Shown: one piece after another, positions 1 through 64,000 of the stretch
How the letters are laid out: the number at the start of each line of letters is the position of its first letter
How positions within the stretch are numbered: the stretch's first letter is position 1
Origin: an uncultured Chloroflexia bacterium
GTDB taxonomy: Bacteria; Chloroflexota; Anaerolineae; B4-G1; SLSP01
NCBI GenBank assembly: GCA_963751345.1
Contig: CAVVUS010000014.1
Span: forward strand, 64,001 to 128,000
DNA: 64,000 nucleotides
Direction: 5' to 3'
Made by a program: the position numbers and the translations under genes
Notes under the pieces: model-generated
What the model was told of the DNA's origin: nothing
What the model saw: only the letters and a program-made list of their open reading frames with translations
Databases searched by the model: none

Positions 1-1
1 C

Positions 2-832
2 CACAACGTCTCGTTCAGCTATGAGCGCGACGTGCCCGTCATCCGCGACGTCTCGTTCGAGATCCAGCCGGGGGAGATCATGGCGCTGGTAGGGCCGAGC
101 GGGGCGGGCAAGAGCACGATCTTCAACCTGATCCCGCGCTTCTACGACCCGACCGAGGGCAGCATCCAACTCGACGGGCACGATCTGCGCTCGATCACCC
201 AGCAGAGCCTGCGGGAGCAACTGGCGATTGTCCCCCAGGAGACGCTGCTGTTCGGCGGCACGATCCGCGAGAACATCCTCTATGGGCGGCTGGACGCCGG
301 CGAGGACGAGATGATTGCGGCGGCTCAAGCTGCCAACGCCCACGAGTTCATCCTGGGGTTTCCCGACGGGTACGAGACGATCGTCGGCGAGCGCGGCACG
401 AAGCTGAGCGGCGGCCAGCGGCAGCGCATCGCCATCGCGCGCGCCATCCTAAAGGACCCACGGATCTTGCTGCTGGACGAGGCCACCAGTTCGCTGGACA
501 ACGAATCGGAGGGGCTGGTGCAGGAAGCGCTCGACCGCCTGATGCAGGGCAGGACGACGGTGATCATCGCTCACCGGCTGAGCACGATCAAAGTCGCCCA
601 CCGCATCGCCGTGCTGGAGGCCGGACAGATCACCGAACTGGGCACGCACGAGGAACTGATGGAACGCAACGGCACGTACGCCCGCCTCTACGCCATGCAG
701 TTCCGCGATCCGGAAGAGGAGCTGGCGGCGTTACAGACTGCCATGGCTGCCTATCAAGCCAACAAGGAGACGCTAATCGAGAAGAGGCCGAGCCTCCTTA
801 GCGTCCTGAGAAGTGCTGCCGGCCCGGACTAG
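2..832 (+). CDS. ABC exporter ATP-binding domain (C-terminal part of an MsbA/ABCB-type protein; truncated by window edge)
   Basis: Walker A GPSGAGKS, signature LSGGQRQR, Walker [12 protein letters not shown]; frame is open from position 2. Confidence 0.92.
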
Positions 833-912
833 ATCCGTGGCACCCGATTGACAGATCGACCAACCGGCATACGCTATGTCCGGTATCACTTAGCGATAGG
901 GAGGTAAGAACG

Positions 913-1305
913 ATGACCGGGTATGTAGGACCTATTGAGAAGCTGACGGTGGAAAACAACTACTTCCGGCAGGTGCTCTTCACGGGCGAGCACATGCAGC
1001 TTGTGCTGATGTGCCTGCAAGGCGGCGAGGAGATCGGCAACGAGGTGCACGAGACCGTCGACCAGTTCTTCCGCATTGAGGAAGGCAAAGCCAAGTTCGT
1101 CTTCAATAATGAGGAGGAGCACGTGGTCGGCGACGGAGATGCGGTGATCGTGCCGGCGGGCACGTGGCACAACGTCATCAATGTATCTCCAACCGACAAG
1201 CTCAAGCTCTACACCGTTTACACACCCCCCAACCATCCCGATGGGACGGTGCACAAGACAAAGGCCGAGGCGGACGCTGCGGAGGCCGCCGAGCACCACC
1301 ACTAG
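913..1305 (+). CDS. Cupin domain protein
   Basis: GNEVH..VDQFFRIEEG and GD.VIVPAGTWHNV cupin motifs; GGAGG RBS upstream. Confidence 0.9.
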   Translation: MTGYVGPIEKLTVENNYFRQVLFTGEHMQLVLMCLQGGEEIGNEVHETVDQFFRIEEGKAKFVFNNEEEHVVGDGDAVIVPAGTWHNVINVSPTDKLKLYTVYTPPNHPDGTVHKTKAEADAAEAAEHHH

Positions 1306-1351
1306 CCCGCCATTCACACGACACCCGGTTGGTTCGGGGCCGCCGTATCTG

Positions 1352-1416
1352 ATCTTCCGGGAAGCTCATAGGCTCGTATCTGCGCTGATAGAGCTTCACG
1401 CAGCTTCCCGGAAGAT
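1352..1416. repeat. REP-like element, family A copy 1
   Basis: ATCTTCCGGGAAGCT (1352-1366) and its perfect reverse complement (1402-1416); the same arms recur at 18638-18700. Confidence 0.8.
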
Positions 1417-1438
1417 ACTGCCACAAGCAGGAGCGTCT

Positions 1439-2659
1439 ATGGCAAAACCGAAGGTCAAGGTCGGCGTCGTAGGTTGTGGCGTGGTCGCTACGGCCTACTA
1501 TCTCCCCTACCTGATGCGGATGGAGACGGTGGACCTGGTCGCCGTCTGCGACCGCTACGAGATGCGCACCGCGGCGAGCGCGCGCCTCTTCGGCGCGAAG
1601 GAGCAGTATCTCGACTACTACGAGATGATCGACCAGGCCGACATCGACGCCGTGTTTATCCTCACCGCGCCCGGCACGCACGTGCCGTTCACGATGGAGG
1701 CCGTCGAGGCCGGAAAGCACGTGCTGATCCAGAAGCCGATGGCGACCAATATGGACGACGCGCGGATGATCGCCGCCGCCATTCGCAAGGCAGGCGTGAA
1801 GGCGATCATCGAGCCGAGCTCCAGCACCTCGCTCGACCCGGACACCGCGCTGGTGCGCGATCTCGTCAAAAAGGGCGTGCTGGGCGACATCCTCTGGTTC
1901 TCGCTCGGCGCGACCGGTCCTACGACCTACGGCCCTTCGCTGGGCAGCAACCCCTACGGTCAGGACGCCTTCTACGCCAAGGACAGCGGCGGCTTTCTCT
2001 TCGACCTGCCCTATGCCCCTACGCAGATCGTCTCGGCGCTGGGCGCCTGCAAGAGCGTCTACGCCAAGGCCCACATCGCGGTCAAAGATGCCACGATCGT
2101 GCCGGAGGAGAAGTACGACGAGTTCCTCGCAGGCGCCACCGACCCCGACCACGCTAACTATTGGGACGTCGTGGTCGACCTGCCCCGCACCCAGCACGTC
2201 CGGATGGAGGCGGTCGATCAGGCCTATTCGCTCTACGAGATGGCCGACGGCAGCGTGGGCACGTGCCACGTGGGGCGGATCTACCATCCCGTCCTGCCCG
2301 GCACCGGGGGCGGCGCGCTCCAGGTCTTCGGTACCGACGGCAACCTGCTCTTCGGCGCGGGCTACACCGCGTCGATCATCTCCGAGCACAAGGACCTGCT
2401 GCCGCACGTCGACGCCGACGGATGGTTCCACATCCCGGTCCGCGGCGACCGGAGCAAGGCCAAGTGGCCCCAGCCGACGCCGGGCGCTTTCAACTACTAC
2501 CACCAATCCTCACAGCACCTGATCGACTGCATCCTGGAGGATCGCGAGCCGATCGTGAACGTCGATTGGGGCCTGCATATCACCGAGATGATGGCGGGGG
2601 CATTGGAATCGTCACGGACCGGCGAGCGGTACGATATGACGACGACGGTGAACGTGTAG
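1439..2659 (+). CDS. Gfo/Idh/MocA family oxidoreductase
   Basis: Rossmann motif VGVVGCGVVA, GKHVLIQKPMA; start moved to ATG 1439 after the AGGAG RBS. Confidence 0.9.
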   Translation: MAKPKVKVGVVGCGVVATAYYLPYLMRMETVDLVAVCDRYEMRTAASARLFGAKEQYLDYYEMIDQADIDAVFILTAPGTHVPFTMEAVEAGKHVLIQKPMATNMDDARMIAAAIRKAGVKAIIEPSSSTSLDPDTALVRDLVKKGVLGDILWFSLGATGPTTYGPSLGSNPYGQDAFYAKDSGGFLFDLPYAPTQIVSALGACKSVYAKAHIAVKDATIVPEEKYDEFLAGATDPDHANYWDVVVDLPRTQHVRMEAVDQAYSLYEMADGSVGTCHVGRIYHPVLPGTGGGALQVFGTDGNLLFGAGYTASIISEHKDLLPHVDADGWFHIPVRGDRSKAKWPQPTPGAFNYYHQSSQHLIDCILEDREPIVNVDWGLHITEMMAGALESSRTGERYDMTTTVNV

Positions 2660-2660
2660 G

Positions 2661-2727
2661 GAAAGGTAACAAGGGATAAGGAAATAGGGGACAAGGTAAG
2701 TGGACATTCCTTATCCCTTGTTGCCTT
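2661..2727. terminator. Long purine/pyrimidine inverted-repeat hairpin between convergent genes
   Basis: AAGGTAACAAGGGATAAGGAA ... TTCCTTATCCCTTGTTGCCTT directly after the stop codon. Confidence 0.6.
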
Positions 2728-2776
2728 AGCGCCTCATCGCCGAGCAGCCCGCGGCCTAACTTCGCAGACTGACCGC

Positions 2777-5700
2777 CTAGACCGGGTGGCTTGTGCTTGT
2801 GCCCAGCTCGTAAAGTGCAAGGATCTCGCGGTTAGCCACAACATTCGTCAGGTAGGAGTCTCGCGTCGCCTCATCCGTGATCGTTGCTGCGCGCCTCTGC
2901 AGGAAACGGTAGCTGGCCCGTAGGATCTTGGGCGCTCGCGGGTCGCCCACGGCCTCCAATACCCGAACGCTGGTCAGATACACCTGCGTCGGCTCCAAAG
3001 CGCCATCGATCGCACCATCCAACAACTGGTCGATCATAGGCTCTATGTACGAGAGAGCCTCTGCCGGTGCTTCCCTGGCCATAGCGACCGCAGCCAGACT
3101 TTCGCGCACATCCAGAGCCAAGTTAGGTCTCTGAATGAGGCGCACCTCCGGATCCTCGACCACGCCGAGTGCGTTTTGGTAAGCAGCCTGTGCTGCCTCT
3201 AGCTCCGCGAGTTCCAAATGGGCACGCCCTCTTTCAAGCCGAGCCCTCAACTCGCATGAATGGCTTCAATCCCTCCTGAAGCTCGCCGGGGATGTCCAAG
3301 GCCGTGAGTACCTTTTGTCCGTAGGCACGCGCCCCATCGGGTTTGCCCTCCAGACAGCTGATGAGAGCAAGGCCGGCCCAAGCTTGTAGTCGAGGGTATG
3401 CGTCATACATCTCGGGATTTGCGGCGGTGACTGTGGTGATGGTCTCCTGATACGCCGAGCGGGCGGCAGCATATAGGCCCAGATCCGTCAGTAACTCTCC
3501 CTGAGCCGCAAGGGCAAAAGCGACACCGAGGGGAGCGCGCACCTCCCTCAGCAATGCCGCAGCCGACTTAAGAGCGGCCTCGGCCTCTGCATAGCGCCCG
3601 AGGGCAGCGTATATCCAACCGAGCGTGTGGAGTCCATCGCCCTCATCATATCGGGTCCCACATCTCTCTCAAGCTTAAGGCCTCGATCGACAAGCCCCAG
3701 AGCGCGCTCATAGTTTCCGGCATGCAAGCTTTGAAGGGCTAGCACATTGAGAATGTTAGCTTCTCCAGCGAGATCACCTGCCGCGCGACACACGTTCAGG
3801 CCCTGCTCCAGCACTGCCACCGCCTGTGTATGTCGGCCTGCAAGCAACAATTGAAGTCCATATTCGCGCAGCGCTAGGCCCTCAATATACTGAGCGCCGG
3901 CCGCGTGCGCGATGCCAGCCGCGCGCTCGTACCTCTCCAACTCGTCGTATGACTGGTACGAGTCGACCTGACCTCGCGCAATCACGACCGTGTCCTGAAC
4001 CTTACCAGGCCCCCCTACGGCTCTGTACAGGTCATCGATCGCATCACCGGTCTGCCCCAACCTGAGATGTCGACGCGCTCTCTGCAGTGCCACCTCTGCC
4101 TGTCGGGGCAAGGAGCCCAGCGCTTCCGCGATTCCCTGGAGAAGATCCAAATCGTGTCCTGCTGCATCGCGGTCGCCCAACAGATCATAGGCGCGCTCCC
4201 GGCTCAGGAGCAGATCATAGCGCGAAGCCAGATCTCCTTCAGGCAGGAGTTGGAGTGCGCGGGTGAAGTGCCCGATGGCCTCCACATTGGCGTATTGCGA
4301 AGCCGCTTGCTCACCGGCTCGCTTTAGATAGTGCACTGCCCATTCCAGGTTCCCCATGCTCCCAATGGTAGGCGAGCAGGCTCAACTGCGCCGAGATCTG
4401 TTCAGGGTAGAGCCGCTCCATGCCTCCGCAACCCGACGGTGCAACGCTCGTCGTTTACGCCGCAAAAGGCTCCCGTAGGCCGCCTCCAGCGTCAGTTGGT
4501 GCTCAAAGACGAACATCCGGTCAGGTGGCTGATCTACCGTGGGGCCAGACGCTCCGGAATACTCGCGGACCAGTTGCTCACGCACCAGCCGAAGCAGGGC
4601 CTCGTCCAGCGATCCATCTTCCGACCGGAGATCCTCTCCTGACACGATGTCGAGGAGCAGGCGATGACTGAAAATGCGCCCAGCCACCGCAGCTAAGTGC
4701 AGCACCTGTTTTGCCGCCAGCGGGAGCCGATCAATGCGCGCTATCAGCACGCTCTCGAGGGTCGGCGGCAGCTCATTCGCCTCCGTCTCCCGATCGACAA
4801 GCGAACGCACGAGCTCCGCGGTGAAGAAGGGATTACCCTCGGCGCGCTGCTGCAATCGCGTCACCAGATCCTCGTCGGCCTCGCGAGCCCCGGCAGCTTC
4901 CGACAGAAAGCGCCGGACCAGCTCCCCGCTGTCGGCCGGCGGCAATGGCGCAGCGCGGATCCGTGTGACGATGGCCGTAATCACGGCAGCAAGGTCTCGC
5001 GACTCGCCAGGATCCGTGGTCTCGCAGGGGCCGCATCGCTAGGATCAGCAACACCGGGATCCGGTCCCCCAATTCCAGCACGGACTCCAGCAACGCCATC
5101 GACGCCCCGTCGGCCCAGTGAAGATCCTCCAGAACGAACACCAACGAAGCATGTCGCGCGCCACGTATAAGGAGTCGGTCACCGCCTTGAACATGGCGGT
5201 CTGCAGAAGCCCCGCTCTAACTAGCCGGTTGCGAGCGGTCGAGGTCTCGGGTCCACGGGCAACGAAAGCCGACGCGTCAGGTAGGGAGAGATCGCATCGA
5301 GCCTGCTCGGGGCAAAGCTTCCGGAAGTCGCGCCTCCAGCTCTGCACGACGCCGTCAGGGTGCAGGCATCATCCAGGTCGAGCAGTCTCCGCAGCAGCCC
5401 CTGCCAGCCGTAGTACGCCTCATTTCGGTGTATGACAACCATCGTCCCTCTACCCATCGAAGAGGGGGTCCGCTGCCGGATGTCACTAATCGCTTTCGTG
5501 AATCGGGTCCATCGTCAACAGCAGGACGGTGGTCGATCGCCCCCGCCTTGGCCTCAGCCACCAGCCGCGACTTGCCAATCCCGGCGTCCCCGATCAGCGT
5601 CACGATGCCCCCGATCCCACCCCGAACCCGGCTGACCGCCGCGTTCAGGGCTTGCAGCTCTGCGTCCCTGCCGATCATGGGCACCCGCAGCCCTTGGATA

Positions 5701-7253
5701 TCGTGCTCCGCAGCTGCCACCACACGGGCCGTCGGACGGTACAGTCGCAGGGCATCTCGTCCCCCCACCAAAACCTCGCCCAGCCAGCCCCACGCGAACT
5801 GTCCGCTCACGCGGCGATAGGTCGCCTCCGTGACCCATACTGACCCGGGAGGCACTCGCTCGCGTACTTCACGCAGCTGCTGCAGCGCCACCGCGTGCAC
5901 CGCCACGCCACCGAGCTCCTTGGCCAGGATCACCGCTTCCCCGGTCGTCACACCTACCTCATAGGCCAGCCAGGCGGTCTCGACCCCCGGCACCGTACGT
6001 TCTGCGACCGCCTCGAGAGCATCAGCGATCTCCAGCGCCGCCAGCACCGCCCGCTCTGCATCGTCCTCGTGGGCAATCTCCGCCCCAAAAACCGCCACGA
6101 GTCCCGCCTCCCCCGTCTGCACGATCGTTCCGCCATACCGCGCCGCCGCTGCCCGCGCGAGCTCGAGGATCTCGTGCAACGTCTCGGCCTGCATCTCCAG
6201 GTCGACACCTGCAGCCTCGTTCCCGATGCCACCTGTTTCGACCGACAGGAAGGTCACCGTGCGGCGCTCCCCTCCCGGTAGGGGGCCTGCCCTAGTTGTC
6301 GACCCTTCGATGCGCCCTGACGACGGTTCGGAAGGCAGACGCGCGGCACCGGGAGAAGGTTCCCCCGGGACGACGGGCTGATCTGAGATGACGGCTTGGC
6401 TGAGGGTGCTCGAAGGTTCCCGCCGGGGAGGCCGCACTGCGACAGGTCCCACCTCTACAGGCGCCGGCGGGCTGACGTCTCCGCGACGGATGTGCTCGTA
6501 GAGCTCCCGCGTCGCCGCCTCCGGCTCGATCCCCAACTCCGCGTCCAGGATCTCCACACATCGCTCGTACTGCGCCAACGCCGCCGCCCGCTGCCCACTC
6601 GACACCAGTGCCCGCATCGCCTGCTGGTGCGCACTCTCCCGCCACGGCTCCAACTCGATCTGCCGCCGCGCGCACTCAAGGCTCTCCCTGTGGGCTCCCC
6701 GCTGTTCGTGGACCTCGCTTAGCTCCCCCAACGCATCCAGTACCTGCACGTGGAATGACTCTCTCTGCGTCACCATCCACCCCTCGAACTCTGCCGAGGG
6801 ATACGAGAACCCCGCCATAAAGTCCCCCCGGTAGAGTTCCGTAGCCGCCCGCAGATGCGCCACACAAACGGAGCATACCTTGTCTCCTGGATGATCGTGC
6901 GCCTGGACTGTTCTGAGGTGCTCATTGAAAGCATGAACGTCCACCCAGACATCGCTGTCTGCGTTCAACTGCAGCTCACTGCGGGAGATCAACAGGTACG
7001 GGGGATCGGCTTCGCGGTCGCCGATCGCGCTGCGCAGGCGAAAGAGGGCAGCCCGCAGGTTCCGCAGCGCCTCAGTATCGGGCCACTCAGGCCACAGCAG
7101 CCCCGCCAGCACCTCCCGCGGCGTGGCGTGCTCCGCGGTGACGGCCAAATAGGCCACCAGCGCCCGCGCGGCATCCACCTCGAAGCCCACCGCCGCTTCG
7201 CCGCTGTGGGTAACCTGCATCGACCCCAACAATCCAACGTTCAGTGTGCCCAT
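2777..7253 (-). CDS. SARP-type wHTH/BTAD + degenerate class III cyclase + P-loop NTPase + TPR regulator, copy 1 (several frameshifts; error or pseudogene)
   Basis: LLWPEW..ALRNLR and LEPWRESAH (BTAD), AHEDDAERAV (cyclase fold), GDAGIGKSRL (Walker A), LEDLHWAD (Walker B), AEGNPFF, TPR-like C-terminus; spread over consecutive ORFs from 5355-7253 down to 2777-3250. Confidence 0.85.
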
Positions 7254-7354
7254 CCCGCCTCATCTCCCAGCCCGCCGGGGATGTACCACTCAGTACGACA
7301 ATCCCCTTCATTCTACCGCGAATGGGGGAGGAAATGAAGAAGACGTGCGATCAG

Positions 7355-7413
7355 ACGCCCTCGTAACGCTCCCATCACGCTGAACTGACGCCCATTCGTC
7401 GATCGTGACACGC
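7355..7413 (+). promoter_or_regulatory. 11-bp-periodic ACGC direct-repeat array, putative wHTH/SARP operator
   Basis: ACGC at 7355, 7366, 7377, 7388 and 7410, with TCGA in phase at 7399, in the divergent intergenic region. Confidence 0.6.
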
Positions 7414-7457
7414 CCCGGCGCTTGACTACAAGCAACTCCACAGGAGGGGAGAAAGCG

Positions 7458-8363
7458 GTGAACAGGCGCCGATGGTTTGTCGTCTTCGCAGCGGTAGTTT
7501 TGGTCGGTTGGTCCGGGTTCGCCTTACCTAGAGACATTGCCTCAAGTCGAGCAGATTCAGCTCGTCTAGAGGCACATTCCGCTAGTCAGGAGATGGCCGA
7601 TCACGAGGCGCTGACGCAGCGAGCGCTGTATCTGATCGGCTCGCCGCGGAACCGGCGGTATGGCTTCTTGGCGGGATGGTCGTCAGGGCAGCTCGCACGG
7701 CTCATCACCTGGTTGGAGCTGGGGGTCAGGATCGATGGACCCTGGAAATCGGAAGAGCTGATGCTGGTCCTCGGTGTGCTGGATGACTTTGGCGCCACCT
7801 TTGGCAAAACGCGCTTTGCAGAGATCGCGAGGGCCGCCATTGCAGCCAGGTCTGACAACAGGGACGAGAACCTGTGGCTGGTGAAAGAGAGGGGAGAAGC
7901 CATTTCAGTCGCAGCATGGTATCCGACGGCAGGCCGCGTGCGTGTCAACGATAGGCTATTTGACAACGAGGTGCTGGCCGCTTCCTACCGGTGGCCCTTC
8001 CTGACAGGTCCCTATGTACAATCCGCCGTCAACATAGACATCCGGCGTGTGATCGTCGGCCACGAGTTCGGCCATCTGGTGATCGACGGGCTGCGCGTCG
8101 AAGCCGCTACCGCCGGCTACCAGGGTCTCTCGCCCGAAGATCTGTATGCGTCCACGGTGGACCCTGCACAGTGGCCCCACGGGCTCGCACCCACCAACGA
8201 GAATCTGGCAACGGAGATCGCGGTCTGGGCACTGGGGATCAAGCGTACCCCGGAGGTCCAGTCCTTCCGAGACGCCTTCCTCAACCGCACGATCGAGAGC
8301 GCCGCATGGCCCGCGGCAACCGCTGCCCTATTCGCGCAGGTATCGGCACATGGGGGACGATAA
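7458..8363 (+). CDS. Secreted HExxH (gluzincin-like) hypothetical protein, copy 1
   Basis: Signal peptide RRRWFVVFAAVVLVG; GHEFGH followed by NENLATE; GTG start after GGAGGGGAG. Confidence 0.7.
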   Translation: MNRRRWFVVFAAVVLVGWSGFALPRDIASSRADSARLEAHSASQEMADHEALTQRALYLIGSPRNRRYGFLAGWSSGQLARLITWLELGVRIDGPWKSEELMLVLGVLDDFGATFGKTRFAEIARAAIAARSDNRDENLWLVKERGEAISVAAWYPTAGRVRVNDRLFDNEVLAASYRWPFLTGPYVQSAVNIDIRRVIVGHEFGHLVIDGLRVEAATAGYQGLSPEDLYASTVDPAQWPHGLAPTNENLATEIAVWALGIKRTPEVQSFRDAFLNRTIESAAWPAATAALFAQVSAHGGR

Positions 8364-8455
8364 GAGCGGATAGCACACCCTGATCAACGTCTGGCTGGAC
8401 GCCGCCGCAAACCGCAACAGGCCTAAGAGGTAACCCTTGCGGTCGGCGGCGTCCT

Positions 8456-11400
8456 TCAGCTCGCAGAAGGGGGTGGACAAGTCCGCCATAGCGCCGCAAT
8501 CTCACGGTTGGCCGCGACGTTCTCGAGGTAGGAACGTCGCAGCAACTCATCATCGACGGCAGCAGCCCGGCCCGACAAAAGACGGTACCCTTCGGCCAGC
8601 ATTCCCCACGCTCGCGGGTCGCCGGCGGCCTCAAGCACCTGATAACAGGTCAGATAGATGCGCACCGGCTCTGCGGTGCCATCGACGCCGCCGTGCTCTA
8701 GATAGGCGAGAATCTGCTCGACCTGCGCGAGCGCGGCGCTTAGCCTGCCCTGGTGCATATACAGCCGGGCCAGCGCAGCCTGGACCTCGGCAGGCATACC
8801 GCGCGGGCCGGCTTTCTGCACCACACCGAGTGCGGTGTCGTATGCTTGCCGCGCACCCCTATCATCCCCGAGGTCGACGAGCGCGTGGCCCATCACCATA
8901 TGAGCCACGGCCCGATTGTAGGGCAGCCACCCGTATTCGGCGTAATGCCCGGTTTCCAGAACAAAGTCGATGGCGCGTTGTGCATAAGTCTGCGCATCCC
9001 GCAGGAGGCCCTCGTGCACCAGTATCAGGGCCGCACGTCCCAAACCCCAAGCCCGCGGGATCAGCCCTCGGCGCTGCGTGGGAAAGGCCAATGCCGCCTG
9101 GAGTTCACGCCAAGCCCGCAAGTAGTCTCCCAGTTCGTCAAAGATGATACCCCTGCAGGCAAGACAACTGGCTTCGGTGACACGGTCGCCTACGCTTTGA
9201 CAGAGAGGCTGCTGCGGCAGCGAGATGCGCCAGTGCCTCGCTGTACCTACCCAGACAAGTCTCGTGGTAGCCTAAAACATAGAGCGTGCTGCCCTGGGCT
9301 TGTTGGTCACCCACCTCGCGCAGAATCGGCAGCGCCGCCAGTCCGCCGGCCCGGCCGCTGGCGAAGTCACCGAAGAAGCCAGAGACACCGGCAAGCTGCC
9401 TGAGCGCTCGCCCTTCACCACTCCGATCCCCGGCTGCGCGGTAGAGTTCGAGGGCCTGTCGCAGCAGGTCACGCCCTTCGGGCCGCAGTTCGCGACTAAG
9501 GTCGACCCCCATCGCGATGAGAATCTCGGCCTCCAAGCGCTGTGGGCCCGAGGTCCTGACAATGGTCAGGGCCCGCTCAAGGTAGTCCAGCACCTGCGTA
9601 TCGGCGGCTCCCGGATCTGCCAATGCCTGACCAATGCGGAAGTACGCCGACCCCTCAAGGGTCAGGTCGTTGCTGGCACGAGCCATCTCGATCGCCCTGC
9701 GCGCCAAGGAAAGCGCTACCTCCGCATCGTGGACGGAGACGGCTTGTTCAGCACGGCGGATCAAGCACTTCGGCCATCTTGTGGGTATCCTGCGCGCGAT
9801 CTGCGAGCGCGGTCAGGCTTTCAAGATCCTTGGTCTGGGCTCTGCGGTCGCCTATCAGATTGTAGACACGTTCGCGCGCCAGCAACAAAGCGTAACGCGT
9901 CTCGTCATCGTCATTCGGCACGAGGGATAGAGCGCGAGAGAAGAATAGGAGTGCCTCGTCATTCGCATATTGCGAAGCGGCTTGCCTGCCTGCTCGCTGG
10001 AGGTAATCCACAGCTCGTGTCAGGTCTCCTGCCTGTTCCCAGTGGTAGGCCAGCAGGCCTAACTGCGCCTCCGTCTGCTCCGGATAGAGCCGTTCTTGGG
10101 CCTCCGCAACGCGCCGGTGCAGCACTCGCCGCTTACGCTGCAGCAGGCTCCGATAAGCCGCTTCCAGCGTGAGCTGATGCTCGAAGATGAACTCCCGGTC
10201 CGGGGGGCGGTCTGCAATAAGGTCCGGGCCGCCGGCATGCTCCCGGATCAACTGCGCACGCAGCAACTCAAGTAATGCGCCATTCAGCAACCCTTCCCTG
10301 AATCCAGGCTCCTCCCCTGAGACAATGTCCAGCAGCAGGTCATAGCTGAAGATGCGTCCCATGACAGCCGCCAGTTGCAGCACGCGCCGCGCTTCCAACG
10401 GCAGACGATCAATGCGGGCCGTCAACACCCCCTCGATCGTCGCCGGCGGTCTTTCTATCATTGCACCTTCGTCGACAAGAGATCGCACGATCTCTGCCGC
10501 GAAGAAGGGATTGCCTTCTGCACGCTGCTGCACTTGCCTCACCAGGTTCACATCGACCCCACTGCCTCTGCCGCCTGCCTGCAAGTAAGAGCGGACCAAC
10601 GCCTCACTCTCTGTCGGCTGCAAAGGACCCAATGACAGATCGGTGTGGCGATGACCGTACTCTCGCATGGCTGTCTCGCGCACGTGCCAGGATCCGTGGG
10701 TTCGCGCCGGGCGCATCGCGATGATAACCAACATTGGCACTTGATCGGTCAACGCCAGCACATGTTCAAGCAACGCCAGCGAAGCGCCATCTGCCCAGTG
10801 GAGATCATCAAGGACAGCCACAAGGGGGACACGCCGTGCCACGGAGGTTAGTAGGGTCGTGACAGCCTGGAAAATCGCGTTCCGGAGCATCCCCGTCGGC
10901 ACCAATCTATCAAGACTGTCCGCAGTCTCCGCATCCTCGGGCAGCGCCAGGAGACGCCTCAGGTAGGGCGTAATCTCGTCGGCCCGATCCGGACAGTGCG
11001 CACGCACCTCCTCTTCCAACGCTTCACACGTTGCGAGCGTGCAGGATTCCGATAGACCGAGCAACCTTCGTAGTAGCTCCTGCCACCCATAGTAGGCCGT
11101 GCCTTCAGTGTACGAAAGCCACTGCCCCTCCACCCACCTTAAGGCCGAGGTACGATCAGATGCCTCCGAGGACGTCTCCGCTCTATGCGCATTGTCGCTG
11201 GCGTCGTCACCGATGGCCCTTGATCTGGCTTCTGCTATCAGGCGTGACTTCCCGATGCCGGCCTCTCCCACGACGGTCACGACCCCACCAATCCCTGCCT
11301 GGAGGCGAACGATAGCGGCGGTCAGCGCCACCAATTCCGCCCCCCGTCCGACCAACGGCACGCGCAGTCCGCCGACCGCGTGTTCCGCAGGTGTCGGCAC

Positions 11401-12931
11401 TGCCGCCACCGGACTGTACAGCCGCACCACAGTGTCACGTTTGGTGTCCGCGACCTCACCCAGCCGTGTCCACGCAAACTGCTCAGCCACATGCCGGTAG
11501 GTAACCTCCCCTACCCACACCGTACCGGGGAGTATCTGTTCCCGAATGTCACGCAATTGATCGATCACCGTCGCGTGAGCTGCCACGCCGCCGTGTGCCC
11601 GGGCCAGGATGATGGCCTCGCCCGTGTTGACGCCTACAGCTGAGGGCCCGACCACGGACCTCGCCCTGCATCGAATCCAGTGTCTCGTCCGCGGTGACTG
11701 CTCGCATGATGCTCAGCGCCGCCAACACGGCACGTCTGGCATCATCCTCGTGCGCAACATCCGCCCCAAAGGCAGCCACGAATCCGGCGTCATACGTTTG
11801 TACGATCGTGCCGCCATAGTGCATCACCGCTCCTCGCGCACCTTCGAGGACCTCGTGCAATGTCTCAGCCCACATTTCGAGATCCGCACCCGCTACCGGC
11901 CTCTCTATGCCGCTGGTTTCAGCCAACAGGAAGGTCACGGTACGGCGTTCGCCTCCTGAGAGCAATCCGCTCCTTGTGCCATCCTCTTCGATACGCTGTG
12001 GGGGAGCCCCAGATCGTGACAGTACGGGACCAGGCGGACGCTGTCCGGGGATGATCGACCGATCTGACATAGCAGCTTGGTCCACGGTGCTCCAAGCCTG
12101 ATCCGTCGGGCCCTGGGCCAAGGGCGCTGACTCTGGACTCAAAGGCGAGCCCAGTTCGCCACGGCGGATCTGCGCATAGAGATCCCTCGTCGCTGCCTCC
12201 GGCTCGATCCCCAGCTCCTCCTCCAAGATCCGCACGCAGCTCTCGTACTGCGCCATGGCCGTGGCGCGTTGCCCACCAAGTGCCAACGCGCGCATCGTCT
12301 GCCGGTGCGCGCTCTCCCGCCACGGCTCCAACTCAATCTGCCGCCGCGCATAGGCCAGGCTCTCCCGGTAGCCTCCCCGCTGCTCGTGATGCGTGGCCAG
12401 TTGCCCTAACGCGTCCAACACCCGCACGTGGAGCGATTCCCGCTGCGTCACCATCCACCCCTCAAACGCCGCCGAAGGATACGAGAACCCCGCCATGAAA
12501 TCACCACGGTACAACTCCGCCGCCACCGTCAGGCGCTCCACACACGCTGTGTCCAACTCTGTCCCTGTAGGGGCATGCCGGCCAACCCAGCGGAGGTGCT
12601 CGTCGAAGGTGTGGAGATCCACCGAAATGTCGCTGCCCACATCCAACTGCAGGTCACCTCGGGAGATCAACAAGTAAGGAGGATCGGCATTGCGGTCGCT
12701 GATGGCGTTCCGCAATCTGTAGAGGGTAGTGCGCAGGTTCCGAAGGGCATCGGCATCCGGCCATTCCGGCCAGAGCAGACCGGCCAAGACCTCACGCGGC
12801 ACAGGGCGTTCCGCGTTGGCAGCCAAGTAGGCCAGCAGAGCCCGCGCAGCCTCTGCCTCGAAATCGATTGCGGGCTCTCCGTCGCGTGAGATCCGCATCG
12901 ACCCCAGCAACTCGATGGTCAGTGTTCCCAT
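8456..12931 (-). CDS. SARP-type wHTH/BTAD + degenerate cyclase + P-loop NTPase + TPR regulator, copy 2 (frameshifted)
   Basis: Same architecture as copy 1 (GEAGIGKSRL, LDDLHWAD, AEGNPFF); ORFs 11549-12931, 9748-11655, 9138-9764, 8456-9121. Confidence 0.85.
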
Positions 12932-13124
12932 CCCACTCCTATCCCCCGCCCACAAGGGATGGATGCCACAGGACAATCTCTACTCATCATTTTACCCCGG
13001 AACGACGGGAAACGAAGGAACTTTGCACTCGCAAGGGTCGTGACGACCTCGTCGCACTTATGTGTCGTTTTCGATGCGCCTCTGCGCTTCAGTAAGCACA
13101 GCAAGAGAGAACGGAGAGGCGCAT

Positions 13125-14039
13125 ATGGACGGAAAAGGACGGCGATGGATCCTTGTACGGATCACAATGATATTGATGTGCTTGCCCGTGCTGTTCATGC
13201 CCGGACGTACGGCACAGGTTGACGCGATGGGCGTTACCACGACGGTGAAAACCGGCACGCCTATGACGACGGAAGAACACAATGCCCTCACCCGACGAGC
13301 CTTGAATCTGGTTGGATGGCCCCGGAACCTGCACTATGGCTTCCTCGCCACGTGGCCTTCCGATCGACTGGACCGCCTGGTGAAATGGATGGAGCTGGGA
13401 TTTCGCATCGATGGGCCCTGGCAATCGGATGAGCTGAACCTTGTGCTCGACGTCATGGGCGATTTTAGCGCCATCTATGGCGAATCCCGATTTGCAGAGA
13501 TTGTCAGGGCTGCTGTCCTGGCCGGCTCAGGTGGCACGCGTCAGGACCTGTGGCTGGTTAAGGACAACGGTCAAGCGATCTCCGTCGCCGCCTGGTATCC
13601 GACAGCGGGCCGCATAAGCATTTGGAACGGGTTATTCGACGATGGGGTTTTGGCCGCTCACTATCACTGGGACTTTCTGACAGGTCCCTACGTTCATACT
13701 GACAACGAAATCGATCTTACGCGCGTCATCGTCGGCCACGAATTCGGCCACATCGTGATCCACGGGCTCCAGGCAGAAGCGGAAGCTGCCGGGTATCACC
13801 GCGCCTCGCTCGAGCACATCTACAGCCACTTCGCGGACCCCTCACTGCGACCCCATGGATATGGGAGCACCCAGGAGAGTCTGGCGACGGAGATTGCCGT
13901 CTGGGCACTGGGTATCGGCCGTCCTCCCGAGGTAACGAAGTTCCGGAACGCTTTCCTCCGCCCCACGGTCGAGGGTTCATCGTGGGTCGAGGAAGCTATG
14001 CCCCTCCTCGCGCAGGCCTCGGCCCACGGCGCGCGATGA
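13125..14039 (+). CDS. Secreted HExxH hypothetical protein, copy 2 (paralog of 7458-8363)
   Basis: Signal peptide; shared blocks RIDGPW, AISVAAWYPTAGR, VIVGHEFGH, LATEIAVWALGI, identical end AHG(A/G)R. Confidence 0.7.
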   Translation: MDGKGRRWILVRITMILMCLPVLFMPGRTAQVDAMGVTTTVKTGTPMTTEEHNALTRRALNLVGWPRNLHYGFLATWPSDRLDRLVKWMELGFRIDGPWQSDELNLVLDVMGDFSAIYGESRFAEIVRAAVLAGSGGTRQDLWLVKDNGQAISVAAWYPTAGRISIWNGLFDDGVLAAHYHWDFLTGPYVHTDNEIDLTRVIVGHEFGHIVIHGLQAEAEAAGYHRASLEHIYSHFADPSLRPHGYGSTQESLATEIAVWALGIGRPPEVTKFRNAFLRPTVEGSSWVEEAMPLLAQASAHGAR

Positions 14040-14234
14040 CCCCCTAACGTGCAGAACACCCTCGACGGCCCGGTGGCCGTCGAGGGTGCGCGCGTAGCTT
14101 CGAATGCCCCTCGCGCTTCGCACAAGGACAGGTATGATAGGGCCGTAACGGCGCCCGAGCCGGAGCGCTATGTAAGACACCGGTCGAGAGTCCCTTCATA
14201 GAACCTTGACCCGTTATGTCCCAGAGGTCGTCAA

Positions 14235-14390
14235 ATGCGACGGTTCCGCTCCACAGTCGCTTGTTTGGTCGTATGCGCGGCAATAGCGTTGCTTCCTCCC
14301 GCAACAAACGCCACCCTGACCCACGCGGCTGACGGGTTGTGGGACGACGCGTGGCCCTACCGCAGTCCTGTGACCGTGAGCGGCAGCTAG
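14235..14390 (+). pseudogene. 51-aa ORF: signal peptide plus WDDAWPYRSPVTV; probable truncated secreted-protein remnant
   Basis: MRRFRSTVACLVVCAAIALLPPATNATLTHAADGLWDDAWPYRSPVTVSGS*; AGAGG upstream; below the ORF-track length cutoff. Confidence 0.45.
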
Positions 14391-14430
14391 GAATCCACCA
14401 AGACCCTATCGCAAGCAAAGGAGAAAGAGT

Positions 14431-14976
14431 GTGACTGTAAATGAAGCCCAACGAGAGATGCGTTCCGTATTCCAGGGCGGCTACATCGGCCAGGCAGTAT
14501 CAGGAATTCTATGGCTGATCTCCGCTGCACTGGGCACGTGGGTGAGTACGAGGCTGGGCATCATGTCGTTGTTCATAGGCGGTATGTTGATCTATCCGCT
14601 GACACAGCTCACCCTCAAGTTGGCGGGGCGTCCGGCCTCGCTAAGCTCAGGGAATCCCCTGCAACAGCTAGCGCAACAGGTGGCCTTTATCGTTCCCTTG
14701 TGCATCCCCGTGATTGCTGCTGCAACGCTGTACAACGTGAACTGGTATTATCCGGCGTTCATGGTCATCGTCGGAGCGCACTACCTTCCGTTCGTGTTTC
14801 TCTACGGTATGTGGCACTATGCCCTTCTGACCGCCCTGCTCATCGGCGGGGGTGTTGCCATCGGGTATACAATGCCTGATAGCTTCGCCGTGGGGGGATG
14901 GGTCACGGGCGGCCTGCTGGTGGCATTCGCTGTGGTTGTGTCAAGAGTATGGTCCCGTACCACAGAAGCGAGGTGA
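14431..14976 (+). CDS. Integral membrane protein (DUF7010-like)
   Basis: About 6 TM segments; NPL..LA and MVIVGAHYLPF motifs. Confidence 0.7.
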   Translation: MTVNEAQREMRSVFQGGYIGQAVSGILWLISAALGTWVSTRLGIMSLFIGGMLIYPLTQLTLKLAGRPASLSSGNPLQQLAQQVAFIVPLCIPVIAAATLYNVNWYYPAFMVIVGAHYLPFVFLYGMWHYALLTALLIGGGVAIGYTMPDSFAVGGWVTGGLLVAFAVVVSRVWSRTTEAR

Positions 14977-14977
14977 G

Positions 14978-16129
14978 ATGATCAGAGAAGAAGGGCTGAG
15001 CATTGCAGTCGTGGGGCTGGGCTTCGGGGCGGAGTTCGTCCCGATCTACCTCGACCATCCGGACGTGCGCTCAGTATCGATCTGTGACACGAATCCGGGT
15101 CGGCTAAGCAGGACCGCTGGTATGTTCCCCGTGGACCAGTGCTTCGAGGATCTGGATGAGGTACTTGAGAGCGACAGCATCGATGCGGTTCACCTTGTGA
15201 CCGGCATCCCTGATCATGCCTCACAGGCTATCGCCGTACTCAAGGCCGGCAAACACTGCGCTTGCACGGTCCCGATGGCGACGAGCATCGAAGACCTCAG
15301 GGCGATCATCGCGGCCCAGCGCGAAGCCGAACGGAACTACATGATGATGGAGACGGCGGTCTACACGCGCCAGTTCCTCTATGCGAAAGGGTTGCGGGAT
15401 CGAGGTGAGTTCGGCCGCATCCAGTTCCTCCGTGGCGCGCACTATCAGGATATGGAGCGTTGGCCTCCCTATTGGGCCGGGCTTCCGCCAATGTGGTACG
15501 CCACGCACGCGGTAGCTCCCCTCCTTGCGCTCGCAGAGACGAGAGCCGCCAAGGTCCACTGCTTTGGCTCCGGACAGATGCGTGAGGAACTACGTGCACA
15601 GTACGGCAACCCCTATCCAGTCGAGACTGCCATCTTCCAGCTCGAGAGCCCGGGTCTGTCCGCGGAGGTCACCCGCACGCTCTTTCACTGCGCAAGGCAC
15701 TATATGGAGAGCTTCACCGTCTACGGTGAGAACGCCTGCTATGAGTGGCAAATGGAAGACGAGCATCCGCTCCTGATGCGGATGAGCCCGCTGGTTCCAG
15801 GCGAAACACGGCGCCAGGAGCCTGTGACCCGACCCGAGCCGCCGGACCGCGCGGATCTGCTTCCCCCCTCTATCGCCCGCTACACGCAACGCTTCGTCTA
15901 CGGGAAGGACGCGCATCACCTATCGTTCGAGCAAGGGGGTGGCCACCACGGATCGCATCCGCACCTGGTGCACGAGTTCGTCCGCAGCATCGTCGAAGGA
16001 CGGTCGCCCAAAATCGATGCCGTCACTGCCGCTAACTGGACGGCTGCCGGTATCTGCGCGCATGCGTCGGCGATGGCTGGGGGCTGTGAGATACTCGTCC
16101 CGGATTTCTCTGATGGACCGCCCCGGTGA
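14978..16129 (+). CDS. Gfo/Idh/MocA family oxidoreductase
   Basis: VVGLGFGAEF, GKHCACTVPMA, GGGHHGSHPHLVHEF. Confidence 0.88.
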   Translation: MIREEGLSIAVVGLGFGAEFVPIYLDHPDVRSVSICDTNPGRLSRTAGMFPVDQCFEDLDEVLESDSIDAVHLVTGIPDHASQAIAVLKAGKHCACTVPMATSIEDLRAIIAAQREAERNYMMMETAVYTRQFLYAKGLRDRGEFGRIQFLRGAHYQDMERWPPYWAGLPPMWYATHAVAPLLALAETRAAKVHCFGSGQMREELRAQYGNPYPVETAIFQLESPGLSAEVTRTLFHCARHYMESFTVYGENACYEWQMEDEHPLLMRMSPLVPGETRRQEPVTRPEPPDRADLLPPSIARYTQRFVYGKDAHHLSFEQGGGHHGSHPHLVHEFVRSIVEGRSPKIDAVTAANWTAAGICAHASAMAGGCEILVPDFSDGPPR

Positions 16130-16345
16130 GTGCGCAGGAACGCGTGACGTTGACAATTTCCGCGACAGCCGTGACAATCGGTGCAGTGACCAACACAGCC
16201 ATCTTCTCCGGCACTGAGGTGCTGACCGAGACTGCGCATCTGTTGATCTATGGGTCGCAGACGTATCTGCCCCTCGTGCTCAAGAGATGACGAAATTGGT
16301 TTCCAAGGCAGCTATGGATCATCCCAAACCCGGAGGTATTGCGAA

Positions 16346-17785
16346 ATGACAGAGCTGGAGATCACTCGAGGACCGTTTGAGCCCACCTGGGAATCACTGC
16401 GGCAGTTCACGTGTCCGGACTGGTTTCGAGACGCGAAGTTCGGCATCTGGTCACATTGGGGACCGCAAGCCGTACCGATGTATGGGGACTGGTATGCCCG
16501 CAACATGTACATGGAGGGCTCTCCCCAATACCGGTATCACTGGCGGAAATACGGGCATCAATCGGTCTTCGGATACAAAGATGTCGTCAAGCTGTGGAAA
16601 GCAGAGGCTTTCGATCCGGAAGCCCTGATGGATCTGTTCGTAGATGCCGGCGCCAAGTATTTCGTCGCCCAGGCAGCGCACCACGACAACTTTCACAACT
16701 GGAACTCGACGCACCATCGCTGGAACTCGGTCAAGGTTGGCCCGGGCAAGGACATCGTCGGCCTTTGGAGAGATGCAGCCCGCAGCCGTGGCCTGCGCTT
16801 CGGACTCTCCGAGCACATCGGCGCCAGCTTTCACTGGAACCGTCCCAGCAAGGACGCAGACAAGACCGGCCCCTATGCGGGCGTTCCTTACGACGGTAAC
16901 GATCCAGCCTACGAGGACCTGTACATTCCGAACCGCGACGCCAAGAACCTGAGAGACGGGGGCGAATGGTACACCGATAATCCGTGGTGGCACGAACGGT
17001 GGTACACGTACGTCAAGGAGGTCATCGACCTCTATCAGCCGGATCTGCTCTACTCAGATGGCGGCGTGCCCTTCGGCGACTACGGGTTGTCGATCATTGC
17101 GCATCTCTACAACTCGAGCGCCCTCCAGCACGGTCAAAACGAAGCGGTCTACAACCAGAAAGACAGAAAGCCCGAGGTATTCTCCGTGGGCGTGTTGGAC
17201 CTGGAGCGCAGCAACCAGCCGGACATCCGGCCCTTCGTCTGGCAGACCGATACCAGCGTCGGCGATTGGTTCTACAACGTGCGGGATGTCTACAAGACGC
17301 CCAAACAGGTCGTCGAGACCTTGGTCGACATCGTGAGCAAGAACGGCAATGTCCTGCTGAACTTCCCCCAACGACCGGATGGCACGCTGGACGACGAGTG
17401 CATGTACATCCTCACGTCATTGGCGCGCTGGATCAAGGTGAATGGCGAAGGCATCTACGGCACGCGTCCCTGGAAGATGTCCAGCGAGGGGCCGTCAAGC
17501 GTCGTGATCGAGGGATTCAGAGAGGATGCCGTCAACTGGGGCGTGGAGGACTTCCGGTTCACGGCCAAGGGCGACACCGTCTACGCCTTCATGATGAAGT
17601 GGGCCGAAGGCGGCAGGACCGTCATCCGCAGCCTGGCCAAGGGCAGCATGCCGCAGATAACCTCAGTCACCCTGCTGGGCACGGGGCCGGTGGCCTTCGA
17701 GCAGACCGTGAGAGGGGTCGCTATCGACCTCCCGATGGAGAAGCCGTGTGACTACACCCAGTGCTTCCGCGTCACGTTCGCCTAG
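16346..17785 (+). CDS. Alpha-L-fucosidase (GH29)
   Basis: WESL..PDWFRDAKFGIWSHWG, AAHHDNF, PDLLYSDG, DIVSKNGNVLLN, NGEGIYGTRPW. Confidence 0.92.
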   Translation: MTELEITRGPFEPTWESLRQFTCPDWFRDAKFGIWSHWGPQAVPMYGDWYARNMYMEGSPQYRYHWRKYGHQSVFGYKDVVKLWKAEAFDPEALMDLFVDAGAKYFVAQAAHHDNFHNWNSTHHRWNSVKVGPGKDIVGLWRDAARSRGLRFGLSEHIGASFHWNRPSKDADKTGPYAGVPYDGNDPAYEDLYIPNRDAKNLRDGGEWYTDNPWWHERWYTYVKEVIDLYQPDLLYSDGGVPFGDYGLSIIAHLYNSSALQHGQNEAVYNQKDRKPEVFSVGVLDLERSNQPDIRPFVWQTDTSVGDWFYNVRDVYKTPKQVVETLVDIVSKNGNVLLNFPQRPDGTLDDECMYILTSLARWIKVNGEGIYGTRPWKMSSEGPSSVVIEGFREDAVNWGVEDFRFTAKGDTVYAFMMKWAEGGRTVIRSLAKGSMPQITSVTLLGTGPVAFEQTVRGVAIDLPMEKPCDYTQCFRVTFA

Positions 17786-17824
17786 GACACGCAGGGGCAA
17801 TCCGGCACAGATAAGGTGGGAAGT

Positions 17825-18622
17825 ATGACCTATGCTGCAGCCAACAAGGAGGCCTGGGAAGAGGCCTTCGAGAAGCACCAACAGGGATATAAGATCGATC
17901 CTGCCGACAGGCTCCTGGAGCACGAAGGCACCTTTCTCGACGAGCCGGTGATCGAGGCCTTGAAGCGGATCGGGGTCGCGGGCAAGGTCGCGGGACAGTT
18001 CTGCTGCAACAACGGGCGCGAGCTGCTCTCCGTCGTCAAGATGGGAGCCCGAAACGGCATCGGCTTCGACATCGCCGAGAACTTCATCGAGGAGGGCCGC
18101 AGGATCGCCGCCAAGGCCGGGCTCAATGCGACCTTCTACGCCACGGATATCGCCAACATTCCGGCGACGCTCGACGGTATCGTCGATGTGGCCCTCATCA
18201 CGGCGGGAGCGTTGACGTGGTTCGAGGATCTCACGGCGTTCTTTCACAAGGTCGCCCAGGTCCTGGTGCCGGGTGGCGTCGTACTGATCCACGAGATCCA
18301 TCCCTACACCAACATGCTCGCGATGCAGGGAGAGCCGCCGTTTGATGCGGCGCACCCGGACAAAGTCGCGTACAGCTACTTCCGGACCGAGCCTTGGGTG
18401 GAGACGGACGGCGTGGACTACGTGGGCGGGACCACCTATCTCTCCAAACCCCTCTACAGCTTCTCCCACACGGTCGCCAACATCATCAGTGCCGTCGCCC
18501 GGAACGGCATGGTGATCGAGGAGATGCACGAGTACCCGACGGATATCTCGGCGAGTTTCGGCCATCTTGACGACCGTGGGGTACCGCTTTCCTTCCTGCT
18601 TCAGGCTCGAAAGGGAGCGTGA
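17825..18622 (+). CDS. Class I SAM-dependent methyltransferase
   Basis: ANKEAW N-terminus, CCNNGRE motif I variant, LVPGGVVLIHEIHP. Confidence 0.8.
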   Translation: MTYAAANKEAWEEAFEKHQQGYKIDPADRLLEHEGTFLDEPVIEALKRIGVAGKVAGQFCCNNGRELLSVVKMGARNGIGFDIAENFIEEGRRIAAKAGLNATFYATDIANIPATLDGIVDVALITAGALTWFEDLTAFFHKVAQVLVPGGVVLIHEIHPYTNMLAMQGEPPFDAAHPDKVAYSYFRTEPWVETDGVDYVGGTTYLSKPLYSFSHTVANIISAVARNGMVIEEMHEYPTDISASFGHLDDRGVPLSFLLQARKGA

Positions 18623-18637
18623 GGCGAGCGACATCTG

Positions 18638-18700
18638 ATCTTCCGGGAAGCTAAGAGGCCGGTCTCATCCGGAGACTTGCCTCCAAGCTTCCCGGAAGAT
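18638..18700. repeat. REP-like element, family A copy 2
   Basis: ATCTTCCGGGAAGCT (18638-18652) ... AGCTTCCCGGAAGAT (18686-18700). Confidence 0.8.
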
Positions 18701-18726
18701 TTTCGGCGGGAAGCTCCGCGTAACCG

Positions 18727-19941
18727 CTACGGTCGCGCCCCCAGCGTGAGCGGCAGCGTCAACGTCTGACCGTCGCGCAGCACCGTGAGCTCGAGCGTTT
18801 GGCCTACCTCCGTATGGAGGACGAGGTAGGTGTTCAGATCCGAGAAGCCGTTGATCGGCTGCCCATCGATCGCGATAATCAGGTCGCCTCCCTGACCCGT
18901 CTGGAGATCCGCACCCACCAGGCCCGCCTGATCCGCCGGGCTGCCGGGCGTCACGGAGATAACGTACGCTCCCCGGGTCTGGGAGATGCCGTACAGGTCC
19001 AGCTCCGACAGAGATATCTCGCCGTCGAAGCTGACACCCATGTAGGAATAGGTCACCTTACCCTCTGATATCAAACTGGGTGCCACGCGCTTCACGACAT
19101 CCACCGGGATGGAGAAGCCCACACCCGAGTTGGTCCCCGTCGTGGTCGCAATGGCAGCATTGACGCCGATCACCTCACCCTGCAGGTTGAGCAGCGGCCC
19201 GCCGGAGTTGCCGGGGTTGATCGGCGCATCGGTCTGGATCACCTGAGGTAGGGAGTAAGTGCTGCCGGTCGTCGTCGTTCGTTGGGACGGCAGGCTTCGA
19301 TCCAACCCGCTGATGATCCCAAACGACATCGAGCCCTGCTCGCCGAAGGGATTGCCGATCGCGACGGCCAATTGGCCCACCGCGACCGGATCGTTCGCCA
19401 GGGGAATCGGTGCGACGCCGTCAGGCAGGCTCTCGACCCGGAGCACTGCCAGATCGCTGTCGGGGTCAGTGCCGACCAACTCGCCACTCTCGCGGTCACC
19501 GTTCGAGAATACAATCTCATAGCTATCGCCGGCCTCGACGACGTGATTATTGGTCACGATGTAGCCGGCACCACTGCCATCCGGTTCACCATAGACGAAG
19601 CCACTGCCACTCCCTCCCGAGGCAGCGAACCCGGTCCCAGAAGTCACGACGATGTACACGACCGAGGGATTGGCCTCGCGGTAGACGGCCATCAACGTAT
19701 CCTGAAGTGATATCGCGGATGCTTGCACGACCTCGGCGGCGACGGTAGGGGCAGGCGACTGAATCACCGGTGCTGTGTCGTCCCGCTTGCCCAGCGTCGA
19801 CTCCAGTGTCTTGGCCGTCGGAGTCACAGCGGTCCCCGTACCGGCAGCGCCCAGGGGAACGGATATCGGTCCACAGGCCGCCAACACCACGAGCATTGCC
19901 ACGATGGTGGCCGTCAGTCTCTTCACACGCGTTGCACGCAT
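18727..19941 (-). CDS. htrA: HtrA/DegP-family serine protease with PDZ domain, lipoprotein
   Basis: TNNHVV, SDLAVL, QTDAPINPGNSGGPL, C-terminal PDZ; lipobox LAAC. Confidence 0.9.
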   Translation of the reverse strand: MRATRVKRLTATIVAMLVVLAACGPISVPLGAAGTGTAVTPTAKTLESTLGKRDDTAPVIQSPAPTVAAEVVQASAISLQDTLMAVYREANPSVVYIVVTSGTGFAASGGSGSGFVYGEPDGSGAGYIVTNNHVVEAGDSYEIVFSNGDRESGELVGTDPDSDLAVLRVESLPDGVAPIPLANDPVAVGQLAVAIGNPFGEQGSMSFGIISGLDRSLPSQRTTTTGSTYSLPQVIQTDAPINPGNSGGPLLNLQGEVIGVNAAIATTTGTNSGVGFSIPVDVVKRVAPSLISEGKVTYSYMGVSFDGEISLSELDLYGISQTRGAYVISVTPGSPADQAGLVGADLQTGQGGDLIIAIDGQPINGFSDLNTYLVLHTEVGQTLELTVLRDGQTLTLPLTLGARP

Positions 19942-20072
19942 CACATTTCCTTCCCAGCTAAGCTCTTTTGTCGCCTTGTGTCTATCCGCTGATGCCCACC
20001 ATCGCACCACCGGATGGCTGCATTCCACTAGTATAGACTACGGGGCACGGCTGCAAATTACCTTTGACGCTA

Positions 20073-20089
20073 CTGAGAGGACACTGAGA
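20073..20089 (-). promoter_or_regulatory. Tandem TCTCAG-n5-TCTCAG box upstream of htrA
   Basis: CTGAGA at 20073 and 20084; TATACT -10 candidate on the minus strand at 20030-20035. Confidence 0.65.
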
Positions 20090-20115
20090 GTAGGACGCTC
20101 GGCCCAGACAAGGAG

Positions 20116-20153
20116 TGGCCCTGTGTGCCGGGCGGTTGGCACACAGGGCCGCT
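20116..20153 (-). terminator. GC-rich hairpin downstream of 20217-21232
   Basis: GGCCCTGTGTGCC ... GGCACACAGGGCC. Confidence 0.5.
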
Positions 20154-20216
20154 GCGAGGAGGAGAACAGAAGACTAGCCAGATCTCCCCAACTGATATCA
20201 AAGCCTTATGTAGAGA

Positions 20217-21232
20217 CTAGAGCGAGTCGCCTCCCCGAACCACCCGGCCCGGCATACGGAATCCAGTATCTGAGCCGGTGCCATTGTCTGTCGTGCCACC
20301 GCGAGGACCACGGAAGTCACCACGACCTCCGAACCCACCTCTCCCACCGGGCATATGCATGAACGGGCCCCCGGGCATCATGCCAAAGTCCAGCCGGTTC
20401 TGCATACTATCCGCCTGGTCCTGGGTGATCACGCCATCGGCAACCGCCTGGGCCAACGCGCCGTTGTAGGCCTCGACCAAGTTGGCGCGCACGGTTGCGG
20501 CATCGAGGCCGTTATCCGCCATCAAGCTTGAAAGCGTAGCACCTTGCGCGTAAGCTGCTTTTAGGTCCTCGACGCTCATACCCAGCGCCTTGGCGAGCAG
20601 CGTATCGCGGTCCAGGTAGCTCATCAGATTCTTCTGGGCGAGCATCCGGTCCGCCTGATCCTGCGTGATGATGCCCTCCGCCACGGCCTGGTCAAGTGCA
20701 TCCTGATTCGCCTGGTCGCGCGCTGCCTGCAACTGCACTGTCGTCACACCGAGGGCATCGGCCAACAGCGCCTCCTCGTCGATCTTGCCGTTCGCCACAC
20801 CCTGGGGGCCACGGCCAAAGGGAAGGAATCCGAACCTGTGCCGGGCAAGTCCACCCCAGACTAGCATGTTGTCAGCCTGTTCTTGCGTGATCAGGCCCTC
20901 ATCGACCGCTTGCGCGATCGCGGCAGTCCGAGCGCCCTCATAGGCCGTCTGTAGATCTTCAACTGGATGCCCAGCGCATTCGCCAGCAACTGCGTGTAGT
21001 CAATGGATCCTTCGAAGCTCGGACCTCCCCAACGACCGCCATGAGCCAGATAGCCATCACCCAGCAGGCCGGGTGTCGTCGACGCCTGTGTCATCGTCTC
21101 AAGATCACTCGACGTGAGTTTGGCCGCATTGACCAAGCCGGTCGTTCCAAACATCACCCCACCCGCAACAGCCAAGGCCACAACGGCCCCGATCAGGACC
21201 AGTCCCAGTTTCTTATTTCGATTTCTTAGCAT
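20217..21232 (-). CDS. Secreted or membrane-anchored helical-repeat hypothetical protein (1-nt frameshift near 20965)
   Basis: N-terminal TM/signal; three LLA.ALG...QAV..G.ITQ.QAD repeats; the frames join at ATC CA GTT, where a base is missing. Confidence 0.7.
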
Positions 21233-21434
21233 AGGTATAGTTTGACCTCCCACGACATTCCTTATTTCCAATTCAGGCCAACCAGGGTAAGTGCCCCGGT
21301 TGGCCTGAACGTCTCATCCAGTGCCATCCTCAAGTATGTGTTTGTCTATGCGGCACCTCCTTTGATGTTAAGCATCACAAGTCTAGTGTTCGCGCCGTTC
21401 CGTGTCCGGAACAATCTCAAGATACCAGACAAAG

Positions 21435-21462
21435 CTGAGAAAATCGTAAGAGGATGCTGAGA
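21435..21462 (-). promoter_or_regulatory. Three 11-bp-spaced TCTCAG-type boxes
   Basis: CTGAGA 21435, GTAAGA 21446, CTGAGA 21457. Confidence 0.6.
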
Positions 21463-21508
21463 GTTCGCCAAGGGCAGCGCTTTCAGCGCTTCAGAGGGCA
21501 GTTGACGT

Positions 21509-21540
21509 CAAAAGCCCCGACCGCGCGATCGGGGCTTTTG
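21509..21540. terminator. Intrinsic terminator-like hairpin
   Basis: CAAAAGCCCCGA ... TCGGGGCTTTTG downstream of the exporter operon. Confidence 0.65.
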
Positions 21541-21623
21541 TACACAGCGAGCCAAAGCAAGGAGTTATATCGGGCTCGCCGATTATTGTATCAGGTTGAC
21601 GCTCAAGCGACCTTAACCGCCGA

Positions 21624-23397
21624 TCACTTGAAGTCGCCCTCAGCCTGCGTGTACAACTGGTAGGTAACGTAGGTGTCCTTCGGGATCATTGCGGTAAACG
21701 CGACAGAAGCGCCGGGTGCGATGCTCTGCACGTAGTAATCCGAGCCTATGCTCGTGATCTGACCATTGGCATCGAGTAACGCAGCGTCGACGACGACGTT
21801 CTTGATCGGGTAGGTATTGGGATTTACCACTGTCCCATTGATGCGTACGTTATCCCCCTGGTCGACCAGCGTGGAACTCGCCACCTGAGCAGGGGCCGGC
21901 GTGCGCCAGTTAGCGACTACTGCATCGGCATGGACCATGAAGGAGCCCATGTCCTGGGCTGCAATCTCCGCGGTGAAGGGACACGCCTCACCAGGGGACA
22001 ACAACATGCAATTAAAGACGGCGTCCATGGCCCCGTGCCAGATCCACTCCCCATACCTACGCCGAGGAAAGGGGTTGAAGGATCCGCGGAATCCACTTGA
22101 GTCGAAGAAGGTCACGTGAACCGTATTCACCGCGTAGACCTGATCCCCGTTGTTCCGCAGCAGCCCGGAGATCTTGTAGATCGTGCTTCCATCCAGAAGC
22201 GGATTCGGGGTTGCCCGGTTCAGACTGATCTCAACGGAGAAGGGCGGCCCGGGATTTGTATCCGGGACTTGCGTAAGGGCCGATGCAACACCGGACGTCA
22301 CGGCGGCGGGCTCGGGGGTCGGACCGGCCGCGGCTGTTTCGGCTGCAGGCTGAGAAACTGGGACAACGGATGCGGCAGCCGCAGCCTCAGCGGCAGTGGC
22401 AGATTCCGCTACTGTCACGGTCGACTCAGGTACGCTATTCCCAGTCTGGGCCGGTGTCTCGGCCACAAGCGTTGCCTCAGGCGTCGGTGAGGGGATTGCA
22501 GGCTCGGGCGTTACCGTGGGCGCGACGGTTGGCTCAGGCGTGGGAGTGGGCTGCGCTACCGGCTCTGATCCATCCTGGGTCGGGCTTGGCCCGGCCCCGT
22601 CACCCGCAGGCGCCCCACCCGATTGCTCGGCCCGGCCAAACGGTGCCCCCCCCGCCGGCGTTTGGCCGCTGCGAACCGAGAGAAGCATGACAACGGCACG
22701 TACCACGCTATTGGATGCAAAGGCCGCGGTCCCGGATCCTGTGGTGCCGGTTCTGCCCTGCCCGCCGAACTGTGCGGCCAGCGTGGCACGCTCCTCGGGT
22801 GTCATGTTCTGGAACCGCTGCCGCCCCGTCGATTGGTCTCCACCGGTCGCGGCGCTGGCACCGCCCGGCGTGAAGCCGCCGCGACTCTACCGCCGCCCGG
22901 CAGCGCACCAGTCGCTCCACCGCTGCCGGCAGCCACCCCTCCAGCGTAGTCCCCGTGATCGGGCCGCCAGCTCCGAAGCCACCCGTCAGGGCCTGGCTCG
23001 GCGTCCAGGCCTGCTCATCAGCCTGGGTCAGTGCCATCGCAGCTATCGCCGAGACCTGCGTCGCGGTCATCGTATCCTCGATCTGCTGCACCAACCCCGT
23101 GCGCTCGGCCTCGGTCTCCGCCGCCGTACCTGACAGCGCCTCCCACAGTGGCAGCAACTGCGCCGCCTGGGCCTCTGTCACAGCGTTTTCGGTACCCTCC
23201 AGCTTGAGGGTACCCAGGGCAAGCTGGCTCGTAACGTCCAGCGCGTTGGGATACGTCGTGTCGAGCGCTCCCCCATACGTGGTGGCCCCGCTCGTCGGTG
23301 CCACGGTGGTCTTGGCGCCACACCCCATCGTCAAGCCAAGAGCCAAGGCAATGACTAGAGCAACGACCTTAGGTGTTCGTCTACCTATCAGACTCAT
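21624..23397 (-). CDS. Lipoprotein with Pro/Thr/Ala-rich linker and C-terminal FxLYD-like domains (frameshifted in the Gly-rich region)
   Basis: TMGC lipobox; helical LALGTLKLE domain; G.V.N...V...LLDANG domains; ORFs 22708-23397 and 21624-22805. Confidence 0.65.
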
Positions 23398-23407
23398 AGT
23401 GCCTCCA

Positions 23408-24631
23408 CTACTCATGTCGCAGGGCCACGATCGGATCCAGTTGCGCCGCCTGGGTCGCCGGATAGTAGCCGAAGAATATGCCCACAGCCGCTGCAGCACC
23501 GAAGCTAAGGGGGACCGACGCCACGACGATCTGCGTGCGCATGGTCCCCAGTGCGTTAAAGAGGATTGAGCCGCCCACGCCGATGATGATACCGGCCAGC
23601 CCACCCAGCAGGCTTAAGACAAACGCCTCAAGCAGGAACTGCAGCCGCACGTCACGCGGGCGGGCGCCAAGCGCTTGCCGCAGGCCGATCTCGCGTGTGC
23701 GCTCGCTCACACTCACGAGCATAATGTTCATGATCCCGATGCCGCCCACGACCAACGAGATCGCCGCGACCCAGCCCAGAAGGTTGCGAAACGTGGCCGT
23801 GGTCGAGGCCTGCGCGTTGATGATGCTATCCTGCGTCGTGAGCTGAACCCCGGCGCGTCCGCGGTCGTCCCCAGGATCCTTCAGCAGGACCGTGTCCAGC
23901 TCCGACATGACCAGGGTCATGTCCTTCCTGCTGTCAGCAGACACATAGACGACATTCAGGCGGTCCGACCCGAACCGTGCATAGCTGAACTTCTTGAACA
24001 CCAGCGTAATCGGGACATAGACCCGGCTGTCGTAGTCGGTGTTGCCCACCACGCCTTTGGACGACATCACACCCACGACGATGCACTGGGCCGTCCCGAT
24101 CTTCACTTTCTGTCCAATGGCGCTCTGCGCATCGCCGAAGAACTCGGTGGCGACGTCGTAACCAAGCACCGCCACCTTGGCAGCGTAGGCATTGTCGCTG
24201 TCGAGGATGAAACGCCCTACCGCCACAGGGTACTCACGTACAGCCGTGAATCCTGGCGTCGTACCGACGATCGAGACGTCGGTCAGCGTGTCGTTCGCCG
24301 TCGCCACAGTCTGGCTCGTGTTCTGCTCGGCAGAGACGCCCAGGATGTTCGTCATGTTCGCCTCGATCTGGGCGAGGTCATTGTAGGTGAGGGTGGCCGG
24401 CATAGCGCCGCGAGCGAACCCTCCCCGACTGAATGACGGCATGATCAGGATCAGGTTGGCGCCTAATGCGTTGATCTGGTCAGCAATCTCAGCTTCAGCG
24501 CCGGCACTGACAGCGAGCATCACGATCACGGCAGCGACACCGATGATGACACCCAACGTAGTCAGCAGCGAGCGGGCCTTGTTCATCATCAAGCCCTCCC
24601 AGGCCACCTTCAGCGTCTTCCAGAAGCTCAT
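23408..24631 (-). CDS. MacB/FtsX-family ABC transporter permease
   Basis: RSLLTTLGVIIGV, VGGIGIMNIMLVSVSERTREIG, LDPIVALRHE. Confidence 0.92.
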   Translation of the reverse strand: MSFWKTLKVAWEGLMMNKARSLLTTLGVIIGVAAVIVMLAVSAGAEAEIADQINALGANLILIMPSFSRGGFARGAMPATLTYNDLAQIEANMTNILGVSAEQNTSQTVATANDTLTDVSIVGTTPGFTAVREYPVAVGRFILDSDNAYAAKVAVLGYDVATEFFGDAQSAIGQKVKIGTAQCIVVGVMSSKGVVGNTDYDSRVYVPITLVFKKFSYARFGSDRLNVVYVSADSRKDMTLVMSELDTVLLKDPGDDRGRAGVQLTTQDSIINAQASTTATFRNLLGWVAAISLVVGGIGIMNIMLVSVSERTREIGLRQALGARPRDVRLQFLLEAFVLSLLGGLAGIIIGVGGSILFNALGTMRTQIVVASVPLSFGAAAAVGIFFGYYPATQAAQLDPIVALRHE

Positions 24632-25455
24632 ACTGTCCCTCCGTTGCGACCATTGTGCAGCTCTGCAATACCGCTGGCATGGGTCTGATCCGAAACGACC
24701 AGGCCGTCGATCAGGTAGATCACACGATCGGCGTGCTCCGCGATGTCCAGAGCATGCGTGACCATCACCAGGGTGACGCCTTCGGCATGCAGCTGCTCGA
24801 GCAGGTCCATGAGCTCGTCGCTCGTACGCGTATCGAGGTTGCCCGTGGGCTCGTCGGCCAAGATGATCGAGGGATGGGTGATCAGCGCCCGCGCAATCGC
24901 CACGCGCTGCTGTTGGCCGCCCGACAACTCCTTGGGGAGATGGTTGATTCGGTCGCCCAACCCTACGGCCTCCAGCGAGGCCACCGCGCGGTCGTGCGCC
25001 TCTTGATCGCTCACCCCCGGGCTCTCCTGGTACAACAGCGGAAGCATCACGTTGCGTACCGCCGATAGGCGATCGAGCAAATTGTAGGCCTGAAAGACAA
25101 ACCCGATCTTCCGGTTGCGTACGCTCGCCAGCCGATCCTTACTCAGATGACTCACATTCGCGCCGTCGAGGATGTAGGTACCCCCACTGGGCCTGTCCAG
25201 GCAACCCAGGATGTTCATCAGCGTGGACTTCCCCGACCCCGACGGGCCCATCACAGCCACAAACTCCCCGTCTCGCACCTGAATGTCGACCCCACGCAGC
25301 GCGTGCACGGCAATGCTTCCCAAGCCATAGACTTTGGTGAGCTGTTCAGTCCTGATGAGCTCGCGTGGCCCCTGAGCTTTGTCAATTGAGTCGAGCTCGT
25401 GGACAACCGAGTTGGGCTCGCCGACGCTCTGAGATGGCTCTTTGCGTCGCGCCAT
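24628..25455 (-). CDS. MacB/LolD-type ABC transporter ATP-binding protein
   Basis: [26 protein letters not shown]. Confidence 0.92.
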
Positions 25456-25456
25456 A

Positions 25457-27115
25457 TTACGGCCTCCCACCCTGGAATCCGCCGCCATCAATCGGTCCCA
25501 CGAAGACGCCGCCACCACCGGGAAACGCCTGGTTGCCGGTCTGCGTCGACTGTGTGGTGGTCGAGCTCGAAGAGCTGCCCAGGCTAACCGCCTCACCTGC
25601 GGACAGGCCAGACGTGATCTCGGTATTCACGTAGTCCGATAGTCCAATCTCTACCTGTCGCATCTCGAGCGTGCCATCAGACTTCACCACGAACACCACG
25701 TGTTGGCCATTCCCCATACTGCGGATTGCTTCCACCGGTACGAGAACCACATTGTCAGCCTCGCCTGCGATGATGCTGATGTCGGCGTTCATATCGCCCA
25801 ACAGGGTCACATCCTGCGTACTCGTCAACGTAGCCCATGCCTGGACCGCCGGTGTGTTGCTCACCGTTACCAGTTGCGGGTCCACCTGATAGATCTGCCC
25901 GGAAAAGGTGAGATCGGGCAGCGCACTGAAAACGATGCTGACAGGGTTCCCGATTACGACACTGCTCATATCCGTCTCGTCAGCCCAGAACTCCACAACA
26001 GGGGCATCGAGATCAGCTAGCGAAATGGCCGTACCGCTTGCGGTCTCACCGGCTTTGAAGTTGACCGTCACGACGGTCCCGGAGAACGGCGCAACGATGA
26101 CCATGCCATCAGCCGCATCCTGGGCAGCGGCGGCGGTCAGCTTGGCCTGTTCGAGTGTTAGCTCGGCTCTGTTCTGCGCCACCGCCTGATCGCCGTCGCC
26201 CAGTTCGAGCTTCGCCTGCTGCAGCGCGAGCTCGGCCGACTTGACCGCGGCCTGTGCTGCCGCGATCTCATCCGCAGTGGGCGCTTCCTCAAGATTGGTC
26301 ACGGCGGCCTTGGCGCTCAAGACTTGGGCCCAAGTGCTCTGCACGTCGGCGCCCGAAGTGTCTACCATTGCCAGGTCGTAGTCAGCCTGCGCGATTTCAA
26401 GGTTCTGCTGTGCCCTGACAAGCGAGGCCGCTGCGGACTGCCGAGTCGTTTCAATGTCACGCTCCCAGTCCCGCTCCGGGTTCATCGCATCGGCATAAGA
26501 TTGCTGTGCACTATCAAGCGCTGAAATGGCCTGATCCAGACTGATACGAACAGAGGCATTCTGCTCGTCGACCATGCCTGCTTTCTTCGAGGCACTCTGG
26601 TAGGAGACCTGAGCGTTTGCGAGGGTCGCTTTCGCGGTTGCCAGCTCGGCAGAATCAGGGCTCCAGTTGACGAGCGCATCAAGTGCCTTTTGGGCCGTCG
26701 CGAGATCAACTTCTGCCTGTGCGACGCCGAGTTCAGCCTGCCCCTGCGCCAGATCGAGGGCGATCTGGGCATCAATCACAGCTTGCTGATCCTCGGCAAG
26801 CGTCTGCCGTGCCGCCGTATCGTCGGCACGAGCGAGTACATCCCCCTCTTGCACATGATCTCCGACTTTGACCAGCACCTCCTTTACCACGGCACTGGCA
26901 CTGAATGCCAGATCAGCCGTCTGCGAGGGGACCAGGGTTCCCGATCCTGTCGTTGTGATCGATATGTTTCCGATCGTCGCCGTCGCTGTGCGCACGGTCG
27001 CACCGGCATCTGCAGTCTGCTTTGGCATCAGCCAGAGCCGGTAGGCACCATATCCGCCACCGCCGAGGACGACGACTGCAACAATCGCAATCCAGAATGC
27101 CTTCTTACGCAGCAT
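25457..27115 (-). CDS. MacA-like periplasmic adaptor subunit with long coiled coil
   Basis: N-terminal TM, VLVKVGD.V..GDVLA and APFSGTV hairpin halves, VLVPVEAI. Confidence 0.88.
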   Translation of the reverse strand: MLRKKAFWIAIVAVVVLGGGGYGAYRLWLMPKQTADAGATVRTATATIGNISITTTGSGTLVPSQTADLAFSASAVVKEVLVKVGDHVQEGDVLARADDTAARQTLAEDQQAVIDAQIALDLAQGQAELGVAQAEVDLATAQKALDALVNWSPDSAELATAKATLANAQVSYQSASKKAGMVDEQNASVRISLDQAISALDSAQQSYADAMNPERDWERDIETTRQSAAASLVRAQQNLEIAQADYDLAMVDTSGADVQSTWAQVLSAKAAVTNLEEAPTADEIAAAQAAVKSAELALQQAKLELGDGDQAVAQNRAELTLEQAKLTAAAAQDAADGMVIVAPFSGTVVTVNFKAGETASGTAISLADLDAPVVEFWADETDMSSVVIGNPVSIVFSALPDLTFSGQIYQVDPQLVTVSNTPAVQAWATLTSTQDVTLLGDMNADISIIAGEADNVVLVPVEAIRSMGNGQHVVFVVKSDGTLEMRQVEIGLSDYVNTEITSGLSAGEAVSLGSSSSSTTTQSTQTGNQAFPGGGGVFVGPIDGGGFQGGRP

Positions 27116-27183
27116 GTACTCTCCTCCTAATCGAGCAATACCACAGGGAGCATTGTTACGGGAAATGACAATAGCCCCCTGGT

Positions 27184-27290
27184 CTGAGAAGTCTCGATGA
27201 ATAGGCTGAGAAATGGCTGAGCGTCCGAGCCCATCCTCTTAGATAACTCTCAGGATCCTCCCAGCCTCCTCTCAGAGAGCACGGTATAAT
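27184..27290. promoter_or_regulatory. Divergent promoter with back-to-back TCTCAG box arrays and TATAAT
   Basis: CTGAG(A/C) at 27184, 27206, 27217; TCTTAG 27237, TCTCAG 27248, TCCCAG 27259, TCTCAG 27270; TATAAT 27285-27290. Confidence 0.7.
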
Positions 27291-27340
27291 GAAAGTTGGC
27301 GTCACTCTATGTGTGTACCAAAGGCCGGAGGCAGTCACGT

Positions 27341-28018
27341 ATGGCGAAGGTGTTAGTGGTCGACGACGACGAAAGACTACTCAAGATGTTGCAGCGTACC
27401 CTCTCGTATGAAGGCTTCGACGTCATCACAGCCGGCGATGGGCTCGAGGCTTTGGCGCGGCTGGGCGAGCTGCCCCCCGACGTGATCATCCTGGATTGGA
27501 TGATGCCCCGGCTTGATGGCGTGGGTGTCCTCGAGGTCCTTAACATGGAGCACAATCAGACGCCGGTGCTGATGTTGACGGCACGTGACGCGGTCCAGTA
27601 CCGTGTGGAAGGATTGGAGCGAGGAGCAGACGACTATCTGGTCAAGCCGTTTGAGCCCATCGAGTTGATCGCCCGGGTCCGTGCGCTTCTGCGCCGTGTC
27701 GGCCAGGATACGCAGACCACATTGGTGTTCGACGACCTCAGTCTGGACCCATCGAGCCGCGAAGTCAGCCGGGGAACGCGCAAGTTCGAGTTGACGCCCA
27801 CTGAGTTTGATCTCCTGCATCTCTTCATGCGCCATCCACATCAGGTATTGGAGCGTGGGCAGATTCTGTCGCAGGTCTGGGGCTATAACTTCGCCGGCGA
27901 CGACAACATCATCGAAGTCTATGTCGGCTACCTCAGGAAGAAGACCGAAGCCGAGGGCGAATCACGGTTGATCCAGACCGTCCGCGGCATCGGATATGTG
28001 CTTCGGGAGCAGATTTAG
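27341..28018 (+). CDS. OmpR/PhoB-family response regulator (MprA-like)
   Basis: REC domain (ILDWMMP, ADDYLVKPF) plus wHTH (EVYVGYLRKK, IQTVRGIGY). Confidence 0.92.
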   Translation: MAKVLVVDDDERLLKMLQRTLSYEGFDVITAGDGLEALARLGELPPDVIILDWMMPRLDGVGVLEVLNMEHNQTPVLMLTARDAVQYRVEGLERGADDYLVKPFEPIELIARVRALLRRVGQDTQTTLVFDDLSLDPSSREVSRGTRKFELTPTEFDLLHLFMRHPHQVLERGQILSQVWGYNFAGDDNIIEVYVGYLRKKTEAEGESRLIQTVRGIGYVLREQI

Positions 28019-29538
28019 TGTCTATACGGCTTCGCTTAACCTTACTCTATAGTGCGATCCTCGCACTTACCTTGATTGCGTTCAGCACGGTGTTGTACGC
28101 GACGCAAGCGCGGTACACCCTGAACATCGTGAAACGTGATCTGGATTCCAATGCCAGGCAAGTAATGCTGGCGTGGACTCGCTTCCAGACAGCTTGGGAT
28201 GCACGCGGTATGCCGCCCCGGCAGGCACCGGTCTCTCCGGACGTCTCCTATGGCGAGCAGGCTCAACAGGCTCTTCAGCCACTCGTGAGGGGTGAGCTCG
28301 CCCGTGATTCGGTTCACCTTCTCGATGCTGGAGGAGAGGCACTGGCCCTATCGATGAACGATCAGAGCCCGACGCTGCCCATCAGTCAGGAAGGATTGAC
28401 AAAGCTTCAAGCCGGCAGCGCGTGGATGGAGATCAGCCAGGGGGAGGATTCGCGATGGCTGATCTTCAACCTCCCCGTCGTCACCTCGATGACACCGCAT
28501 GCGGACGGCAGTGTCACGCCGAACGTCATCGGGATTGTGCAGCTCGCCCGCTCCCTCGCGGATCGGGACCGTTCGCTGCACTCGATGGGCATCACCCTGG
28601 TCGTAGGGAGTCTCACCACGACCGTGCTGGCCTTTGGCGCGGGGTGGGTGCTCGCCGGAACGACACTCAAGCCCATCCAAAAGATCACGGAGACGGCCCA
28701 GGAGATCGGCCAGTCGCAGGATTTCTCATCCAGGGTCGAGCACGACGGGCCGAACGATGAGTTAGGGCGGCTGGCGACGACCATCAATAGTATGCTGGCC
28801 CGGCTGGAGGGCTCATATCAACAGCTCGCCCACGCGCTGGAGGTCCAGCGCGACTTCGTTGCGGACGTCTCCCACGAGCTCAGGACGCCCCTAACCACGG
28901 TCCGTGGCAATCTCGCGCTTATGAGACATGACCCGCCCCTGCCCGCGGATGAACAGGTGGAAATCCTGGACGATCTTATCGCCGAAAGTGCCCGACTGAG
29001 CCGTCTGGTCAGCGATCTTCTGACGTTGGCCCGCGCCGACGCCGGTCACCGGCTGCCGGTGGCGCCGGTTGAGGTCGAAGGCATCGTGGATGACGTATGC
29101 CGGCAGGCCAATCTGCTCGCACCTGACCGCGAGGTCACCTGCGATTTCGGGGCGCCATCACCAAGCATCGCGAACGAGGACGCCCTGAGACAGGTGCTCC
29201 TTATCCTTACGGACAACGCGATCAAACACGGCGAGGGTCCCATCCGAATCGCCACACGAGAGAACGACCATCATATCCGTATCAGCGTACAGGACAGCGG
29301 GCCCGGCATGCCCGAGGACCTACAAGCACGGGTCTTCGACCGCTTCTATCGCGGGGACGCTTCACGCTCGACGCCAGGCTTTGGCCTGGGACTCTCGATT
29401 GCCCGCAGCTTGACAGAGGCCCAGGAAGGCACGATTTCAATGGAGAGCCAGGCAGGGGTAGGAACCACCTTCATCGTGGAGCTTCCGCAGGCGGAAGGTA
29501 ACGTGACGAGTGAGGATCTGGTATTGCCGGATGACTGA
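28018..29538 (+). CDS. HAMP-domain sensor histidine kinase (MprB-like)
   Basis: Two TM segments, HAMP, SHELRTPLT, NAIKH, DSGPG, GFGLGLSI; overlaps the regulator stop codon. Confidence 0.92.
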   Translation: MSIRLRLTLLYSAILALTLIAFSTVLYATQARYTLNIVKRDLDSNARQVMLAWTRFQTAWDARGMPPRQAPVSPDVSYGEQAQQALQPLVRGELARDSVHLLDAGGEALALSMNDQSPTLPISQEGLTKLQAGSAWMEISQGEDSRWLIFNLPVVTSMTPHADGSVTPNVIGIVQLARSLADRDRSLHSMGITLVVGSLTTTVLAFGAGWVLAGTTLKPIQKITETAQEIGQSQDFSSRVEHDGPNDELGRLATTINSMLARLEGSYQQLAHALEVQRDFVADVSHELRTPLTTVRGNLALMRHDPPLPADEQVEILDDLIAESARLSRLVSDLLTLARADAGHRLPVAPVEVEGIVDDVCRQANLLAPDREVTCDFGAPSPSIANEDALRQVLLILTDNAIKHGEGPIRIATRENDHHIRISVQDSGPGMPEDLQARVFDRFYRGDASRSTPGFGLGLSIARSLTEAQEGTISMESQAGVGTTFIVELPQAEGNVTSEDLVLPDD

Positions 29539-29539
29539 C

Positions 29540-29585
29540 GAAAAGAAACGAGTGACCGGAAGCTGATCACTCGTTTCTCGTTTCC
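29540..29585. terminator. Hairpin between the convergent kinase and RNAP-like genes
   Basis: AGAAACGAGTGA ... TCACTCGTTTCT. Confidence 0.55.
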
Positions 29586-29595
29586 GATCGACACG

Positions 29596-32500
29596 TCAAT
29601 TGTCGTGGATTGGCACCCCCACCAGCATCCGGCTCTCCACGTCGACCAGCGGATCGACCTCACCGGCTGCCGCGGCCCGGGCGAAGACGAGGCCGGGGTA
29701 TTTTGCCCTCAACGCCCGCGTCAGCACGCTGAAGCTCTTGGTCACATTTCGCTCGCGGAAGGTCGCGCCCATCTGCTCCCACTGAGTCAAGATACCGGCC
29801 AGCCCCCGTCGCGCACCCGCGACGCAGGCGAACAACTCCTCAGGCGTCAACCCCTCGCTGTAGCCATGCCGCACGATGACAACACGGCCATGCTCGTCGA
29901 CCACGGGGCCGCGCCCCGCCACGAGCCACGCCATCTGCTCCAGTCCTGCGCCGCGCGCCTTGATCATCAGGATCTGCGGCCCAAGGTCGGCGGCCGTGGT
30001 GTCCGTCATGGCAGCTAACGCTTCTTGAACGGCCTCTCCATACATCTGCCACAACGCCGAATCCGTTGAGTCGGGCCGAGAGGGGAGCGGTGTGGTCTCC
30101 CCGACGAAGGGGCTCAGGGACGCGCCAGAGACTTTGACCGTCTCGAACCCACGCTGCATCAGTCGCTCGACAGCCAGCATCGCCGCACCCACGCTCTCCT
30201 CCCCCGCTCCCCTTGGAAGCAGCTTGGAGAGTGCGTCGGTCACGGTGGCAGCCGTGACAAAACCGCCGGAAGTGTTGACCGGCTGCCCGACGATCTCCGA
30301 GATCTCCGCCAGCCCCGCCGGATCGAGGCTCAGCTTCGCCAGCCCCCAGAGCGCATCCAGCGCGGGCACCAACGAGGCAAGCAGCCCGGGATCGCGCATC
30401 AGATGGCCGGCGACGGAGAGTCGCTCCCCGGCTTCCTGCTGGGCCGCTTCCGTGATAGGCAGGAAGACGGCGGCCTGGTCGCCGTCGAAGTCGGCATCCA
30501 ACCACCTGCACAGTGCAGGATGGAGGTGAAGCGCGTCATCCGGAACCCGGACGGGATGGAACGCCAGGAGTGCGGTGGGTGTCAGGGTCGGCGCGCGGTT
30601 GATGTAGACCCACGAGTGGGCCATCACGGCGTCAAGCACCTGCGAGGCGCGCTCGCTCCTGGCTGGGACGGCCTTCCCGTCGCCGGTCTCCCGTACGACG
30701 AGGGGACCAAAAAGCGCCCACGCCATCTCCTCGGGCATGCCGATCTGTTCCAGCGTCAGCTCGGCGGCGGGCGCCAGCACCGTGCGGGCACTGAAGAGCT
30801 CGCGGGCGCCGAGCCGTAACTGGACCGGCGTGAGGAGCGCGTCGAAGAGGGCACGGACGTGGCGTTCGAGCTGCGCGGTCGCGTCATCTACCAAGGTCTT
30901 GGGCGTCTGTGCGGCGAGCATACGCCTCACCCTGTCGTTGGCCTCGACCACCGCGCGATAGAGCCGCGGGAGCTCGTCCGACGCCTCCCACCAGCCTCCG
31001 GGCGGGAAGAGTACCTCCCTGAGGCCACCAACACGTTCCCTCTCGCCCGGATCGCCGATCTCGGTCAGGCGACGCTCGGGCAGCCACGGATGGGGGACCG
31101 GTCGCGCCAGCTTCAGAGCATCCTCCTGTGGCGGCGCGAAACGGAACGCCAGGCCGTTCTCCCCCAGCTCTGCCTCGATCCCCGCGACCCGAAGCCGGTC
31201 GGCCAGCTCCGCCAACAGTGGGGTCGGCGGAGGGGCCTGGGCCACAGGACCGGCGGCCAGCCGCTCTGCCAGCGTGCCGGCATCCTGCCCGCCCACTGCC
31301 GGGTGTTCAGATTCTCGCGGATGATCTCAAAGGCGCCCAGATCCCGCAGCATGAAGGTCTCCATCTCGCCCGTGCGCTGGCCCCATCGCTCTCCCGTCAG
31401 GACCAAGCGTCACGCAGCTTGTCCTTGGCGAGATGGTACAACCGCCCCCAGTAGACCCAGCCGACGGTGCTCGGCGCGTCGAGCGGCGGGCCATCCTTGC
31501 CCTGCGTGAGCGTCACCATGCCCGACTCGGGCAATCCGGCAGCGACCAGGCGCGCGCGAAGCTCATCCGCCGAAGGCGCACCAAAGGGCGGTACGATCGC
31601 CGGGTTCGCCTCGGCCTTCGCGACGCTGCCCAGGACCGCCTCGCGGATCTGTCCGAAGTTCATCCGCCGGTGCAGGTTGGCGAAGTTGAAGACCAGGTCG
31701 ACCGGCGTGCCATCGGGAAGATGCGGCATCCGGTCGTCGGGCAGGATCTGGCCGACCACCCCCTTCGTCCCGTGGCGATTGCTCATCTTGTCGCCGATCC
31801 GGAGCGCATAGGGGGTGTCGAACCGCCGCGCGCACGACTCGCTGACGACGATGGCATCCTCGTACGTCCCCGGCCCCCAGGAGACAAAGGCCGTGAGCAG
31901 GTTGCGACCGGCCCAGAAGTCCGGCGACAGCAGGGCGTCCGGCTCGTTGCCGGTCTGAACCCACGCGGGCTCCGGCATCTGCTGCACGATCCACTGCCTC
32001 AGCATATTCGCCCCCATCAGGATGCGGTTGGGATCGTCGTGCTCCAGCAGGGGGATCATCGACGCGGAGAGCCCCAACGTCGCCTCGGGGCGCTCGTCGA
32101 CGATGACCAGCCGCCCATCTCGGACGGTCGCGCCGACGGCGATGGTGAAGACGTGGCCCATGTTCGATCCCTCGGGCACCTCGAAGGGGCAGACGTAGCC
32201 GAGCTGTCCGGGGGCGATCACGTCGTGGGCCTCCGGGACCAGGAGTCGACGAAGGTGGGTGTAATATGAAAACCAGTTGGTCTCGTCAACCGGCTGCACG
32301 GTGACAAATCGCCCTTCCGTGCCGGCCATGAACTCGGCAACCCACGTGTCGAGGGGAAGCCACGCACGGGCCAACGACGGACATCCCAGGGCAAATCGGC
32401 AGGTGCGTGCCCCAGGCGCGCCGCGACGAAATCGTAGAGCTGTTCGCCGACGCAGCGAATCTCGGCCTGATCCAGCTCCGGGCGCGAGGCGGTAGGGATC

Positions 32501-32745
32501 ACCACCCTGCGCTGCCCACCGATCTCAAAGATACCCCGCTCGTCCGGCTGGGGCAGGTCAAAGGCCACGTCCAGTGCGTCGTCGTGTGCCCCCAAGGTAA
32601 CCGCCACCCGGCATTCGTAGACACCGGTCGACTCGACGGCATAGCTGAGCAGCGGCAGCCGCTCGGCAAGCAGCGCCGGCAGCCGCTCATTCAGGAACGT
32701 ATCGTATGAAGCTTTGTGCCAGGGTGTCGACACATCAATCGTCAT
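29596..32745 (-). CDS. Miniature fused RNA polymerase beta-beta'-like protein (~1050 aa; frameshifts near 32378, 31405 and 31298)
   Basis: In order: GIFEIGGQRRVV, IRCVGEQL, DETN...THLRR, VCPFEVPEGSNMG, IPLLEHDDPNRILMGANMLRQ, YEDAIVVSE, GDKMSNRHGTKGV, RMNFGQ, GQRTGEME (beta blocks); then LYRAVVEANDRV, NRAPTL, DADFDGDQ, GLTPEELF..GARRGL, AGEVDPL (beta' blocks). Confidence 0.9.
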
Positions 32746-33362
32746 CGTATTCCTCCTCCCTTATCCCCATCTTCTTCCCACTCACGTGCCAACTGTGCCC
32801 GGGCATAATGCAATCGCGACTTTACCGTCCCCTCGGGAATGTCCAGCGCGTCCGCCGCCTCCCCGAGACTCATCTCCAACTCGTAGACGAGCCGGAAAAC
32901 CCGACGCTTCTCCTCCGACAGCTTGTTGACGAGCTGGCGATACCTCGCGCGCTCCTCCGCCTGCTCGACGGCGGCCTCCGGCCCGAGAGAACCGGCATCC
33001 ACCATCCAGGCGGGCACGCGATTGTCGGCGTCGTCATCATCGTCGACGTCCGGGGGGATCTCCAACGGAAGCTCCCGCCGCCGCTGTACCGTGCGGAGAT
33101 GGTTGAGCGCCAGATTGGTCGCGATCCGGTAGAGCCACGCCTTGAACGTGCCCTCCCCCTGCCATTGGTCGGCCCGCATCCACACCCGCAGGAAAGTCTC
33201 CTGCACCACGTCGTATGCTGCAGCTTCATCGTGAACGATGTGGAGAAGGTAAAACCGCAGCGACGTAGCATAGCGATCGACAAGCACCTCGAACGCGTGC
33301 GAGTCGCGATCGAGAATGCTAGTCACCAGGTCACTGTCGGGTACGGGCGACGCGTCTTGCAT
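32742..33362 (-). CDS. ECF-type RNA polymerase sigma factor
   Basis: Region 2 DVVQETFLRVW..FKAWLYRIATN; region 4 EAADALDIPEGTVKSRLHYAR; the stop overlaps the next ATG (ATGA at 32745-32742). Confidence 0.93.
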   Translation of the reverse strand: MQDASPVPDSDLVTSILDRDSHAFEVLVDRYATSLRFYLLHIVHDEAAAYDVVQETFLRVWMRADQWQGEGTFKAWLYRIATNLALNHLRTVQRRRELPLEIPPDVDDDDDADNRVPAWMVDAGSLGPEAAVEQAEERARYRQLVNKLSEEKRRVFRLVYELEMSLGEAADALDIPEGTVKSRLHYARAQLAREWEEDGDKGGGIR

Positions 33363-33378
33363 GATGCCTCTACTATAC

Positions 33379-33405
33379 AAGACACCGCTGGGCGCAGGAA
33401 AGTTC
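33379..33405 (-). promoter_or_regulatory. ECF-type promoter GAACTT-N16-GTCTT upstream of the sigma gene
   Basis: Minus strand reads GAACTT tcctgcgcccagcggt GTCTT, 16 nt before the ATG. Confidence 0.65.
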
Positions 33406-33459
33406 ACTACCACTTGTGTCTCTTCCCAGACGGACTAGGATAAGCACCGAGAGGCGACC

Positions 33460-34974
33460 ATGAGTGAAAACGACCCGGCAAAGCCGGACACACATCCCAA
33501 CATCATCCTGATCATGACCGACCAGCAGCGCTTCGACACCATTGGTGCGTGGGGCTATGAGCATATGATCACGCCGGCGATTGACCGAATCGCGCGGAAC
33601 GGCGTCTCCTTCAGCCAAGCCTACGCCCCTGGGGCTACATGCGTCGCGTCGCGGGCCGCAATGTTCACCGGGATGTGGCCCCACACCACCGGGGTCTACA
33701 GCTTTGACCCGTGGGCCGACCACCGCAACTGGGTTCAAGATCTGAATGACGCAGGGTACTGGTGCGCGAGCATCGGCAAGATGCACTTCAGTCCACGCGA
33801 TGTGCCGGGTGGCTTTCACGAGCGGGTGATCGTAGAGAACCCCACGAACCTGACCCTGGCCAACGGGGGGGCTGACGATGATTGGGGCCGTTACCTGAGC
33901 CTGTACGGGCTCGAGCGCCCCAACGCCCGCAACCGGTCTGACCCCGACTGGCTCGCCAAGCATCAAGGCGTCCCCTGGCATCTCGAGGAACGCTTCCACA
34001 GCGATGTCTTCATCGGCAACTCCGCGGTGGCCTGGATCAATGGCCACCGCGGCGAGCGCCCGCTCTTTCTGCAAGTAGGCTTTACAGGGCCGCACGAGCC
34101 ATGGGATCCGCTGCCACGCCACTTTGCGCTCTACGAGGGTCGCGAGCTTCCCCCCGCGGTGTGGCGCGAAGGCGAACTCGGCGAGAAGCCGCCACAGCAA
34201 GCGCGTATCAAGGAGTTCCACGCGACCACGTGGCACGAGTCGCAGATCTCGCTCGATGGCGCCTCGCCCGAAGCTATCGCCGAAATGCGGCGCCACTACT
34301 ATGCCAAGATCACGACTGTCGACGAGCAGATCGGGCGGGTGCTGGACGCATTGGAAACTCGGGGTTACCTCGACGACAGCCTGGTCGTCTTCTGCTCCGA
34401 CCACGGCGAGATGCTGGGCGATCACAAAATGGCCTACAAATGGCTGATGTACGATCCTATCGTTCACGTACCGCTGATCATCTGGGATAATCGATCCGCT
34501 GCACGGACGGGCGAGGTGCACGATCTGGTATCGCTTCTGGACATTGGCCCCACCGTGTTACAGGCCGCCGGCATCGATGTCCCCACCTACTTTGAGGGGC
34601 GCTCTCTGCTTCCGTACTTAGAGGGCGATCCAGCCGAGCCGCATCCCTACATTTTCTGCGAGGACAACTACCAGGTGATGATGCGCGGCGCGAACCACAA
34701 ACTCGTCTATTACATTGGCCAGGAAGAGGGCGAGCTTTACGATCTGCAGGAAGATCCCTACGAGCTGACCAACCTGTGGGACGATCCTACGTACGAAGCC
34801 ACCAAGACCGGCCTGCTTCACGATCTGCTCGACTGGTTGACCAGTAGCGTCTACTGGAACGCCGGCTACCGGCGCACACGTTCCCGCCATACGCAAATGC
34901 GTTGGCCGGCCCGCGGCGATGCCAACTTGCACGGTCGTTCTTCAGCGGATAATGGGCACACGGAGCGATGGTGA
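33460..34974 (+). CDS. Formylglycine-dependent sulfatase
   Basis: PNIILIMTDQQR, CVASRAAMFTG, GKMH, SDHGEMLGDH, ELYDLQEDPYE. Confidence 0.9.
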   Translation: MSENDPAKPDTHPNIILIMTDQQRFDTIGAWGYEHMITPAIDRIARNGVSFSQAYAPGATCVASRAAMFTGMWPHTTGVYSFDPWADHRNWVQDLNDAGYWCASIGKMHFSPRDVPGGFHERVIVENPTNLTLANGGADDDWGRYLSLYGLERPNARNRSDPDWLAKHQGVPWHLEERFHSDVFIGNSAVAWINGHRGERPLFLQVGFTGPHEPWDPLPRHFALYEGRELPPAVWREGELGEKPPQQARIKEFHATTWHESQISLDGASPEAIAEMRRHYYAKITTVDEQIGRVLDALETRGYLDDSLVVFCSDHGEMLGDHKMAYKWLMYDPIVHVPLIIWDNRSAARTGEVHDLVSLLDIGPTVLQAAGIDVPTYFEGRSLLPYLEGDPAEPHPYIFCEDNYQVMMRGANHKLVYYIGQEEGELYDLQEDPYELTNLWDDPTYEATKTGLLHDLLDWLTSSVYWNAGYRRTRSRHTQMRWPARGDANLHGRSSADNGHTERW

Positions 34975-35040
34975 GGCCGCGCCACATCTCTCCGGTGTTC
35001 GCATCGGTTCAAGTCCACGCACCTATATAGGAGGCTAGCA

Positions 35041-37369
35041 ATGAGATACACTTATGACCGTCTGTCCGTATCCGACAACCGAGAGCCTGTCGACTACGTT
35101 GACACCAATATCGGCACGCTTTCGTACAAGACATGGTCGACCTCACCGGCCGTCCAGCTTCCCCATGGGATGATCGAGATCGACACCTACACGACGCCCG
35201 GCATCGGCGATAAGTATCTGGCAGACAAAATCTACGGTTTCACAACCGGGGCCTTCGCCCTGATGCCCACCGTCGGGAAGCCCGCGCTCTCGCCCGCTGA
35301 GAACGCCTCGGAGTACGATCACGATTTGGAGCTCGCTACGCCTTACCTCTACGCTGTGCTGTTGGAGGATAGTGGGATCGAGGTCGCGTACACCGCGAGC
35401 GAGCGGGCGGCCTACTTCCGCTTCGCCTTCCCGGAGACGGAGACCGGCAATGTCGTGGTCTACCTCGCAGGTGACGCCGAAGCGGCGTTCAACAACGATG
35501 GGAGTCTGACCGGCTCGCAGACCTTCTTCCGGACCAAGACGTACTTCCACATCGAGTTTGGCCAGGCTCCCGGCACGACACAGGTCACCGCGCTTGAGGA
35601 AGAGGCCGGGGCCGGTCGCGGCTGGCGCCGCCTTCGACCGTCGTTGGCCGCCATCGCGAGCTTCGGTGTGGCAGGGGGGAAGGAGGTTGAGGTCCGTGCA
35701 GGCATCTCCTTTATCAGCGCGGATCAGGCCCGCCGGAATCTGCACAGCGAGATCACGGGTTGGGACTTCGAGTTAACCAAGCGCCAGGCCCGCGAGAGCT
35801 GGAACACCGTGCTCCAGCGCATCCGAGTTGAAGGCGGCACGGAGGATCAGAAGACCAGCTTCTATACGGCGATGTATCGCGATCTGCAGCGCATGAAGAA
35901 CATCACCGAGGACGGCAAGTACTACAGTGGGTTCGATGGCGAGGTGCACGACGCCGGCGACCAGGATTTCTACAACGTCGATCAGCCCTGGGATACCTAT
36001 CGCTGTGCCCGCCCTCTGCAGTTCATCCTCGAACCCGAGCGCGTGAACGACATGCTGCAATCCTACACACGGATGGCCGAGCAGTTGGGCTGGATGCCGA
36101 TCACGCCTCACATCAGCGGCGAGCGCGCCACGATGGTCGGCCGGCACATCACGGCGATCATCACCGATGGATACAACAAGGGCTTCCGCGGCTTCGACCT
36201 GGAGACCGCTTACGCCGGCATGCGGGCGAGTGCGCTGGACAGAACCATCCTGCCCTGGGTAAAGGGGCCGGCGACAGAGCTCGATCGCGCTTACGACGAA
36301 CTCGGCTACTATCCCGCACTGCCCACCCGCGAGGATCAGAAGGTGGACGATCCTGACGAATGGCGGGCCAACGTCGAGAGGCATCATCATGTCAGAGATG
36401 CCGTACCAGATCACGTGGCTACCTGAGATCGGCGTAGACGAATGGGTGCCTGAGGTCGACCGCTGGCACCGGCGCCAATCAGTGTCGGTGACGCTGGAGA
36501 ACGGCTATGACGACTGGTGTCTTGCCCAGCTCGCCGAGGCCCTGGGCAAGGACGACGATGCCGAACACTTCATGTGGCGGGCCGCCGGCTACCGCAACCT
36601 CTTCAACCCGGCCATCGGCTTCATGGCGCCCAAGGACGCCGATGGCACCTGGGTCGAGCCGTACCATCCGATCCTGTCAGGCGGCTTCGCCGGTGAGGCT
36701 TTCTTCGCGGAGATGAATGGGTGGACCTACACGTTCCACGTCCAGCACGACGTCCAGGGCTTGATCGATCTGATGGGCTCGCGAGAGGCCTTCGTCGAGA
36801 AGCTGAACGCGCTCTTCACCGAGCAATACATCATGGACAAACCCGCTTTCTGGGGCCAATTCCCTGATGCATCGGGCCTGATCGGGCAGTACAGCCAGGG
36901 CAACGAGCCTAGCTTCCACGTGCCCTATCTCTACAACTACGCCGGCGCCCCGTGGCGGACACAGCGTCGCGTGCGGGATATCATGAAACTTTGGTATAAC
37001 GCGGGGCCGATGGGGCTCTGCGGCGACGATGACATCGGAGCGCTCTCGTCGTGGTACGTCTTCAGCGCGATGGGCTTCTACCCGACCTGCCCGGGACGCC
37101 CCACCTACGACCTCGGTAGCCCGCTCTTCGAGACAACGACCATCAGCATGCCGGAGGGCAAGACCTTCACGATCCACGCCAAGGGCGTGTCGGACCGCAA
37201 CAAGTACATCCAGTCCGCAACGCTCAACGGCGAGCCGTGGGATCGCCCGTGGCTGCGGCACAGCGACCTGGCCAACGGCGGCGTACTGGAACTGGTGATG
37301 GGCCCGCGCCCGAACAAGGAGTGGGGCAGCGATCCCTCCTCGGCGCCCCCGTCGATGTCGACGGACTAG
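35041..37369 (+). CDS. GH92 alpha-mannosidase family protein (frameshift near 36379)
   Basis: FYTAMY, WDTYR, SVTLE..YDDW, QGNEPSFH, GDDDIGALSSWYVFSAMGFYP across ORFs 35041-36426 and 36389-37369. Confidence 0.88.
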
Positions 37370-37381
37370 GTACGTCATAGA

Positions 37382-37427
37382 GATCTTCCAGGTTGCGCAC
37401 GCCGGCGGGTGCGCAACCTGGAAGGTC
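37382..37427. repeat. REP-like hairpin between convergent genes
   Basis: CTTCCAGGTTGCGCAC ... GTGCGCAACCTGGAAG. Confidence 0.6.
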
Positions 37428-37436
37428 ACAACGCCG

Positions 37437-37949
37437 CTACAACGTCCCGGCGTACTCGACCTCGTACGGCTTGACCTGGTCGATGACCCAGTCTCGCCGC
37501 AGCCGGATGAGCTGCTCGATGTGCCACTGGCCGTGGACGACCCAGGAGGCGAGCATATCGCCTGCACGGATGGGCGCGTCCCACGGCGCCTGGATACTCG
37601 TGTCCCAGTCCGGTGTGCCTAAGCCCTCAAGCCACGTAAGCGACGCCTGACGTTCAGCCAGGAAGTTCTGTAGAGACGACGCCACGTCCCGGGTGTTATA
37701 CGCCCGCTCGGTGATCCACTCGAAGGGCCGGATCGGGTGCCAACCTGCATCCGGCCGGTTGAGGATGTGATCCAGGTGTTCGCGGAAGTCCTCGCGCTCC
37801 TCATCGTAGAGGTGATTGATCACCTCCAGAATTGACCACCGGTCGGGCGCAGGTTTCCATCGTGCCTGCGCGTCGGAGACGTCGGAGACCAGGTTGGCGA
37901 TCAGGTCCGCCTGCGTCGCCATCACCCGCTTCAGATACTCGAAGTCCAT
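37437..37949 (-). CDS. DinB family protein
   Basis: WSILEVINHL and H...H (HGQWH) metal-site motifs. Confidence 0.85.
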   Translation of the reverse strand: MDFEYLKRVMATQADLIANLVSDVSDAQARWKPAPDRWSILEVINHLYDEEREDFREHLDHILNRPDAGWHPIRPFEWITERAYNTRDVASSLQNFLAERQASLTWLEGLGTPDWDTSIQAPWDAPIRAGDMLASWVVHGQWHIEQLIRLRRDWVIDQVKPYEVEYAGTL

Positions 37950-37991
37950 CGCACCGCCCCCTCTCTTGCATTTCGCCTTCCAGGCATCGAG

Positions 37992-38048
37992 TCAGGCACC
38001 CTTCCTCGCCCGCTCGCTCAATGCCGCCAACAACGGGTCGGCGTCCTC
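37992..38048 (-). pseudogene. Degenerate duplicate of the 3' end of the PIG-L gene
   Basis: EDADPLLAALSERARKGA* versus [19 protein letters not shown] at 38168-38227. Confidence 0.55.
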
Positions 38049-38110
38049 GGTTCCAGAAATGCTCGCCAAACGCTGCAGAGAGACGGGTCTGCATCCGCCG
38101 TAGGTGAGGA

Positions 38111-38162
38111 AGACCTTTGGGGTTTCCGGCCCGAGCAGACTCGGGCTTTGCCCCAAAGGTCT
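38111..38162. repeat. Nested REP-like hairpin
   Basis: AGACCTTTGGGG ... CCCCAAAGGTCT with inner GCCCGAG..CTCGGGC. Confidence 0.55.
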
Positions 38163-38167
38163 CAGAG

Positions 38168-38941
38168 CTAGGAAGTGCCCTTCCAGACATACTCGCCCAA
38201 TGCCGCCGACAGCGGGTCGGCGTCCTCCGCGCAGAACCCGAAGTGTAGCCGGCGGCGCCAACCCTCGGCATAGGTGAAGCGGCCCGACATCTCACCTACC
38301 TGGTGGCTCAGGACCTCCATCATATCGAGATAGGAGTCCATCCCCTGGCTCTCGTCCAACCACACTTTCTGGCTCTGGTGGTGCGCCAACATCGCCCGCT
38401 TGGTAGGCAGCACGCCGGTGATGTCGACGAAGATCCCCGGGACGATCGGCTGACCCAGCGGATCGCAGTTGCCGTGAGGTTGAGCGTGGTAGACCGTGAC
38501 CTCTTGGTCAACCGGCGGCACCGGCGGATTGGTGGGGTAGTTAGGCATACCACGCGCGAATGCCGCCGTCACCGCCAGCCGTGCCGCATTCTGGTGATCC
38601 TCCATGTAGTCAACGGGCGATAGCACCAGCAGGATCTCGGGTGCCACCTCGCGCATCACCGCAGCCAGGCGCGCCAGCGTCGCCGGCTCATAGAAGATAG
38701 CCATATCCTCCACAAGGCTATCGTGATGGATCGCCCCGATGAAGGCCGCCGCCGCTCTCGATTCCTCGCGCCGGACGCGGATGATCTCCTCGCGACTATG
38801 GTGCAGCGTTCCGCAGGAGCCGTTGGCGATCGTCATCGTGTGCAGCTCATAGCCCGCCCGTCCTAGAAGGATGAGGGTACCGGCCATGAAAAACTCGATA
38901 TCGTCAGGGTGCGCGGAGACCGCGAAAGCGCGTTTGACCAT
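38168..38941 (-). CDS. PIG-L/LmbE family N-deacetylase
   Basis: AHPDDIE, RREE, DYMEDH, HQSQ. Confidence 0.88.
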
Positions 38942-39869
38942 CAGTGCATCTCCGCTTCGCAGGAGCCGATGCCGCCCCGGAGGAAGTTGAACTGGACGTT
39001 CGGGTGATCCGCCAATAACGACATCGGGCACCGCGCTGTCGGGCAGCCGCTTGCCAGATCATCAGCGTCGTGAGGCGCATGCCGAAGGGGTTGTCGTGCG
39101 TCCCGGCCTGCCAGATCGAGACCTTCTCCGCCTTCCAGGTCTCCGCAGGGCCGACCGTGAGCGCCTGGCTCGGCACGTTCTGCACCACGCCGCCGCCCGA
39201 GGTGCGGGCATTCTGGATCAGCGTGATGGGGTGCAGGTCGACGACGCGGGTCTCCAGCTTGCGATATTCGGCAGGAGTGGGCGGGCGGTCAACGTACGGC
39301 CCCTCACGGCGCAGCGGATCGTTAAAGGCCCAGTGCTTGACCTCGCCCTGCCCGCCCTGCATCACGACGCAGCGCGCCGCATCCCAACTCGCCTTGTACT
39401 CGGCGAGATCGACGGCAGGGAAGTGCAGGTTCTCCGCAGGCATCCGCAGATCGGGCCGGATACGATCGAAGCAGAGCGCCATATCGGCACGGCGGAAACT
39501 GAGGGGGTGATCGATCGTGACTTCCTTGCCGTCGACGACCCACTCATCCATGCCCCAGAAGTGCGCGTAACGCAGGTCGAGCTCCAGCGCATTGACCAGC
39601 CGCGCGACCAGCGGCAACTGCTCTGTCGGCCCGATCGGGCCACAGATACCCGCGGGCGTCTCGTCGGTCGCCTGTCGCCAGGCATCGATGTACTCCAGTG
39701 CCTCGGCGAGGTAGAAGTCCTCCAACGTGTCGTAGAAAACCACGCGGAATCCGGGCCGGCTCAACGCCAGCATATCCTCCGGCGTCAGCCTGGCAGCGTC
39801 GTCCAGGATCTCCCGATCCAGCGTCGTGTAGTCCCACCAATCCGGCGCCACTTTGCTCAAGGGTCGCAT
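38941..39869 (-). CDS. Glucosamine-6-phosphate deaminase/isomerase-like protein (two 1-nt indels near the 3' end)
   Basis: [26 protein letters not shown]; corrected end [23 protein letters not shown]...EMH* overlaps the next ATG. Confidence 0.8.
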
Positions 39870-39892
39870 CTGTGCCTCCTCTCGCGGAAAAG

Positions 39893-39995
39893 AGGATAGG
39901 GGATAAGGAAATAAGGGATAGGGGGGCTGGGTATTGTCCGGCCCATCCTGTCTCCCGTATCCCTTGGTTCCCTACTCCCTATCCCTCTCCTTACT
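39893..39995. repeat. Short degenerate tandem repeats in inverted arrangement
   Basis: GGATAGGGGATAAGGAAATAAGGGATAGG ... TATCCCTTGGTTCCCTACTCCCTATCC; resembles 2661-2727. Confidence 0.55.
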
Positions 39996-40971
39996 CCCGA
40001 TACACCGCCTCACGCAACCCCTTGATGTAGCCGATCGCGAACAGTCGCCCGATGCGGGTGTAGCCGGGGTGACCGTAGTCATCACCGGCCATCGTGGGCA
40101 CGTGGTCGGGGCGGCAGACGCCCTCGTAGCCGACGTCGCGATAGGCGCGCAGGCACTCCAGCATGTCGGTCTTGCCGTCGTCGTGGAACGTCTCGACGTA
40201 CTTCTCAGGCGTCCCGCGGACGTCGCGGAAGTGGACGAAGAAGACCTTGTCCTGACCACAGAAGTGGCGGATCGCGCCGGGCAGGTCGTCGGTCATCAGC
40301 GTGAAGTTTCCCTGGCAGAGCGCGATGCCGTTGACCGGGCTGGGGACGATGTCGAGCAGCTTCTGGTAGTTCTCGATGCTGCGCAGCACGCGCGCGAAGC
40401 CGCGAATCGGCGAGAGCGGCGGATCATCCGGATGCGCGGCCAGTTTGACGTTGTATTCCTCGGCCACGGGCACGACCTGCTCCAGGAAATACTGGAGGTT
40501 CGCCCAGATCTGGTCGTCGGAGAACACGCCATACTCGGTCAGCGGCGCGTCCTTCATCAGGTCGTGGTCGTACCCGGTCACGAGGGCGCCGCCGCGGGTT
40601 GGGATGGTGCTGGACGTGCGCAGCACGGTGACCCCCGCCATGAACTCATAGCACCAGACGGGGATCTCCAGCCGGCCCATGTTGCGGATGAACTCCTTGA
40701 TGACCTCGATCTCTTCGTCGCGTCCCGGAAGGCCCAGCTTGATCTTGTCCATCGGGGGCCGGCTCTCGATGACGGCCAACTCGAAGCCCGCGTTCGCATA
40801 CGCGGTCTTCATCCGCAGCAACGACATATAGCTCCACGGCTGCCACTCCGGATCGGCATCGGGGATAGGCTGCAGGCCAAACCCGCCGACCACGTAGTCG
40901 ACGCCGCACTGCTTGATAGGCAGCCAGAGTTCCTTCTGATCCGGATGAAATACCTCAGCGATCTTGATCAT
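39991..40971 (-). CDS. uxuA: Mannonate dehydratase
   Basis: VIES, VWCYEFM, HPDDPP, FVHFRDV, RPDHVP, FAIGYIKGL. Confidence 0.85.
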   Translation of the reverse strand: MIKIAEVFHPDQKELWLPIKQCGVDYVVGGFGLQPIPDADPEWQPWSYMSLLRMKTAYANAGFELAVIESRPPMDKIKLGLPGRDEEIEVIKEFIRNMGRLEIPVWCYEFMAGVTVLRTSSTIPTRGGALVTGYDHDLMKDAPLTEYGVFSDDQIWANLQYFLEQVVPVAEEYNVKLAAHPDDPPLSPIRGFARVLRSIENYQKLLDIVPSPVNGIALCQGNFTLMTDDLPGAIRHFCGQDKVFFVHFRDVRGTPEKYVETFHDDGKTDMLECLRAYRDVGYEGVCRPDHVPTMAGDDYGHPGYTRIGRLFAIGYIKGLREAVYRE

Positions 40972-40996
40972 GTCTCTCCTCTGTGAATCGATGTGA

Positions 40997-42208
40997 TCAG
41001 GTGAGCTTACGTGGCAAGGACAGTTCATCGCCTTCGCCCTCTCGGATCCTCTTCGTCTCGTCCAGCTCCATCCCCAGCCCCGGCGTGGTGGGCAGCGTCA
41101 CCTTGCCGTCCACGGGCGTGATGGGGTTCTTGAGGAAGTACTGGTGAATCGTGTTCCACTTGTCCAGATACTCCAGCAGCGGGCACGTGGGCTCCGGCTG
41201 CGAGGCGATCAGGTGCACCGTGGCGGGCACCGAGTGGCCGTGAGGGATCACCGGCAGGTCGTAGGCCGACGCCAGCGCGCAGATCTTGAGCATCTCGGAG
41301 ATGCCGCCCGCCCAGTAGATGTCGGGCTGAAGGACGTCCACGGCCCGCGCGTCCATCAAGGCCTTGAGCCCCCACCGCGTGTACTCGTGCTCGCCGCCGG
41401 CGATTGGGACCGAGACTGCCTGACGAATCTCGGCATACTGGGGGATCTTGTCGGGCAGCACAGGTTCTTCCAGCCAGCGTGGCTCATAAGGCGCCAACCG
41501 GCGCGCCATATCAATGGTATAGGGCACGTCCCAGCTCATCCAGCAGTCGAGCATCAGGTCGACGTCGGGCCCCACGGCCTCGCGCAAGGTCCGTACCAGC
41601 TCGACGTTCTTGGCGATGCCCTCCTTGCCGTCCGTGGGTCCCTCGCGGAAGAACCACTTCATCGCGCGGTAGCCCCGCGCGACCATCTCCTTGGCACGTT
41701 TAGCAACCAGCTCCGGCTCCAACGAGTAGCCCAACATGCTGGCATAGGCGGGGATCGACTCGCGCACGGGTCCGCCCAGCAGTCGGTAGACCGGAACGCC
41801 GGCCCACTTGCCCTTCAGATCCCACAGGGCGCAGTCGATCACGCTGAGCGCCATCATCGCCGTGCCCTTGCGCCCATGGACCATCGAGCGGTAAAGCCGG
41901 TCCCAGATGCGCTCCGTCGCCAGGGGATCGTGCCCGATCAACATCGGCGCGAGCTCGTGTTGGATAATGAAGGCCTGTTCCGACGTTGTGGGCCCTCCCA
42001 GCCCGGTGAGCCCTTCGTCGGTCTCGATCTCGCAGAACTGGGACTTCATGCTGTACCGACCGTCCCCGGCTTTGGCCAACCATCCGGCCCCCTGGGTCTT
42101 GTGCTCGGGATAGATATCCATCGGGCGAATCAGCCGCTCCTCCCAGAACTCGCCGGGGAAGGCCATCTCGCCCTGCACCTCGAACAAGCGGACTGCCGTG
42201 ATCTTCAT
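40997..42208 (-). CDS. Mandelate racemase/enolase-superfamily acid-sugar dehydratase
   Basis: IDCALWDLKGK, LMLDCW, WLEEP, GEHEYT, LQPD, IPHGH. Confidence 0.88.
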   Translation of the reverse strand: MKITAVRLFEVQGEMAFPGEFWEERLIRPMDIYPEHKTQGAGWLAKAGDGRYSMKSQFCEIETDEGLTGLGGPTTSEQAFIIQHELAPMLIGHDPLATERIWDRLYRSMVHGRKGTAMMALSVIDCALWDLKGKWAGVPVYRLLGGPVRESIPAYASMLGYSLEPELVAKRAKEMVARGYRAMKWFFREGPTDGKEGIAKNVELVRTLREAVGPDVDLMLDCWMSWDVPYTIDMARRLAPYEPRWLEEPVLPDKIPQYAEIRQAVSVPIAGGEHEYTRWGLKALMDARAVDVLQPDIYWAGGISEMLKICALASAYDLPVIPHGHSVPATVHLIASQPEPTCPLLEYLDKWNTIHQYFLKNPITPVDGKVTLPTTPGLGMELDETKRIREGEGDELSLPRKLT

Positions 42209-42532
42209 GCACGCGCCTCCTTGATGACTGACCTGGTGGCCTCATTGTAGAAGGCGCCATGGCGGTGTCAAACACCCATCTGTCGTACCGTCATCAGGTT
42301 GACATATCCACTGGACAAGCCTACCATCTTGGGTGCAGCCCACAATGGTGAGCCTACCTTCTCCACAACGGAACCCGGTACAGCATTCCCACGGTCGAGT
42401 TGCTATCCCTAGCGCTTGCGCAGGTGTTGCGCAAACGACGGACAGACGCCCGGCCGACCCGGCTCGATGTACACCGAAACTCCGGTTTGGGCATCGCCAG
42501 GTGGGGCCGGGAGCATAGAGGAGCACGATGGG

Positions 42533-45439
42533 ATGACATTGAGACGCAAGGTAGTAGTCCTATACACGGGCCTCGCCGTGGTGATCCTTGCCGTCGTCGG
42601 GGGATTGCTATCCGCCCAAGTCCGGCTCGACCAGCTCAGTAACCTTCAGCGGGAGCTATCGAACCAGCTCAAGCATATGGATTTCGCCCTGACCAGCTTT
42701 ATGGCGGAAGCAGACAGCGATGTCGCCGCCTTAGCCGCCAACAAGTTGGTTCGCATCAGGCAGGACCAGGAGTTCACCAGCTTCCTGGAAGCAGACCCGG
42801 AAACGTTCACCTATGACGTGGGCCAGACAGAACAAGATATCATTGACCTATTCAATGCCTTTCGTCTCACCCACCCCTATGTGAACTCGGTCTATATGGG
42901 GCGGCAGAACGGCAGCTTTGTCCGCTCCCACCCCCGGGCACAGCCCACACAGTACGATCCACGTACCAGGCCCTGGTATGTCCTGGGCTACGACAATCCG
43001 GGAGAGGTCCGGCACACCGCGCCTTATTCCGCGGTGACGACCTCGGATGTGAATATCGGCGTCGTGACAGCGCTTGTCGACGACGGGGGTCAGGTATATG
43101 GGGTCGTGGGGGCCGACATCACCCTGGCCAATCTGACCCAATACTTGTCGGGCTTTGAGATCGGCCATCAGGGTCAGATCCTGCTTCTCGACCAGAGCGG
43201 AACGATCCTGACCAGCAAGGACGAAGTGCTGCGTTTCCGGCCTGTCAGCCTACTCCTGGGCGACAAGGCGGATATGTTGCTGAGCGACCAAGACGGTATG
43301 TTGACCTTTGGGGCGGCGGCCGATGCCAGCCGCCTTTTCTATTACACCTCGCCCCGGCTCGGGTGGAAAATCGCGATTGTCGTCCCCGAGAGCCAGATCC
43401 GGCGCGAGATCTGGAGAGGCGTGTTACCCGGACTCACCGGGTTGCTCCTGGCCCTGATCTCATTGAGCGGGCTGACCTTTGCCGGCCTGAGCTTGGCGGT
43501 GATCCGGCCTTTGGTGCAGCTCGACGATGTCGCCCGCGGCATTGCCCGCACCGGCGATCTGGATCAGCAGGTCAAGATCAAAGCGGGGGATGAGATCGGA
43601 TCGCTGGCGTCATCTTTTAACCAGATGGTCCGGAGTATGCAGAATGCCCAGTATGATCTACAGCGGGAACGTGACCTGGCCGAAGCACTTAAGGATACAG
43701 CCGCCGCCCTGACAGCCACGCTGGACGTGGAAACCGTGCTAGACCGCATCCTCGAGAAGGTCAGCCGTGTCATTCCCAATGAGGCCTGCAACATTATGCT
43801 GGTCCAAGATGGCAAGGCTCGGGTCGTTCGGTGGTTAGGGTACAAGCCGTTTGGGGCAGAGGCGTTCATCGCCAATGTTGAGCTCTCGCTCACGGAGACG
43901 CCGGCCTTATGGCGGATGGTGTCGAGCAAGAAACCGATGCTTATCCCCGACGTTGAGGCGGATCCGGAATGGCGGCGATTTCCCGAGACGGCTTGGGTGC
44001 GCTGCTACGCCGCAACGCCTATCATCATACGGGATTCCGTCATAGGCTTCTTAAACGTGGAAAGTCCCATCCAGAGTTTCTATCAAGAGGATCAGCTAGA
44101 GTCGCTGCAGAGTTTCGCCGGATATGCTGCCGCCGCGATTGATAACGCACGGCTCTATGAGCAGGTGAAACGTGACGCAGTCGAACTGGAGACCCGCATC
44201 GAAGCTGCCACGCAGGAGCTTCGCCAGCGAAGCACAGAACTGGGAATCCTCTACGAGGTCGGCAGGGAGATCACCGCGACCTTGGCGCTCGACACAATGC
44301 TCCAGACAATTGTGGACAGCGCCATCCGGTTAGTGGATGCCGACAAGAGCCTGCTCGTGTTGCTCGATGCGCCGAAAGAGCGGCTGGTTGAGATCGTGGG
44401 GCACGGCTACGATCGTATGCAACTGGATGCGCACACCTTTGGCGAATTGCAGTCCGGCATCACCGGTTGGGTGCTCAGGGAAAAGGTTCCGACGCTGACC
44501 GGCAACCTCCAGAATGACGAGCGACAACGGGGCACGGCTTTGGCCAGTGCCCAGGCAAGCGGAGATCAATCGGCGGCGGTTGCTCCGTTGCTCATCGGGG
44601 ATCAGGTGCTCGGCACACTCACTGTGATAAACGGCCCTACAAAACGGGCTTTCACGCAGGCCGACTTGGGCCTGGTGACGATGCTGGCCAGCCAGGCCGC
44701 TGTCGCCATCCAGAATGCGCAACTCTATGAGGCTGCCCAGGAGGCGGATCGGCTCAAGTCCGCCTTCTTGGCAAGCATGTCCCACGAGTTGCGCACGCCG
44801 CTCAACTCGATCATCGGCTTTACCGGCATCCTGCTGCAGGGATTGGTGGGCCCGTTGAACGAAGAACAACAGAAACAACTCGGGATGGTAATGAACAGTG
44901 CCCGTCACCTGTTGGCCCTGATCAACGACGTACTGGATATCTCCAAGATCGAGGCGGGCGAACTCGAGCTGGCTTCGGAGACGTTCGACGTGCGCCAGAG
45001 CATCCAACGCGCCGTGCAGACCGTCACCCCGCTGGCCGACAAGAAGGGACTGCCACTCATCGTCGAGATGTCCCCGGAGGTAGGCTGCATCGTCGGTGAC
45101 CAGCGACGTGTGGAGCAGATTCTGATCAACCTGGCCAACAACGCCATCAAGTTCACCGACGAGGGGTCGGTCCGCATCAGAAGCGAGATTATGGGCGGCA
45201 AGCTTGTCACCCAGGTGGTCGACACGGGGATTGGCATCCGACCCGAGGACGTGGTCAAGCTGTTCAAGCCGTTCCGCCAGATCGATACCGGTGTCGCCCG
45301 CCAGCACGAGGGAACCGGCTTGGGGCTTGCCATATGCAATCGACTGGTGACCATGATGGGCGGCAGGATCTGGGTGGAAAGCCGGTGGGGTGAAGGAAGT
45401 ATCTTCTCTTTTTCACTGCCGGTCGACGATTGTGGATGA
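42533..45439 (+). CDS. Sensor histidine kinase (Cache-HAMP-GAF-GAF-HisKA-HATPase)
   Basis: YDPRTRPWY Cache motif, DEIGSLA HAMP, two GAF segments, MSHELRTPLN, NAIKFT, GTGLGL. Confidence 0.9.
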   Translation: MTLRRKVVVLYTGLAVVILAVVGGLLSAQVRLDQLSNLQRELSNQLKHMDFALTSFMAEADSDVAALAANKLVRIRQDQEFTSFLEADPETFTYDVGQTEQDIIDLFNAFRLTHPYVNSVYMGRQNGSFVRSHPRAQPTQYDPRTRPWYVLGYDNPGEVRHTAPYSAVTTSDVNIGVVTALVDDGGQVYGVVGADITLANLTQYLSGFEIGHQGQILLLDQSGTILTSKDEVLRFRPVSLLLGDKADMLLSDQDGMLTFGAAADASRLFYYTSPRLGWKIAIVVPESQIRREIWRGVLPGLTGLLLALISLSGLTFAGLSLAVIRPLVQLDDVARGIARTGDLDQQVKIKAGDEIGSLASSFNQMVRSMQNAQYDLQRERDLAEALKDTAAALTATLDVETVLDRILEKVSRVIPNEACNIMLVQDGKARVVRWLGYKPFGAEAFIANVELSLTETPALWRMVSSKKPMLIPDVEADPEWRRFPETAWVRCYAATPIIIRDSVIGFLNVESPIQSFYQEDQLESLQSFAGYAAAAIDNARLYEQVKRDAVELETRIEAATQELRQRSTELGILYEVGREITATLALDTMLQTIVDSAIRLVDADKSLLVLLDAPKERLVEIVGHGYDRMQLDAHTFGELQSGITGWVLREKVPTLTGNLQNDERQRGTALASAQASGDQSAAVAPLLIGDQVLGTLTVINGPTKRAFTQADLGLVTMLASQAAVAIQNAQLYEAAQEADRLKSAFLASMSHELRTPLNSIIGFTGILLQGLVGPLNEEQQKQLGMVMNSARHLLALINDVLDISKIEAGELELASETFDVRQSIQRAVQTVTPLADKKGLPLIVEMSPEVGCIVGDQRRVEQILINLANNAIKFTDEGSVRIRSEIMGGKLVTQVVDTGIGIRPEDVVKLFKPFRQIDTGVARQHEGTGLGLAICNRLVTMMGGRIWVESRWGEGSIFSFSLPVDDCG

Positions 45440-45488
45440 GAGAGCCAACGAAGGTGACGGTGGTCGGCAATCTGCAGGGGGTGAGCCC

Positions 45489-45917
45489 ATGACAGAAGAT
45501 CAAGAACCGGCAAGCGAGACCCGGCGACCGAGAATACTGGTCATCGAAGACAATGAACAGAATCTCTACCTGACAACCTATATCCTCGAAAAGCACGGTT
45601 ACGAGGTCATCCAGGCACGCGAGGGCCGCGAGGGGACCAGACTGGCAGCCCAGGTCGGGCCCGATCTGATTCTTCTGGACATCCAACTGCCCGAGATGGA
45701 CGGTTACCAGGTGGCACAGGCATTGAGGAGCAACCCGGCCCTGGACGGCGTGCCTATCGTTGCAGTCACGTCGTACGCCATGGTCGGCGACAGGGAGCGC
45801 GTCATAGCTGCCGGCTGCACCGGCTACATCGAAAAGCCTATCAATCCTGACACGTTTGTTGCCCAGGTAGAGGCGCAGTTGCCGGATAGTGCAGCCGGCA
45901 GAGGAAGTGGCATATGA
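45489..45917 (+). CDS. Single-domain response regulator (DivK/CheY-like)
   Basis: ILVIEDN, LLDIQLP, YIEKP. Confidence 0.9.
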   Translation: MTEDQEPASETRRPRILVIEDNEQNLYLTTYILEKHGYEVIQAREGREGTRLAAQVGPDLILLDIQLPEMDGYQVAQALRSNPALDGVPIVAVTSYAMVGDRERVIAAGCTGYIEKPINPDTFVAQVEAQLPDSAAGRGSGI

Positions 45918-47971
45918 CTCGAGTGCTGATCGTGGACGACCAGGAACAGAACCTCTATATGCTGCAGGTGCTACTACAAGGGCATAACTACGAGGTAATG
46001 TCAGCGCGGAACGGGATCGAGGCATTGGATCTTGCCCGGGAGCAGGCCCCGGATCTCATCGTCACGGATATCCTGATGCCCGGCATGGATGGTTTTGCCC
46101 TGTGTCGCGAGTGGATGGCAGACGCGAGGTTGCAGCATGTGCCCCTGGTCTTCTACACCGCCACATACACCGATCCCAGGGACGCCTCATTTGCCTTGAG
46201 CCTGGGAGCAGCGCGGTTCATCGTCAAGCCTGCTGAGCCGGATGCCTTTATCGAGATGGTGCAACAGGTGTTGGGCGATCACGCAGCACACCAGCTGACT
46301 CCCACCATCGAGCCGCATGGCCAGCCTACGGAGGTCTACTACCAGCAGTATAACCAAGCCCTGATCCGCAAGCTAGAGGACAAGATGGCGCAGCTCGAAG
46401 AGGCGAATCACTCGCTGGAGCTCGACATTGCTGCACGGGAACGGGTTGAAGAGGAACGTGCGGACCTGACTACCCAGATCCACGAACAGGCGCGTCAGAT
46501 GGAGCAGGTCCTCGCCACTGTGCCGGCAGGCGTGCTCCTACTGAATGCCGAGTGGCGTGTAGTGATGGCCAATCCCGCGGCCGAAGAAGACCTCACCGTC
46601 CTAGCCGATGCCAAGGTAGGAGACGTCCTCACCCGCCTTGGCGACCGTCCGCTGGCCGAGCTGCTCACCTCCCCGGTCACCAAGGGGCTGTGGCATGAGG
46701 TACGGGTGGGAGACAACGTCTTTGAGGTCATCGCCCGGCCTATGGCGGACGGCCCAGATCCGGAGCGCTACGTGCTGGTGGTCAATGACGTCACCCGCGA
46801 GCGCGAGATCCAGACGGAACTGCAGCAACAGGAACGCCTCGCCGCCGTCGGGCAACTGGCCGCCGGCATCGCACATGACTTCAACAACATCCTGGCCATC
46901 ATCGTCCTCTATTCCCAGATGGACCTCCATATCCCCGACCTTCCCGGACAGCTTCGTGCGCATCTACAAACCATCGCACACGAGGCCAAACAGGCCTCCA
47001 ACCTCATTCAGCAGATTCTGGATTTCGGCCGCCGTGCCGTCCTCGAACCTCAACCGCTGAACCTCGTGCCCTTCCTCAAGGAACGCGTCAAGCTGCTCGA
47101 ACGCACCCTTCCAGAGAGCATCAAGGTCGAGCTCAGCCACGCGCCGGATGAGGCTATCATCAGAGCCGATCCAACGCGTATGCAGCAGATGATCACCAAT
47201 CTGGCCGTTAACGCCCGGGACGCTATGCCCCAGGGCGGGACTCTGCAAATCGGACTGGAGAGATTGCGGTTCGGACCCCATGATGCCGTGCCACTCCGCG
47301 GGATGACACCCGGCCCGTGGATCAAGGTTATGGTCGGCGATACCGGCACGGGTATTGCACCCGAGACAGCGCTCCACATTTTTGAGCCCTTCTTCACCAC
47401 CAAGGAACGTGGCAAGGGCACGGGGCTGGGGCTCGCCCAGGTCTACGGCATCGTCAAGCAGCACGACGGCCATATTGACGTGCAAACCCAGATGGGCCTG
47501 GGCACTACTTTCACCATCTATCTACCGGCCCTCGAAGTGGCGACCTTCGAAGATGAACCTATGATTCCAATTAGTCTGCCCTTGGGACACGCCGAGACGA
47601 TTCTGGTCGTGGAAGACAACACGACCTTACGTGAAGCTGTGGTGAGCGCCCTGCACTTGCTCAACTACCAAACGCTGGAAGCTGCTGACGGACACGAGGC
47701 GCTGGCGATACTGGACGAAAAAGCCGCGGGCGTCTCCCTCATCCTGAGCGACCTAGTGATGCCCAAGATGGGGGGCCAGGCGCTATTCAGCGCGCTGCAG
47801 GAGCGCCGGCTAGCTGTGCCGGTAGTCATGATGACCGGCCATCCTATGGAACGTGAACTGCTCGACCTGCAAGCCCACGGCCTGGCCGATTGGGTGCTCA
47901 AGCCTCCCCGCGTTGAGACACTGGCTACGATGCTCGCACGAGTGCTGCATGGGAGAGATGCAGATACGTGA
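45914..47971 (+). CDS. Hybrid histidine kinase (REC-PAS-HisKA-HATPase-REC)
   Basis: N-terminal REC, GIAHDFNN, NARDAMP, FEPFFTTK, GTGLGL, C-terminal REC. Confidence 0.9.
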   Translation: MTRVLIVDDQEQNLYMLQVLLQGHNYEVMSARNGIEALDLAREQAPDLIVTDILMPGMDGFALCREWMADARLQHVPLVFYTATYTDPRDASFALSLGAARFIVKPAEPDAFIEMVQQVLGDHAAHQLTPTIEPHGQPTEVYYQQYNQALIRKLEDKMAQLEEANHSLELDIAARERVEEERADLTTQIHEQARQMEQVLATVPAGVLLLNAEWRVVMANPAAEEDLTVLADAKVGDVLTRLGDRPLAELLTSPVTKGLWHEVRVGDNVFEVIARPMADGPDPERYVLVVNDVTREREIQTELQQQERLAAVGQLAAGIAHDFNNILAIIVLYSQMDLHIPDLPGQLRAHLQTIAHEAKQASNLIQQILDFGRRAVLEPQPLNLVPFLKERVKLLERTLPESIKVELSHAPDEAIIRADPTRMQQMITNLAVNARDAMPQGGTLQIGLERLRFGPHDAVPLRGMTPGPWIKVMVGDTGTGIAPETALHIFEPFFTTKERGKGTGLGLAQVYGIVKQHDGHIDVQTQMGLGTTFTIYLPALEVATFEDEPMIPISLPLGHAETILVVEDNTTLREAVVSALHLLNYQTLEAADGHEALAILDEKAAGVSLILSDLVMPKMGGQALFSALQERRLAVPVVMMTGHPMERELLDLQAHGLADWVLKPPRVETLATMLARVLHGRDADT

Positions 47972-48067
47972 GCGACTCGGTACGGCCAAGGCTTTGTACC
48001 CGGTGCCGGCATGGTCCGGCTGCGGCGTAATCGCGACACACCCATACAATCCACCAGGAGGCACTCA

Positions 48068-49123
48068 ATGACCATCAGGAACCTGAGCCCCAATCAGATG
48101 TTCGTGGAGATGGCAAAGGCCCACGTCCCCGAGTACCACTTCGCAGGCACGACGAGGGTCGATTTCGAGGCTTGGAAGCAGGAGGCCCTTCCCAAGGTGC
48201 TGGCCACGCTAGGCGACGCCCCGCCCGCGGTCGATCCCAACCCGCAGCTATTGGCCGAATGGGAATATCACGGCCTCAAGCGGCAACGCTGGATCATCGA
48301 CGTGCAGCCCTACCTCTCGGCGACGATGCTGGTGAACATTCCTCAAGGCCTCGGCGAAGATGAGAAGCGGCCCGCGATTCTCTGCTGTCACGGCCACGGG
48401 CAATTCGGCAAGGAGCCCGTGATGGGCAACGACTCCAGCCCCGAGCTGCGACAGGCCATCGCCGCCCACGGCTACAACTACGGGGAGGTGATGGCGCAGA
48501 AGGGCTTCATCACCTACGCCATCGATTGGATCGGCTTCGGGGAGCGCAACGACAGCCAGAAGCCCAACCACCTGGCGGTGGCGCGCAGCCGCGACTGGTG
48601 CAACCTCTACTACCTCCACGCCACGATGTTCGGTATGACCTCACTGTCGATCAACGTGGCCCACGGCAAGGTCGCGACCGACGTGGTGAGCGGCTTCCCG
48701 AACGTCGACGCGGACCGCCTCGGCGTGATGGGGCTGAGCGGCGGCGGCACGATGACGCTGTGGATGACACTGTGCGACGAACGGTTCAAGGCCAGCGAGA
48801 TCATCTGCTACAGCGACCTCTGGTGGGCCTTTGGGATGCGCGACATCAACTACTGCGGCATGCAGGTGGCCCCCGGACTTTTCAAGCTGGTGGACCTGCC
48901 CGACCTCCAGGGCCTGATTGCGCCGCGCCCGCTGTTGATCTCGATGGGGGCCAACGACACCTGCTTCAAGGTGGACACGGCGATGCAGTGCTACAACCAC
49001 CTCACCACGATCTACGAAGCCGCAGGCGCCTCCGACCGGCTCGACCTCGATCTCCATCCCGGCGAGCACGGCTGGGCGGGGAACAAGTCGGAGGGATTCT
49101 TCGGACAGTATCTAGGAGGATAG
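48068..49123 (+). CDS. Alpha/beta hydrolase (dienelactone hydrolase/acetylesterase-like)
   Basis: HGHG, GLSGGG nucleophile elbow, IAPRPL, GEHG. Confidence 0.85.
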   Translation: MTIRNLSPNQMFVEMAKAHVPEYHFAGTTRVDFEAWKQEALPKVLATLGDAPPAVDPNPQLLAEWEYHGLKRQRWIIDVQPYLSATMLVNIPQGLGEDEKRPAILCCHGHGQFGKEPVMGNDSSPELRQAIAAHGYNYGEVMAQKGFITYAIDWIGFGERNDSQKPNHLAVARSRDWCNLYYLHATMFGMTSLSINVAHGKVATDVVSGFPNVDADRLGVMGLSGGGTMTLWMTLCDERFKASEIICYSDLWWAFGMRDINYCGMQVAPGLFKLVDLPDLQGLIAPRPLLISMGANDTCFKVDTAMQCYNHLTTIYEAAGASDRLDLDLHPGEHGWAGNKSEGFFGQYLGG

Positions 49124-49178
49124 GCGAGCGGTCAGCTTTCAGCGACCAGAGAGAATAGGTAGAGGGTATACGGTCGGA

Positions 49179-49210
49179 AACCTTGCGAAGGTTCGGACCT
49201 TCGCAAGGTT
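49179..49210. repeat. REP-like element, family B copy 1
   Basis: AACCTTGCGAAGGTTCGGACCTTCGCAAGGTT. Confidence 0.75.
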
Positions 49211-49253
49211 GTCCCACAGCGATGAAAAGTTAGGGTGCGAGGATGGCGCTCGC

Positions 49254-50528
49254 TCACTCCACGACCGTCAATTCACGCTCTGGCCCGATCACTGAGAGGT
49301 GACCATTAGCCTCGGCCCGACGCCGCACCCCTATCAGCAGCAAGGCGCCCACCAGGGTCCCCAGGGCCGCCAGGCCAAAGGCGACCGGATAACCTGCAAA
49401 GACGCCGGGCCGCAGGGCGTTGACGCCATCGATCAGCGGCCCGCCCAACCGGCTGACCGCCCCAGCCCCGGCGGTCGCCAAATTTGTGTATCCCAGGTAC
49501 TTGCCACCCTCGCCGGCGGGGATCAGGTCGGTCGCCAGGGCCCAGTTGACGCTCACAAAGACACCCGTAGCCATCCCCACGATCGCGCCGAACGCGTAGA
49601 CCATCTCCACGCTGCGTGCGAAGACGAGCAGCGCGATGCCGATCGAAGCCGCGATGCCCGCGGCGATGTTTAGCGTCCAACGCCCGATCTTGTCCGACAG
49701 CCACCCGGCAGGAAAGACCAGAAGCGTCAGAGCCACGCCAATTGCTGCCATCAGGTTGCCGGTCACCGCCGCGGCATTGGGCACCCCCAGCCAGTCGCGG
49801 ATGTAGTATTGGGCGAAGCTCTGCAGAATGTAGATCCCTGAGAGGATCAGGAAGCGCGAGAACAGCATCTCGGCGTAGGCCGGATAGCGGGCCAGGTCCG
49901 CCCGCACCGAAATCGCTCGTCGGGGCTTGGCTGACGTCGCGGTTAGCCGCGATTCGTGCGTCGTGAACACCGTCGTGGCCGCGCTCAGCGCCAGGACCCC
50001 GGCGATGAGCGCAAAGGCCAGACCTGGGTTATCGTTGCCCATCAACTGCCCGGCCACCAACGAGGTCACGACGAGGCCGCCCATGTCGAAGAGATTCTTG
50101 ATCCCCGACACCAGTCCCCGATGCTCGGCAGGCACCAGATCAGGGATAAGCCCTTGAGCGGGACCGTGGGCCATGTTCGAGACCACCTGCAACAGCACAT
50201 AGCCGACGGCCAGTTGCCATAGCTGAAGGGCGCCGGCCATAACGGCCAAACAACCAAGGCTTGCCAGAGTGCCGGCAACCATCCACGGTCGTCGACGCCC
50301 CCACCGGCTGCGAGTGCGGTCGCTCCATGCCCCGGCCAGAGGCTGAATCGCCATCGCAAGCATCAGCCCGACAAAAGTCAGCGCCCCGAGATAGGTATTC
50401 TTCAGCCCTTCCGGCACGAAGCGCAGAAGCAGGGCCGGCAGCACGATCGGGTGGAGCGCATTCCACATGAAAGCCAGCCCGAACCAGTAGACGTTCATCG
50501 CGACGTAGGCATAAGCTCGTGTCTTCAC
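49254..50528 (-). CDS. MFS transporter
   Basis: About 12 TM; GAWSDRTRSRWGRRRPW, GWLSDKIGR. Confidence 0.88.
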   Translation of the reverse strand: MKTRAYAYVAMNVYWFGLAFMWNALHPIVLPALLLRFVPEGLKNTYLGALTFVGLMLAMAIQPLAGAWSDRTRSRWGRRRPWMVAGTLASLGCLAVMAGALQLWQLAVGYVLLQVVSNMAHGPAQGLIPDLVPAEHRGLVSGIKNLFDMGGLVVTSLVAGQLMGNDNPGLAFALIAGVLALSAATTVFTTHESRLTATSAKPRRAISVRADLARYPAYAEMLFSRFLILSGIYILQSFAQYYIRDWLGVPNAAAVTGNLMAAIGVALTLLVFPAGWLSDKIGRWTLNIAAGIAASIGIALLVFARSVEMVYAFGAIVGMATGVFVSVNWALATDLIPAGEGGKYLGYTNLATAGAGAVSRLGGPLIDGVNALRPGVFAGYPVAFGLAALGTLVGALLLIGVRRRAEANGHLSVIGPERELTVVE

Positions 50529-50558
50529 GGGTTTCTGCTCCTGGCCAAAGGGTGTAGG

Positions 50559-51380
50559 ATGGCGGCTATGGTACCGCCAATCGCTGCGGATGCACAATCA
50601 AGTGAACAAGGGCCTCTACCTATAGAAACACCTGAGGACGCGCGTCGTTACCACGTTCCGGCGAGTGTGTTGGGCACCCTGATCTGGGCAGCGACGATAG
50701 GGCGGCGACGCTCGTTCGCACGAGACGCGAGGACGGCGATGCAAGGCGTCTCCCCCCTGGTATTCGGGGCGGACCACGTGCCGACGGAAGGCGCCTGCCT
50801 TGTCACGTGCAACCACTATACCCGCCCGGGCTTTGGCGCGTGGTGGATAGCCCTGGGCATAGCGGCCGTGATTGCGGATCATCGTGCAGCAGGCGCCGCC
50901 GCTGACCTCCATTGGGTGATGACGGCCGCATGGCGCTATCCCAAAGGAGACTGGCGCCGCCGCGTGATCACACCTCTGACAGAGCGGGCGTTTGCGCGGG
51001 CGGCCCGTGTCTACGACTTCGTGACCATGCCCCCGATGCCGCCGGACCCGGCCGAGATCGACGCGCGAGCCTTGGCCGTTCGTCGCACCCTGCGTCTCGC
51101 GCATCGGTTAGTCGGGGAAGGTGGCTTGCTTGGCCTTGTGCCGGAGGGACGCGATACACCGGAACTTCTCGGCGATCCGCCGCCCGGCGCAGGTGCCTTC
51201 ATCGCACTGCTGGTCCAGGCCGGGATGCCGGTGCTGCCGGTAGGCGTCGCAGAGAACAACGGACGGATGTGGATCAGCTTCGGCGCGCCCTTCGTGCCCG
51301 AGATCCCACAGCGGCGTGCTGACCGCGACCGTGCGGTCAGCCGTCAGGTCATGGCCGCTATCGCCACACAGCTGCCATGA
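50559..51380 (+). CDS. Lysophospholipid acyltransferase (PlsC-like) family protein; start uncertain
   Basis: NHY block I variant, VPEG, PVLPVG, ISFGAP. Confidence 0.65.
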   Translation: MAAMVPPIAADAQSSEQGPLPIETPEDARRYHVPASVLGTLIWAATIGRRRSFARDARTAMQGVSPLVFGADHVPTEGACLVTCNHYTRPGFGAWWIALGIAAVIADHRAAGAAADLHWVMTAAWRYPKGDWRRRVITPLTERAFARAARVYDFVTMPPMPPDPAEIDARALAVRRTLRLAHRLVGEGGLLGLVPEGRDTPELLGDPPPGAGAFIALLVQAGMPVLPVGVAENNGRMWISFGAPFVPEIPQRRADRDRAVSRQVMAAIATQLP

Positions 51381-51382
51381 CC

Positions 51383-51449
51383 AACCTTGCGAAGGTGGCC
51401 CGAGCCCCGGAAACTGCGCCGGGGCTCGGGCTTGAACCTTCGCAAGGTT
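51383..51449. repeat. REP-like element, family B copy 2 with inner hairpin
   Basis: AACCTTGCGAAGGT ... AACCTTCGCAAGGTT enclosing GCCCGAGCCCCGG..CCGGGGCTCGGGC. Confidence 0.75.
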
Positions 51450-51457
51450 CAGGGGAC

Positions 51458-54400
51458 CTACCGCCTTGGCTGCGTATGCACCGTCAGACGCCGGACGTAG
51501 CCATCACGCCGGAAGATATGTGCGCTCAGGACGTCATCCAGTGTATTGCCGGGCAAGGTGCCGGTAGCGCCATCGCTGAAACACACCTCAGTCTGTCCTC
51601 CATGGTCGGCGATATAGATAACGGGCACCTGGCAGAAGGTGAAGGCCAGTGAGCCCGCCGGCAGGTCAATCGTCTGCTGCTCACCACCGACGTCGATGTA
51701 AGTAAAAGGCGTCGGAGCGTCGAGGAACTCAGACGCGCGCAGCAGCCCCGGCTCGAACCCCAGCACGCCGTCTTTGACGATGATCCCGAGTTCCCCCATG
51801 CGGGTCAGGATCTCCTCCTTCACCAGTCCCGTCATGCCCGGCTGTTTGGCGCCCTGCCCCGCCGGGGTATGCGAGTAGGGATCGGTCGGAAAGGCGCCGA
51901 AGACCTCCGGCGTCTTGTTGAAGCCCAGGCCCTCGCGGATGTCGTAGTAGGCATCGGCCAGGGCTGCGATGGTAGCTCCGCGTCCTCTCCCCTCCTCCGC
52001 ATCTCCCCTGTTAGGAGGGAGAGTGCGGAAGGCTTCCTCTGCCGCCAGCAATAGCTTGGCGACCATATGCCAATAGATACTGCCCAGCCCCTCGTAGGCG
52101 AAGAAGGTGCCGGACCGACCGGTGAACGAACTGTGGTCGAAGACGTCCTCGAACAGCTGCAGAATGTCGCTGGCCTCCGCTTCAACAAGGTCGGCATAAG
52201 CCTCTTGAGTTGCCAATGCATCCAGCGCCTGCCGGGCGTCCTTCGCATTGCGGAAGTCCCCGTTGAAGTGGTAGACACCGTTCTCGTCCCTGACGATCAA
52301 GGTTCGATCGCCGTCCGCGACGAGCCTGGCTACAAGGGCCGACTCGACGACCCGGTCTGCCGGAATAACGTTCTTGTGCAGGAAGCCCGGCAAGTCCTTA
52401 TCCGGATAGAGCATATAGGTATGCTGGTCCGCCCGATACATCCGGCTGTGACGCAGTGCGCGGAGCAACGCCAGCGATTCCTCGCCGGAGAGCATACCCG
52501 ACGAAAGGACCGCGACCTGGCCCTCAAGCATCTCGTAGAGGTGCCCCACCGACGCGGTGCCGTTGCCCAGACGCAGGACATTGTAGGCGTGGTAGAGGCC
52601 GTCCGGTCGCCGGTTGGCCCGCAGCGTGTGCTCGATGTAGCGCTGGGCCAGGTCAAGGAAGGCCACAAGCGAGGCTGTGGAGAGCGCCGCGACTTCGCCG
52701 GAGAGCCCGTTCTCGTAGAGCATCCACCGATAGTCGCTGCTGGCCTGCCCCAGAGCATCCATCACGGCACGACGCTCCTGGTCGCCAAACGAGACCTCCA
52801 ACGTCGATGCATGGGCGGTCAGACCACTACGCACAGCCTCGAAGAGCCGCAGCGTCTCGGTCGTGACCTCCACCACACCACTGTCCGCTAGGTGTGCCCT
52901 GAAGAACACCACGTAGCGTCGCAAATAGGCCAACGTCACGACAGAGAGTCCCTTGCCGACCAGTGCGTTGTTGGCGTCGTTCCACTCGGGTCGCTGAGTA
53001 TTCATCCAGATGCCGCCCTCGGGCACGAAGTTGCCCAACTTGGCCAGCAGCAGGATGAGCAGTTTCTCGGATAGGTTGACGTGGAAGACCTCGCCATCGG
53101 CGCCCTGCAGAAGCTTGCCGTCGGTCCCCATCACGTGCACGATTCCGGCGATCCGGTCATCCAGCTCGCGGTCGAACTCGATCGTCTCATACCAGTCCTC
53201 GACGAGGGCCGAATATGGCTTGATCCGGTAGGGCACGTTGGCGTGACTGAAGATGCGCTCGCTCAAGAGATGCTCGAGCCGCCCAGGATGGAACTTCGCA
53301 GAGATCTCCAGGAGCTTCTGAAGATAGATGATCTGGTGGTCACTCCAGTAGCCGATGTTGGCCCAGGGATCGTCCGGCGACGGTGCCTCCCACTCGATGC
53401 CATCGCGCGTCACGCGATAGGGATTGTAACCGTCGGCGGTCGTGGCGTTGAGGAAAGTGCTGATCATCCCCTCGACGAACTCGGGATAGCTCCAGGCCAG
53501 CGGCTCCCAGTTCTGGAAGATGTCGCGCCAGTTGCCCTGGTAGTCGAGCTTCCGCGAGCCGTCGGCCCTCTTGAGGTTGATCGAGAACTGGTTCCAGGGG
53601 CGGCTGGGATCACCGTGTCTGCGGCTGAAGGTGAGAGGGAGGTACGACATACAAAGACGGGCCAGGTCGGGCGAGCCGGTCCCGGTCGCCTTCTGCAGCA
53701 GCCAGTTGTGCAGGAAATGGTCCGGCAGGGCTGCGAGGAAGCTATGCTGCTCCCTGGCCACGTGGCGATTTCTGACCTCGACAAAGTCGAGGAAGTCGGC
53801 CTTATCGACAACGTAACCATCCGCAAAGATACCGCCGCGCATCACGTTGAAGAGGGTGTTCGAGAGATGGTGGGTCGTCGTCGCCCGATCGGCCGAGCGT
53901 TGGAGGCCGTCTGAGGCCGCGGCGATCGCCACCAACTCCTCGGTGCCCCTCGCGATGTCCACCTCCAAGCGGTCGGCCAACGTGTCCGACGGCCCGTCGA
54001 CGGATCTTCCCCACTTGAGCACGTTAATGAGCGTGGCGACGCTGCCGGCGTCCTGATTGACCTCCGCGACGACGTACCAGCGCTTCTGCTCCCCACCCGC
54101 CAACTCGAAGGCAGCGTTGACCAGATAGGCGCCGCGGACGCCGCGCACATCGGTTTCCTGGCTAACCGGGCGACCTCGCCGGAAATCGTCCAGTTGCCGC
54201 GTCGACAGGAGATAGCAGGGGGCCTCCAGCCCGGTCTGCCAGGCGGTCGTCGCCTTGAGCGACTCGCTGGGCTCCGCCAGGTCCGTCAACGTCGAGCTGA
54301 GGCCGAAGATTCCCAGGCCGGTCTCCGCCTCGAGCTCGTTACGCTTGTAGCCGTTGAGCAGGTTGCTAAACGCCGTCTGCAGCGCCGTCGTCGCGCCGTA

Positions 54401-54964
54401 GGGCAGGAGGTTCTGCAGCCCCGACACCAGGGCCACCTGCCGGGATTCGGGAGAAAGGTTCTCGATCCACGCGGTCATGACAAAACCGAACTCTTCGCTC
54501 GTGCGCCAGGCGTAGCAGTACCTGAGGTCCAGGTCGTGGTTGATCTCCTCGAAGATCAACTTGTCGCCGTAAAGGTTTTTGTAGATATTCCGTTCGGTCC
54601 TATACACGCCCGGACACCCGGCCCGAAAGGGCTCCCATAGCCACGTCCGACCGCCCTGGGTGACCAGGATCGCGGCAACGTGGCCGGTGTTGTCGCTGTT
54701 CTCGGTGAGCTTGTCGTCCGTGTAGTAAGGAAAGAGCGAGGACTCGGCGTTGGCGCGCCCTGCCGAGAGCCCGCCTGTGCTCGAGATAAATATCCAGTGG
54801 TCCGAGCTGCTGACCACGCTTATGAAGAAAGGTGGCATTTGGTCGTAGGCCCGAATGCAGTGATACGTCTCCCCCAACATCTCTGCGTAGCCGCCCTCCA
54901 CGCGACCGGTGTCGCTGCGGACGGGGCTATCCCCGACGTAGATTGTCCGTACTTGAGCGTTCAT
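51458..54964 (-). CDS. Probable GH149 beta-1,3-glucan phosphorylase
   Basis: 1168 aa; LFPYYTDDK, LTFSRRHGDPSRPWN, YQGNWRDIFQNWE, QRPEWNDANNALVG, YEGLGSIYWHM, FPTDPYSHTP (recalled family motifs). Confidence 0.78.
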   Translation of the reverse strand: MNAQVRTIYVGDSPVRSDTGRVEGGYAEMLGETYHCIRAYDQMPPFFISVVSSSDHWIFISSTGGLSAGRANAESSLFPYYTDDKLTENSDNTGHVAAILVTQGGRTWLWEPFRAGCPGVYRTERNIYKNLYGDKLIFEEINHDLDLRYCYAWRTSEEFGFVMTAWIENLSPESRQVALVSGLQNLLPYGATTALQTAFSNLLNGYKRNELEAETGLGIFGLSSTLTDLAEPSESLKATTAWQTGLEAPCYLLSTRQLDDFRRGRPVSQETDVRGVRGAYLVNAAFELAGGEQKRWYVVAEVNQDAGSVATLINVLKWGRSVDGPSDTLADRLEVDIARGTEELVAIAAASDGLQRSADRATTTHHLSNTLFNVMRGGIFADGYVVDKADFLDFVEVRNRHVAREQHSFLAALPDHFLHNWLLQKATGTGSPDLARLCMSYLPLTFSRRHGDPSRPWNQFSINLKRADGSRKLDYQGNWRDIFQNWEPLAWSYPEFVEGMISTFLNATTADGYNPYRVTRDGIEWEAPSPDDPWANIGYWSDHQIIYLQKLLEISAKFHPGRLEHLLSERIFSHANVPYRIKPYSALVEDWYETIEFDRELDDRIAGIVHVMGTDGKLLQGADGEVFHVNLSEKLLILLLAKLGNFVPEGGIWMNTQRPEWNDANNALVGKGLSVVTLAYLRRYVVFFRAHLADSGVVEVTTETLRLFEAVRSGLTAHASTLEVSFGDQERRAVMDALGQASSDYRWMLYENGLSGEVAALSTASLVAFLDLAQRYIEHTLRANRRPDGLYHAYNVLRLGNGTASVGHLYEMLEGQVAVLSSGMLSGEESLALLRALRHSRMYRADQHTYMLYPDKDLPGFLHKNVIPADRVVESALVARLVADGDRTLIVRDENGVYHFNGDFRNAKDARQALDALATQEAYADLVEAEASDILQLFEDVFDHSSFTGRSGTFFAYEGLGSIYWHMVAKLLLAAEEAFRTLPPNRGDAEEGRGRGATIAALADAYYDIREGLGFNKTPEVFGAFPTDPYSHTPAGQGAKQPGMTGLVKEEILTRMGELGIIVKDGVLGFEPGLLRASEFLDAPTPFTYIDVGGEQQTIDLPAGSLAFTFCQVPVIYIADHGGQTEVCFSDGATGTLPGNTLDDVLSAHIFRRDGYVRRLTVHTQPRR

Positions 54965-55207
54965 AGGTTCGGAGACCCCTTTCTGGTATCAACAGAGGTG
55001 TTCGATGCCCAGTGTACGAGCGTCGCGGCATAGTGTCAAAGTGTAGTGCCTCTCGGTGCCGGGGACTTCGAAAGATCCCCGGCACTATAGGAGGAGCCGT
55101 CATCCAGATGCCGGGCACCGACGCAACGTGCCAACGTGGTAACGTTCAAACGCACTTCAATTGGCAACCCCGGCCAAGGGCCTATAATGCCGATGCACAT
55201 GGAACGG

Positions 55208-56506
55208 ATGAACGATGTCCCGCGCCAGACTCTCAAACGCATCCTGGACCAGTACGGCCGCGACGTCTGTGACGACCCGCGACGCTGTGAGGCACTGCTG
55301 CGAGACTTCTGTGGTGAGTATCGCCGGGAGATCTTCGTGCTGATCAGTGCGCTGGAGGAAGGCGTCGCGGACGATCTCCGCAAGATGACCGCCCAGCTTC
55401 CCTACACGGTGGTGATGCCGCGGTTGGCGGCGGAGCTGCACGAGACGACGGCGCTTTCGGTGGAGGCTGCACAATGGGCCGTCAGGACCTGGGCCGAGGC
55501 CCTGGGGCTTGCATCTCAGGCAACGTCGACATCGCAGTCTTCCGTCGCCCAGGCCGGTGCAGGGTCCGCGCCGGGGTTCCGCCTGGCACGTCGCTGGCAG
55601 GCACACGACGGCGAGGTCTCCGGCCTCGCATTCGGTCCCGATGGGCGACAGTTGGCCTCTGTGGGGCTCGACGCGGTGGCGCGTATCTGGCCGGTGGCTG
55701 CCGCGAGGTCCCCCGGCGATGGACAGGAGTCGCCGGCCCTGAGTCAACAGACAGGCATTCTGACCTGTGTCGCCTGGCGTCCCGATGGCCTGGCCCTGGC
55801 ATTGGGCAGTGGCGATATGGGCATCTATCTCTGGCATTGGACCGAAGCCGGGGAGGATGTGCCGCGCCTCCGGGGGCACACCGGAGGGGTGACCGGTGTG
55901 TCCTATTTTCCAGACGGCAAGACGCTCGCCTCGTGCGGCCACGACGGCGCCATCCGTCTCTGGGAGACGCCGGCAGGCTCACAGAAGGCTGACCTGCGCG
56001 GGCATACCGGAAGCGTCTTGGCTCTGGCGATCGGTCCCGATGGACGGACGATTGCCTCCGCCGGAGGCTGGGACCGGACGGTGCGCGTATGGGACGTCGG
56101 ACAAAGCCAGGAGATGTGGGCGCTGTCGGGCCACACGGCACAGGTGACCTGCGTGAGCTTTGACTCCCAGGGAAAGCTCCTCGCCTCCGGCGGATGGGAC
56201 GAGACGGTCCGACTTTGGGACCCCAAGTACGGACGTGAACAGGGCCAGCTTGTCGAAAACGGGGACACGCTTCACCTGATCGCGACGCTCGCCATCGCAC
56301 CCGACGGTAGCGTGGCAGCCACGGGAGACTGGGGAGGCCAGGTTCGTCTCTGGCACCTGCAGCGGAGAGTCCTCCTGGGAAGATTGGCGGAACACAAAGG
56401 ACGCGTTCGGTCTGTCACCTTCAGCCCTGGCGGGCGGTGGCTGGCCTCTGCAGATGACCAGGGCGAGATCTGCCTCTGGCGTTCGGAAAACGCCGGTCGA
56501 CCGTAG
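55208..56506 (+). CDS. WD40 repeat protein with N-terminal helical domain
   Basis: About 7 GH...WD repeats; N-terminal ~100-aa helical module; TATAAT at 55183-55188. Confidence 0.85.
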   Translation: MNDVPRQTLKRILDQYGRDVCDDPRRCEALLRDFCGEYRREIFVLISALEEGVADDLRKMTAQLPYTVVMPRLAAELHETTALSVEAAQWAVRTWAEALGLASQATSTSQSSVAQAGAGSAPGFRLARRWQAHDGEVSGLAFGPDGRQLASVGLDAVARIWPVAAARSPGDGQESPALSQQTGILTCVAWRPDGLALALGSGDMGIYLWHWTEAGEDVPRLRGHTGGVTGVSYFPDGKTLASCGHDGAIRLWETPAGSQKADLRGHTGSVLALAIGPDGRTIASAGGWDRTVRVWDVGQSQEMWALSGHTAQVTCVSFDSQGKLLASGGWDETVRLWDPKYGREQGQLVENGDTLHLIATLAIAPDGSVAATGDWGGQVRLWHLQRRVLLGRLAEHKGRVRSVTFSPGGRWLASADDQGEICLWRSENAGRP

Positions 56507-56544
56507 GGTGCAACTTTCCGGAGATGAATTCGTAATGAAAAGAA

Positions 56545-56672
56545 GAAAACAGAATGAGAGAATGAAGAATCGAAAAGCCGGCGAATGTCAGCGCAGTGAG
56601 TACCTCAGGCTCACTGTGACGTTCGCTGATTTTCCATTCTTGATTCTTGGATTCTGCATTCTTGATTCTGGC
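56545..56672. repeat. Heptamer (ATTCTTG-like) tandem repeats flanking a hairpin
   Basis: AGAATGAGAGAATGAAGAAT ... ATTCTTGATTCTTGGATTCTGCATTCTTGATTCT. Confidence 0.55.
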
Positions 56673-56696
56673 ATTCGCTGAGACCGGGGACAAAAC

Positions 56697-57977
56697 ATGA
56701 ACCGTACACGCTGGATTTTCGTTGGTATTGTGGTCGTGGCGCTGGTTATCGTCGGCGCATCGCTGGCCTTCCGGGGCCTGCAGCCGGATAGCGGAGGGGT
56801 GACCACACCAGGGAACGCCGGCCAGCCGATTACCGTGGACCGCCCGGACGCCATTACGGTGCGCGTGATCACGGCGCTGCCGATCGAGACGTGGGTACGA
56901 AATGCAGCAGACGCCTATAACGCAACGTCGCCCAGCCTCGACGGAGTACCGGTCACGGTCGAGATCGTCGCAATGGATGGGCTCACGGCGTTGGGGCGTT
57001 GGGATCGCAACACCTTTGGCGCGCTGGAGCCCGGCGTCAACCCCGAGGATCTGGACCCGGCCGCCCAAGCCGCGTTGGAAGAGTTCCCAACCGCATGGAT
57101 CCCGGAAAGCCGATACCTCGTAGAGCTGGCAAATGCGTCCTACAAGGAGCGGCTGGGCCGCGACGTCTTCCTCACCGATGGTGAGTACCGGGCGCGCCCC
57201 ATCGCGACGAGCCTATTGACATGGGGCATCTACCAAAGCCGGGCCCAGGTGCTGCAGGACAAGTACGGCCAGATCAGTTGGGATACGATCCACGACGCAG
57301 CCACGGCCCAGGGGGGATGGCCAGAGCTGGGGGGAGATCCTAGCTGGGGTTACTTCAAGCTCGTGGTGCCCAACCCCAACAAGAACGTGGCCGGGTTGCA
57401 CGCGATGATCGCGGCTGCCGGTGAATATTACGGCCGGCCCGACATCAGCGTAGCCGATGTGACGAATCCCGACTTCCAGGCCTGGCTGAAGGAGCTGATG
57501 GGTGCGGTGACGGACTTCAGCAGTGCCAGCGCCTATACCGCCGAGGATTTCGCACTCTTCGGCTACAGCGTGGGTGACGGCGGTCAGCTCCTGGAGACAG
57601 ACCTGCTCCTCAATATGGAGGGGATCCTGACCCGGTGGGAAGACCCCATCAACCTCTATTATCCCCGCTATGTCACGTGGTTCGACTTCCCGTTCTCGGT
57701 CTGGGTGGGACCCGAGACGACCGCGTTGGAGAAGAACGCAGCCCTCGATTTCGAGCACTACCTGCTCAGCGACGAACAACAGCAGGCCGGTCTGGTCTAC
57801 GGGCTCCGCCCAGCAAATCCGGCGGTTCCGCTGGACGCTGTGCCGGACAGCCTCTTTGTGAAGTGGCAGGACCGGGGCGTCGAGAACGTGATACCGCGAG
57901 CGGATGCGATGCGCAACCCCGACCGCGACGTGCTCCTGGCCCTGCTCCGATGGTTTGAGTTGAACGTGACGGAATAA
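56697..57977 (+). CDS. Membrane-anchored solute-binding-fold protein
   Basis: N-terminal TM; FPTAWIPES, GGWPELGG..WGYFK, YGLRPA; resembles the N-terminal part of the next gene. Confidence 0.65.
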   Translation: MNRTRWIFVGIVVVALVIVGASLAFRGLQPDSGGVTTPGNAGQPITVDRPDAITVRVITALPIETWVRNAADAYNATSPSLDGVPVTVEIVAMDGLTALGRWDRNTFGALEPGVNPEDLDPAAQAALEEFPTAWIPESRYLVELANASYKERLGRDVFLTDGEYRARPIATSLLTWGIYQSRAQVLQDKYGQISWDTIHDAATAQGGWPELGGDPSWGYFKLVVPNPNKNVAGLHAMIAAAGEYYGRPDISVADVTNPDFQAWLKELMGAVTDFSSASAYTAEDFALFGYSVGDGGQLLETDLLLNMEGILTRWEDPINLYYPRYVTWFDFPFSVWVGPETTALEKNAALDFEHYLLSDEQQQAGLVYGLRPANPAVPLDAVPDSLFVKWQDRGVENVIPRADAMRNPDRDVLLALLRWFELNVTE

Positions 57978-57978
57978 C

Positions 57979-59739
57979 ATGAGCAACCCAACAGACTCAC
58001 CACTGAACCTGCCGCCCGATCCCAACATACAGCGCCGGCAGAGGCGGCTGGCGACACTTCTCGTCGTGATGGGGCTGATATGTGCCCTGGGGGGAGCCGC
58101 CGTCTATGGGGGGCGCGTCGCCCTGGATTGGATCAACCAGAGACTTCCACGCGGCACTCAGGCCCCCGGTGACGCCATCAGCGCGAGTGAACTGACCATC
58201 GCCGTCTCACCGGCGATGAAACCCGTCTTCGACCAGTTGGTGCAAAGCTTCAACGAGAGCACAGGCGATGGATCGTTGCCTATCCAGACGCTGGAACTGA
58301 CGCCGGAGAAAATGGTCGACCAGAGTTTGGAGGCCACACCTGCATTCCAGGCGTTGGCGCCCGACAGCAGCCTGTGGTTCCACCAACTGGAGCAGCGATG
58401 GGCTGCGTCGGTGGAAGGTGGCGTGCAGGGCTCGGTCATTCCGATCGCCAACCGGCGGGCGAGCACGCCCATCCGCTATGCCGTCAGCCCCGTCGTCGTC
58501 GTGGCTTGGGAAAGTGTGGCGCGGGATCTGGGTTGGCCCTTCGAGCCCCTTGGCTGGCAGGAAATTCAGCTCAAGGCGACCCGCGACCCCAACTTCAAGT
58601 GGAACCATCCCAGCACCAACAACGCCAGCGGGCTGCTGGCAACCCTGGCCGAGTTCTATGCGGGTGCGAATCTCACGCGTGGGCTCACAGAGGAGGCGGC
58701 GACAGCCACCAGCACGCTGGAATACGTCCGGAATGTGGAAGCCACCGTCCGCTTCTATGGTGAGGGCGAGGCTGTGATCCTCGATCGGCTGCACGCCGAG
58801 GGACGGAACTTCCTGGATGCCTTTGTGGCACAGGAACAGGTGGTCATCGCGTGGAACCAGGCGCAGCCCAGCGAGCGGTTGGTCGCCATCTACCCGGCGG
58901 AGGGCACGCTCTGGGCCGATCATCCTCTCGCGCTCCTGGAGCTCGATACCGTGACCGAGGCTCAGCGGCGCACCTACCAGGACTTTGTCACCTTCCTGAC
59001 GGGCAGCGAAGCGCAACGCACGTTGCTCGCTGCGGGCTACCGCCCTGCAGATCTCTCGATCGCGCTGGATGGCCCGGACAGTCCTTTCACCGGCAACGAC
59101 GCCGTGGACTGGCGTCAGCCGCAGACCACACTCCAGATTCCGGCTCAGCAGGTCGTGCAGGTCGTACAGAACGTGTGGCAGTACACCAAGCGGCCCACCA
59201 ACGTCTTCCTCGTCGTCGACACCAGCGGCAGTATGGAGGACGGCACCAAGATGGACAGCACCAAGGAGGCGCTGCTGGCCTTCCTGGACAACATCCAGGG
59301 GGACCGGGACCGGGTGGGCCTGATTGAGTTTGGCAGCGACATCAAACGCGTAGAGCCCCTGAGCACGCTGACCGATGACGGCAGACAGCGGCTCCAGGCC
59401 GTGATCCGGGCGATGCAGCCTCGTGGCAACACGGCCATGCTGGATGCGGTCTGGGAAGCCCACCAGCAGATCGTGCAGATCAATGACACCGAGGCCATCA
59501 ATGCCATCGTGGTCATGACCGATGGGCTGGAGAACGCCAGTCGCCATACCGAGATAGAACTACAGCGGGCCTTCAGCAACAGCGAGTCCCAGCGCATCGT
59601 GGTTTTCACCATCGGCTTTGGGTCGGATGCCGACGTAAAGCTCCTGCAGGAGATCGCCCTATCGGGGGGCGGGCAGTTCCGCAGGGCTGATGAAACCGAC
59701 CTCGAGGAGCTCTACAGAACCATTTCCACCTACTTCTAG
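57979..59739 (+). CDS. Solute-binding domain + vWA domain protein
   Basis: TM, SPVVV..W, SGL, YPAEGTLWADHP; MIDAS VVDTSGSM, NTAMLDA, VMTDG. Confidence 0.85.
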   Translation: MSNPTDSPLNLPPDPNIQRRQRRLATLLVVMGLICALGGAAVYGGRVALDWINQRLPRGTQAPGDAISASELTIAVSPAMKPVFDQLVQSFNESTGDGSLPIQTLELTPEKMVDQSLEATPAFQALAPDSSLWFHQLEQRWAASVEGGVQGSVIPIANRRASTPIRYAVSPVVVVAWESVARDLGWPFEPLGWQEIQLKATRDPNFKWNHPSTNNASGLLATLAEFYAGANLTRGLTEEAATATSTLEYVRNVEATVRFYGEGEAVILDRLHAEGRNFLDAFVAQEQVVIAWNQAQPSERLVAIYPAEGTLWADHPLALLELDTVTEAQRRTYQDFVTFLTGSEAQRTLLAAGYRPADLSIALDGPDSPFTGNDAVDWRQPQTTLQIPAQQVVQVVQNVWQYTKRPTNVFLVVDTSGSMEDGTKMDSTKEALLAFLDNIQGDRDRVGLIEFGSDIKRVEPLSTLTDDGRQRLQAVIRAMQPRGNTAMLDAVWEAHQQIVQINDTEAINAIVVMTDGLENASRHTEIELQRAFSNSESQRIVVFTIGFGSDADVKLLQEIALSGGGQFRRADETDLEELYRTISTYF

Positions 59740-59748
59740 GATTCGAGG

Positions 59749-60576
59749 ATGTCGAACCTGAGAGCGGAGATACAGGGGAAGGCCACAGGCGCCTTGCTGC
59801 AGTATGCGTTCCTGCGGATCGAGAGCGCGCTGGTGGTCGCCGGCGCGATCCTGTTGAGTGTGCTGCTGCCCAAGCCCTTCCCCTGGTGGCCGGGCTTTTG
59901 GCTCTGGTTGATTCTGGGGCTCTTCGCCTGGGGCATCATCGTTGCGACGAGCATCACCGACCCGACTACCTCGGCAAAGGTGCGTTGGCAATTGCTCCGC
60001 GATCGTCTCGATCTGATGCAGATCCAGGATGCCGGGCTACGCGAGCGGGTCGATGCGATGAGCCAGTACATCCGCGACGTCGAGGTGGATCTCAATCGCG
60101 CCGGGGATGCCGGCGAGGCTGCGGGCCTGGGCGAGATCGCGGGGATGATGTATGACTGGGTGGCGCAAGCTGCGCTCTTTGCCCGGTACGTCGATACCTA
60201 CCGCCGCGACTACCGGCTGGAGAAACGGCGCGGCGAGCTGCCAGGTCTGATCGAAACCCTGGTGGCCCGATTGAAGTACGAGAAGAACCCGGACATCATC
60301 GACCGGCTCAACGCAGAGATGGAAGCGCTGGGCAAGGATTGGCAGAGCCTGAAGCTGCTGGATGCGCAGATGCAACAGGCCGAGCCTCAGCTGAATCAAA
60401 GCCTGACAGCTCTTGCCAGGTCTGTCAGTGAGATGCACGTGATCGCAGCCGAGCGGGATCTGGTGAAGAATCGCCTGGATCACCTCAAGGCGGATGTTCA
60501 ACGACATCAGGGACAGATGGGAGATCTGGTGACGCAGGTAAAGCAGCTCTACACCGAGGCGCTGGACAAGCGCTAA
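59749..60576 (+). CDS. Two-TM coiled-coil hypothetical protein
   Basis: Two N-terminal TM helices followed by a long helical heptad region. Confidence 0.65.
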   Translation: MSNLRAEIQGKATGALLQYAFLRIESALVVAGAILLSVLLPKPFPWWPGFWLWLILGLFAWGIIVATSITDPTTSAKVRWQLLRDRLDLMQIQDAGLRERVDAMSQYIRDVEVDLNRAGDAGEAAGLGEIAGMMYDWVAQAALFARYVDTYRRDYRLEKRRGELPGLIETLVARLKYEKNPDIIDRLNAEMEALGKDWQSLKLLDAQMQQAEPQLNQSLTALARSVSEMHVIAAERDLVKNRLDHLKADVQRHQGQMGDLVTQVKQLYTEALDKR

Positions 60577-60608
60577 GCCGGAATAGGCCCTCTTGGAGGA
60601 CGAGAACT

Positions 60609-61754
60609 ATGAAGCGAATGCCGCAATGGTTGATACTGCTGGTAGCTGCCCTGTTACTGGTGGCGTGTGGCGGGGCCGGCGCGAAGGCCCCGACGAAGGG
60701 GGACGTCCTTGTCTATGTCGCGGTACCGCTGAGTGGCTTCCAGGCCAACGGCGGTCAGACCGTGTTGGGAGGAGTGCGGCTAGCCGCAGAACAGATCAAC
60801 CGCGACGGTGGGTTGGAGGGGTACCGCGTCGTGGTACAGCCGCTGGATGATGAGTCGGATAGCGACGTCGCGGTGGCCCAGGTTGACCAGATCCAGGCAG
60901 CGCTCCAAAGCGGCGCAGAGGTCCTGGGCGTCATCGGTCACCTGAACAGCGGCCAAACCCTTGCGGCTATGACCCTCTACTCGAAGATGGACCTGGTCGT
61001 CATCACGCCGACGGCGTCAGAGCAAAGTCTGACGCAGAAGGGCTATACCAACTTCTTCCGCGTCAATGCCAATGATGCGGTACAGGCGAAGGTCGACGCC
61101 CGCTTCCTGGTCGAGCACCTGGGAGCCCAGAAGGTTGCCGTGGCTTTCAACAACACGGAATATGGACAGGGGTTGGCATCCTCGCTCAGTGACGAGTTGG
61201 TGGCCTTGGGTGCCGAGGTCGTCACCCGGATCGAGGTAGAGGAAGGCCAGGGGACCTATGCAACCGAGGTCGCGCAGATTCAAGCGGCCTCCCCAGATGC
61301 CATCTTCTATGCAGGCTACGAGATCGAGGCGCCCTACCTGCGGACGGAACTGGTCCGGGCCGGGATCACCGTGCCTATGCTGTGCAGCGATGGCGCCTTT
61401 CTGGCAGCCACGATTGACGAGGCCGACGGCACAGCCGAGGGTATGTACGTGAGCGCGTTCGCTCCCAGCCCACGGGCCGTGGGCGATCAGGCCTGGTTTG
61501 AGGCCTATCAGGCGGTAGAATACAGGAATCCCGACACCTATTCCGTCAATGGTTACGTCGCGATGCAGGTCCTTGCGGACGGCGTCCGGCAGGCCGGGTC
61601 GATCAAGGCCGACCAGATCTCCGCGTCGCTGCGGGAGAACCCCGCACCGACGCTGCTCGGCGACATGACCTTCGACGCGAACGGCGACCTGGTCAATCCC
61701 CAGATCTGGATCTACCAGGTGGAGAATGCCGAGTTCCAGCAAATAGAGTGGTAG
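60609..61754 (+). CDS. Branched-chain amino acid ABC substrate-binding lipoprotein (LivK-like)
   Basis: LVAC lipobox, PLSG, VIGHLNSG, FFRVNAND, YGQGLA. Confidence 0.88.
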   Translation: MKRMPQWLILLVAALLLVACGGAGAKAPTKGDVLVYVAVPLSGFQANGGQTVLGGVRLAAEQINRDGGLEGYRVVVQPLDDESDSDVAVAQVDQIQAALQSGAEVLGVIGHLNSGQTLAAMTLYSKMDLVVITPTASEQSLTQKGYTNFFRVNANDAVQAKVDARFLVEHLGAQKVAVAFNNTEYGQGLASSLSDELVALGAEVVTRIEVEEGQGTYATEVAQIQAASPDAIFYAGYEIEAPYLRTELVRAGITVPMLCSDGAFLAATIDEADGTAEGMYVSAFAPSPRAVGDQAWFEAYQAVEYRNPDTYSVNGYVAMQVLADGVRQAGSIKADQISASLRENPAPTLLGDMTFDANGDLVNPQIWIYQVENAEFQQIEW

Positions 61755-61779
61755 TGTTTTCACGAAAGGAGAAACAACG

Positions 61780-62760
61780 ATGGATATCGTAAGACTGGGA
61801 CGTTCAGGGCTCAAAGTATCACGCATCTGCCTGGGGACCATGACCTTCGGCTCGGGTGCCGACGAGGCTATGTCCTTCAGCTTGATGGATCGGTTCGTGG
61901 AATTGGGCGGCACCTTCCTCGATACCGCGAACGTCTACAACGGCGGGGCATCCGAGGAAATCGTTGGCCGCTGGATCAAAGAGCGCGGCGTCAGGGACGA
62001 CGTTGTACTGGCCACGAAGGTCTACGGGGCCACGGGGCCTGGGCCAAACGAAGCCGGGCTCTCCCGGATCAACATTCAGCGGGCGGTGGAGGCCAGCCTC
62101 AAACGCTTGCAGACCGACGTGATCGATCTCTACCAGATTCACCGGTGGGATTTCGAATCGCCGCCCGAGGAGACGCTGGGGGCGCTCGACGACCTGGTTC
62201 GCCAGGGCAAGGTACGCTACATCGGCTGTTCGAACTTGAAGGGGTGGCATCTCGCCAAGTACCTTGCGCTCGCGGCGACGCACCACCAGTCGCGGTTCGT
62301 GAGCATCCAGCCGCTTTACAGCGCGCTCAACCGCAGCATCGAGAACGAGGTCCTCGACGTGTGCGCCAATGAGGGCCTGGGCGTGATCCCCTACAATCCG
62401 TTGGCAGGTGGGGTATTGACCGGCAAGTACAAGCGTGGGCAGCCGCTTCCCGAGGATACGCGTCTGAGCGACTCGGAGGCCTATCGCCAGCGCTACTACA
62501 CCGAGACCACATTCGACATCGTGGAGGCCTTCGTCGAGGCCGCGGCGGAACGCGGCGTCACCCCGGCGCAGTTAGCCCTCGCGTGGGTTATGGCGGAGCC
62601 GCGCATCACCAGCCCCATCATCGGAGCCAGGAATCTGCGTCAGCTCAACGACACGCTGGGGCGGCTCGACTTCCAGCTCACGCCCGAGGATCGCGCCGAG
62701 ATCCCGTCCGTGCTGCCGGGCCGCTGGGTGGGCAGGGATCCCGTGTACGACCGGACGTAG
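61780..62760 (+). CDS. Aldo/keto reductase
   Basis: LGTMTFG, DTANVY, ATK, DLYQIH, GKVRYIGCSN, PLAGG. Confidence 0.92.
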   Translation: MDIVRLGRSGLKVSRICLGTMTFGSGADEAMSFSLMDRFVELGGTFLDTANVYNGGASEEIVGRWIKERGVRDDVVLATKVYGATGPGPNEAGLSRINIQRAVEASLKRLQTDVIDLYQIHRWDFESPPEETLGALDDLVRQGKVRYIGCSNLKGWHLAKYLALAATHHQSRFVSIQPLYSALNRSIENEVLDVCANEGLGVIPYNPLAGGVLTGKYKRGQPLPEDTRLSDSEAYRQRYYTETTFDIVEAFVEAAAERGVTPAQLALAWVMAEPRITSPIIGARNLRQLNDTLGRLDFQLTPEDRAEIPSVLPGRWVGRDPVYDRT

Positions 62761-62765
62761 GGGCT

Positions 62766-62810
62766 AAAACGTTGGAACGTTCAAACGTTTGAACGTTCCA
62801 ACGTTTTTTT
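62766..62810 (+). terminator. Palindromic terminator built from AACGTT units
   Basis: AAAACGTTGGAACGTTCAAACGTTTGAACGTTCCAACGTTTTTTT. Confidence 0.7.
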
Positions 62811-62815
62811 CATAC

Positions 62816-62844
62816 TTGACACCAGCACGACTTTCGGGTACTAT
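62816..62844 (+). promoter_or_regulatory. Sigma70-type promoter
   Basis: TTGACA (62816) - 17 bp - TACTAT (62839). Confidence 0.8.
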
Positions 62845-62861
62845 TGGTCACAATCTAAATA

Positions 62862-63218
62862 CAGAACAGCGTTGAACCGGAGAAGTAACATCGGCACGCG
62901 CGCCAGAGATGTGAGCCCAGCGGTGAAAGCTCACTCGCACACGGCAGATGTGAATGGACCGGGGAGCTGCCAGCCCGAACATGTATCCGGGGACGGATCT
63001 GGGTGGGGTCGGCCGGAGTCGCCACCGTTATCAAGGCAGAGGGTATCGGTTGTAGCTGGAACATAACCCGTACCTGCAAGAGTGGAGCTGGCTAATCGCG
63101 TCACACGACGCGATTTTTTGCGTTTATATAGGCATCACACACCAGCTCAAGTAGGGTGGCACCACGGGAAGCAAAACGCCTCTCGTCCCTTTTAGGGATG
63201 AGAGGCGTTTTTTGTTTT
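62862..63218 (+). ncRNA. T-box riboswitch (Trp specifier) with terminator
   Basis: Stem I AGAGA and GGTGAA motifs; GAA-TGG specifier (TGG at 62955-62957); T-box AGGGTGGCACCACGG near 63153; terminator AAAACGCCTCTCGTCCCT/AGGGATGAGAGGCGTTTT. Confidence 0.9.
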
Positions 63219-63245
63219 CCCAGCCGAGGATGAGGGGGAGTGAGA

Positions 63246-64000
63246 ATGAACACGACACAAAGACAGATGTCACGCAGCCAGTTTCGACAGGGCGCACAAC
63301 AGGGTGTCCTCGTGCCCGTCTATCGGGAACTGCCGGCCGACCTGGAGACGCCGGTCTCCGTCTATCTCAAACTGCGAGGCACGGGACCGAGCTTCCTGCT
63401 GGAGAGCGTGGAGCGTGCGGAGCAGATCGGACGGTACTCATTCCTGGGGTTCAATCCGCAACGCCAGATCATCACCCGCGGGCGAGAGCTAACCCTGGTT
63501 GAGGGCGATCGTACCGAGATCCGCAGCCTCGCCGAGGATGAGGATCCACTGGATGTCGTCAAGGCCGTGCTCGGCCGATTTCAGCCCATCGCGCCGGTCC
63601 ACGATCTGGTCACGGGCCTGCCGCGTTTCTTCGGCGGGGCCGTGGGTTACCTCGGGTATGACCTCGTGCGCTTCTTCGAGCACCTGCCCGACGACGAGGA
63701 CACCGATGACCTGGGACTGCCGGACCTTCACCTCCTTATCACGGACACGCTCGTCGTCTTCGATCACGTTCAGCACCGGCTGCTGCTCTTCGCCAATGCC
63801 CACGTCCCCGCGGGGAGCGACATCGAGGCAGCATACGAGGAGGCGGTGTCACGGCTCGATGCGCTCGAAACGAAGCTCCAGGCGCCCCTGTCCCTGCCAC
63901 CCACCGCGGCACGGGCCGATGGCCACGCTCTCTCCTCGACGATGACGCAGCCGCAATACGAGGCCGCGGTGCGCGCAGGGAAAGCCTACATCAAGGCAGG
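63246..64000 (+). CDS. trpE: Anthranilate synthase component I (truncated by window edge; not in ORF track)
   Basis: ADLETPVSVYLKL, SFLLESVE...GRYSFLG, LPRFFGGAVGYLGYD; downstream of a Trp T-box. Confidence 0.9.
   Translation, partial: MNTTQRQMSRSQFRQGAQQGVLVPVYRELPADLETPVSVYLKLRGTGPSFLLESVERAEQIGRYSFLGFNPQRQIITRGRELTLVEGDRTEIRSLAEDEDPLDVVKAVLGRFQPIAPVHDLVTGLPRFFGGAVGYLGYDLVRFFEHLPDDEDTDDLGLPDLHLLITDTLVVFDHVQHRLLLFANAHVPAGSDIEAAYEEAVSRLDALETKLQAPLSLPPTAARADGHALSSTMTQPQYEAAVRAGKAYIKA

Follow-up and report, generated by a model that had tools for sequence, protein, structure and literature searches.

To our knowledge, the taught view is that each bacterium has one RNA polymerase core, the known exceptions being phage or plasmid enzymes and extra copies of rpoB. 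The non-virion polymerases of the giant phages phiKZ and AR9 carry a sigma-like fifth subunit. These two enzymes are reduced derivatives of beta and beta' without alpha and omega, and the available parts of two reports describe them as phage-encoded, highly divergent assemblies of four or five polypeptides that depend on a dedicated promoter-specificity subunit (PMC4666361, PMC5449584). YonO, from the B. subtilis prophage SPbeta, is a single chain of ~100 kDa homologous to the multisubunit polymerases; the available part of its description gives it only very distant homology to the cellular enzymes, reports no linked sigma factor and leaves open whether it recognizes promoters by itself or with further factors (PMC5467207). 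K2ORF6p/K2ORF7p of the yeast cytoplasmic linear elements are described, in excerpts, as an Rpb2::Rpb1-like fusion of ~980 aa (PMC2919709, PMC6211774) that keeps the active-site regions with shortened spacing, has reduced lid, rudder and rim helices, retains almost nothing of the clamp and no coiled-coil, needs a second small subunit and has a viral affinity and a capping enzyme (PMC6211774). The accessible parts of the literature, including PMC2919709, PMC5467207, PMC7281927, PMC7826278, PMC6211774 and PMC7481178, hold no description of the family presented below or of a sigma-linked fused polymerase, and Iyer and Aravind (2012) and Iyer et al. (2003) could bear on its novelty. The main text of PMC7826278, as excerpted, names neither rpoB, rpoC, Chloroflexi nor polymerase subunits, and its supplementary tables of ECF groups, contexts and promoters could list this sigma group.

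The window, a stretch of 64,000 nucleotides from an uncultured Chloroflexia bacterium, carries at 29596-33406 on the minus strand a module of an ECF-type sigma factor gene and a gene for a single-chain beta-beta' polymerase of ~1050 aa. Our best reading of this module is a minimal sigma-dependent auxiliary RNA polymerase, and we put at roughly 0.5 the probability that it is intact in the organism and encodes a minimal, self-switched holoenzyme. With canonical RpoB and RpoC the family shares the order of conserved blocks, the catalytic motifs, the clamp helices, the bridge helix and region H, and the C-terminal end of its beta part leads into the N-terminal end of beta', an arrangement also found in the natural full-length rpoBC fusions of Helicobacter and Wolbachia, but its gene stands apart from the rpoB and rpoC loci and comes with an ECF sigma factor of its own. 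Like YonO it lacks a trigger loop, whereas it matches Rpb2_6 at 1e-35 to 1e-40, YonO being set apart by its description, and it is chromosomal with a linked sigma gene, unlike the prophage-borne enzyme. Like the yeast enzyme it is a fusion that retains the active-site regions at reduced spacing; in contrast to that enzyme it keeps the clamp coiled-coil, is of bacterial type, extends through region H as a single polypeptide and has a linked sigma factor. Set against the phiKZ and AR9 enzymes, whose dependence on a specificity subunit it may share, the family has a single polypeptide closely related to cellular beta and beta', a chromosomal location and a bona fide ECF sigma factor.

The first-pass annotation had joined four minus-strand ORFs at 32218-32745, 31397-32374, 31113-31406 and 29596-31296 (ORF1 to ORF4) into one gene of ~1050 codons for a reduced single-chain beta-beta' polymerase outside an rpoBC locus, with all three catalytic Asp and both Lys, and this description stands. 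The ORF check of the window returned all four ORFs, an intact homolog (P0001, 1056 aa) proved colinear by tblastn with four frame pieces, which is far beyond chance, every RpoB-like and RpoC-like motif then named lies where it had been placed, the five residues are all present in the window copy, and Pfam, profile alignment and motifs support the architecture:

32383-32745, minus strand: polymerase piece A, family-specific N-terminal domain, P0001 aa 1-121 (tblastn, 32745-32383)
31415-32377, minus strand: piece B, beta-like fork/Rif region, Rpb2_3 and the first double-psi barrel with GDKMSNRHGTKG, P0001 aa 123-443 (Pfam, tblastn at 32377-31415, profile, motifs)
31299-31394, minus strand: piece C, GQRTGEME block (beta switch-3/clamp part), P0001 aa 450-481 (tblastn at 31394-31299, profile, motifs)
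29596-31296, minus strand: piece D, beta C-terminus joined to the beta'-like half, stop codon included, P0001 aa 487-1054 (Pfam, tblastn at 31284-29608, alignment)
32156-32191, minus strand: motif CPFEVPEGSNMG
31994-32044, minus strand: motif EHDDPNRILMGANMLRQ
31853-31867, minus strand: motif YED
31760-31795, minus strand: motif GDKMSNRHGTKG of the beta-type barrel
31649-31666, minus strand: motif RMNFGQ
31359-31382, minus strand: motif GQRTGEME
30832-30972, minus strand: clamp helices in piece D (alignment)
30583-30600, minus strand: motif NRAPTL
30478-30498, minus strand: motif DADFDGD
29800-29817, minus strand: motif GARRGL, bridge helix
29617-29685, minus strand: region H in piece D (alignment)

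ORF2 matched the Pfam domains RNA_pol_Rpb2_6 (5.5e-40) and Rpb2_3 (5.1e-08), ORF4 matched Rpb1_2 (3.7e-20) and, weakly, Rpb1_1, ORF3 gave a weak match to Rpb2_7 under the cut-off (0.0078), and ORF1 had no Pfam match. Piece A weakly resembles the N-terminal beta segment (a weak profile match to beta 92-157), and in the census its domain always occupies residues 1 to ~120 of proteins of ~980-1100 aa or of fragments. Both hallmarks of the two-barrel superfamily, the Rpb2_6-type barrel lysines and the NADFDGD-type triad in the Rpb1_2 barrel, are present. The first-pass annotation had asked for canonical genes to be confirmed elsewhere, and they exist, with rpoB on contig C10 and rpoC on contig C11 of the same genome, apart from the gene described here.

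Intact homologs of ~1000 aa with conserved catalytic residues had been named as what this reading would hinge on, and both were found. Among 8000 scored candidates, 430 proteins reached E<=1e-3. The best 120 of these are all intact at 993-1067 aa, each has both PF00562 and PF00623, and they align to the 566-aa query with 45-67% identity over 96-99% of its length. Rpb2_3, Rpb2_6 and Rpb1_2 are joined in one chain in the intact homologs, with Rpb2_6 at 1.8e-34 to 1.8e-39 on three of them. Across 182 full-length family proteins the three acidic triad residues are kept in 172, as DFDGD in 167 and D[YH]DGD in five, with a triad Asp lost in a few members (NFDGD in two, DFDGN in one); D754, D756 and D758 are invariant in a 24-sequence alignment. 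The second Lys is absent from 19/182, including the closest homologs, which have TMG instead, and most members keep GDKxxxRHGxKG, the bridge helix and the fork motifs. Judged from sequence, the window copy belongs to a real but unnamed family of bacterial RNA polymerases that consist of a single chain and reach about a third of normal size; its proteins are at present annotated as 'hypothetical protein'.

Aligned with solved bacterial structures, the family profile matched beta at E 6.8e-67 and beta' at E 7.8e-44, and what it keeps is the fork, both double-psi barrels, the catalytic motifs, the clamp helices, the bridge helix and region H, while the beta lobe region, the flap, the beta' rudder, the trigger loop and the jaw are missing from the profile alignment, as are Cys clusters for zinc. 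The first-pass annotation had not mentioned the absence of trigger loop, flap and rudder. In the beta' half the alignable parts are the clamp helices, switch 2/NRAPTL, the NADFDGD barrel, the F-loop with the bridge helix, and region H. At the flap, as we take the skipped part of beta to be, ~240 residues are replaced by fewer than 10: profile positions 261-297 fall on beta 758-794 and 306-479 on beta 931-1119 (8i23_C), and the beta matches in a Pseudomonas chain are 793-829 and 1073-1144. Between bridge helix and region H, ~340 beta' residues have no counterpart, residues 438-513 of the window's beta' half aligning to beta' 722-800 and 536-561 to 1142-1167 (8i23_D), which is the trigger loop gap. 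The structure model of P0001 (pLDDT 82.6, pTM 0.76) shows the coiled-coil as a helical hairpin at 592-638 (H592-612/H617-638) and a bridge helix (H976-1008) followed by only three short helices, and Foldseek returned bacterial and plastid beta and beta' as its best matches. Against the NCBIfam equivalogs the scores stay far under the cut-offs (TIGR02013 rpoB, 171.6 bits vs 801.15; TIGR02386 rpoC, 119.1 bits vs 963.5), and ~1050 aa compare with ~2770 aa for rpoB plus rpoC of this genome, about 38%.

The polymerase frame changes three times in the window (around 32377-32382, 31405-31414 and 31296-31301), and at each site the relatives' short-read contigs and a syntenic genome (G002) differ from it by indels (-2, -2, +1) that restore a single frame:

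32377-32382, minus strand: frame break 1, two extra single bases in the window; contigs of two runs lack one base at 32376 or 32377 and one at 32382, and both extra bases are also missing from G002
31405-31414, minus strand: frame break 2, two extra single bases in the window; relatives' contigs lack one base at 31405 and one at 31414, and against G002 the extra bases are at 31406 and 31414
31296-31301, minus strand: frame break 3, one base missing in the window; relatives' contigs insert a G behind 31296, and against G002 the window is one base short at 31301

The contigs come from four runs of one soil study that hold 5-13% of the sampled words, and they represent relatives 90-99% alike, with gaps, e.g., at 31084-31215. 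That the frameshifts are real mutations of a dispensable accessory gene decaying in this strain is improbable to us, although three net breaks in 3.1 kb somewhat exceed the background between the window and G002 (about one per 3 kb), G002 is itself broken elsewhere, at window-equivalent 30361, the sequences compared belong to relatives, and the rarity and patchiness of the module, detailed below, imply that loss is common. Against decay, the essential canonical rpoB of the same assembly is cut to an open frame of 624 aa (1119-1332 aa in 12/12 relatives) by the same kind of change, a single extra non-homopolymer base at C10:145966, and the neighboring GH92 gene is split too, with Pfam profile positions 1-193 and 188-464 in two frames. 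Moreover, dN/dS against G002, a measure the first-pass annotation had proposed, is low in every piece (0.19, 0.16, 0.07, 0.20 and 0.22, with wrong-frame controls of 1.5-2.5), including those downstream of each break, and tblastn with P0001 found no in-frame stops or large deletions within the pieces. The pieces are under purifying selection. On the strength of the frame-restoring indels, the broken essential rpoB, the split GH92 gene and the low dN/dS, the three frameshifts are probably assembly errors and the gene is probably intact in the organism, which the first-pass annotation had not recognized. Programmed frameshifting was rejected because intact homologs keep a single frame at all three sites, and misassembly of two loci because G002 is syntenic across the whole module.

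The translationally coupled sigma gene, conserved with the polymerase, had been missed by that annotation. Its stop codon overlaps the polymerase ATG (ATGA), and its start follows from the orthologue alignment and the position of the promoter:

33402-33406, minus strand: -35-like element TGAAC of an ECF-type promoter, read from the sequence
33381-33386, minus strand: -10-like element GGTGTC, 15 nt past the -35 element, read from the sequence
33367-33374, minus strand: third conserved block, here AGTAGAGG, consensus AGTGGAg in 28 promoters, 6 nt past the -10 element
32742-33362, minus strand: ECF-type sigma factor gene, likely start ATG at 33362 (Pfam, NCBIfam, orthologue alignment)

The product has regions 2 and 4 only, in about 200 aa (the ECF/group 4 layout), and matches Sigma70_r2 (2.2e-16), Sigma70_r4_2 (5.3e-13) and Sigma70_ECF (3e-06) in Pfam and sigma70-ECF (2.5e-31) in NCBIfam, TIGR02937 reaching 108.5 bits vs a cut-off of 42.9; no NCBIfam equivalog scored above its cut-off. 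An orthologue lies directly upstream on the same strand in 31/32 loci from several phyla, the lone exception (L020) being a locus without upstream DNA, and the stop/start overlap is frequent across loci. The sigma alignment has a mean column identity of 52% and a linker with a conserved motif. Pairwise identities of sigma and polymerase correlate with r 0.91 over 231 pairs and 0.30 in the 208 pairs below 60% identity, which is compatible with joint inheritance and is no evidence of contact.

ECF operons usually, not always, carry a co-transcribed anti-sigma gene. Here it is absent, and the polymerase is the only conserved neighbor, with flanks that differ between loci. If the protein were mainly a regulator and not a polymerase, a decoy core holding sigma by its clamp helices instead of an anti-sigma factor, it would occupy the usual anti-sigma position, and the retained helices and the catalytic motif changes in some members would suit this role; we regard the role as very improbable, since a catalytic scaffold of 1050 aa under purifying selection would be a costly sigma binder and the triad, GDKxxxRHGxKG, bridge helix and fork motifs are kept as widely as given above.

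For the preferred holoenzyme, the clamp helices are the proposed contact. Residues 97-152 of the window's protein align to Mtb beta' 329-383, the docking site of sigma region 2; in canonical enzymes the clamp helices bind NusG as well, so that their retention is no proof of sigma binding. In canonical holoenzymes the flap-tip helix positions sigma region 4, and the absence of flap and flap-tip helix speaks against a holoenzyme. Complex prediction for sigma and polymerase scored 0.52 (best of three controls 0.00), past a mark reached by 58/80 solved complexes and 2/110 mismatched pairs, scores of 0.60 or less among the passes belonging to only 7 of the 80 solved complexes and to both passing mismatches. 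The runs share at least 92% of contacts, with partner pLDDT of at least 71; sigma-beta' complexes have already been solved, so that the pass may reflect memory, and the prediction hints weakly that sigma binds the small polymerase.

The promoter pattern TGAAC-N15 (one N14)-[GA][GT]TGTC stands upstream of the sigma gene in 28/29 loci, with the wider consensus GCGGTGTC, and an AAC-type -35 with a GTC-type -10 is the usual ECF pattern, which would fit ECF autoregulation. The third block holds 0.6-0.9 bits per position over the 28 promoters and is kept even where the start codon is ~100 nt further on; it may correspond to the region of the start site, to the ribosome binding site or to the two together. 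Scored with a weight matrix, the window's own promoter reached 31.7 bits and the runner-up in the 5.4 Mb genome 20.1; 13 sites there attain at least 16 bits and only the own site lies above 20.1, and the strict pattern has five matches there, the own promoter and four others; neither scan gave a second strong promoter in this genome. In five other genomes the strict pattern was no commoner than its reversed control (5 vs 2, 2 vs 1, 5 vs 10 and 3 vs 1 in four of them), save for a repeat family in the fifth, G044 (12 vs 0), where 10/12 matches lie in identical copies of one repeat and the excess is taken as a chance match multiplied by it. Sigma-70 promoter and terminator scans gave nothing above shuffled expectation, and Rfam gave no match at E<=1 in 27000-36000.

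The lack of a target promoter beyond the own operon in the scanned genomes also speaks against the holoenzyme, and it is what one would expect if the operon itself were the regulon of a sigma factor that works only with the host core, leaving the small polymerase as sole effector, active without sigma on special templates (ends, nicks, single strands or RNA) or by its own promoter recognition like the single-chain phage two-barrel enzymes. The ordinary ECF geometry of the promoter means that host core and this sigma could read it, the missing flap-tip site for region 4 and the low complex score point the same way, and promoter recognition by YonO, alone or with factors, is left open in the available part of its description (PMC5467207). 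We nevertheless consider this alternative rather unlikely: the clamp helices, where sigma mainly docks, are retained and conserved here and lost in the yeast element enzyme (PMC6211774, in excerpt), strict one-to-one adjacency with frequent stop/start overlap across phyla is more what one expects of a stoichiometric partner than of a regulator alone, and no anti-sigma gene occurs where ECF operons usually have one.

The module was found in 5/41 genomes, the window's own included, and in 2/400 genomes of the phylum, but not in phage and plasmid collections; tblastn of P0001 against 50,697 phage records hit 33, all rpoB/rpoC-like and none covering 80% of the query, with no Bacillus phage among the ten organism names listed for them. 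Ten neighboring genes in ten loci have ordinary metabolic or regulatory functions, PADLOC had no match for the polymerase and one insignificant match for sigma, and PHROGs gave nothing beyond generic beta-like phage families and two families whose function is unknown. The module is rare, patchy and chromosomal.

In the mechanism that we favor, beta would have been fused to beta' and cut down to the catalytic core, the chain folding into a two-barrel active center with the two beta Lys, the DFDGD Mg site and the bridge helix, and polymerizing RNA without a trigger loop. It would recruit its own sigma through the retained beta' clamp helices to form a minimal holoenzyme, which would read the TGAAC-N15-GGTGTC promoter and transcribe its own operon, closing a self-reinforcing loop. 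More tentatively, at somewhat less than even odds, we envisage a second, autonomous chromosomal transcription system, a one-chain core of ~115 kDa derived from beta and beta' that does without alpha and omega and without flap and trigger loop, together with a dedicated ECF sigma factor, which would be the smallest known cellular-type sigma-dependent holoenzyme, self-amplifying and spread between phyla as a two-gene cassette.

A family that can be aligned block by block to the cellular enzyme at ~38% of its size shows which parts of beta and beta' nature can drop while the active center and the sigma docking helices are kept. If the sigma pairing is physical, the module would offer a natural minimal model for sigma-dependent initiation, a test of the real need for flap, trigger loop and alpha-dependent assembly, and a compact orthogonal transcription module for synthetic biology. 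Should the autonomous system prove true, its role may be that of a backup or stress polymerase on which inhibitors of the host enzyme have no effect, or that of producing a special RNA.

Four minus-strand open reading frames, at 32218-32745 (ORF1), 31397-32374 (ORF2), 31113-31406 (ORF3) and 29596-31296 (ORF4), occupy the positions that the first-pass annotation had assigned to them, and all the motifs it had quoted were found where it had placed them. Pfam profiles recognized RNA_pol_Rpb2_6 (5.5e-40) and Rpb2_3 in ORF2, and Rpb1_2 (3.7e-20) with part of Rpb1_1 in ORF4; ORF3 matched the start of Rpb2_7 weakly (0.0078, under the cut-off), and ORF1 had no Pfam match. An intact homologue of 1056 aa, P0001, from a metagenome-assembled Anaerolineae genome, is colinear with the window in tblastn along the following segments.

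Segments of the window matched by P0001 (tblastn)
32745-32383, minus strand, residues 1-121
32377-31415, minus strand, residues 123-443
31394-31299, minus strand, residues 450-481
31284-29608, minus strand, residues 487-1054

Judged by sequence, the four frames are one gene, interrupted by three frame changes. Canonical rpoB and rpoC are present elsewhere in the genome, on contigs C10 and C11, so that this gene is an extra copy, in keeping with the earlier proposal of a second polymerase; the canonical genes are themselves not adjacent, since both lie deep within these large contigs.

The proposal that the gene encodes a reduced, single-chain beta-beta' protein is supported by a search for intact homologues, restricted to longer proteins, in which 430 of 8000 scored candidates matched at E<=1e-3: the best 120 of the 430 are all 993-1067 aa long, carry Rpb2_6 and Rpb1_2 on one chain and, where annotated at all, are called 'hypothetical protein'. 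The N-terminal 121 residues correspond to no Pfam family; in a search of 1.84 billion cluster representatives, 180 clusters matched them at E<=1e-3, of which 124 did so at 1e-10, and the match was invariably N-terminal (residues 1 to about 120), whether the protein had about 980-1100 aa or was a shorter fragment. The family falls under no NCBIfam model: the rpoB equivalog scores 171.6 bits against a cut-off of 801 and that of rpoC 119.1 against 963. By its profile matches the protein belongs to the superfamily of two-barrel polymerases and is of bacterial type (1.9e-50 and 1.4e-34 with the bacterial rpoB and rpoC models vs 3.3e-22 and 2.9e-11 with the archaeal ones), departing from a canonical core subunit in length, flap and trigger loop. 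Clusters of the ESM Atlas also include other single proteins, of 1221-1787 aa, with Rpb2_6 and Rpb1_2, mostly called hypothetical, which suggests that further fused beta-beta' families exist.

Full relatives were found at 31 loci in one-per-species genomes, every one of them metagenome-assembled: Poribacteria (9), Armatimonadota including Fimbriimonadaceae (5), Anaerolineae/Anaerolineales (4), Chloroflexia (2), Chloroflexota (2), Phycisphaerae/Phycisphaeraceae (2), Brocadiia/Brocadiaceae (2), and one each in Caldilineaceae, Ktedonobacteraceae, Aquidulcis, Latescibacterota and one other bacterium. The family is rare, being present in 5 of 41 genomes of the window's relatives (its own genome counted) and in 2 of 400 further genomes sampled evenly across the phylum. 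None of 50,697 phage records and none of 72,556 plasmid records had a match over 80% of the protein, the matches present being to ordinary rpoB/rpoC. Ten flanking genes in ten loci encode ordinary oxidoreductases, hydrolases, acetyltransferases, methyltransferases, regulators and similar proteins.

The three frameshifts of the window copy are probably assembly errors, and four lines of evidence agree on this. Logan contigs spanning the junctions, from four soil runs of one study and 90-99% identical to the window, have one base fewer at 32376 or 32377 and one fewer at 32382 (two runs), one fewer at 31405 and one fewer at 31414, and an extra G behind 31296; given the codon phases 0, 1, 2 and 0 of the four pieces, these changes of -2, -2 and +1 restore a single frame. 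G002, a genome of the same genus that is syntenic with the window across 36 kb at 85-96% identity, differs from it in the same way at all three break sites, and has an extra base of its own at the equivalent of 30361, where the window reads in frame. The assembly also breaks other genes. Canonical rpoB (C10:143861-147767) falls into two frames, of 723 and 624 aa; its open frame is only 624 aa long, vs 1119-1332 aa in 12 of 12 relatives. The cause is one extra base relative to G002 at C10:145966, outside homopolymers. The mini polymerase gene has changes of this kind too, and such a split in an essential gene points to indel errors made by the assembly. A glycoside hydrolase gene 2.3 kb upstream is broken as well, positions 1-193 and 188-464 of the Pfam profile lying in different frames.

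35041-37369, plus strand, GH92 glycoside hydrolase, in overlapping frames 34975-36426 and 36263-37369, with a one-base difference from G002 at 36376

Overall, the window and G002 differ by about one net frame-changing indel per 3 kb, some of the errors being in G002. Finally, dN/dS between the two is 0.19, 0.16, 0.07, 0.20 and 0.22 across successive pieces of the polymerase and 0.22 for the sigma factor gene that precedes it, with 0.05-0.10 for three neighbouring genes and 1.5-2.5 for wrong-frame controls. A real pseudogene in the window's strain, which the breaks taken at face value would mean, has about one chance in eight.

Comparison with G002 also brought out other features of the region. 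At 38168-39971 on the minus strand, two frames overlap, one carrying a PIG-L domain (38168-39058) and one that no Pfam profile matches (38904-39971); they contain single extra bases at 39028 and 39056 and are possibly another split gene. Values of dS are lower in the sigma-polymerase module (29596-33362; 0.13-0.41) than in flanking genes (0.63-0.74), which could be due to recent exchange or, the stretch being rich in GC (0.686 at 30-32 kb), to codon bias. Homology with G002 breaks off at 33407, immediately beside the sigma promoter's -35 element, and the sulfatase-like gene beyond it (33460-34974, within 33408-35039) has no counterpart there.

A profile of 24 members could be aligned to solved bacterial beta (E 6.8e-67) and beta' (7.8e-44). 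From beta, the family keeps a short N-terminal segment (a weak match), the fork/rifampicin-region block with ETPEGPNIG, the IPFLEHDDANR block, the YED loop, the barrel with GDKxxxRHGxKG, switch 3 and the extreme C-terminus, and lacks approximately residues 157-448 (the lobe) as well as a second stretch, the flap and its tip helix, which spans 794-931 in the Clostridium enzyme and 830-1072 when numbered as in E. coli. The beta C-terminus joins the N-terminal strand of beta' directly. From beta' there remain the lid-proximal loop, the end of switch 2, NRAPTL and the barrel with (N/D)ADFDGD; in the translated product of 29596-31296, the clamp coiled-coil (residues 97-152, equivalent to 329-383 of Mtb beta'), the F-loop and bridge helix (438-513, equivalent to 722-800 of the solved chain 8i23_D) and region H (536-561, equivalent to 1142-1167 of the 1188 residues of 8i23_D) are also kept. 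The alignment to beta' showed no counterpart of the rudder segment or of the roughly 340 residues holding the trigger loop and jaw, and no Cys clusters occur among the conserved columns. A confident AlphaFold model of P0001 (pLDDT 82.6, pTM 0.76) has a helical hairpin at 592-638 and, at 976-1008, a bridge helix of 33 residues; Foldseek matched it best to beta and beta' of bacteria and plastids (E 1e-22 to 1e-18), with giant-virus enzymes matching less strongly.

All three catalytic Asp and both Lys that had been reported for the window copy are indeed there. Among the 182 family proteins of 950-1150 aa (out of 269), the aspartate motif is DFDGD in 167, DYDGD or DHDGD in five, NFDGD in two and DFDGN in one, seven being unplaceable by pattern. 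The second beta lysine is kept as xKG in 149 of the 182 and replaced in 19, including the window's closest homologues, which read TMG with Met in its place; 14 fall outside the pattern. Changes at catalytic positions were seen in P0100, P0106, P0188, P0001 and P0002, and NANFDGD occurs in two clusters, of which one comprises 68 sequences, and DFDGN in one. The mini beta-beta' chain is a conserved, selected and catalytically equipped protein.

Directly upstream lies the gene of an ECF sigma factor (32742-33362, minus strand), which the first-pass annotation had not mentioned and whose stop codon overlaps the polymerase start (ATGA). When all open reading frames around the 31 related loci and the window were clustered, the only conserved neighbour was the orthologue of this sigma (about 200 aa, 41-54% identical to that of the window), which 31 of 32 loci have on the same strand and directly upstream; the one locus without it, L020, is a record that starts 53 nt before the polymerase gene, and at L035 the sigma lies 3 kb from it. 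The linker between ECF sigma regions 2 and 4 is usually variable. Here it is conserved and acidic, with a P-x-W-M-(I/V)-D motif (columns ~150-160 of the orthologue alignment).

In 28 of 29 loci the sigma gene is preceded by TGAAC, a spacer of 15 nt (14 in one locus) and [GA][GT]TGTC, the remaining locus reading CGAAC; 6 nt past the -10 element comes a third block, AGTGGAg, which is also conserved. In the window these elements were read directly.

33406-33402, minus strand, TGAAC
33386-33381, minus strand, GGTGTC
33374-33367, minus strand, third conserved block

A weight matrix built from 28 promoter sites scores 31.7 bits here and 20.1 at the next best site of the 5.4-Mb genome, itself the top of a continuum of 12 background matches between 16 and 20.1. 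In five other carrier genomes the strict pattern was about as frequent as its reversed control, one repeat family aside. That repeat, in the carrier genome G044 (L103, L117, L120, L123-L128), is about 1.1-1.3 kb long, has at least 10 near-identical copies and contains a 26-nt stretch fitting the strict pattern, which we assume to be a chance match multiplied by the repeat. Since neither search points to another site, the sigma's only clear target is its own operon.

The observation of the first-pass annotation is confirmed and its reading supported, with the breaks best explained as assembly errors, and the finding goes beyond what it described, being a conserved cassette of two genes, one for an ECF sigma and the other for a minimal RNA polymerase in one chain. 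In the giant phages, a reduced core is paired with a specificity subunit in the non-virion enzymes, in outline a resemblance to the present pair. YonO, the yeast linear-element enzyme and the enzymes of phage P23-45 and crAss are likewise reduced single chains, and they are described as highly divergent and virus- or plasmid-borne. The clamp coiled-coil is lost in the yeast linear-element enzyme (PMC6211774), whereas the mini polymerase family keeps it. In the literature searched, no description was found of a chromosomal, sigma-linked, fused mini polymerase.

The pairing with a dedicated ECF sigma is obligatory at the genomic level, and a conserved ECF-type promoter precedes the pair. On the likeliest reading the chain would be an active RNA polymerase that dispenses with the trigger loop, a property reported for other reduced two-barrel enzymes, and would bind the sigma through its kept clamp helices, the principal docking site of sigma region 2 in the cellular enzyme. 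Complex prediction for the beta'-like half with the sigma gives this weak support (score 0.52; best of three controls 0.00), and the score may reflect likeness and not binding, because sigma-beta' complexes have already been solved. Agreement between runs covers at least 92% of contacts, with partner pLDDT of at least 71. Of 80 solved complexes 58 reached the mark used, as did 2 of 110 mismatches; those that reached it with a score of 0.60 or less were only 7 of the 80 complexes and both passing mismatches. In the main rival reading the sigma serves only to turn the operon on, together with the host enzyme, and the small polymerase acts by itself on some template; it holds this place because two things speak against a holoenzyme with the small polymerase, namely that the flap-tip site for sigma region 4 is absent from it and that the promoter has ordinary ECF geometry, which the host core could serve. 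No anti-sigma is visible in the module, and besides the sigma the operon's only product is the small polymerase. Whether the sigma works in a holoenzyme with the small polymerase or with the host core, the loop would be self-reinforcing.

Follow-up and report, generated by a model that had tools for sequence, protein, structure and literature searches.

A reduced beta-beta' fusion encoded beside a dedicated ECF sigma factor: a possible sigma-dependent minimal RNA polymerase in Chloroflexota

Here we describe a module of two genes (approximately 3.8 kb, with its own promoter) in a stretch of 64,000 nucleotides, the window, from an uncultured Chloroflexia bacterium. One gene encodes an ECF-type sigma factor. 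The other, of approximately 1050 codons (minus strand, 32745-29596), encodes a fused and radically reduced relative of the RNA polymerase subunits beta and beta' and is second to the normal rpoB and rpoC of the same genome. The module is best explained as a self-contained, sigma-dependent minimal RNA polymerase, a reading to which we give a probability of roughly one half. The dedicated sigma factor would dock, via its region 2, on the retained clamp helices and guide the mini-enzyme, instead of the host core, to promoters of the form TGAAC-N15-GGTGTC. There the conserved DFDGD / (E)D / GDK / K centre would make RNA without alpha, omega or the host core. Because trigger loop, flap, lid, rudder and zinc finger are missing, such an enzyme would be expected to have no proofreading and to be insensitive to hairpins as pause and termination signals, to NusA and to Gre-type control.

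The mini-polymerase family is of bacterial beta/beta' origin. Its profile matches beta chains (5.9e-68) and beta' chains (2.8e-46) of the PDB, and Foldseek gives E values of about 1e-23 to 1e-18. Predicted models were obtained for the homologue P0001 (pLDDT 90.2, pTM 0.88) and for segment D of the window gene (pLDDT 87.3, pTM 0.78), and whole beta and beta' chains superpose with approximately 500 residues of each half (Z 27-30). Residues 1-529 of the P0001 model match the full span of beta/Rpb2 chains (8i23_C 22..1165, Z 29.5, 525 aligned, rmsd 2.9), and residues 45-566 of the segment D model superpose on E. coli beta' 16..1363 (8fvr_G, Z 27.4, 491 aligned, rmsd 2.9). Pfam assigns Rpb2_3 (5.1e-08) and Rpb2_6 (5.5e-40) to segment B, which also maps by profile to the genome's own rpoB, and Rpb1_2 (3.7e-20) and Rpb1_1 (1.3e-4) to segment D; the Rpb2_7 match of segment C (E 0.0078) is below the cut-off. 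The NCBIfam models of complete subunits are missed by a wide distance (TIGR02013, 172.3 bits vs a cut-off of 801; PRK00405, 172.5 vs 896; TIGR02386, 128.3 vs 963.5). Table 1 gives the positions of the segments and of the features discussed below.

Table 1. Features of the sigma and polymerase module (positions in the window)
Feature	Position	Strand	Remarks
Promoter-like motif TGAACTTTCCTGCGCCCAGCGGTGTC (TGAAC-N15-GGTGTC)	33381..33406	-	directly upstream of the sigma gene
ECF-type sigma gene	32742..33362	-	probable start ATG 33362, 206 aa; stop overlaps the polymerase start (ATGA)
Polymerase segment A	32383..32745	-	remnant of the beta N-terminus, 121 codons; 68% identity to P0001 residues 1-121
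Frameshift 1	32378..32382	-	metagenome contigs of ~94% identity lack two bases (32376 or 32377, and 32382) and are in frame
Polymerase segment B	31415..32377	-	fork CPFEVPEG, PLLEHDDPNR, beta barrel with YEDAIVVSE, 14-residue linker, GDK..NRHGTKG; 77% identity to P0001 residues 123-443
14-residue linker at the canonical flap position	31796..31837	-	P0001 model: strand, short helix and loop between ED and GDK
Frameshift 2	31395..31414	-	related contig in frame, without 31405 and 31414
Polymerase segment C	31299..31394	-	GERWGQRTGEMETFMLRDLGAFEIIRENLNTR; beta region I / start of Rpb2_7; 88% identity to P0001 residues 450-481
Frameshift 3	31285..31298	-	related contig has one extra G behind 31296
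Polymerase segment D	29596..31284	-	beta C-terminal piece and reduced beta'; 66% identity to P0001 residues 487-1054
Strands GLAFRFAPP and KLARPVPHPWL	31081..31155	-	few residues between them; at the position of the beta' zipper/zinc finger
Clamp helices (coiled coil)	30835..30987	-	expected docking site of sigma region 2; profile alignment and model
Catalytic loop LDADFDGDQ	30475..30501	-	D, F, D, G, D columns kept in 53, 54, 54, 54 and 54 of 54 members
Bridge helix, 33 residues	29746..29844	-	model helix 485-517; matched by profile to GSRKGLADTALRT in the genome's own beta'
Region H-like C-terminus	29611..29685	-	structural alignment ends at E. coli beta' 1363; motif-level match by eye

Relative to canonical beta and beta', the protein has kept both double-psi barrels, complete in their metal- and substrate-binding residues, together with the fork and the hybrid-binding motifs. 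Clamp helices, F-loop, bridge helix and region H are likewise present. Beta has lost the flap and most of its lobes; the zipper and zinc finger of beta' are also missing, as are rudder, trigger loop and jaw. A first, sequence-only reading of this DNA had aligned the protein by eye and proposed that the clamp helices are kept while flap, zinc finger and trigger loop are absent, and this pattern is borne out at each position. Exactly 14 residues, SCARRFDTPYALRI, lie between YEDAIVVSE (31864-31838) and GDKMSNRHGTKG (31795-31760); in the genome's own canonical beta the distance from ED to GDK is 133 residues, vs 5 positions in the family profile. At the beta-beta' junction ELADRLRVAGIEAEL (31209-31165) leads through one short strand, GLAFRFAPP (31155-31129), to KLARPVPHPWL (31113-31081) without a zinc finger. 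Only two Cys (residues 263 and 491) occur in the 566-residue frame with the beta' part, the strand region has a weak profile match (E 0.059) to MGHITLAAPVAHIWY of the genome's own beta', and the structural alignment of segment D begins at E. coli beta' residue 16. The clamp helices, represented by LPRLYRAVVEANDRVRRML (30972-30916) and LERHVRALFD (30870-30841), align with those of the genome's own beta' (domain E 6.7e-39) and fold, in the segment D model, into two long antiparallel helices (residues 104-128 and 133-154); two long helices appear in both models. The 33-residue helix that aligns with the start of the canonical bridge helix is separated by about 20 residues from FARAAAAGEVDPLVDVESRMLVGVP, with which the protein ends, vs roughly 400 residues, including GEPGTQLTLRTFHTGG, in the genome's own beta' (hand count). 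The losses are a trait of the family and not deletions made in the assembly, being common to intact homologues of 993-1067 aa, and the two confident models have no room for an equivalent of the flap or the trigger loop.

The active centre has been kept. The beta-type barrel motifs YEDAI, GDK and NRHGTKG are present in the window, and the gene retains 84 of the 85 columns that are invariant in the family. Among 54 aligned members the D of the (E)D motif is D or E in 51, the GDK lysine is K in 52 and the second K is K in 44. The first acid of the (E)D motif, which we take to be the equivalent of E. coli beta E813, is conserved as E in just 28 members, with A in 17, which counts against the sigma-dependent reading. 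Eight residues (three Asp, Rpb2-D837, Rpb1-R446 and P448, and Rpb2-K979 and K987) are described as invariant in all two-barrel RNA polymerases (PMC2919709). The window polymerase appears to carry all eight, as judged by mapping the yeast numbering through the motifs NRAPT, DFDGD, ED, GDK and HGTKG. One option raised at first, that the protein acts non-catalytically, is disfavoured by the conservation across the family of DFDGD (53-54 of 54), GDK (52-54 of 54) and NRHG (51-54 of 54). Slow synthesis and short products were the other options raised at first; YonO, a precedent for a polymerase that works without trigger-loop homology, is reported to be as efficient in catalysis as cellular RNA polymerase (PMC5467207).

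The gene is not a single open frame in this assembly. Three frameshifts divide it into the four frame segments delimited by tblastn, and two of them fall inside the range covered by the sequence-only reading. Neither these breaks nor the sigma partner and the promoter were noticed in that reading. Programmed frameshifting at all three sites is rejected, since homologues with an intact gene are unshifted there and the sites share no common slippery motif. Relatives of about 94% identity are in frame at the frameshift sites, which says nothing on the reality of the window's own indels; they come from three low-depth sets of one soil-metagenome study (depth 3.6-4.2), so that differences seen in a single contig may be errors. 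Indel errors do occur in this assembly, since the essential rpoB is itself frameshifted once, inside a conserved motif, so that the breaks in the polymerase gene may be either assembly error or a very recent inactivation.

We lean towards assembly error as the source of the three frameshifts. That the copy is instead a freshly inactivated pseudogene and the module idle in this genome, which would be compatible with any functional reading, has in our estimate not quite an even chance. Three frame changes within 1.1 kb, none of them in a long homopolymer, would fit such a loss, as would the single break found in approximately 28 kb of long genes (rpoC, rpoB, gyrA and its paralogue, two uvrA, a UvrA-like gene and secA). 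The polymerase is also broken in 4 of 80 other loci, including that of Dictyobacter kobayashii, the one cultured carrier; these breaks, together with those in the window, speak against the sigma-dependent reading as well. However, the four segments are correct reading segments without an internal stop, retain the invariant residues counted above and are 66-88% identical to intact homologues. Frameshifts are also seen in two of the other broken copies (L015 and L085), and the genome, with 49 contigs, 93% completeness and 5.6% contamination, resembles a metagenome bin.

The family is rare and patchily spread. The best 120 of 430 matches in a protein search are fused proteins of 993-1067 aa with Rpb2_6 and Rpb1_2 (E <= 1.5e-144). 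A scan of one genome per species gave 387 confirmed relatives among 413 pattern matches, and at least 8 phyla are named among the 80 loci kept. Members are approximately 45-75% identical to one another, and 2 of 120 sampled genomes of the same class carry the polymerase. No member was found among 50,697 phage records, where no place covers 80% of the query and all matches are below 60% identity, or in the plasmid collection searched; 26 pattern matches on viral contigs included none that was confirmed as family. A PHROGs scan of P0001 gave local matches only, to full-length beta- and beta'-like families. The PADLOC defence models yielded no family at E <= 0.01 for P0001 or segment D, and a single marginal, unrelated match for the module sigma (E 0.0064). 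We found no published description of the polymerase family in the full texts searched; supplements, for example on the ECF group contexts of PMC7826278, may mention it. The passages of PMC2919709, PMC7826278, PMC8999054 and PMC11515920 that answer to the terms looked up hold no description of a mini-polymerase family.

The sigma gene is the one constant companion of the polymerase. In 74 of the 75 loci with enough upstream DNA, the gene immediately before the polymerase, in the same orientation, encodes an ECF sigma. Besides sigma no neighbour is conserved: the next gene clusters recur in at most 12 of 81 loci, where they reflect synteny among the related loci of one group, and no alpha- or omega-like gene conserved beside the module was found among the 81. 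In 53 of 71 loci the next gene downstream is convergent, and thus no cargo gene is co-transcribed there. The window sigma matches Pfam Sigma70_r2 (2.2e-16), Sigma70_r4_2 (5.3e-13) and Sigma70_ECF, the NCBIfam model sigma70-ECF (2.5e-31) and TIGR02937 (108.5 bits vs a cut-off of 42.9), and with regions 2 and 4 only and approximately 200 aa it belongs to the ECF class (group 4). Its mechanical ORF extends to GTG 33413 and overlaps the promoter; the position of the promoter and the AGTAGAGG spacing common to the loci make ATG 33362 the probable start. The mean column identity of 43 aligned module sigmas is 50%. Within a sample of 121 genomes of the class, this sigma subfamily occurs only where the polymerase occurs: the sigma profile reaches 291-303 bits in the three genomes that hold the polymerase, always adjacent to it, and the next best match is 140.6 bits.

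The original proposal that the protein could bind sigma region 2 thus gains support from linkage and co-occurrence, and structure prediction adds weak support for sigma binding by the mini-polymerase. The predicted complex of segment D with the window sigma scored 0.48, and the best of three controls 0.00; at least 86% of contacts are shared between runs, and the partner pLDDT is at least 67. The mark used is reached by 58 of 80 solved complexes and by 2 of 110 mismatched pairs, and at scores of 0.60 or less by just 7 of the 80 solved complexes, as well as by both mismatched pairs. Sigma-beta' complexes have already been solved, so the pass may come from likeness to them.

ECF promoters have a consensus with a GAAC-containing -35 box. 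The motif TGAAC-N15-GGTGTC occurs in the window only in front of the sigma gene (0.06 matches expected). The same motif precedes the sigma gene in 67 of 75 loci, 58 of them exactly, and is present in 0 of 64 control regions. In a PWM scan of the whole genome the module promoter scores 41.6 bits vs 15.5 for the next site; with the PWM limited to the two promoter boxes it scores 33.8 vs 19.0, and the best score of a reversed-genome control falls between 18 and 20. The exact core motif has 5 sites in the genome vs 2.0 expected, and neither it nor either PWM pointed to a second credible sigma target in this genome. When the strict pattern was applied to five other carrier genomes, the module promoter was the sole match in two, a third added two copies within a coding region, and two had none. 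These two extra matches, in a Latescibacterota genome, are identical to each other, lie antisense to a 727-aa ORF that contains them, and were dismissed. The only recognisable promoter of this kind thus fronts the module itself, which would be at least auto-regulated.

A polymerase specific for this promoter would then appear to transcribe only itself, which leaves its output unexplained. The single recognisable promoter per genome suits another reading, namely that the sigma factor, on the host core, does nothing but switch the operon on and that the mini-enzyme works sigma-free on other templates (single-stranded DNA, RNA, nicked or foreign DNA) to give primers, R-loops or short RNAs. We consider this unlikely. 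It is in line with the loss of the elements for RNA-DNA separation and the RNA exit channel (flap, zinc finger and rudder), and a conflict or stress system would fit the patchy, accessory-like distribution in the sampled class and the G+C content of the gene region, the highest of the window (0.686 vs ~0.62). However, the clamp helices have been retained in conserved form, and no sampled genome has the sigma subfamily but lacks the polymerase, an exclusiveness that an ordinary regulator need not have. The family, moreover, neither matches known defence families nor occurs in the phage, plasmid and viral collections searched.

The gene order bears on a further alternative. In most ECF operons an anti-sigma gene follows the sigma gene with overlapping stop and start. 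The mini-polymerase occupies this position, with the same order and overlap, and may simply hold the sigma factor through its clamp helices in a negative feedback, with catalysis vestigial or secondary. The single auto-regulated promoter agrees with such a role, and a conserved anti-sigma gene was not found nearby in the loci compared. We nevertheless regard it as quite improbable, since catalytic and substrate-binding residues that are nearly invariant among members so divergent are unexpected for a mere binding protein of 1050 residues.

The sigma-dependent reading has its own difficulty at the promoter. The flap tip, which positions sigma region 4, is missing, yet the promoter has a conserved -35-like box; this box may be read instead by the sigma factor on the host core enzyme. 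In its widest form the sigma-dependent reading would posit an orthogonal second transcription machine in at least 8 phyla, made of a private ECF sigma and a single-chain polymerase of about 115 kDa, reduced to catalytic core and clamp helices, which would start transcription at a promoter class of its own and do without alpha, omega, flap, zinc finger and trigger loop. We put this forward tentatively, as a real possibility that we hold to be rather less than evenly likely.

The textbook view is of one RNA polymerase core per bacterium. A second core of this kind, strongly reduced and with a sigma factor of its own, is found conserved and intact across hundreds of species. If active, it would tell which parts of the enzyme sigma-dependent initiation and RNA synthesis really require, and flap, zinc finger, rudder and trigger loop would all be dispensable. 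In the widest reading given above, it would be the smallest cellular-type RNA polymerase known to depend on a sigma factor, and a minimal model of the enzyme provided by nature. An active enzyme of this size would also be a tractable structural target and, needing just one gene for the polymerase, one for the sigma and a single promoter, a compact orthogonal system for expression. Given its rarity, patchy spread and single self-promoter, the cellular output might be a stress response, conflict or self-maintenance.

Several known systems share parts of this design. Canonical RpoB and RpoC have the same catalytic motifs, fork, clamp helices, bridge helix and a partner of the sigma70 family, but comprise approximately 2600-2800 aa in two chains, with the flap, zinc finger, rudder, trigger loop, jaw and lobes that the single chain of the mini-polymerase lacks, most of the lobes being gone. 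Natural full-length fusions, of which that of Helicobacter is one, likewise join beta to beta' in one polypeptide; they are the complete and only polymerase of the cell (the NCBIfam models have 2839-2890 positions), whereas the mini-polymerase is accessory and has approximately 60% of the residues deleted. Further such fusions are described for Wolinella succinogenes and Candidatus Adlerbacteria (PMC11515920). YonO of the Bacillus subtilis prophage SPbeta is, as described, also a two-barrel single chain of about 100 kDa, and demonstrates that a protein so built can serve as a processive DNA-dependent RNA polymerase (PMC5467207). Its published description sets it apart: YonO is phage-borne and has a very distant homology to cellular RNA polymerase confined to few active-site residues (PMC5467207), whereas the mini-polymerase is chromosomal, comes with a sigma factor and can be aligned with beta and beta' along most of the chain, retained clamp helices included.

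Orf6 of the yeast killer plasmid pGKL2, an Rpb2::Rpb1 fusion of 982 aa (PMC2919709), has likewise lost about half of the coding sequence and arrived at approximately 1000 residues. Going by that description, the two may have reached the same design independently; Orf6, unlike the mini-polymerase, is derived from a eukaryote, resides on a cytoplasmic linear plasmid and has no sigma factor (PMC2919709). The Salmonella phage Arash (gp206/gp216/gp10) is described with a fused beta-beta', its own sigma and a similarly slimmed core without a nearby alpha or omega gene (PMC10585845). Polymerases of the Arash type sit in phage genomes, in contrast to the family described here. The main texts of an ECF classification and a review (PMC7826278, PMC8999054), in the passages that concern such partners, mention no polymerase homologue. 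The operons of ECF sigma and anti-sigma genes share the arrangement: an auto-regulated promoter of the GAAC -35 type, then the sigma gene, then a partner gene in tight coupling with it. In those operons the partner is a protein with an anti-sigma domain, and here it is a homologue of RNA polymerase.

The mini-polymerase, a single-chain reduced fusion of beta and beta', is encoded by four collinear segments (A to D) and not by one ORF, as was evident from three-frame translation and from tblastn with P0001, its closest intact homologue. A shift of the same sign is required at every junction. Pfam domains Rpb2_3 and Rpb2_6 are found in segment B and Rpb1_2 in segment D, where Rpb1_1 (the clamp-helix part) also matches below the cut-off. 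An ECF sigma gene lies directly upstream and its stop overlaps the polymerase start as ATGA. The G+C content of the window peaks at 30001-32000 (0.686 versus ~0.59-0.65, about 0.62, elsewhere); the peak falls on the polymerase gene and would fit acquisition by transfer. Genes for an OmpR-type response regulator and a histidine kinase (27296-29538, plus strand) run towards the end of the polymerase gene, leaving 58 nt between the stops. This pair is not conserved beside the module in the other loci.

Coordinates of the promoter-like motif and the mini-polymerase gene with its segments
Feature	Position	Strand	Basis
Promoter-like motif TGAAC-N15-GGTGTC	33406-33381	-	only match in the window, 0.06 expected
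Mini-polymerase gene, ~1050 codons	ATG 32745 to stop 29598-29596	-	translation of three frames and tblastn
Polymerase segment A	32745-32383	-	68% identity to P0001 residues 1-121 (tblastn)
Polymerase segment B	32377-31415	-	77% identity to P0001 residues 123-443 (tblastn)
Polymerase segment C	31394-31299	-	88% identity to P0001 residues 450-481 (tblastn)
Polymerase segment D	31284-29608 (matched)	-	66% identity to P0001 residues 487-1054 (tblastn)

A profile of 54 intact members (alignment A1) was searched against the canonical beta and beta' of the same genome (G000). The matches in the beta half are the fork (CPxETPEGPN), PFLEHDDANR, the NFEDAI motif, GDK..RHGNKG and, with a 15-residue deletion, region I. 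Between NFEDAI and GDK..RHGNKG there are five profile positions versus 133 residues in canonical beta, the interval in which the flap lies. Long canonical stretches between the matched blocks, where the lobe and protrusion domains are located, have no counterpart in the profile. The beta' half matches the strand behind the zinc finger weakly (E 0.059), while a strong match (E 6.7e-39) covers the clamp helices, a 25-residue gap at the rudder position and the NADFDGD barrel; further on, funnel and F-loop are matched, as is the beginning of the bridge helix. Family proteins close with a region H-like motif ~50 residues past the bridge helix, where canonical beta' has ~400 more residues, including GEPGTQLTLRTFHTGG (by our count). 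With two cysteines in the whole frame that encodes the beta' part, neither beta' zinc site can exist.

Structural models of P0001 (pLDDT 90.2, pTM 0.88) and of segment D (87.3 and 0.78) agree with these losses. Residues 1-529 of the P0001 model superpose on the whole beta/Rpb2 span (8i23_C 22..1165, Z 29.5, 525 aligned, rmsd 2.9), so the N-terminal 120 residues are a beta remnant and no new domain. Segment D residues 45-566 superpose on E. coli beta' from 16 to 1363 (~490 aligned, Z ~27). All that the model places between ED and GDK is a strand, a short helix and a loop, and the 33-residue bridge helix is followed by three short helices. The sequence-only reading, which had the flap, the zinc finger and the trigger loop apparently lost and the clamp helices kept, is confirmed as an observation and partly supported in its interpretation. 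What it had noticed is the visible part of a sigma-plus-minimal-polymerase module, the copy of which in G000 is interrupted.

Active-site conservation was counted across the 54 intact members. DFDGD is retained in 53-54, NRHG in 51-54, and the G, D and K of GDK in 54, 53 and 52, respectively. At the second lysine position 44 members have K (M in P0001, K in the window), and 50 members retain R and 50 retain P of NRAPT. An acidic residue (D or E) occupies the barrel position corresponding to Rpb2-D837 in 51; the acid beside it is E in only 28, and is also missing in YonO-like enzymes and RNA-dependent polymerases according to PMC2919709. A near-invariant active site at 45-75% overall identity argues for catalysis and against the non-catalytic role once suggested. 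The suggestion that the enzyme may be slow does not follow either, since YonO, a member of this superfamily without trigger-loop homology, is described in PMC5467207 as being as fast as cellular RNAP, less accurate and devoid of cleavage activity.

Enriched k-mers in the DNA ahead of the sigma gene pointed to the motif TGAAC-N15-GGTGTC (extended, rTGAACyTtt...gCGGTGTCxT), which occurs in 67 of 75 loci (58 exact) versus none of 64 control regions of equal size. Because the motif extends over the 5' end of the mechanical sigma ORF of 223 codons, the real sigma start is probably ATG 33362, behind a AGTAGAGG spacer common to other loci. The first 17 codons of the mechanical ORF (MVVNFPAPSGVLYSRGI, 33363-33413, minus strand) are the promoter read as protein. 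A conserved N-terminal sigma peptide "MN....GVL" in several loci was rejected, as it is the DNA motif TGAAC...GGTGTC. Genome-wide in G000 the operon site scored 41.6 bits versus 15.5 for the runner-up; a two-box scan gave 33.8 versus 19.0 for the next site and 18-20 for the best in the reversed genome. Five other carrier genomes were scanned with a stricter pattern. In two, the operon itself gave the sole match; in one, the operon match was joined by two identical copies within a coding region; and two had no match because their operon promoters are variants.

When the flanking ORFs of 81 loci were clustered all-against-all, one conserved neighbour family, the sigma, emerged in 63 loci; the next clusters reached at most 12. 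A sigma profile recovered a sigma-like frame upstream on the same strand in 74 of the 75 loci with at least 650 nt of upstream DNA, most of them by construction, as the profile was trained on these loci, with the window and ten further loci outside the training set. The frame ends from 5 nt inside to 327 nt before the polymerase start. Module sigmas are 41-83% identical to that of the window and share an acidic linker followed by P-x-W-M-I-D...L-G-P (alignment A3 of 43 sigmas). This nearly invariant motif lies between sigma regions 2 and 4 (residues 134-145 of the window's sigma ORF), shows a degree of conservation unusual in an ECF linker, and could make contact with the reduced polymerase cleft. 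Among 121 genomes of the class, the profile reached 291-303 bits solely in G000, G103 and G111 (140.6 at best elsewhere), the three that hold the polymerase, where sigma adjoins it in each; the sigma is therefore private to the module. Complex prediction for segment D with the window's sigma (score 0.48, best control 0.00) lends weak support to the pairing. In 53 of 71 loci, which are not phylogenetically independent, the next gene downstream has a convergent orientation.

Promoter, specificity factor and catalytic core make up the parts list of a minimal holoenzyme. We give roughly even odds (about 0.5) to a sigma-dependent minimal polymerase with its own promoter. The sigma would dock on the clamp helices, enabling the single-chain core to open TGAAC-N15-GGTGTC promoters and transcribe from them, its own first, which would create a self-amplifying switch. 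Without a flap, no known element would hold sigma region 4, and no further target promoter was found; both points keep two other readings alive. It is unlikely that the polymerase is promoter-independent and merely expressed by the sigma on the host core, and quite improbable that its role is to hold the sigma as a sink.

The functional reading rests on the family and not on the window copy being alive. No long homopolymer is present at the three frameshift sites. Soil-metagenome contigs ~94% identical to the window (three runs of one study, depth 3.6-4.2 at the sites) differ by indels exactly there: the contigs lack two bases at 32376/32377 and 32382 and a further two at 31405 and 31414, and they have an extra G behind 31296. 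These indels restore the frame in all three places. The coding content of the window copy has not decayed, since its segments have no internal stop and retain 84 of the 85 columns invariant in the 54 intact members (in the remaining one, I is replaced by V). Indel errors do occur in the G000 assembly (49 contigs, 93.4% complete, 5.6% contamination), as the essential rpoB is split by one frameshift (contig C10, ~145,896-146,029) into two frames that overlap, one of 723 and the other of 624 codons; its location within the conserved ..KY / RSNQSTC.. motif points to such an error. We lean slightly towards a local assembly error in the window as well. Very recent inactivation of this copy has a little less than an even chance: the long genes examined in G000 hold about one break in 28 kb (rpoB included) versus three in 1.1 kb of mini-polymerase, and a single open frame encodes each of rpoC, gyrA and its paralogue, two uvrA, secA and a UvrA-like gene of 1640 codons. 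Two contig pairs of G000 (C11:3137 / C20:64, and C12:79130 / C35:32488) share identical 70-base stretches, in one pair close to contig ends, which reflect either repeats or redundancy among the contigs of the bin.

Broken copies are found in five of 81 family loci. Besides the window they comprise L015 and L085, with frameshifts, L068, with a single in-frame TAA (at 6128) in an otherwise intact gene, and the only cultured carrier among 80 loci, Dictyobacter kobayashii Uno11. In the last (L087, 7987-8040), ~18 codons with two TGA are out of frame before the frame is regained, either a compensated indel pair or a sequencing error. A lone in-frame TAA also interrupts the family member at G111:C154:5763-8774, whose gene is intact apart from it.

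A homologue search limited to longer proteins gave 430 matches, the best 120 of which are all 993-1067 aa with Rpb2_6 and Rpb1_2 and are called "hypothetical protein" wherever a name is given. In a scan of 185,579 species, each represented by one genome, 387 of the 413 pattern matches were confirmed to be relatives. Record titles of the best 80 of these 387 include Chloroflexota (Anaerolineae, Caldilineae, Ktedonobacteria), Poribacteria, Latescibacterota, Planctomycetota, Armatimonadota, Hydrogenedentota, Gemmatimonas and Candidatus Moanabacter. G000 has one copy alongside normal rpoB and rpoC. Two of 120 other genomes of the class (at least 80% complete) carry the gene; one sampled genome of the same family and two of the same order lack it. 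No member was found in phage or plasmid records and none was confirmed in viral contigs. The mini-polymerase is thus a rare, patchily distributed, chromosomal accessory gene.

Full-text searches and term look-ups within the main texts of relevant papers gave no description of the family, and the sigma plus minimal-polymerase module is apparently undescribed. Compared with canonical rpoB/rpoC, the protein is a bacterial-type beta/beta' derivative that scores far under the equivalog cut-offs and is without the three modules that define those subunits. Several designs come near it. Full-length beta-beta' fusions (PMC11515920) are not of this family. YonO (PMC5467207) is likewise set apart by its description, as is Rpb2::Rpb1 Orf6 of yeast killer plasmids (PMC2919709), which belongs to another family. 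Fused cores that phages encode together with a sigma of their own, that of phage Arash for example (PMC10585845), are also near in design and distinct from the mini-polymerase family.

What the first reader, a model, noticed from the sequence alone, without database searches (positions are those of the whole stretch)
32742..33405. ECF sigma factor translationally coupled to the mini-RNAP, in place of an anti-sigma gene
Seen: the sigma stop codon overlaps the RNAP-like start (ATGA), with GGAGGAGG just upstream. A GAACTT-N16-GTCTT motif at 33405-33379 precedes the sigma gene. The pair is bounded by a divergent sulfatase and a convergent kinase with a hairpin, so it looks like a self-contained two-gene operon. 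The sigma linker has an acidic tract (DVDDDDDAD). Established: ECF sigmas are often autoregulated from AAC/GTC-type promoters and co-transcribed with their anti-sigma. Inference: this is either a dedicated sigma plus polymerase forming an orthogonal transcription unit, or an RNAP mimic acting as anti-sigma or decoy.
Basis: partly seen in the sequence, partly recalled or inferred. Interest (0 to 1): 0.88.

Follow-up and report, generated by a model that had tools for sequence, protein, structure and literature searches.

The report
ECF sigma paired with mini-RNA-polymerase
An alternative sigma factor gene sits directly in front of a gene for a miniature one-chain RNA polymerase behind a shared promoter, a pairing kept in several bacterial phyla that may be a small self-contained transcription system, although the polymerase gene looks broken in this genome.

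Summary
On the minus strand lies a 206-aa ECF sigma (ATG 33362, stop 32744-32742). Its stop overlaps (ATGA) the start of a fused beta-beta' "mini-RNAP" gene. GGAGGAGG lies 6 nt upstream of that start, and TGAACTT-N12-CGGTGTCTT precedes sigma.

Comparative data make the pairing real:
- An orthologous sigma lies directly upstream in 37 of 40 homologous loci. Two others are cut by contig ends. The third keeps the promoter, and its genome has a sigma-bearing copy elsewhere.
- Both genes occur in the same 5 of 41 relatives and the same 2 of 400 sampled phylum genomes.
- The promoter is nearly invariant and is the only strong match in this genome.
- No other neighbour and no anti-sigma is conserved.

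The mini-RNAP keeps the catalytic DFDGD (58 of 58), the sigma-docking clamp helices and a beta1 lobe. It lacks the flap and trigger loop.

Best reading: an autoregulated sigma whose only conserved output is the mini-RNAP, and which probably also serves as its initiation factor. Binding is not shown.

In this assembly the mini-RNAP frame is broken three times, by either assembly error or recent decay.

My searches found no description of this module in print. Interest is high.

The parts
33400..33406 (-). -35 element TGAACTT of the ECF-type promoter
   Evidence: Read. TGAAC is present at the homologous place in 35 loci by regex, and also in L018, L030 and L084.
33379..33387 (-). Extended -10 element CGGTGTCTT. 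The spacer between GAACTT and GTCTT is 16 nt.
   Evidence: The family consensus is TGAACyT-N12-CGGTGTCtT. This site scores 34.2 bits in the position-weight-matrix (PWM) scan of the whole genome, and the next best site scores 21.3.
33367..33373 (-). Conserved leader box GTAGAGG, probably the transcription start region plus a Shine-Dalgarno site, 4 nt before the ATG
   Evidence: The block 'gTAGa(GG)' is conserved downstream of the -10 element across loci. Its role is inferred.
32742..33362 (-). ECF sigma factor CDS, 206 aa, ATG 33362 to stop TGA 32744-32742
   Evidence: Pfam r2 + r4_2 + ECF. NCBIfam TIGR02937 scores 108.9 bits against a cutoff of 42.9. Alignment of 34 orthologues. dN/dS against G002 is 0.25.
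32976..33050 (-). Sigma2-sigma4 linker: acidic tract (aa 105-113), then the family-conserved PAWxVD (aa 117-122) and LGPE (aa 126-129)
   Evidence: The tract is conserved as D/E-rich composition. P99, L100, P103 and P128 are invariant or nearly so.
32752..32759 (-). Shine-Dalgarno GGAGGAGG for the mini-RNAP, lying inside the sigma 3' end
32742..32745 (-). ATGA stop/start overlap
   Evidence: The same overlap is seen in G002, L029 and L034 and in L084.
32383..32745 (-). Mini-RNAP frame piece A: the beta1-lobe-like N-terminal domain
   Evidence: AF2 model pLDDT 88.9. VIA-align Z 9.0 to Mtb RNAP beta B1/B2 (4kbj_A) and Z 8.5 to Thermus beta1 (3mlq_A).
31400..32382 (-). Mini-RNAP frame piece B: beta fork and beta double-psi barrel (GDKMSNRHGTKG), with no flap insert
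   Evidence: Pfam Rpb2_6 5.5e-40 and Rpb2_3 5.1e-8. Frames.
31297..31399 (-). Mini-RNAP frame piece C: the beta C-terminal motif GQRTGEMETFML
29596..31296 (-). Mini-RNAP frame piece D: end of beta, clamp helices, beta' barrel with DADFDGD, bridge helix and stop
   Evidence: Pfam Rpb1_2 3.7e-20 and Rpb1_1 positions 230-278. Aligns to the host beta' clamp helices.
29543..29579 (-). Terminator-like hairpin after the mini-RNAP stop

Best explanation
The gene at 33362-32742 encodes a genuine ECF (group IV) sigma factor. It belongs to a distinct clade that is inherited across phyla as a two-gene module, together with a single-chain beta-beta' mini-RNA-polymerase of about 1000-1090 aa.

Shown:
- Sigma and the mini-RNAP are adjacent on the same strand and co-occur.
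- A nearly invariant ECF-type promoter (TGAACyT-N12-CGGTGTCtT) precedes the operon. It is the only strong match in the genomes examined.
- No anti-sigma gene and no other neighbour is conserved.
- The mini-RNAP keeps its catalytic residues and the clamp helices on which sigma region 2 normally docks.

Inferred:
1. Sigma recognises this promoter and so autoregulates the operon. Its only conserved output is therefore the mini-RNAP.
2. The first round uses the host core enzyme. The canonical 16-nt spacing fits a normal holoenzyme, whereas the mini-RNAP has no flap to hold region 4.
3. Sigma then also binds the mini-RNAP's clamp helices. I put this step alone at about 45%. It would act as the mini-RNAP's promoter-specificity subunit, or be titrated by it. 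Titration would supply the negative feedback that an anti-sigma normally gives.

In this assembly the mini-RNAP reading frame is interrupted three times, so here the module is either mis-assembled or recently inactivated.
For: Linkage:
- 37 of 40 loci from species-representative genomes have an orthologous ECF directly upstream on the same strand (phmmer E 1.6e-26 to 1.9e-117).
- L020 and L022 are cut by contig ends.
- L030 has no sigma but carries the promoter right before the polymerase gene. Its genome holds a second sigma + mini-RNAP operon.

Co-occurrence:
- Both genes are in the same 5 of 41 relatives.
- Both are in the same 2 of 400 other sampled phylum genomes, adjacent in each.
- Pairwise identities of sigma and of the polymerase N-terminus correlate (Mantel r 0.80, 0 of 2000 permutations as high).
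- No other neighbour family occurs in more than 5 of 40 loci, apart from shadow ORFs that overlap sigma or the polymerase gene.

Promoter:
- The regex finds it in 35 of 37 sigma-bearing loci. L018's copy was found by eye and by position-weight matrix (PWM). L049 is cut by its contig end.
- The PWM hits exactly one site per locus in 368 kb.
- In this 5.4-Mb genome the self site scores 34.2 bits. The next best, 21.3, lies at a CDS start.
- In 5 other genomes the self promoter is recovered each time. The remaining hits are few and lack the fuller motif, apart from one 10-copy repeat.

Enzyme:
- DFDGD is kept in 58 of 58, GDK in 58/58/56 and R323 in 58 of 58.
- The AF2 model has pLDDT 90.6 and pTM 0.88. 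Its best Foldseek matches are bacterial beta and beta' chains.
- The clamp helices align to the host beta'. N604 is kept in 58 of 58, R606 in 55 of 58 and R609 in 55 of 58.

Selection: dN/dS against G002 is 0.15-0.25 for sigma and for all four polymerase pieces.

Sigma linker: it carries family-conserved motifs. From my own knowledge, that is unusual for ECF linkers.
Against: - No direct evidence shows that this sigma binds the mini-RNAP or the promoter.
- The mini-RNAP lacks the beta flap, which in cellular RNAP holds sigma region 4. It also lacks the Zn-finger/zipper region (read by eye). A canonical holoenzyme geometry therefore cannot form on it.
- If the only promoter is the operon's own, a sigma + mini-RNAP holoenzyme would have no visible target apart from itself. 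That leaves the benefit to the cell unexplained.
- The PWM was built from the same sites it then finds, so it is partly circular. L018, L030 and L084 were outside the training set.
- Three basic residues of the host clamp helix are replaced in the family. Position -2 of the sigma 2.2 motif is acidic in only 18 of 34 family members, against 11 of 12 other ECFs in this genome. This could mean co-adaptation or weaker binding. I cannot tell which.
- In the window the polymerase frame is broken three times.
Confidence: 0.55

Rival explanations
1. Sigma works only with the host core RNA polymerase. It is merely the dedicated on-switch for the mini-RNAP gene. Like phage YonO, the mini-RNAP needs no sigma and acts on other templates or substrates.
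For: - The promoter has canonical ECF geometry with a 16-nt spacer in 34 of 35 regex hits. That geometry fits a normal holoenzyme.
- The mini-RNAP has no flap for region 4.
- No second promoter of this type exists for a sigma + mini-RNAP holoenzyme to use.
- YonO is described as a roughly 100-kDa single-chain enzyme (abstract of PMC5467207, seen in the listing). That it needs no sigma is my own recollection.
Against: - The family retains an exposed clamp coiled-coil, with N604, R606 and R609 almost invariant, although most of the clamp is deleted.
- The sigma linker carries conserved motifs.
- The strict co-inheritance of a private sigma across five phyla is more than a promoter alone would need.
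Confidence: 0.3
2. The mini-RNAP is a catalytically irrelevant RNAP mimic. It sequesters sigma as an anti-sigma or decoy, or it decoys inhibitors of the host enzyme.
For: - It occupies the operon position where ECF anti-sigma genes usually lie.
- It keeps the clamp helices.
- No other negative regulator is conserved nearby.
Against: - DFDGD is invariant in 58 of 58. GDK, the RHG Arg, the bridge helix and the overall two-barrel fold are all conserved.
- A 1000-aa enzyme fold under purifying selection (dN/dS 0.15-0.25) is far more than a decoy would need.
Confidence: 0.07
3. Window-level rival: in this genome the operon is a decaying remnant. The mini-RNAP is a true pseudogene and sigma is an orphan autoregulator.
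For: - Three frame changes lie within 1.1 kb, each needing one more base.
- Other genes of 3-3.5 kb in the window are unbroken.
- The sister genome G002 has a different frame break of its own.
Against: - dN/dS is 0.15-0.25 in every frame piece, so any inactivation would be very recent.
- Of 40 loci, 7 are broken. Six of those 7 have 'MFD... contig_N' style names, and the seventh is an isolate assembly. None of the 32 loci with NODE_/k141_/scaffold-style names is broken. This points to an assembly-method artefact. The link between naming style and sequencing method is my inference.
- Contigs of a roughly 94%-identical strain read in frame at all three sites.
Confidence: 0.35

Closest known systems
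Canonical ECF sigma / anti-sigma operons (RpoE-RseA, SigW-RsiW, AlgU-MucA type)
   Same: - The protein has only sigma regions 2 and 4.
- The closest solved sequences are of this type: 6in7_B (4.3e-34), SigW 5wuq_A (3.6e-31) and RpoE 1or7_A (8.9e-30).
- The promoter has a GAAC -35 box and a GTC -10 box and precedes the sigma's own gene.
- Sigma is co-transcribed with one conserved partner.
   Different: - The partner is a roughly 1050-aa RNA-polymerase-like enzyme. It is not an anti-sigma domain or a membrane protein.
- No anti-sigma is conserved nearby.
- The only promoter match is the operon itself.
YonO of Bacillus prophage SPbeta (single-chain two-barrel RNAP)
   Same: A roughly 100-kDa single polypeptide that carries both double-psi barrels and lacks many modules of the cellular enzyme (abstract of PMC5467207; passages of PMC2919709).
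   Different: - YonO is only very distantly related to beta/beta' and is phage-borne.
- This family matches Pfam Rpb2_6 at 5.5e-40 and Rpb1_2 at 3.7e-20.
- It keeps the beta1 lobe and the clamp helices.
- It is chromosomal and always has a private sigma.
- No member was found in the phage, plasmid or IMG/VR collections.
Yeast killer-plasmid pGKL2 Orf6 (Rpb2::Rpb1 fusion)
   Same: The fusion order is the same, beta-like then beta'-like. The protein has about 980 residues and about half of each parent is deleted (passage of PMC2919709).
   Different: It belongs to a eukaryotic cytoplasmic linear plasmid and derives from eukaryotic subunits. It has no sigma factor.
Natural full-length rpoB-rpoC fusions (NCBIfam NF011417, NF007172 'beta/beta'')
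   Same: Beta is followed by beta' in one chain. These are the best NCBIfam partial hits (9.3e-52).
   Different: The profiles are 2839-2890 positions long, and the match scores 175 bits against a cutoff of 4632. Those fusions are complete housekeeping enzymes, not a reduced form.
ECF groups without an anti-sigma (e.g. ECF43, activated by a Ser/Thr kinase)
   Same: There is no anti-sigma gene, and the acidic sigma 2.2 motif that contacts beta' is altered (passage of PMC8999054).
   Different: No kinase or regulatory extension is conserved here. The motif change is only partial: A-A-x-D, with x acidic in 18 of 34.

Membership tests
ECF (group IV) sigma-70 family | Sigma region 2 domain | tested here: met
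   Pfam Sigma70_r2, 1.7e-16, residues 27-94.
ECF (group IV) sigma-70 family | Sigma region 4 domain | tested here: met
   Pfam Sigma70_r4_2, 4.8e-13, residues 140-191.
ECF (group IV) sigma-70 family | No region 1.1 or region 3; about 200 aa | tested here: met
   The protein has 206 aa. The six Pfam matches up to E 0.01 include no region 1 or region 3 family. TIGR02937 scores 108.9 bits against a cutoff of 42.9.
ECF (group IV) sigma-70 family | Assignment to a numbered ECF group (ECF Hub classification) | not testable with these tools
   No ECF-group models are on hand. No specific NCBIfam equivalog reaches its cutoff; the best is NF009166 at 122 bits against 206. The group tables of PMC7826278 are in supplements, which are closed.
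Canonical sigma / anti-sigma operon | Anti-sigma gene co-transcribed downstream | tested here: not met
   The downstream gene is RNAP-like. No other neighbour family occurs in more than 5 of 40 loci.
Autoregulated ECF promoter | -35 GAAC and -10 GTC boxes, about 16 nt apart, upstream of the sigma's own gene | tested here: met
   Conserved in 35 of 37 loci by regex, plus L018. Actual use by this sigma was not tested.
Two-barrel (multisubunit-type) RNA polymerase, for the partner gene | Beta' barrel with the DxDxD metal triad | tested here: met
   DADFDGD is in the window. DFDGD is kept in 58 of 58 family members.
Two-barrel (multisubunit-type) RNA polymerase, for the partner gene | Beta barrel with the two basic residues (GDK...RHGxKG) | tested here: met
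   GDKMSNRHGTKG is in the window. The first K is kept in 56 of 58 and the second K in 46 of 58.
Cellular bacterial RNAP core (beta + beta') | Beta flap, beta2 lobe, trigger loop and Zn finger, and full length | tested here: not met
   The polymerase is 1041-1056 aa in the intact relatives. The barrel halves are joined directly (ESCARRFDTPYALRIGDK), so no flap is present. The beta1 lobe alone forms the N-terminus. The rpoB and rpoC equivalog scores are far below their cutoffs. Absence of the trigger loop and Zn finger was read by eye.
YonO-like RNAPs | Sequence membership in the YonO family | not tested
   No YonO sequence or profile was compared. Foldseek's top 50 matches are all cellular or plastid beta/beta' chains or models of them.

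The most novel reading that the evidence does not exclude
The sigma and the single-chain beta-beta' enzyme together form a complete, horizontally mobile, two-protein sigma-dependent RNA polymerase. It would be the smallest sigma-using transcription machine known. It recognises its own invariant promoter, runs as a self-amplifying orthogonal transcription loop inside cells of at least five phyla, and uses the polymerase itself in place of an anti-sigma.
Probability: 0.4. Interest if true: 0.92.

Novelty: new variant of a known kind. Interest (0 to 1): 0.8.

Why it matters
Bacterial sigma factors are known only as subunits of the five-subunit core enzyme of about 400 kDa. The known single-chain two-barrel polymerases (YonO, killer-plasmid Orf6, crAss-type) are not known to use sigma.

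A roughly 115-kDa one-chain beta-beta' enzyme that has kept the sigma-docking clamp helices, and that always travels with a private ECF sigma and one invariant promoter, would matter in four ways:
1. It would define a new way of controlling an ECF sigma, with an enzyme partner in place of an anti-sigma.
2. It would make the minimal requirements for sigma-dependent initiation directly testable: no flap, no trigger loop, no alpha or omega subunits.
3. It would bear on how the large subunits can be reduced or were built up.
4. It would offer a compact orthogonal sigma-polymerase-promoter set for synthetic biology.

Even under the more modest rival, in which sigma only switches the gene on, this is a widespread family with no assigned function. 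The search found 1059 protein clusters with E up to 0.001, and the source names shown for the best 120 are 'hypothetical protein' or plain Pfam domain lists. The family now has a clear regulatory handle.

Tried and rejected
- **Complex prediction.** Mini-RNAP residues 1-795 of the G015 orthologue plus its own sigma, each with an alignment, scored 0.19 and 0.18 against a mark of 0.32. The tool's verdict was 'no answer' and the controls were not run. This is no evidence either way.
- **Sequencing runs.** No RNA holder was listed. The four DNA runs I laid cover the frame-break sites only with contigs of a roughly 94%-identical strain. They do not say whether the window's breaks are real.
- **Covariation between the sigma 2.2 motif and clamp-helix residues.** Only 17 of 34 loci gave a clamp-helix match with my short query. 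No pattern was visible and kinship was not controlled, so I dropped this.
- **Simple terminator scan.** It did not list the hairpin after the polymerase gene. Folding showed it.
- **GC3/ORF tiling of the window to count frameshifts elsewhere.** Overlaps of open frames are common in this G+C-rich DNA and are not diagnostic. I used only the fact that genes of 1008 and 1176 aa are unbroken.
- **Mobile-element origin.** No family member turned up in phage records (33 records hit, 0 covering at least 80% of the query; the annotated ones are rpoB/rpoC), in plasmid records (67 hit, 0 covering at least 80%) or in IMG/VR (20 weak partial hits, mostly giant-virus bins).
- **The 10 identical pattern matches in G043.** They lie in one repeated element with identical flanks. 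I treat them as one chance event.
- **Literature.** Searches found no description of a beta-beta' mini-RNAP paired with an ECF sigma. Neither did passages of PMC2919709, PMC7824862 and PMC8999054. In PMC7826278 the six terms Rpb, RpoB, RpoC, beta subunit, Chloroflexi and polymerase-like each occur 0 times in the main text. Its group tables are in supplements, which are closed and could list such a genomic context. Iyer & Aravind 2012 (J Struct Biol) could not be read. What I say about it would be recollection only, so I make no claim from it.
Full report
**What is at the coordinates.** On the minus strand the ORF finder lists a 223-aa frame, 33413-32742, starting at GTG. Alignment with 33 orthologues shows that the protein starts at ATG 33362 (MQDASPV...), giving 206 aa. 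The GTG lies upstream of the -35 box. Pfam finds Sigma70_r2 (1.7e-16), Sigma70_r4_2 (4.8e-13) and Sigma70_ECF. NCBIfam's ECF superfamily model TIGR02937 is passed (108.9 bits, cutoff 42.9), but no specific equivalog is. The closest solved sequences are RpoE/AlgU/SigW-type ECFs.
- the ATGA overlap at 32745-32742
- GGAGGAGG at 32759-32752
- GAACTT-N16-GTCTT at 33405-33379
- the acidic tract at residues 105-113
- the divergent sulfatase and the convergent histidine kinase
- a 15-bp hairpin after the downstream gene

**The downstream gene.** It is a beta-beta' fusion, and its elements run in this order:
- a 120-aa N-terminal domain whose model (pLDDT 88.9) matches the RNAP beta1 lobe (Z 9.0 to 4kbj_A, Z 8.5 to 3mlq_A, followed by nine more second-largest-subunit chains)
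- Rpb2_3, and Rpb2_6 with GDKMSNRHGTKG
- the beta C-terminal GQRTGEMETFML
- a coiled-coil that aligns to the host beta' clamp helices
- Rpb1_2 with DADFDGD
- a bridge-helix-like GARRGLAG segment and a short C-terminus

The two halves of the beta barrel are joined directly, so the flap is missing. The rudder/switch-2 region is shortened, and no trigger loop follows the bridge helix. These last points I read. The intact orthologue from G015 (1056 aa) folds with pLDDT 90.6 and pTM 0.88. Its best Foldseek matches are bacterial and plastid beta and beta' chains.

**The frame problem in this window.** The polymerase reading runs through four frame pieces. tblastn with the G015 protein matches query residues 1-121, 123-443, 450-481 and 487-1054, in frames 3, 2, 1 and 3. 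Each switch needs one additional base.
- Against the closest genome, G002, the window differs by +2 nt near 32383, by +1 and +1 near 31414/31406, and by -1 at 31296. There is also a 72-nt in-frame gap at 31021.
- G002 has a different 1-nt insertion of its own.
- dN/dS against G002 is 0.15-0.25 in sigma and in every polymerase piece. The gene was therefore under purifying selection for nearly all of the divergence.
- Of 40 homologous loci, 25 are open over the whole match, 8 are open up to a contig end, and 7 are broken.
- Six of the seven broken loci carry 'MFD... contig_N' names. The seventh is an isolate assembly with two TGA codons inside a locally out-of-frame stretch.
- None of the 32 loci with NODE_/k141_/scaffold-style names is broken. 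I read this as a hint of long-read consensus errors. The link between naming style and method is my inference.
- Against that reading, other genes of 3-3.5 kb in this window are intact.
- Public contigs that cover the sites come from a roughly 94%-identical strain and are in frame there. Nothing from the same strain was found.

I leave this open, at roughly 55-60% assembly error and 35% recent pseudogene.

**Is the pairing more than chance?** Yes.
- In the four same-genus relatives that hold the gene, a sigma ORF precedes it.
- A scan of one genome per species found 40 loci in Chloroflexota (Anaerolineae and Ktedonobacteria, including the cultured Dictyobacter kobayashii), Armatimonadota, Planctomycetota, Verrucomicrobiota and Gemmatimonadota.
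- The window's sigma finds an orthologue directly upstream on the same strand in 37 of them (E 1.6e-26 to 1.9e-117).
- L020 and L022 begin at the polymerase gene because the contig ends there.
- L030 has no sigma, but it has TGAACGT-N12-CGGTGTC immediately before the polymerase start. Its genome carries a second, sigma-bearing operon on another contig, again with the promoter and an ATGA overlap.
- Both genes are found in the same 5 of 41 relatives. Both are found in the same 2 of 400 further sampled genomes of the phylum, adjacent in each.
- Pairwise identities of sigma and of the polymerase N-terminus correlate (r 0.80, 0 of 2000 permutations as high). This is expected for co-inherited neighbours and does not show contact.
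- No other neighbour family is shared by more than 5 of 40 loci.
- ATGA coupling itself is not conserved. Among 27 loci with an assigned start, 16 have an overlap or a gap of at most 11 nt, 10 have gaps of 26-131 nt, and one (L054) has a 309-aa hydrolase-like ORF in between.

**The promoter.**
- A regex finds GAACNN-N15/16-GTCNN in 35 of the 37 sigma-bearing loci. Of the other two, L018's copy was found by eye and by position-weight matrix (PWM), and L049 lacks the upstream DNA.
- The aligned sites give TGAACyT-N12-CGGTGTCtT, followed by a conserved GTAGAGG box just before the start codon.
- The spacer is 16 nt in 34 of the 35 regex loci and 15 nt in L033.
- A PWM built from 35 sites hits exactly one place per locus in 368 kb. 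That includes L018, L030 and L084, which were not in the training set.
- In the window's own 5.4-Mb genome the self site scores 34.2 bits. The runner-up scores 21.3 and is the first codons of a coding frame (ATGAAACGTGTCCTGATCACCGGTGTC).
- In five other carrier genomes, TGAAC-N15-GGTGTC recovers the self promoter each time. Otherwise it finds 0-5 unrelated-looking sites per genome. G043 also has ten copies inside one identical repeat.

So the only conserved target of this promoter type is the operon itself.

**Mechanism.** The linkage, the promoter and the conserved catalytic core are shown. That this sigma reads this promoter is inferred from the ECF rule of autoregulation and from the joint conservation of the two.
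- I infer that the first transcription uses the host core. The promoter has canonical -35/-10 geometry, which in cellular holoenzymes is set by region 4 on the flap and region 2 on the clamp helices. The mini-RNAP has no flap.
- Several observations suggest that sigma also docks on the mini-RNAP. An exposed clamp coiled-coil is retained, with N604 (58 of 58), R606 and R609 (55 of 58 each) kept, although most of the clamp is gone. The sigma linker has conserved motifs (PLExP, PAWxVD, LGPE). The acidic sigma 2.2 position is relaxed (acidic in 18 of 34, against 11 of 12 other ECFs in this genome), alongside the loss of three basic residues in the polymerase's first clamp helix.
- None of this proves binding, and the one complex prediction gave no verdict.
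- A pure decoy is unlikely. DFDGD is invariant in 58 of 58, GDK in 58/58/56 and the RHG arginine in 58 of 58. The second lysine is kept in 46 of 58, and the beta Glu-Asp pair in 31 and 52 of 58.

The physiological role of the mini-RNAP remains unknown. The module is rare, found in 2 of 400 other sampled phylum genomes. It is patchy within the genus (5 of 22 genomes, counting G000, hold it) and it sits in different neighbourhoods. All of this fits horizontal spread. It was not found in the phage, plasmid or viral-contig collections.

**Comparison with what is known.** As a protein the sigma is an ordinary ECF. As a system it fails the defining feature of a sigma/anti-sigma operon. The partner resembles YonO and the killer-plasmid Orf6 in being a reduced single chain, and it shares Orf6's fusion order. 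It is much closer to bacterial beta/beta' than YonO is, and it alone comes with a sigma. The source names shown for the best 120 of the 1059 database clusters with E up to 0.001 are 'hypothetical protein' or plain Pfam domain lists. My literature searches found no description. The ECF classification's supplementary tables and one 2012 survey could not be read.

**Verdict.** This is a new variant of known kinds, and it would be categorically new if sigma proves to be a subunit of the mini-RNAP. Interest 0.8.

Noticed in passing
window 32383, 31414-31405, 31296 (minus strand): There are three frame changes in the mini-RNAP gene, each needing one more base. Among 40 homologous loci, 7 are broken, and 6 of those have 'MFD... 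contig_N' style names. None of the 32 NODE_/k141_/scaffold-style loci is broken.
   Followed up: partly
L030 3928-3957 and L084 1437-2079: One Chthonomonadaceae genome (G046) has two mini-RNAP genes. One copy has sigma, the promoter and an ATGA overlap. The other has no sigma but has the same promoter type directly upstream, next to REP-like repeats.
   Followed up: partly
L054 3060-3989: A 309-aa ORF with an alpha/beta-hydrolase-like GHSMA motif is inserted on the same strand between sigma and the mini-RNAP. It is the only locus with a third gene inside the operon.
   Followed up: no
G043:C1, ten places (e.g. L058, L071, L074): An identical multi-copy element carries TGAACCCTCGGGCTACCGTAGGTGTC. 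This matches the promoter pattern and shares the TGAACCC variant of that genome's own sigma promoter. I treated it as chance, but it could be a real target.
   Followed up: partly
L056 3386-5047: In the Phycisphaerae locus the sigma itself is split between two frames, and the first frame runs on into the polymerase gene. The polymerase there has three further frame changes.
   Followed up: partly
L042 5987 and 6014: The Dictyobacter kobayashii isolate assembly has two in-frame TGA codons inside a locally out-of-frame stretch of roughly 30 codons in the mini-RNAP, upstream of the DFDGD barrel.
   Followed up: partly
window 31021 versus L017 (G002): There is a 72-nt (24-codon) in-frame length difference. 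It appears to fall near the one low-confidence loop of the model (G015 residues 571-589, pLDDT below 50).
   Followed up: no
L017 (G002), about 11015, upstream of the -35 box: G002 has a 53-nt insertion relative to the window, immediately upstream of TGAAC. It contains an inverted repeat (CCTTGCGAAGGTTTCCGAAACCTTCGCAAGG).
   Followed up: no
window 27296-29538 versus L017 4802-7027: The response regulator and histidine kinase are two overlapping ORFs in the window. In G002 they lie in one 742-codon open frame, which is either a fusion or another indel in that assembly.
   Followed up: no
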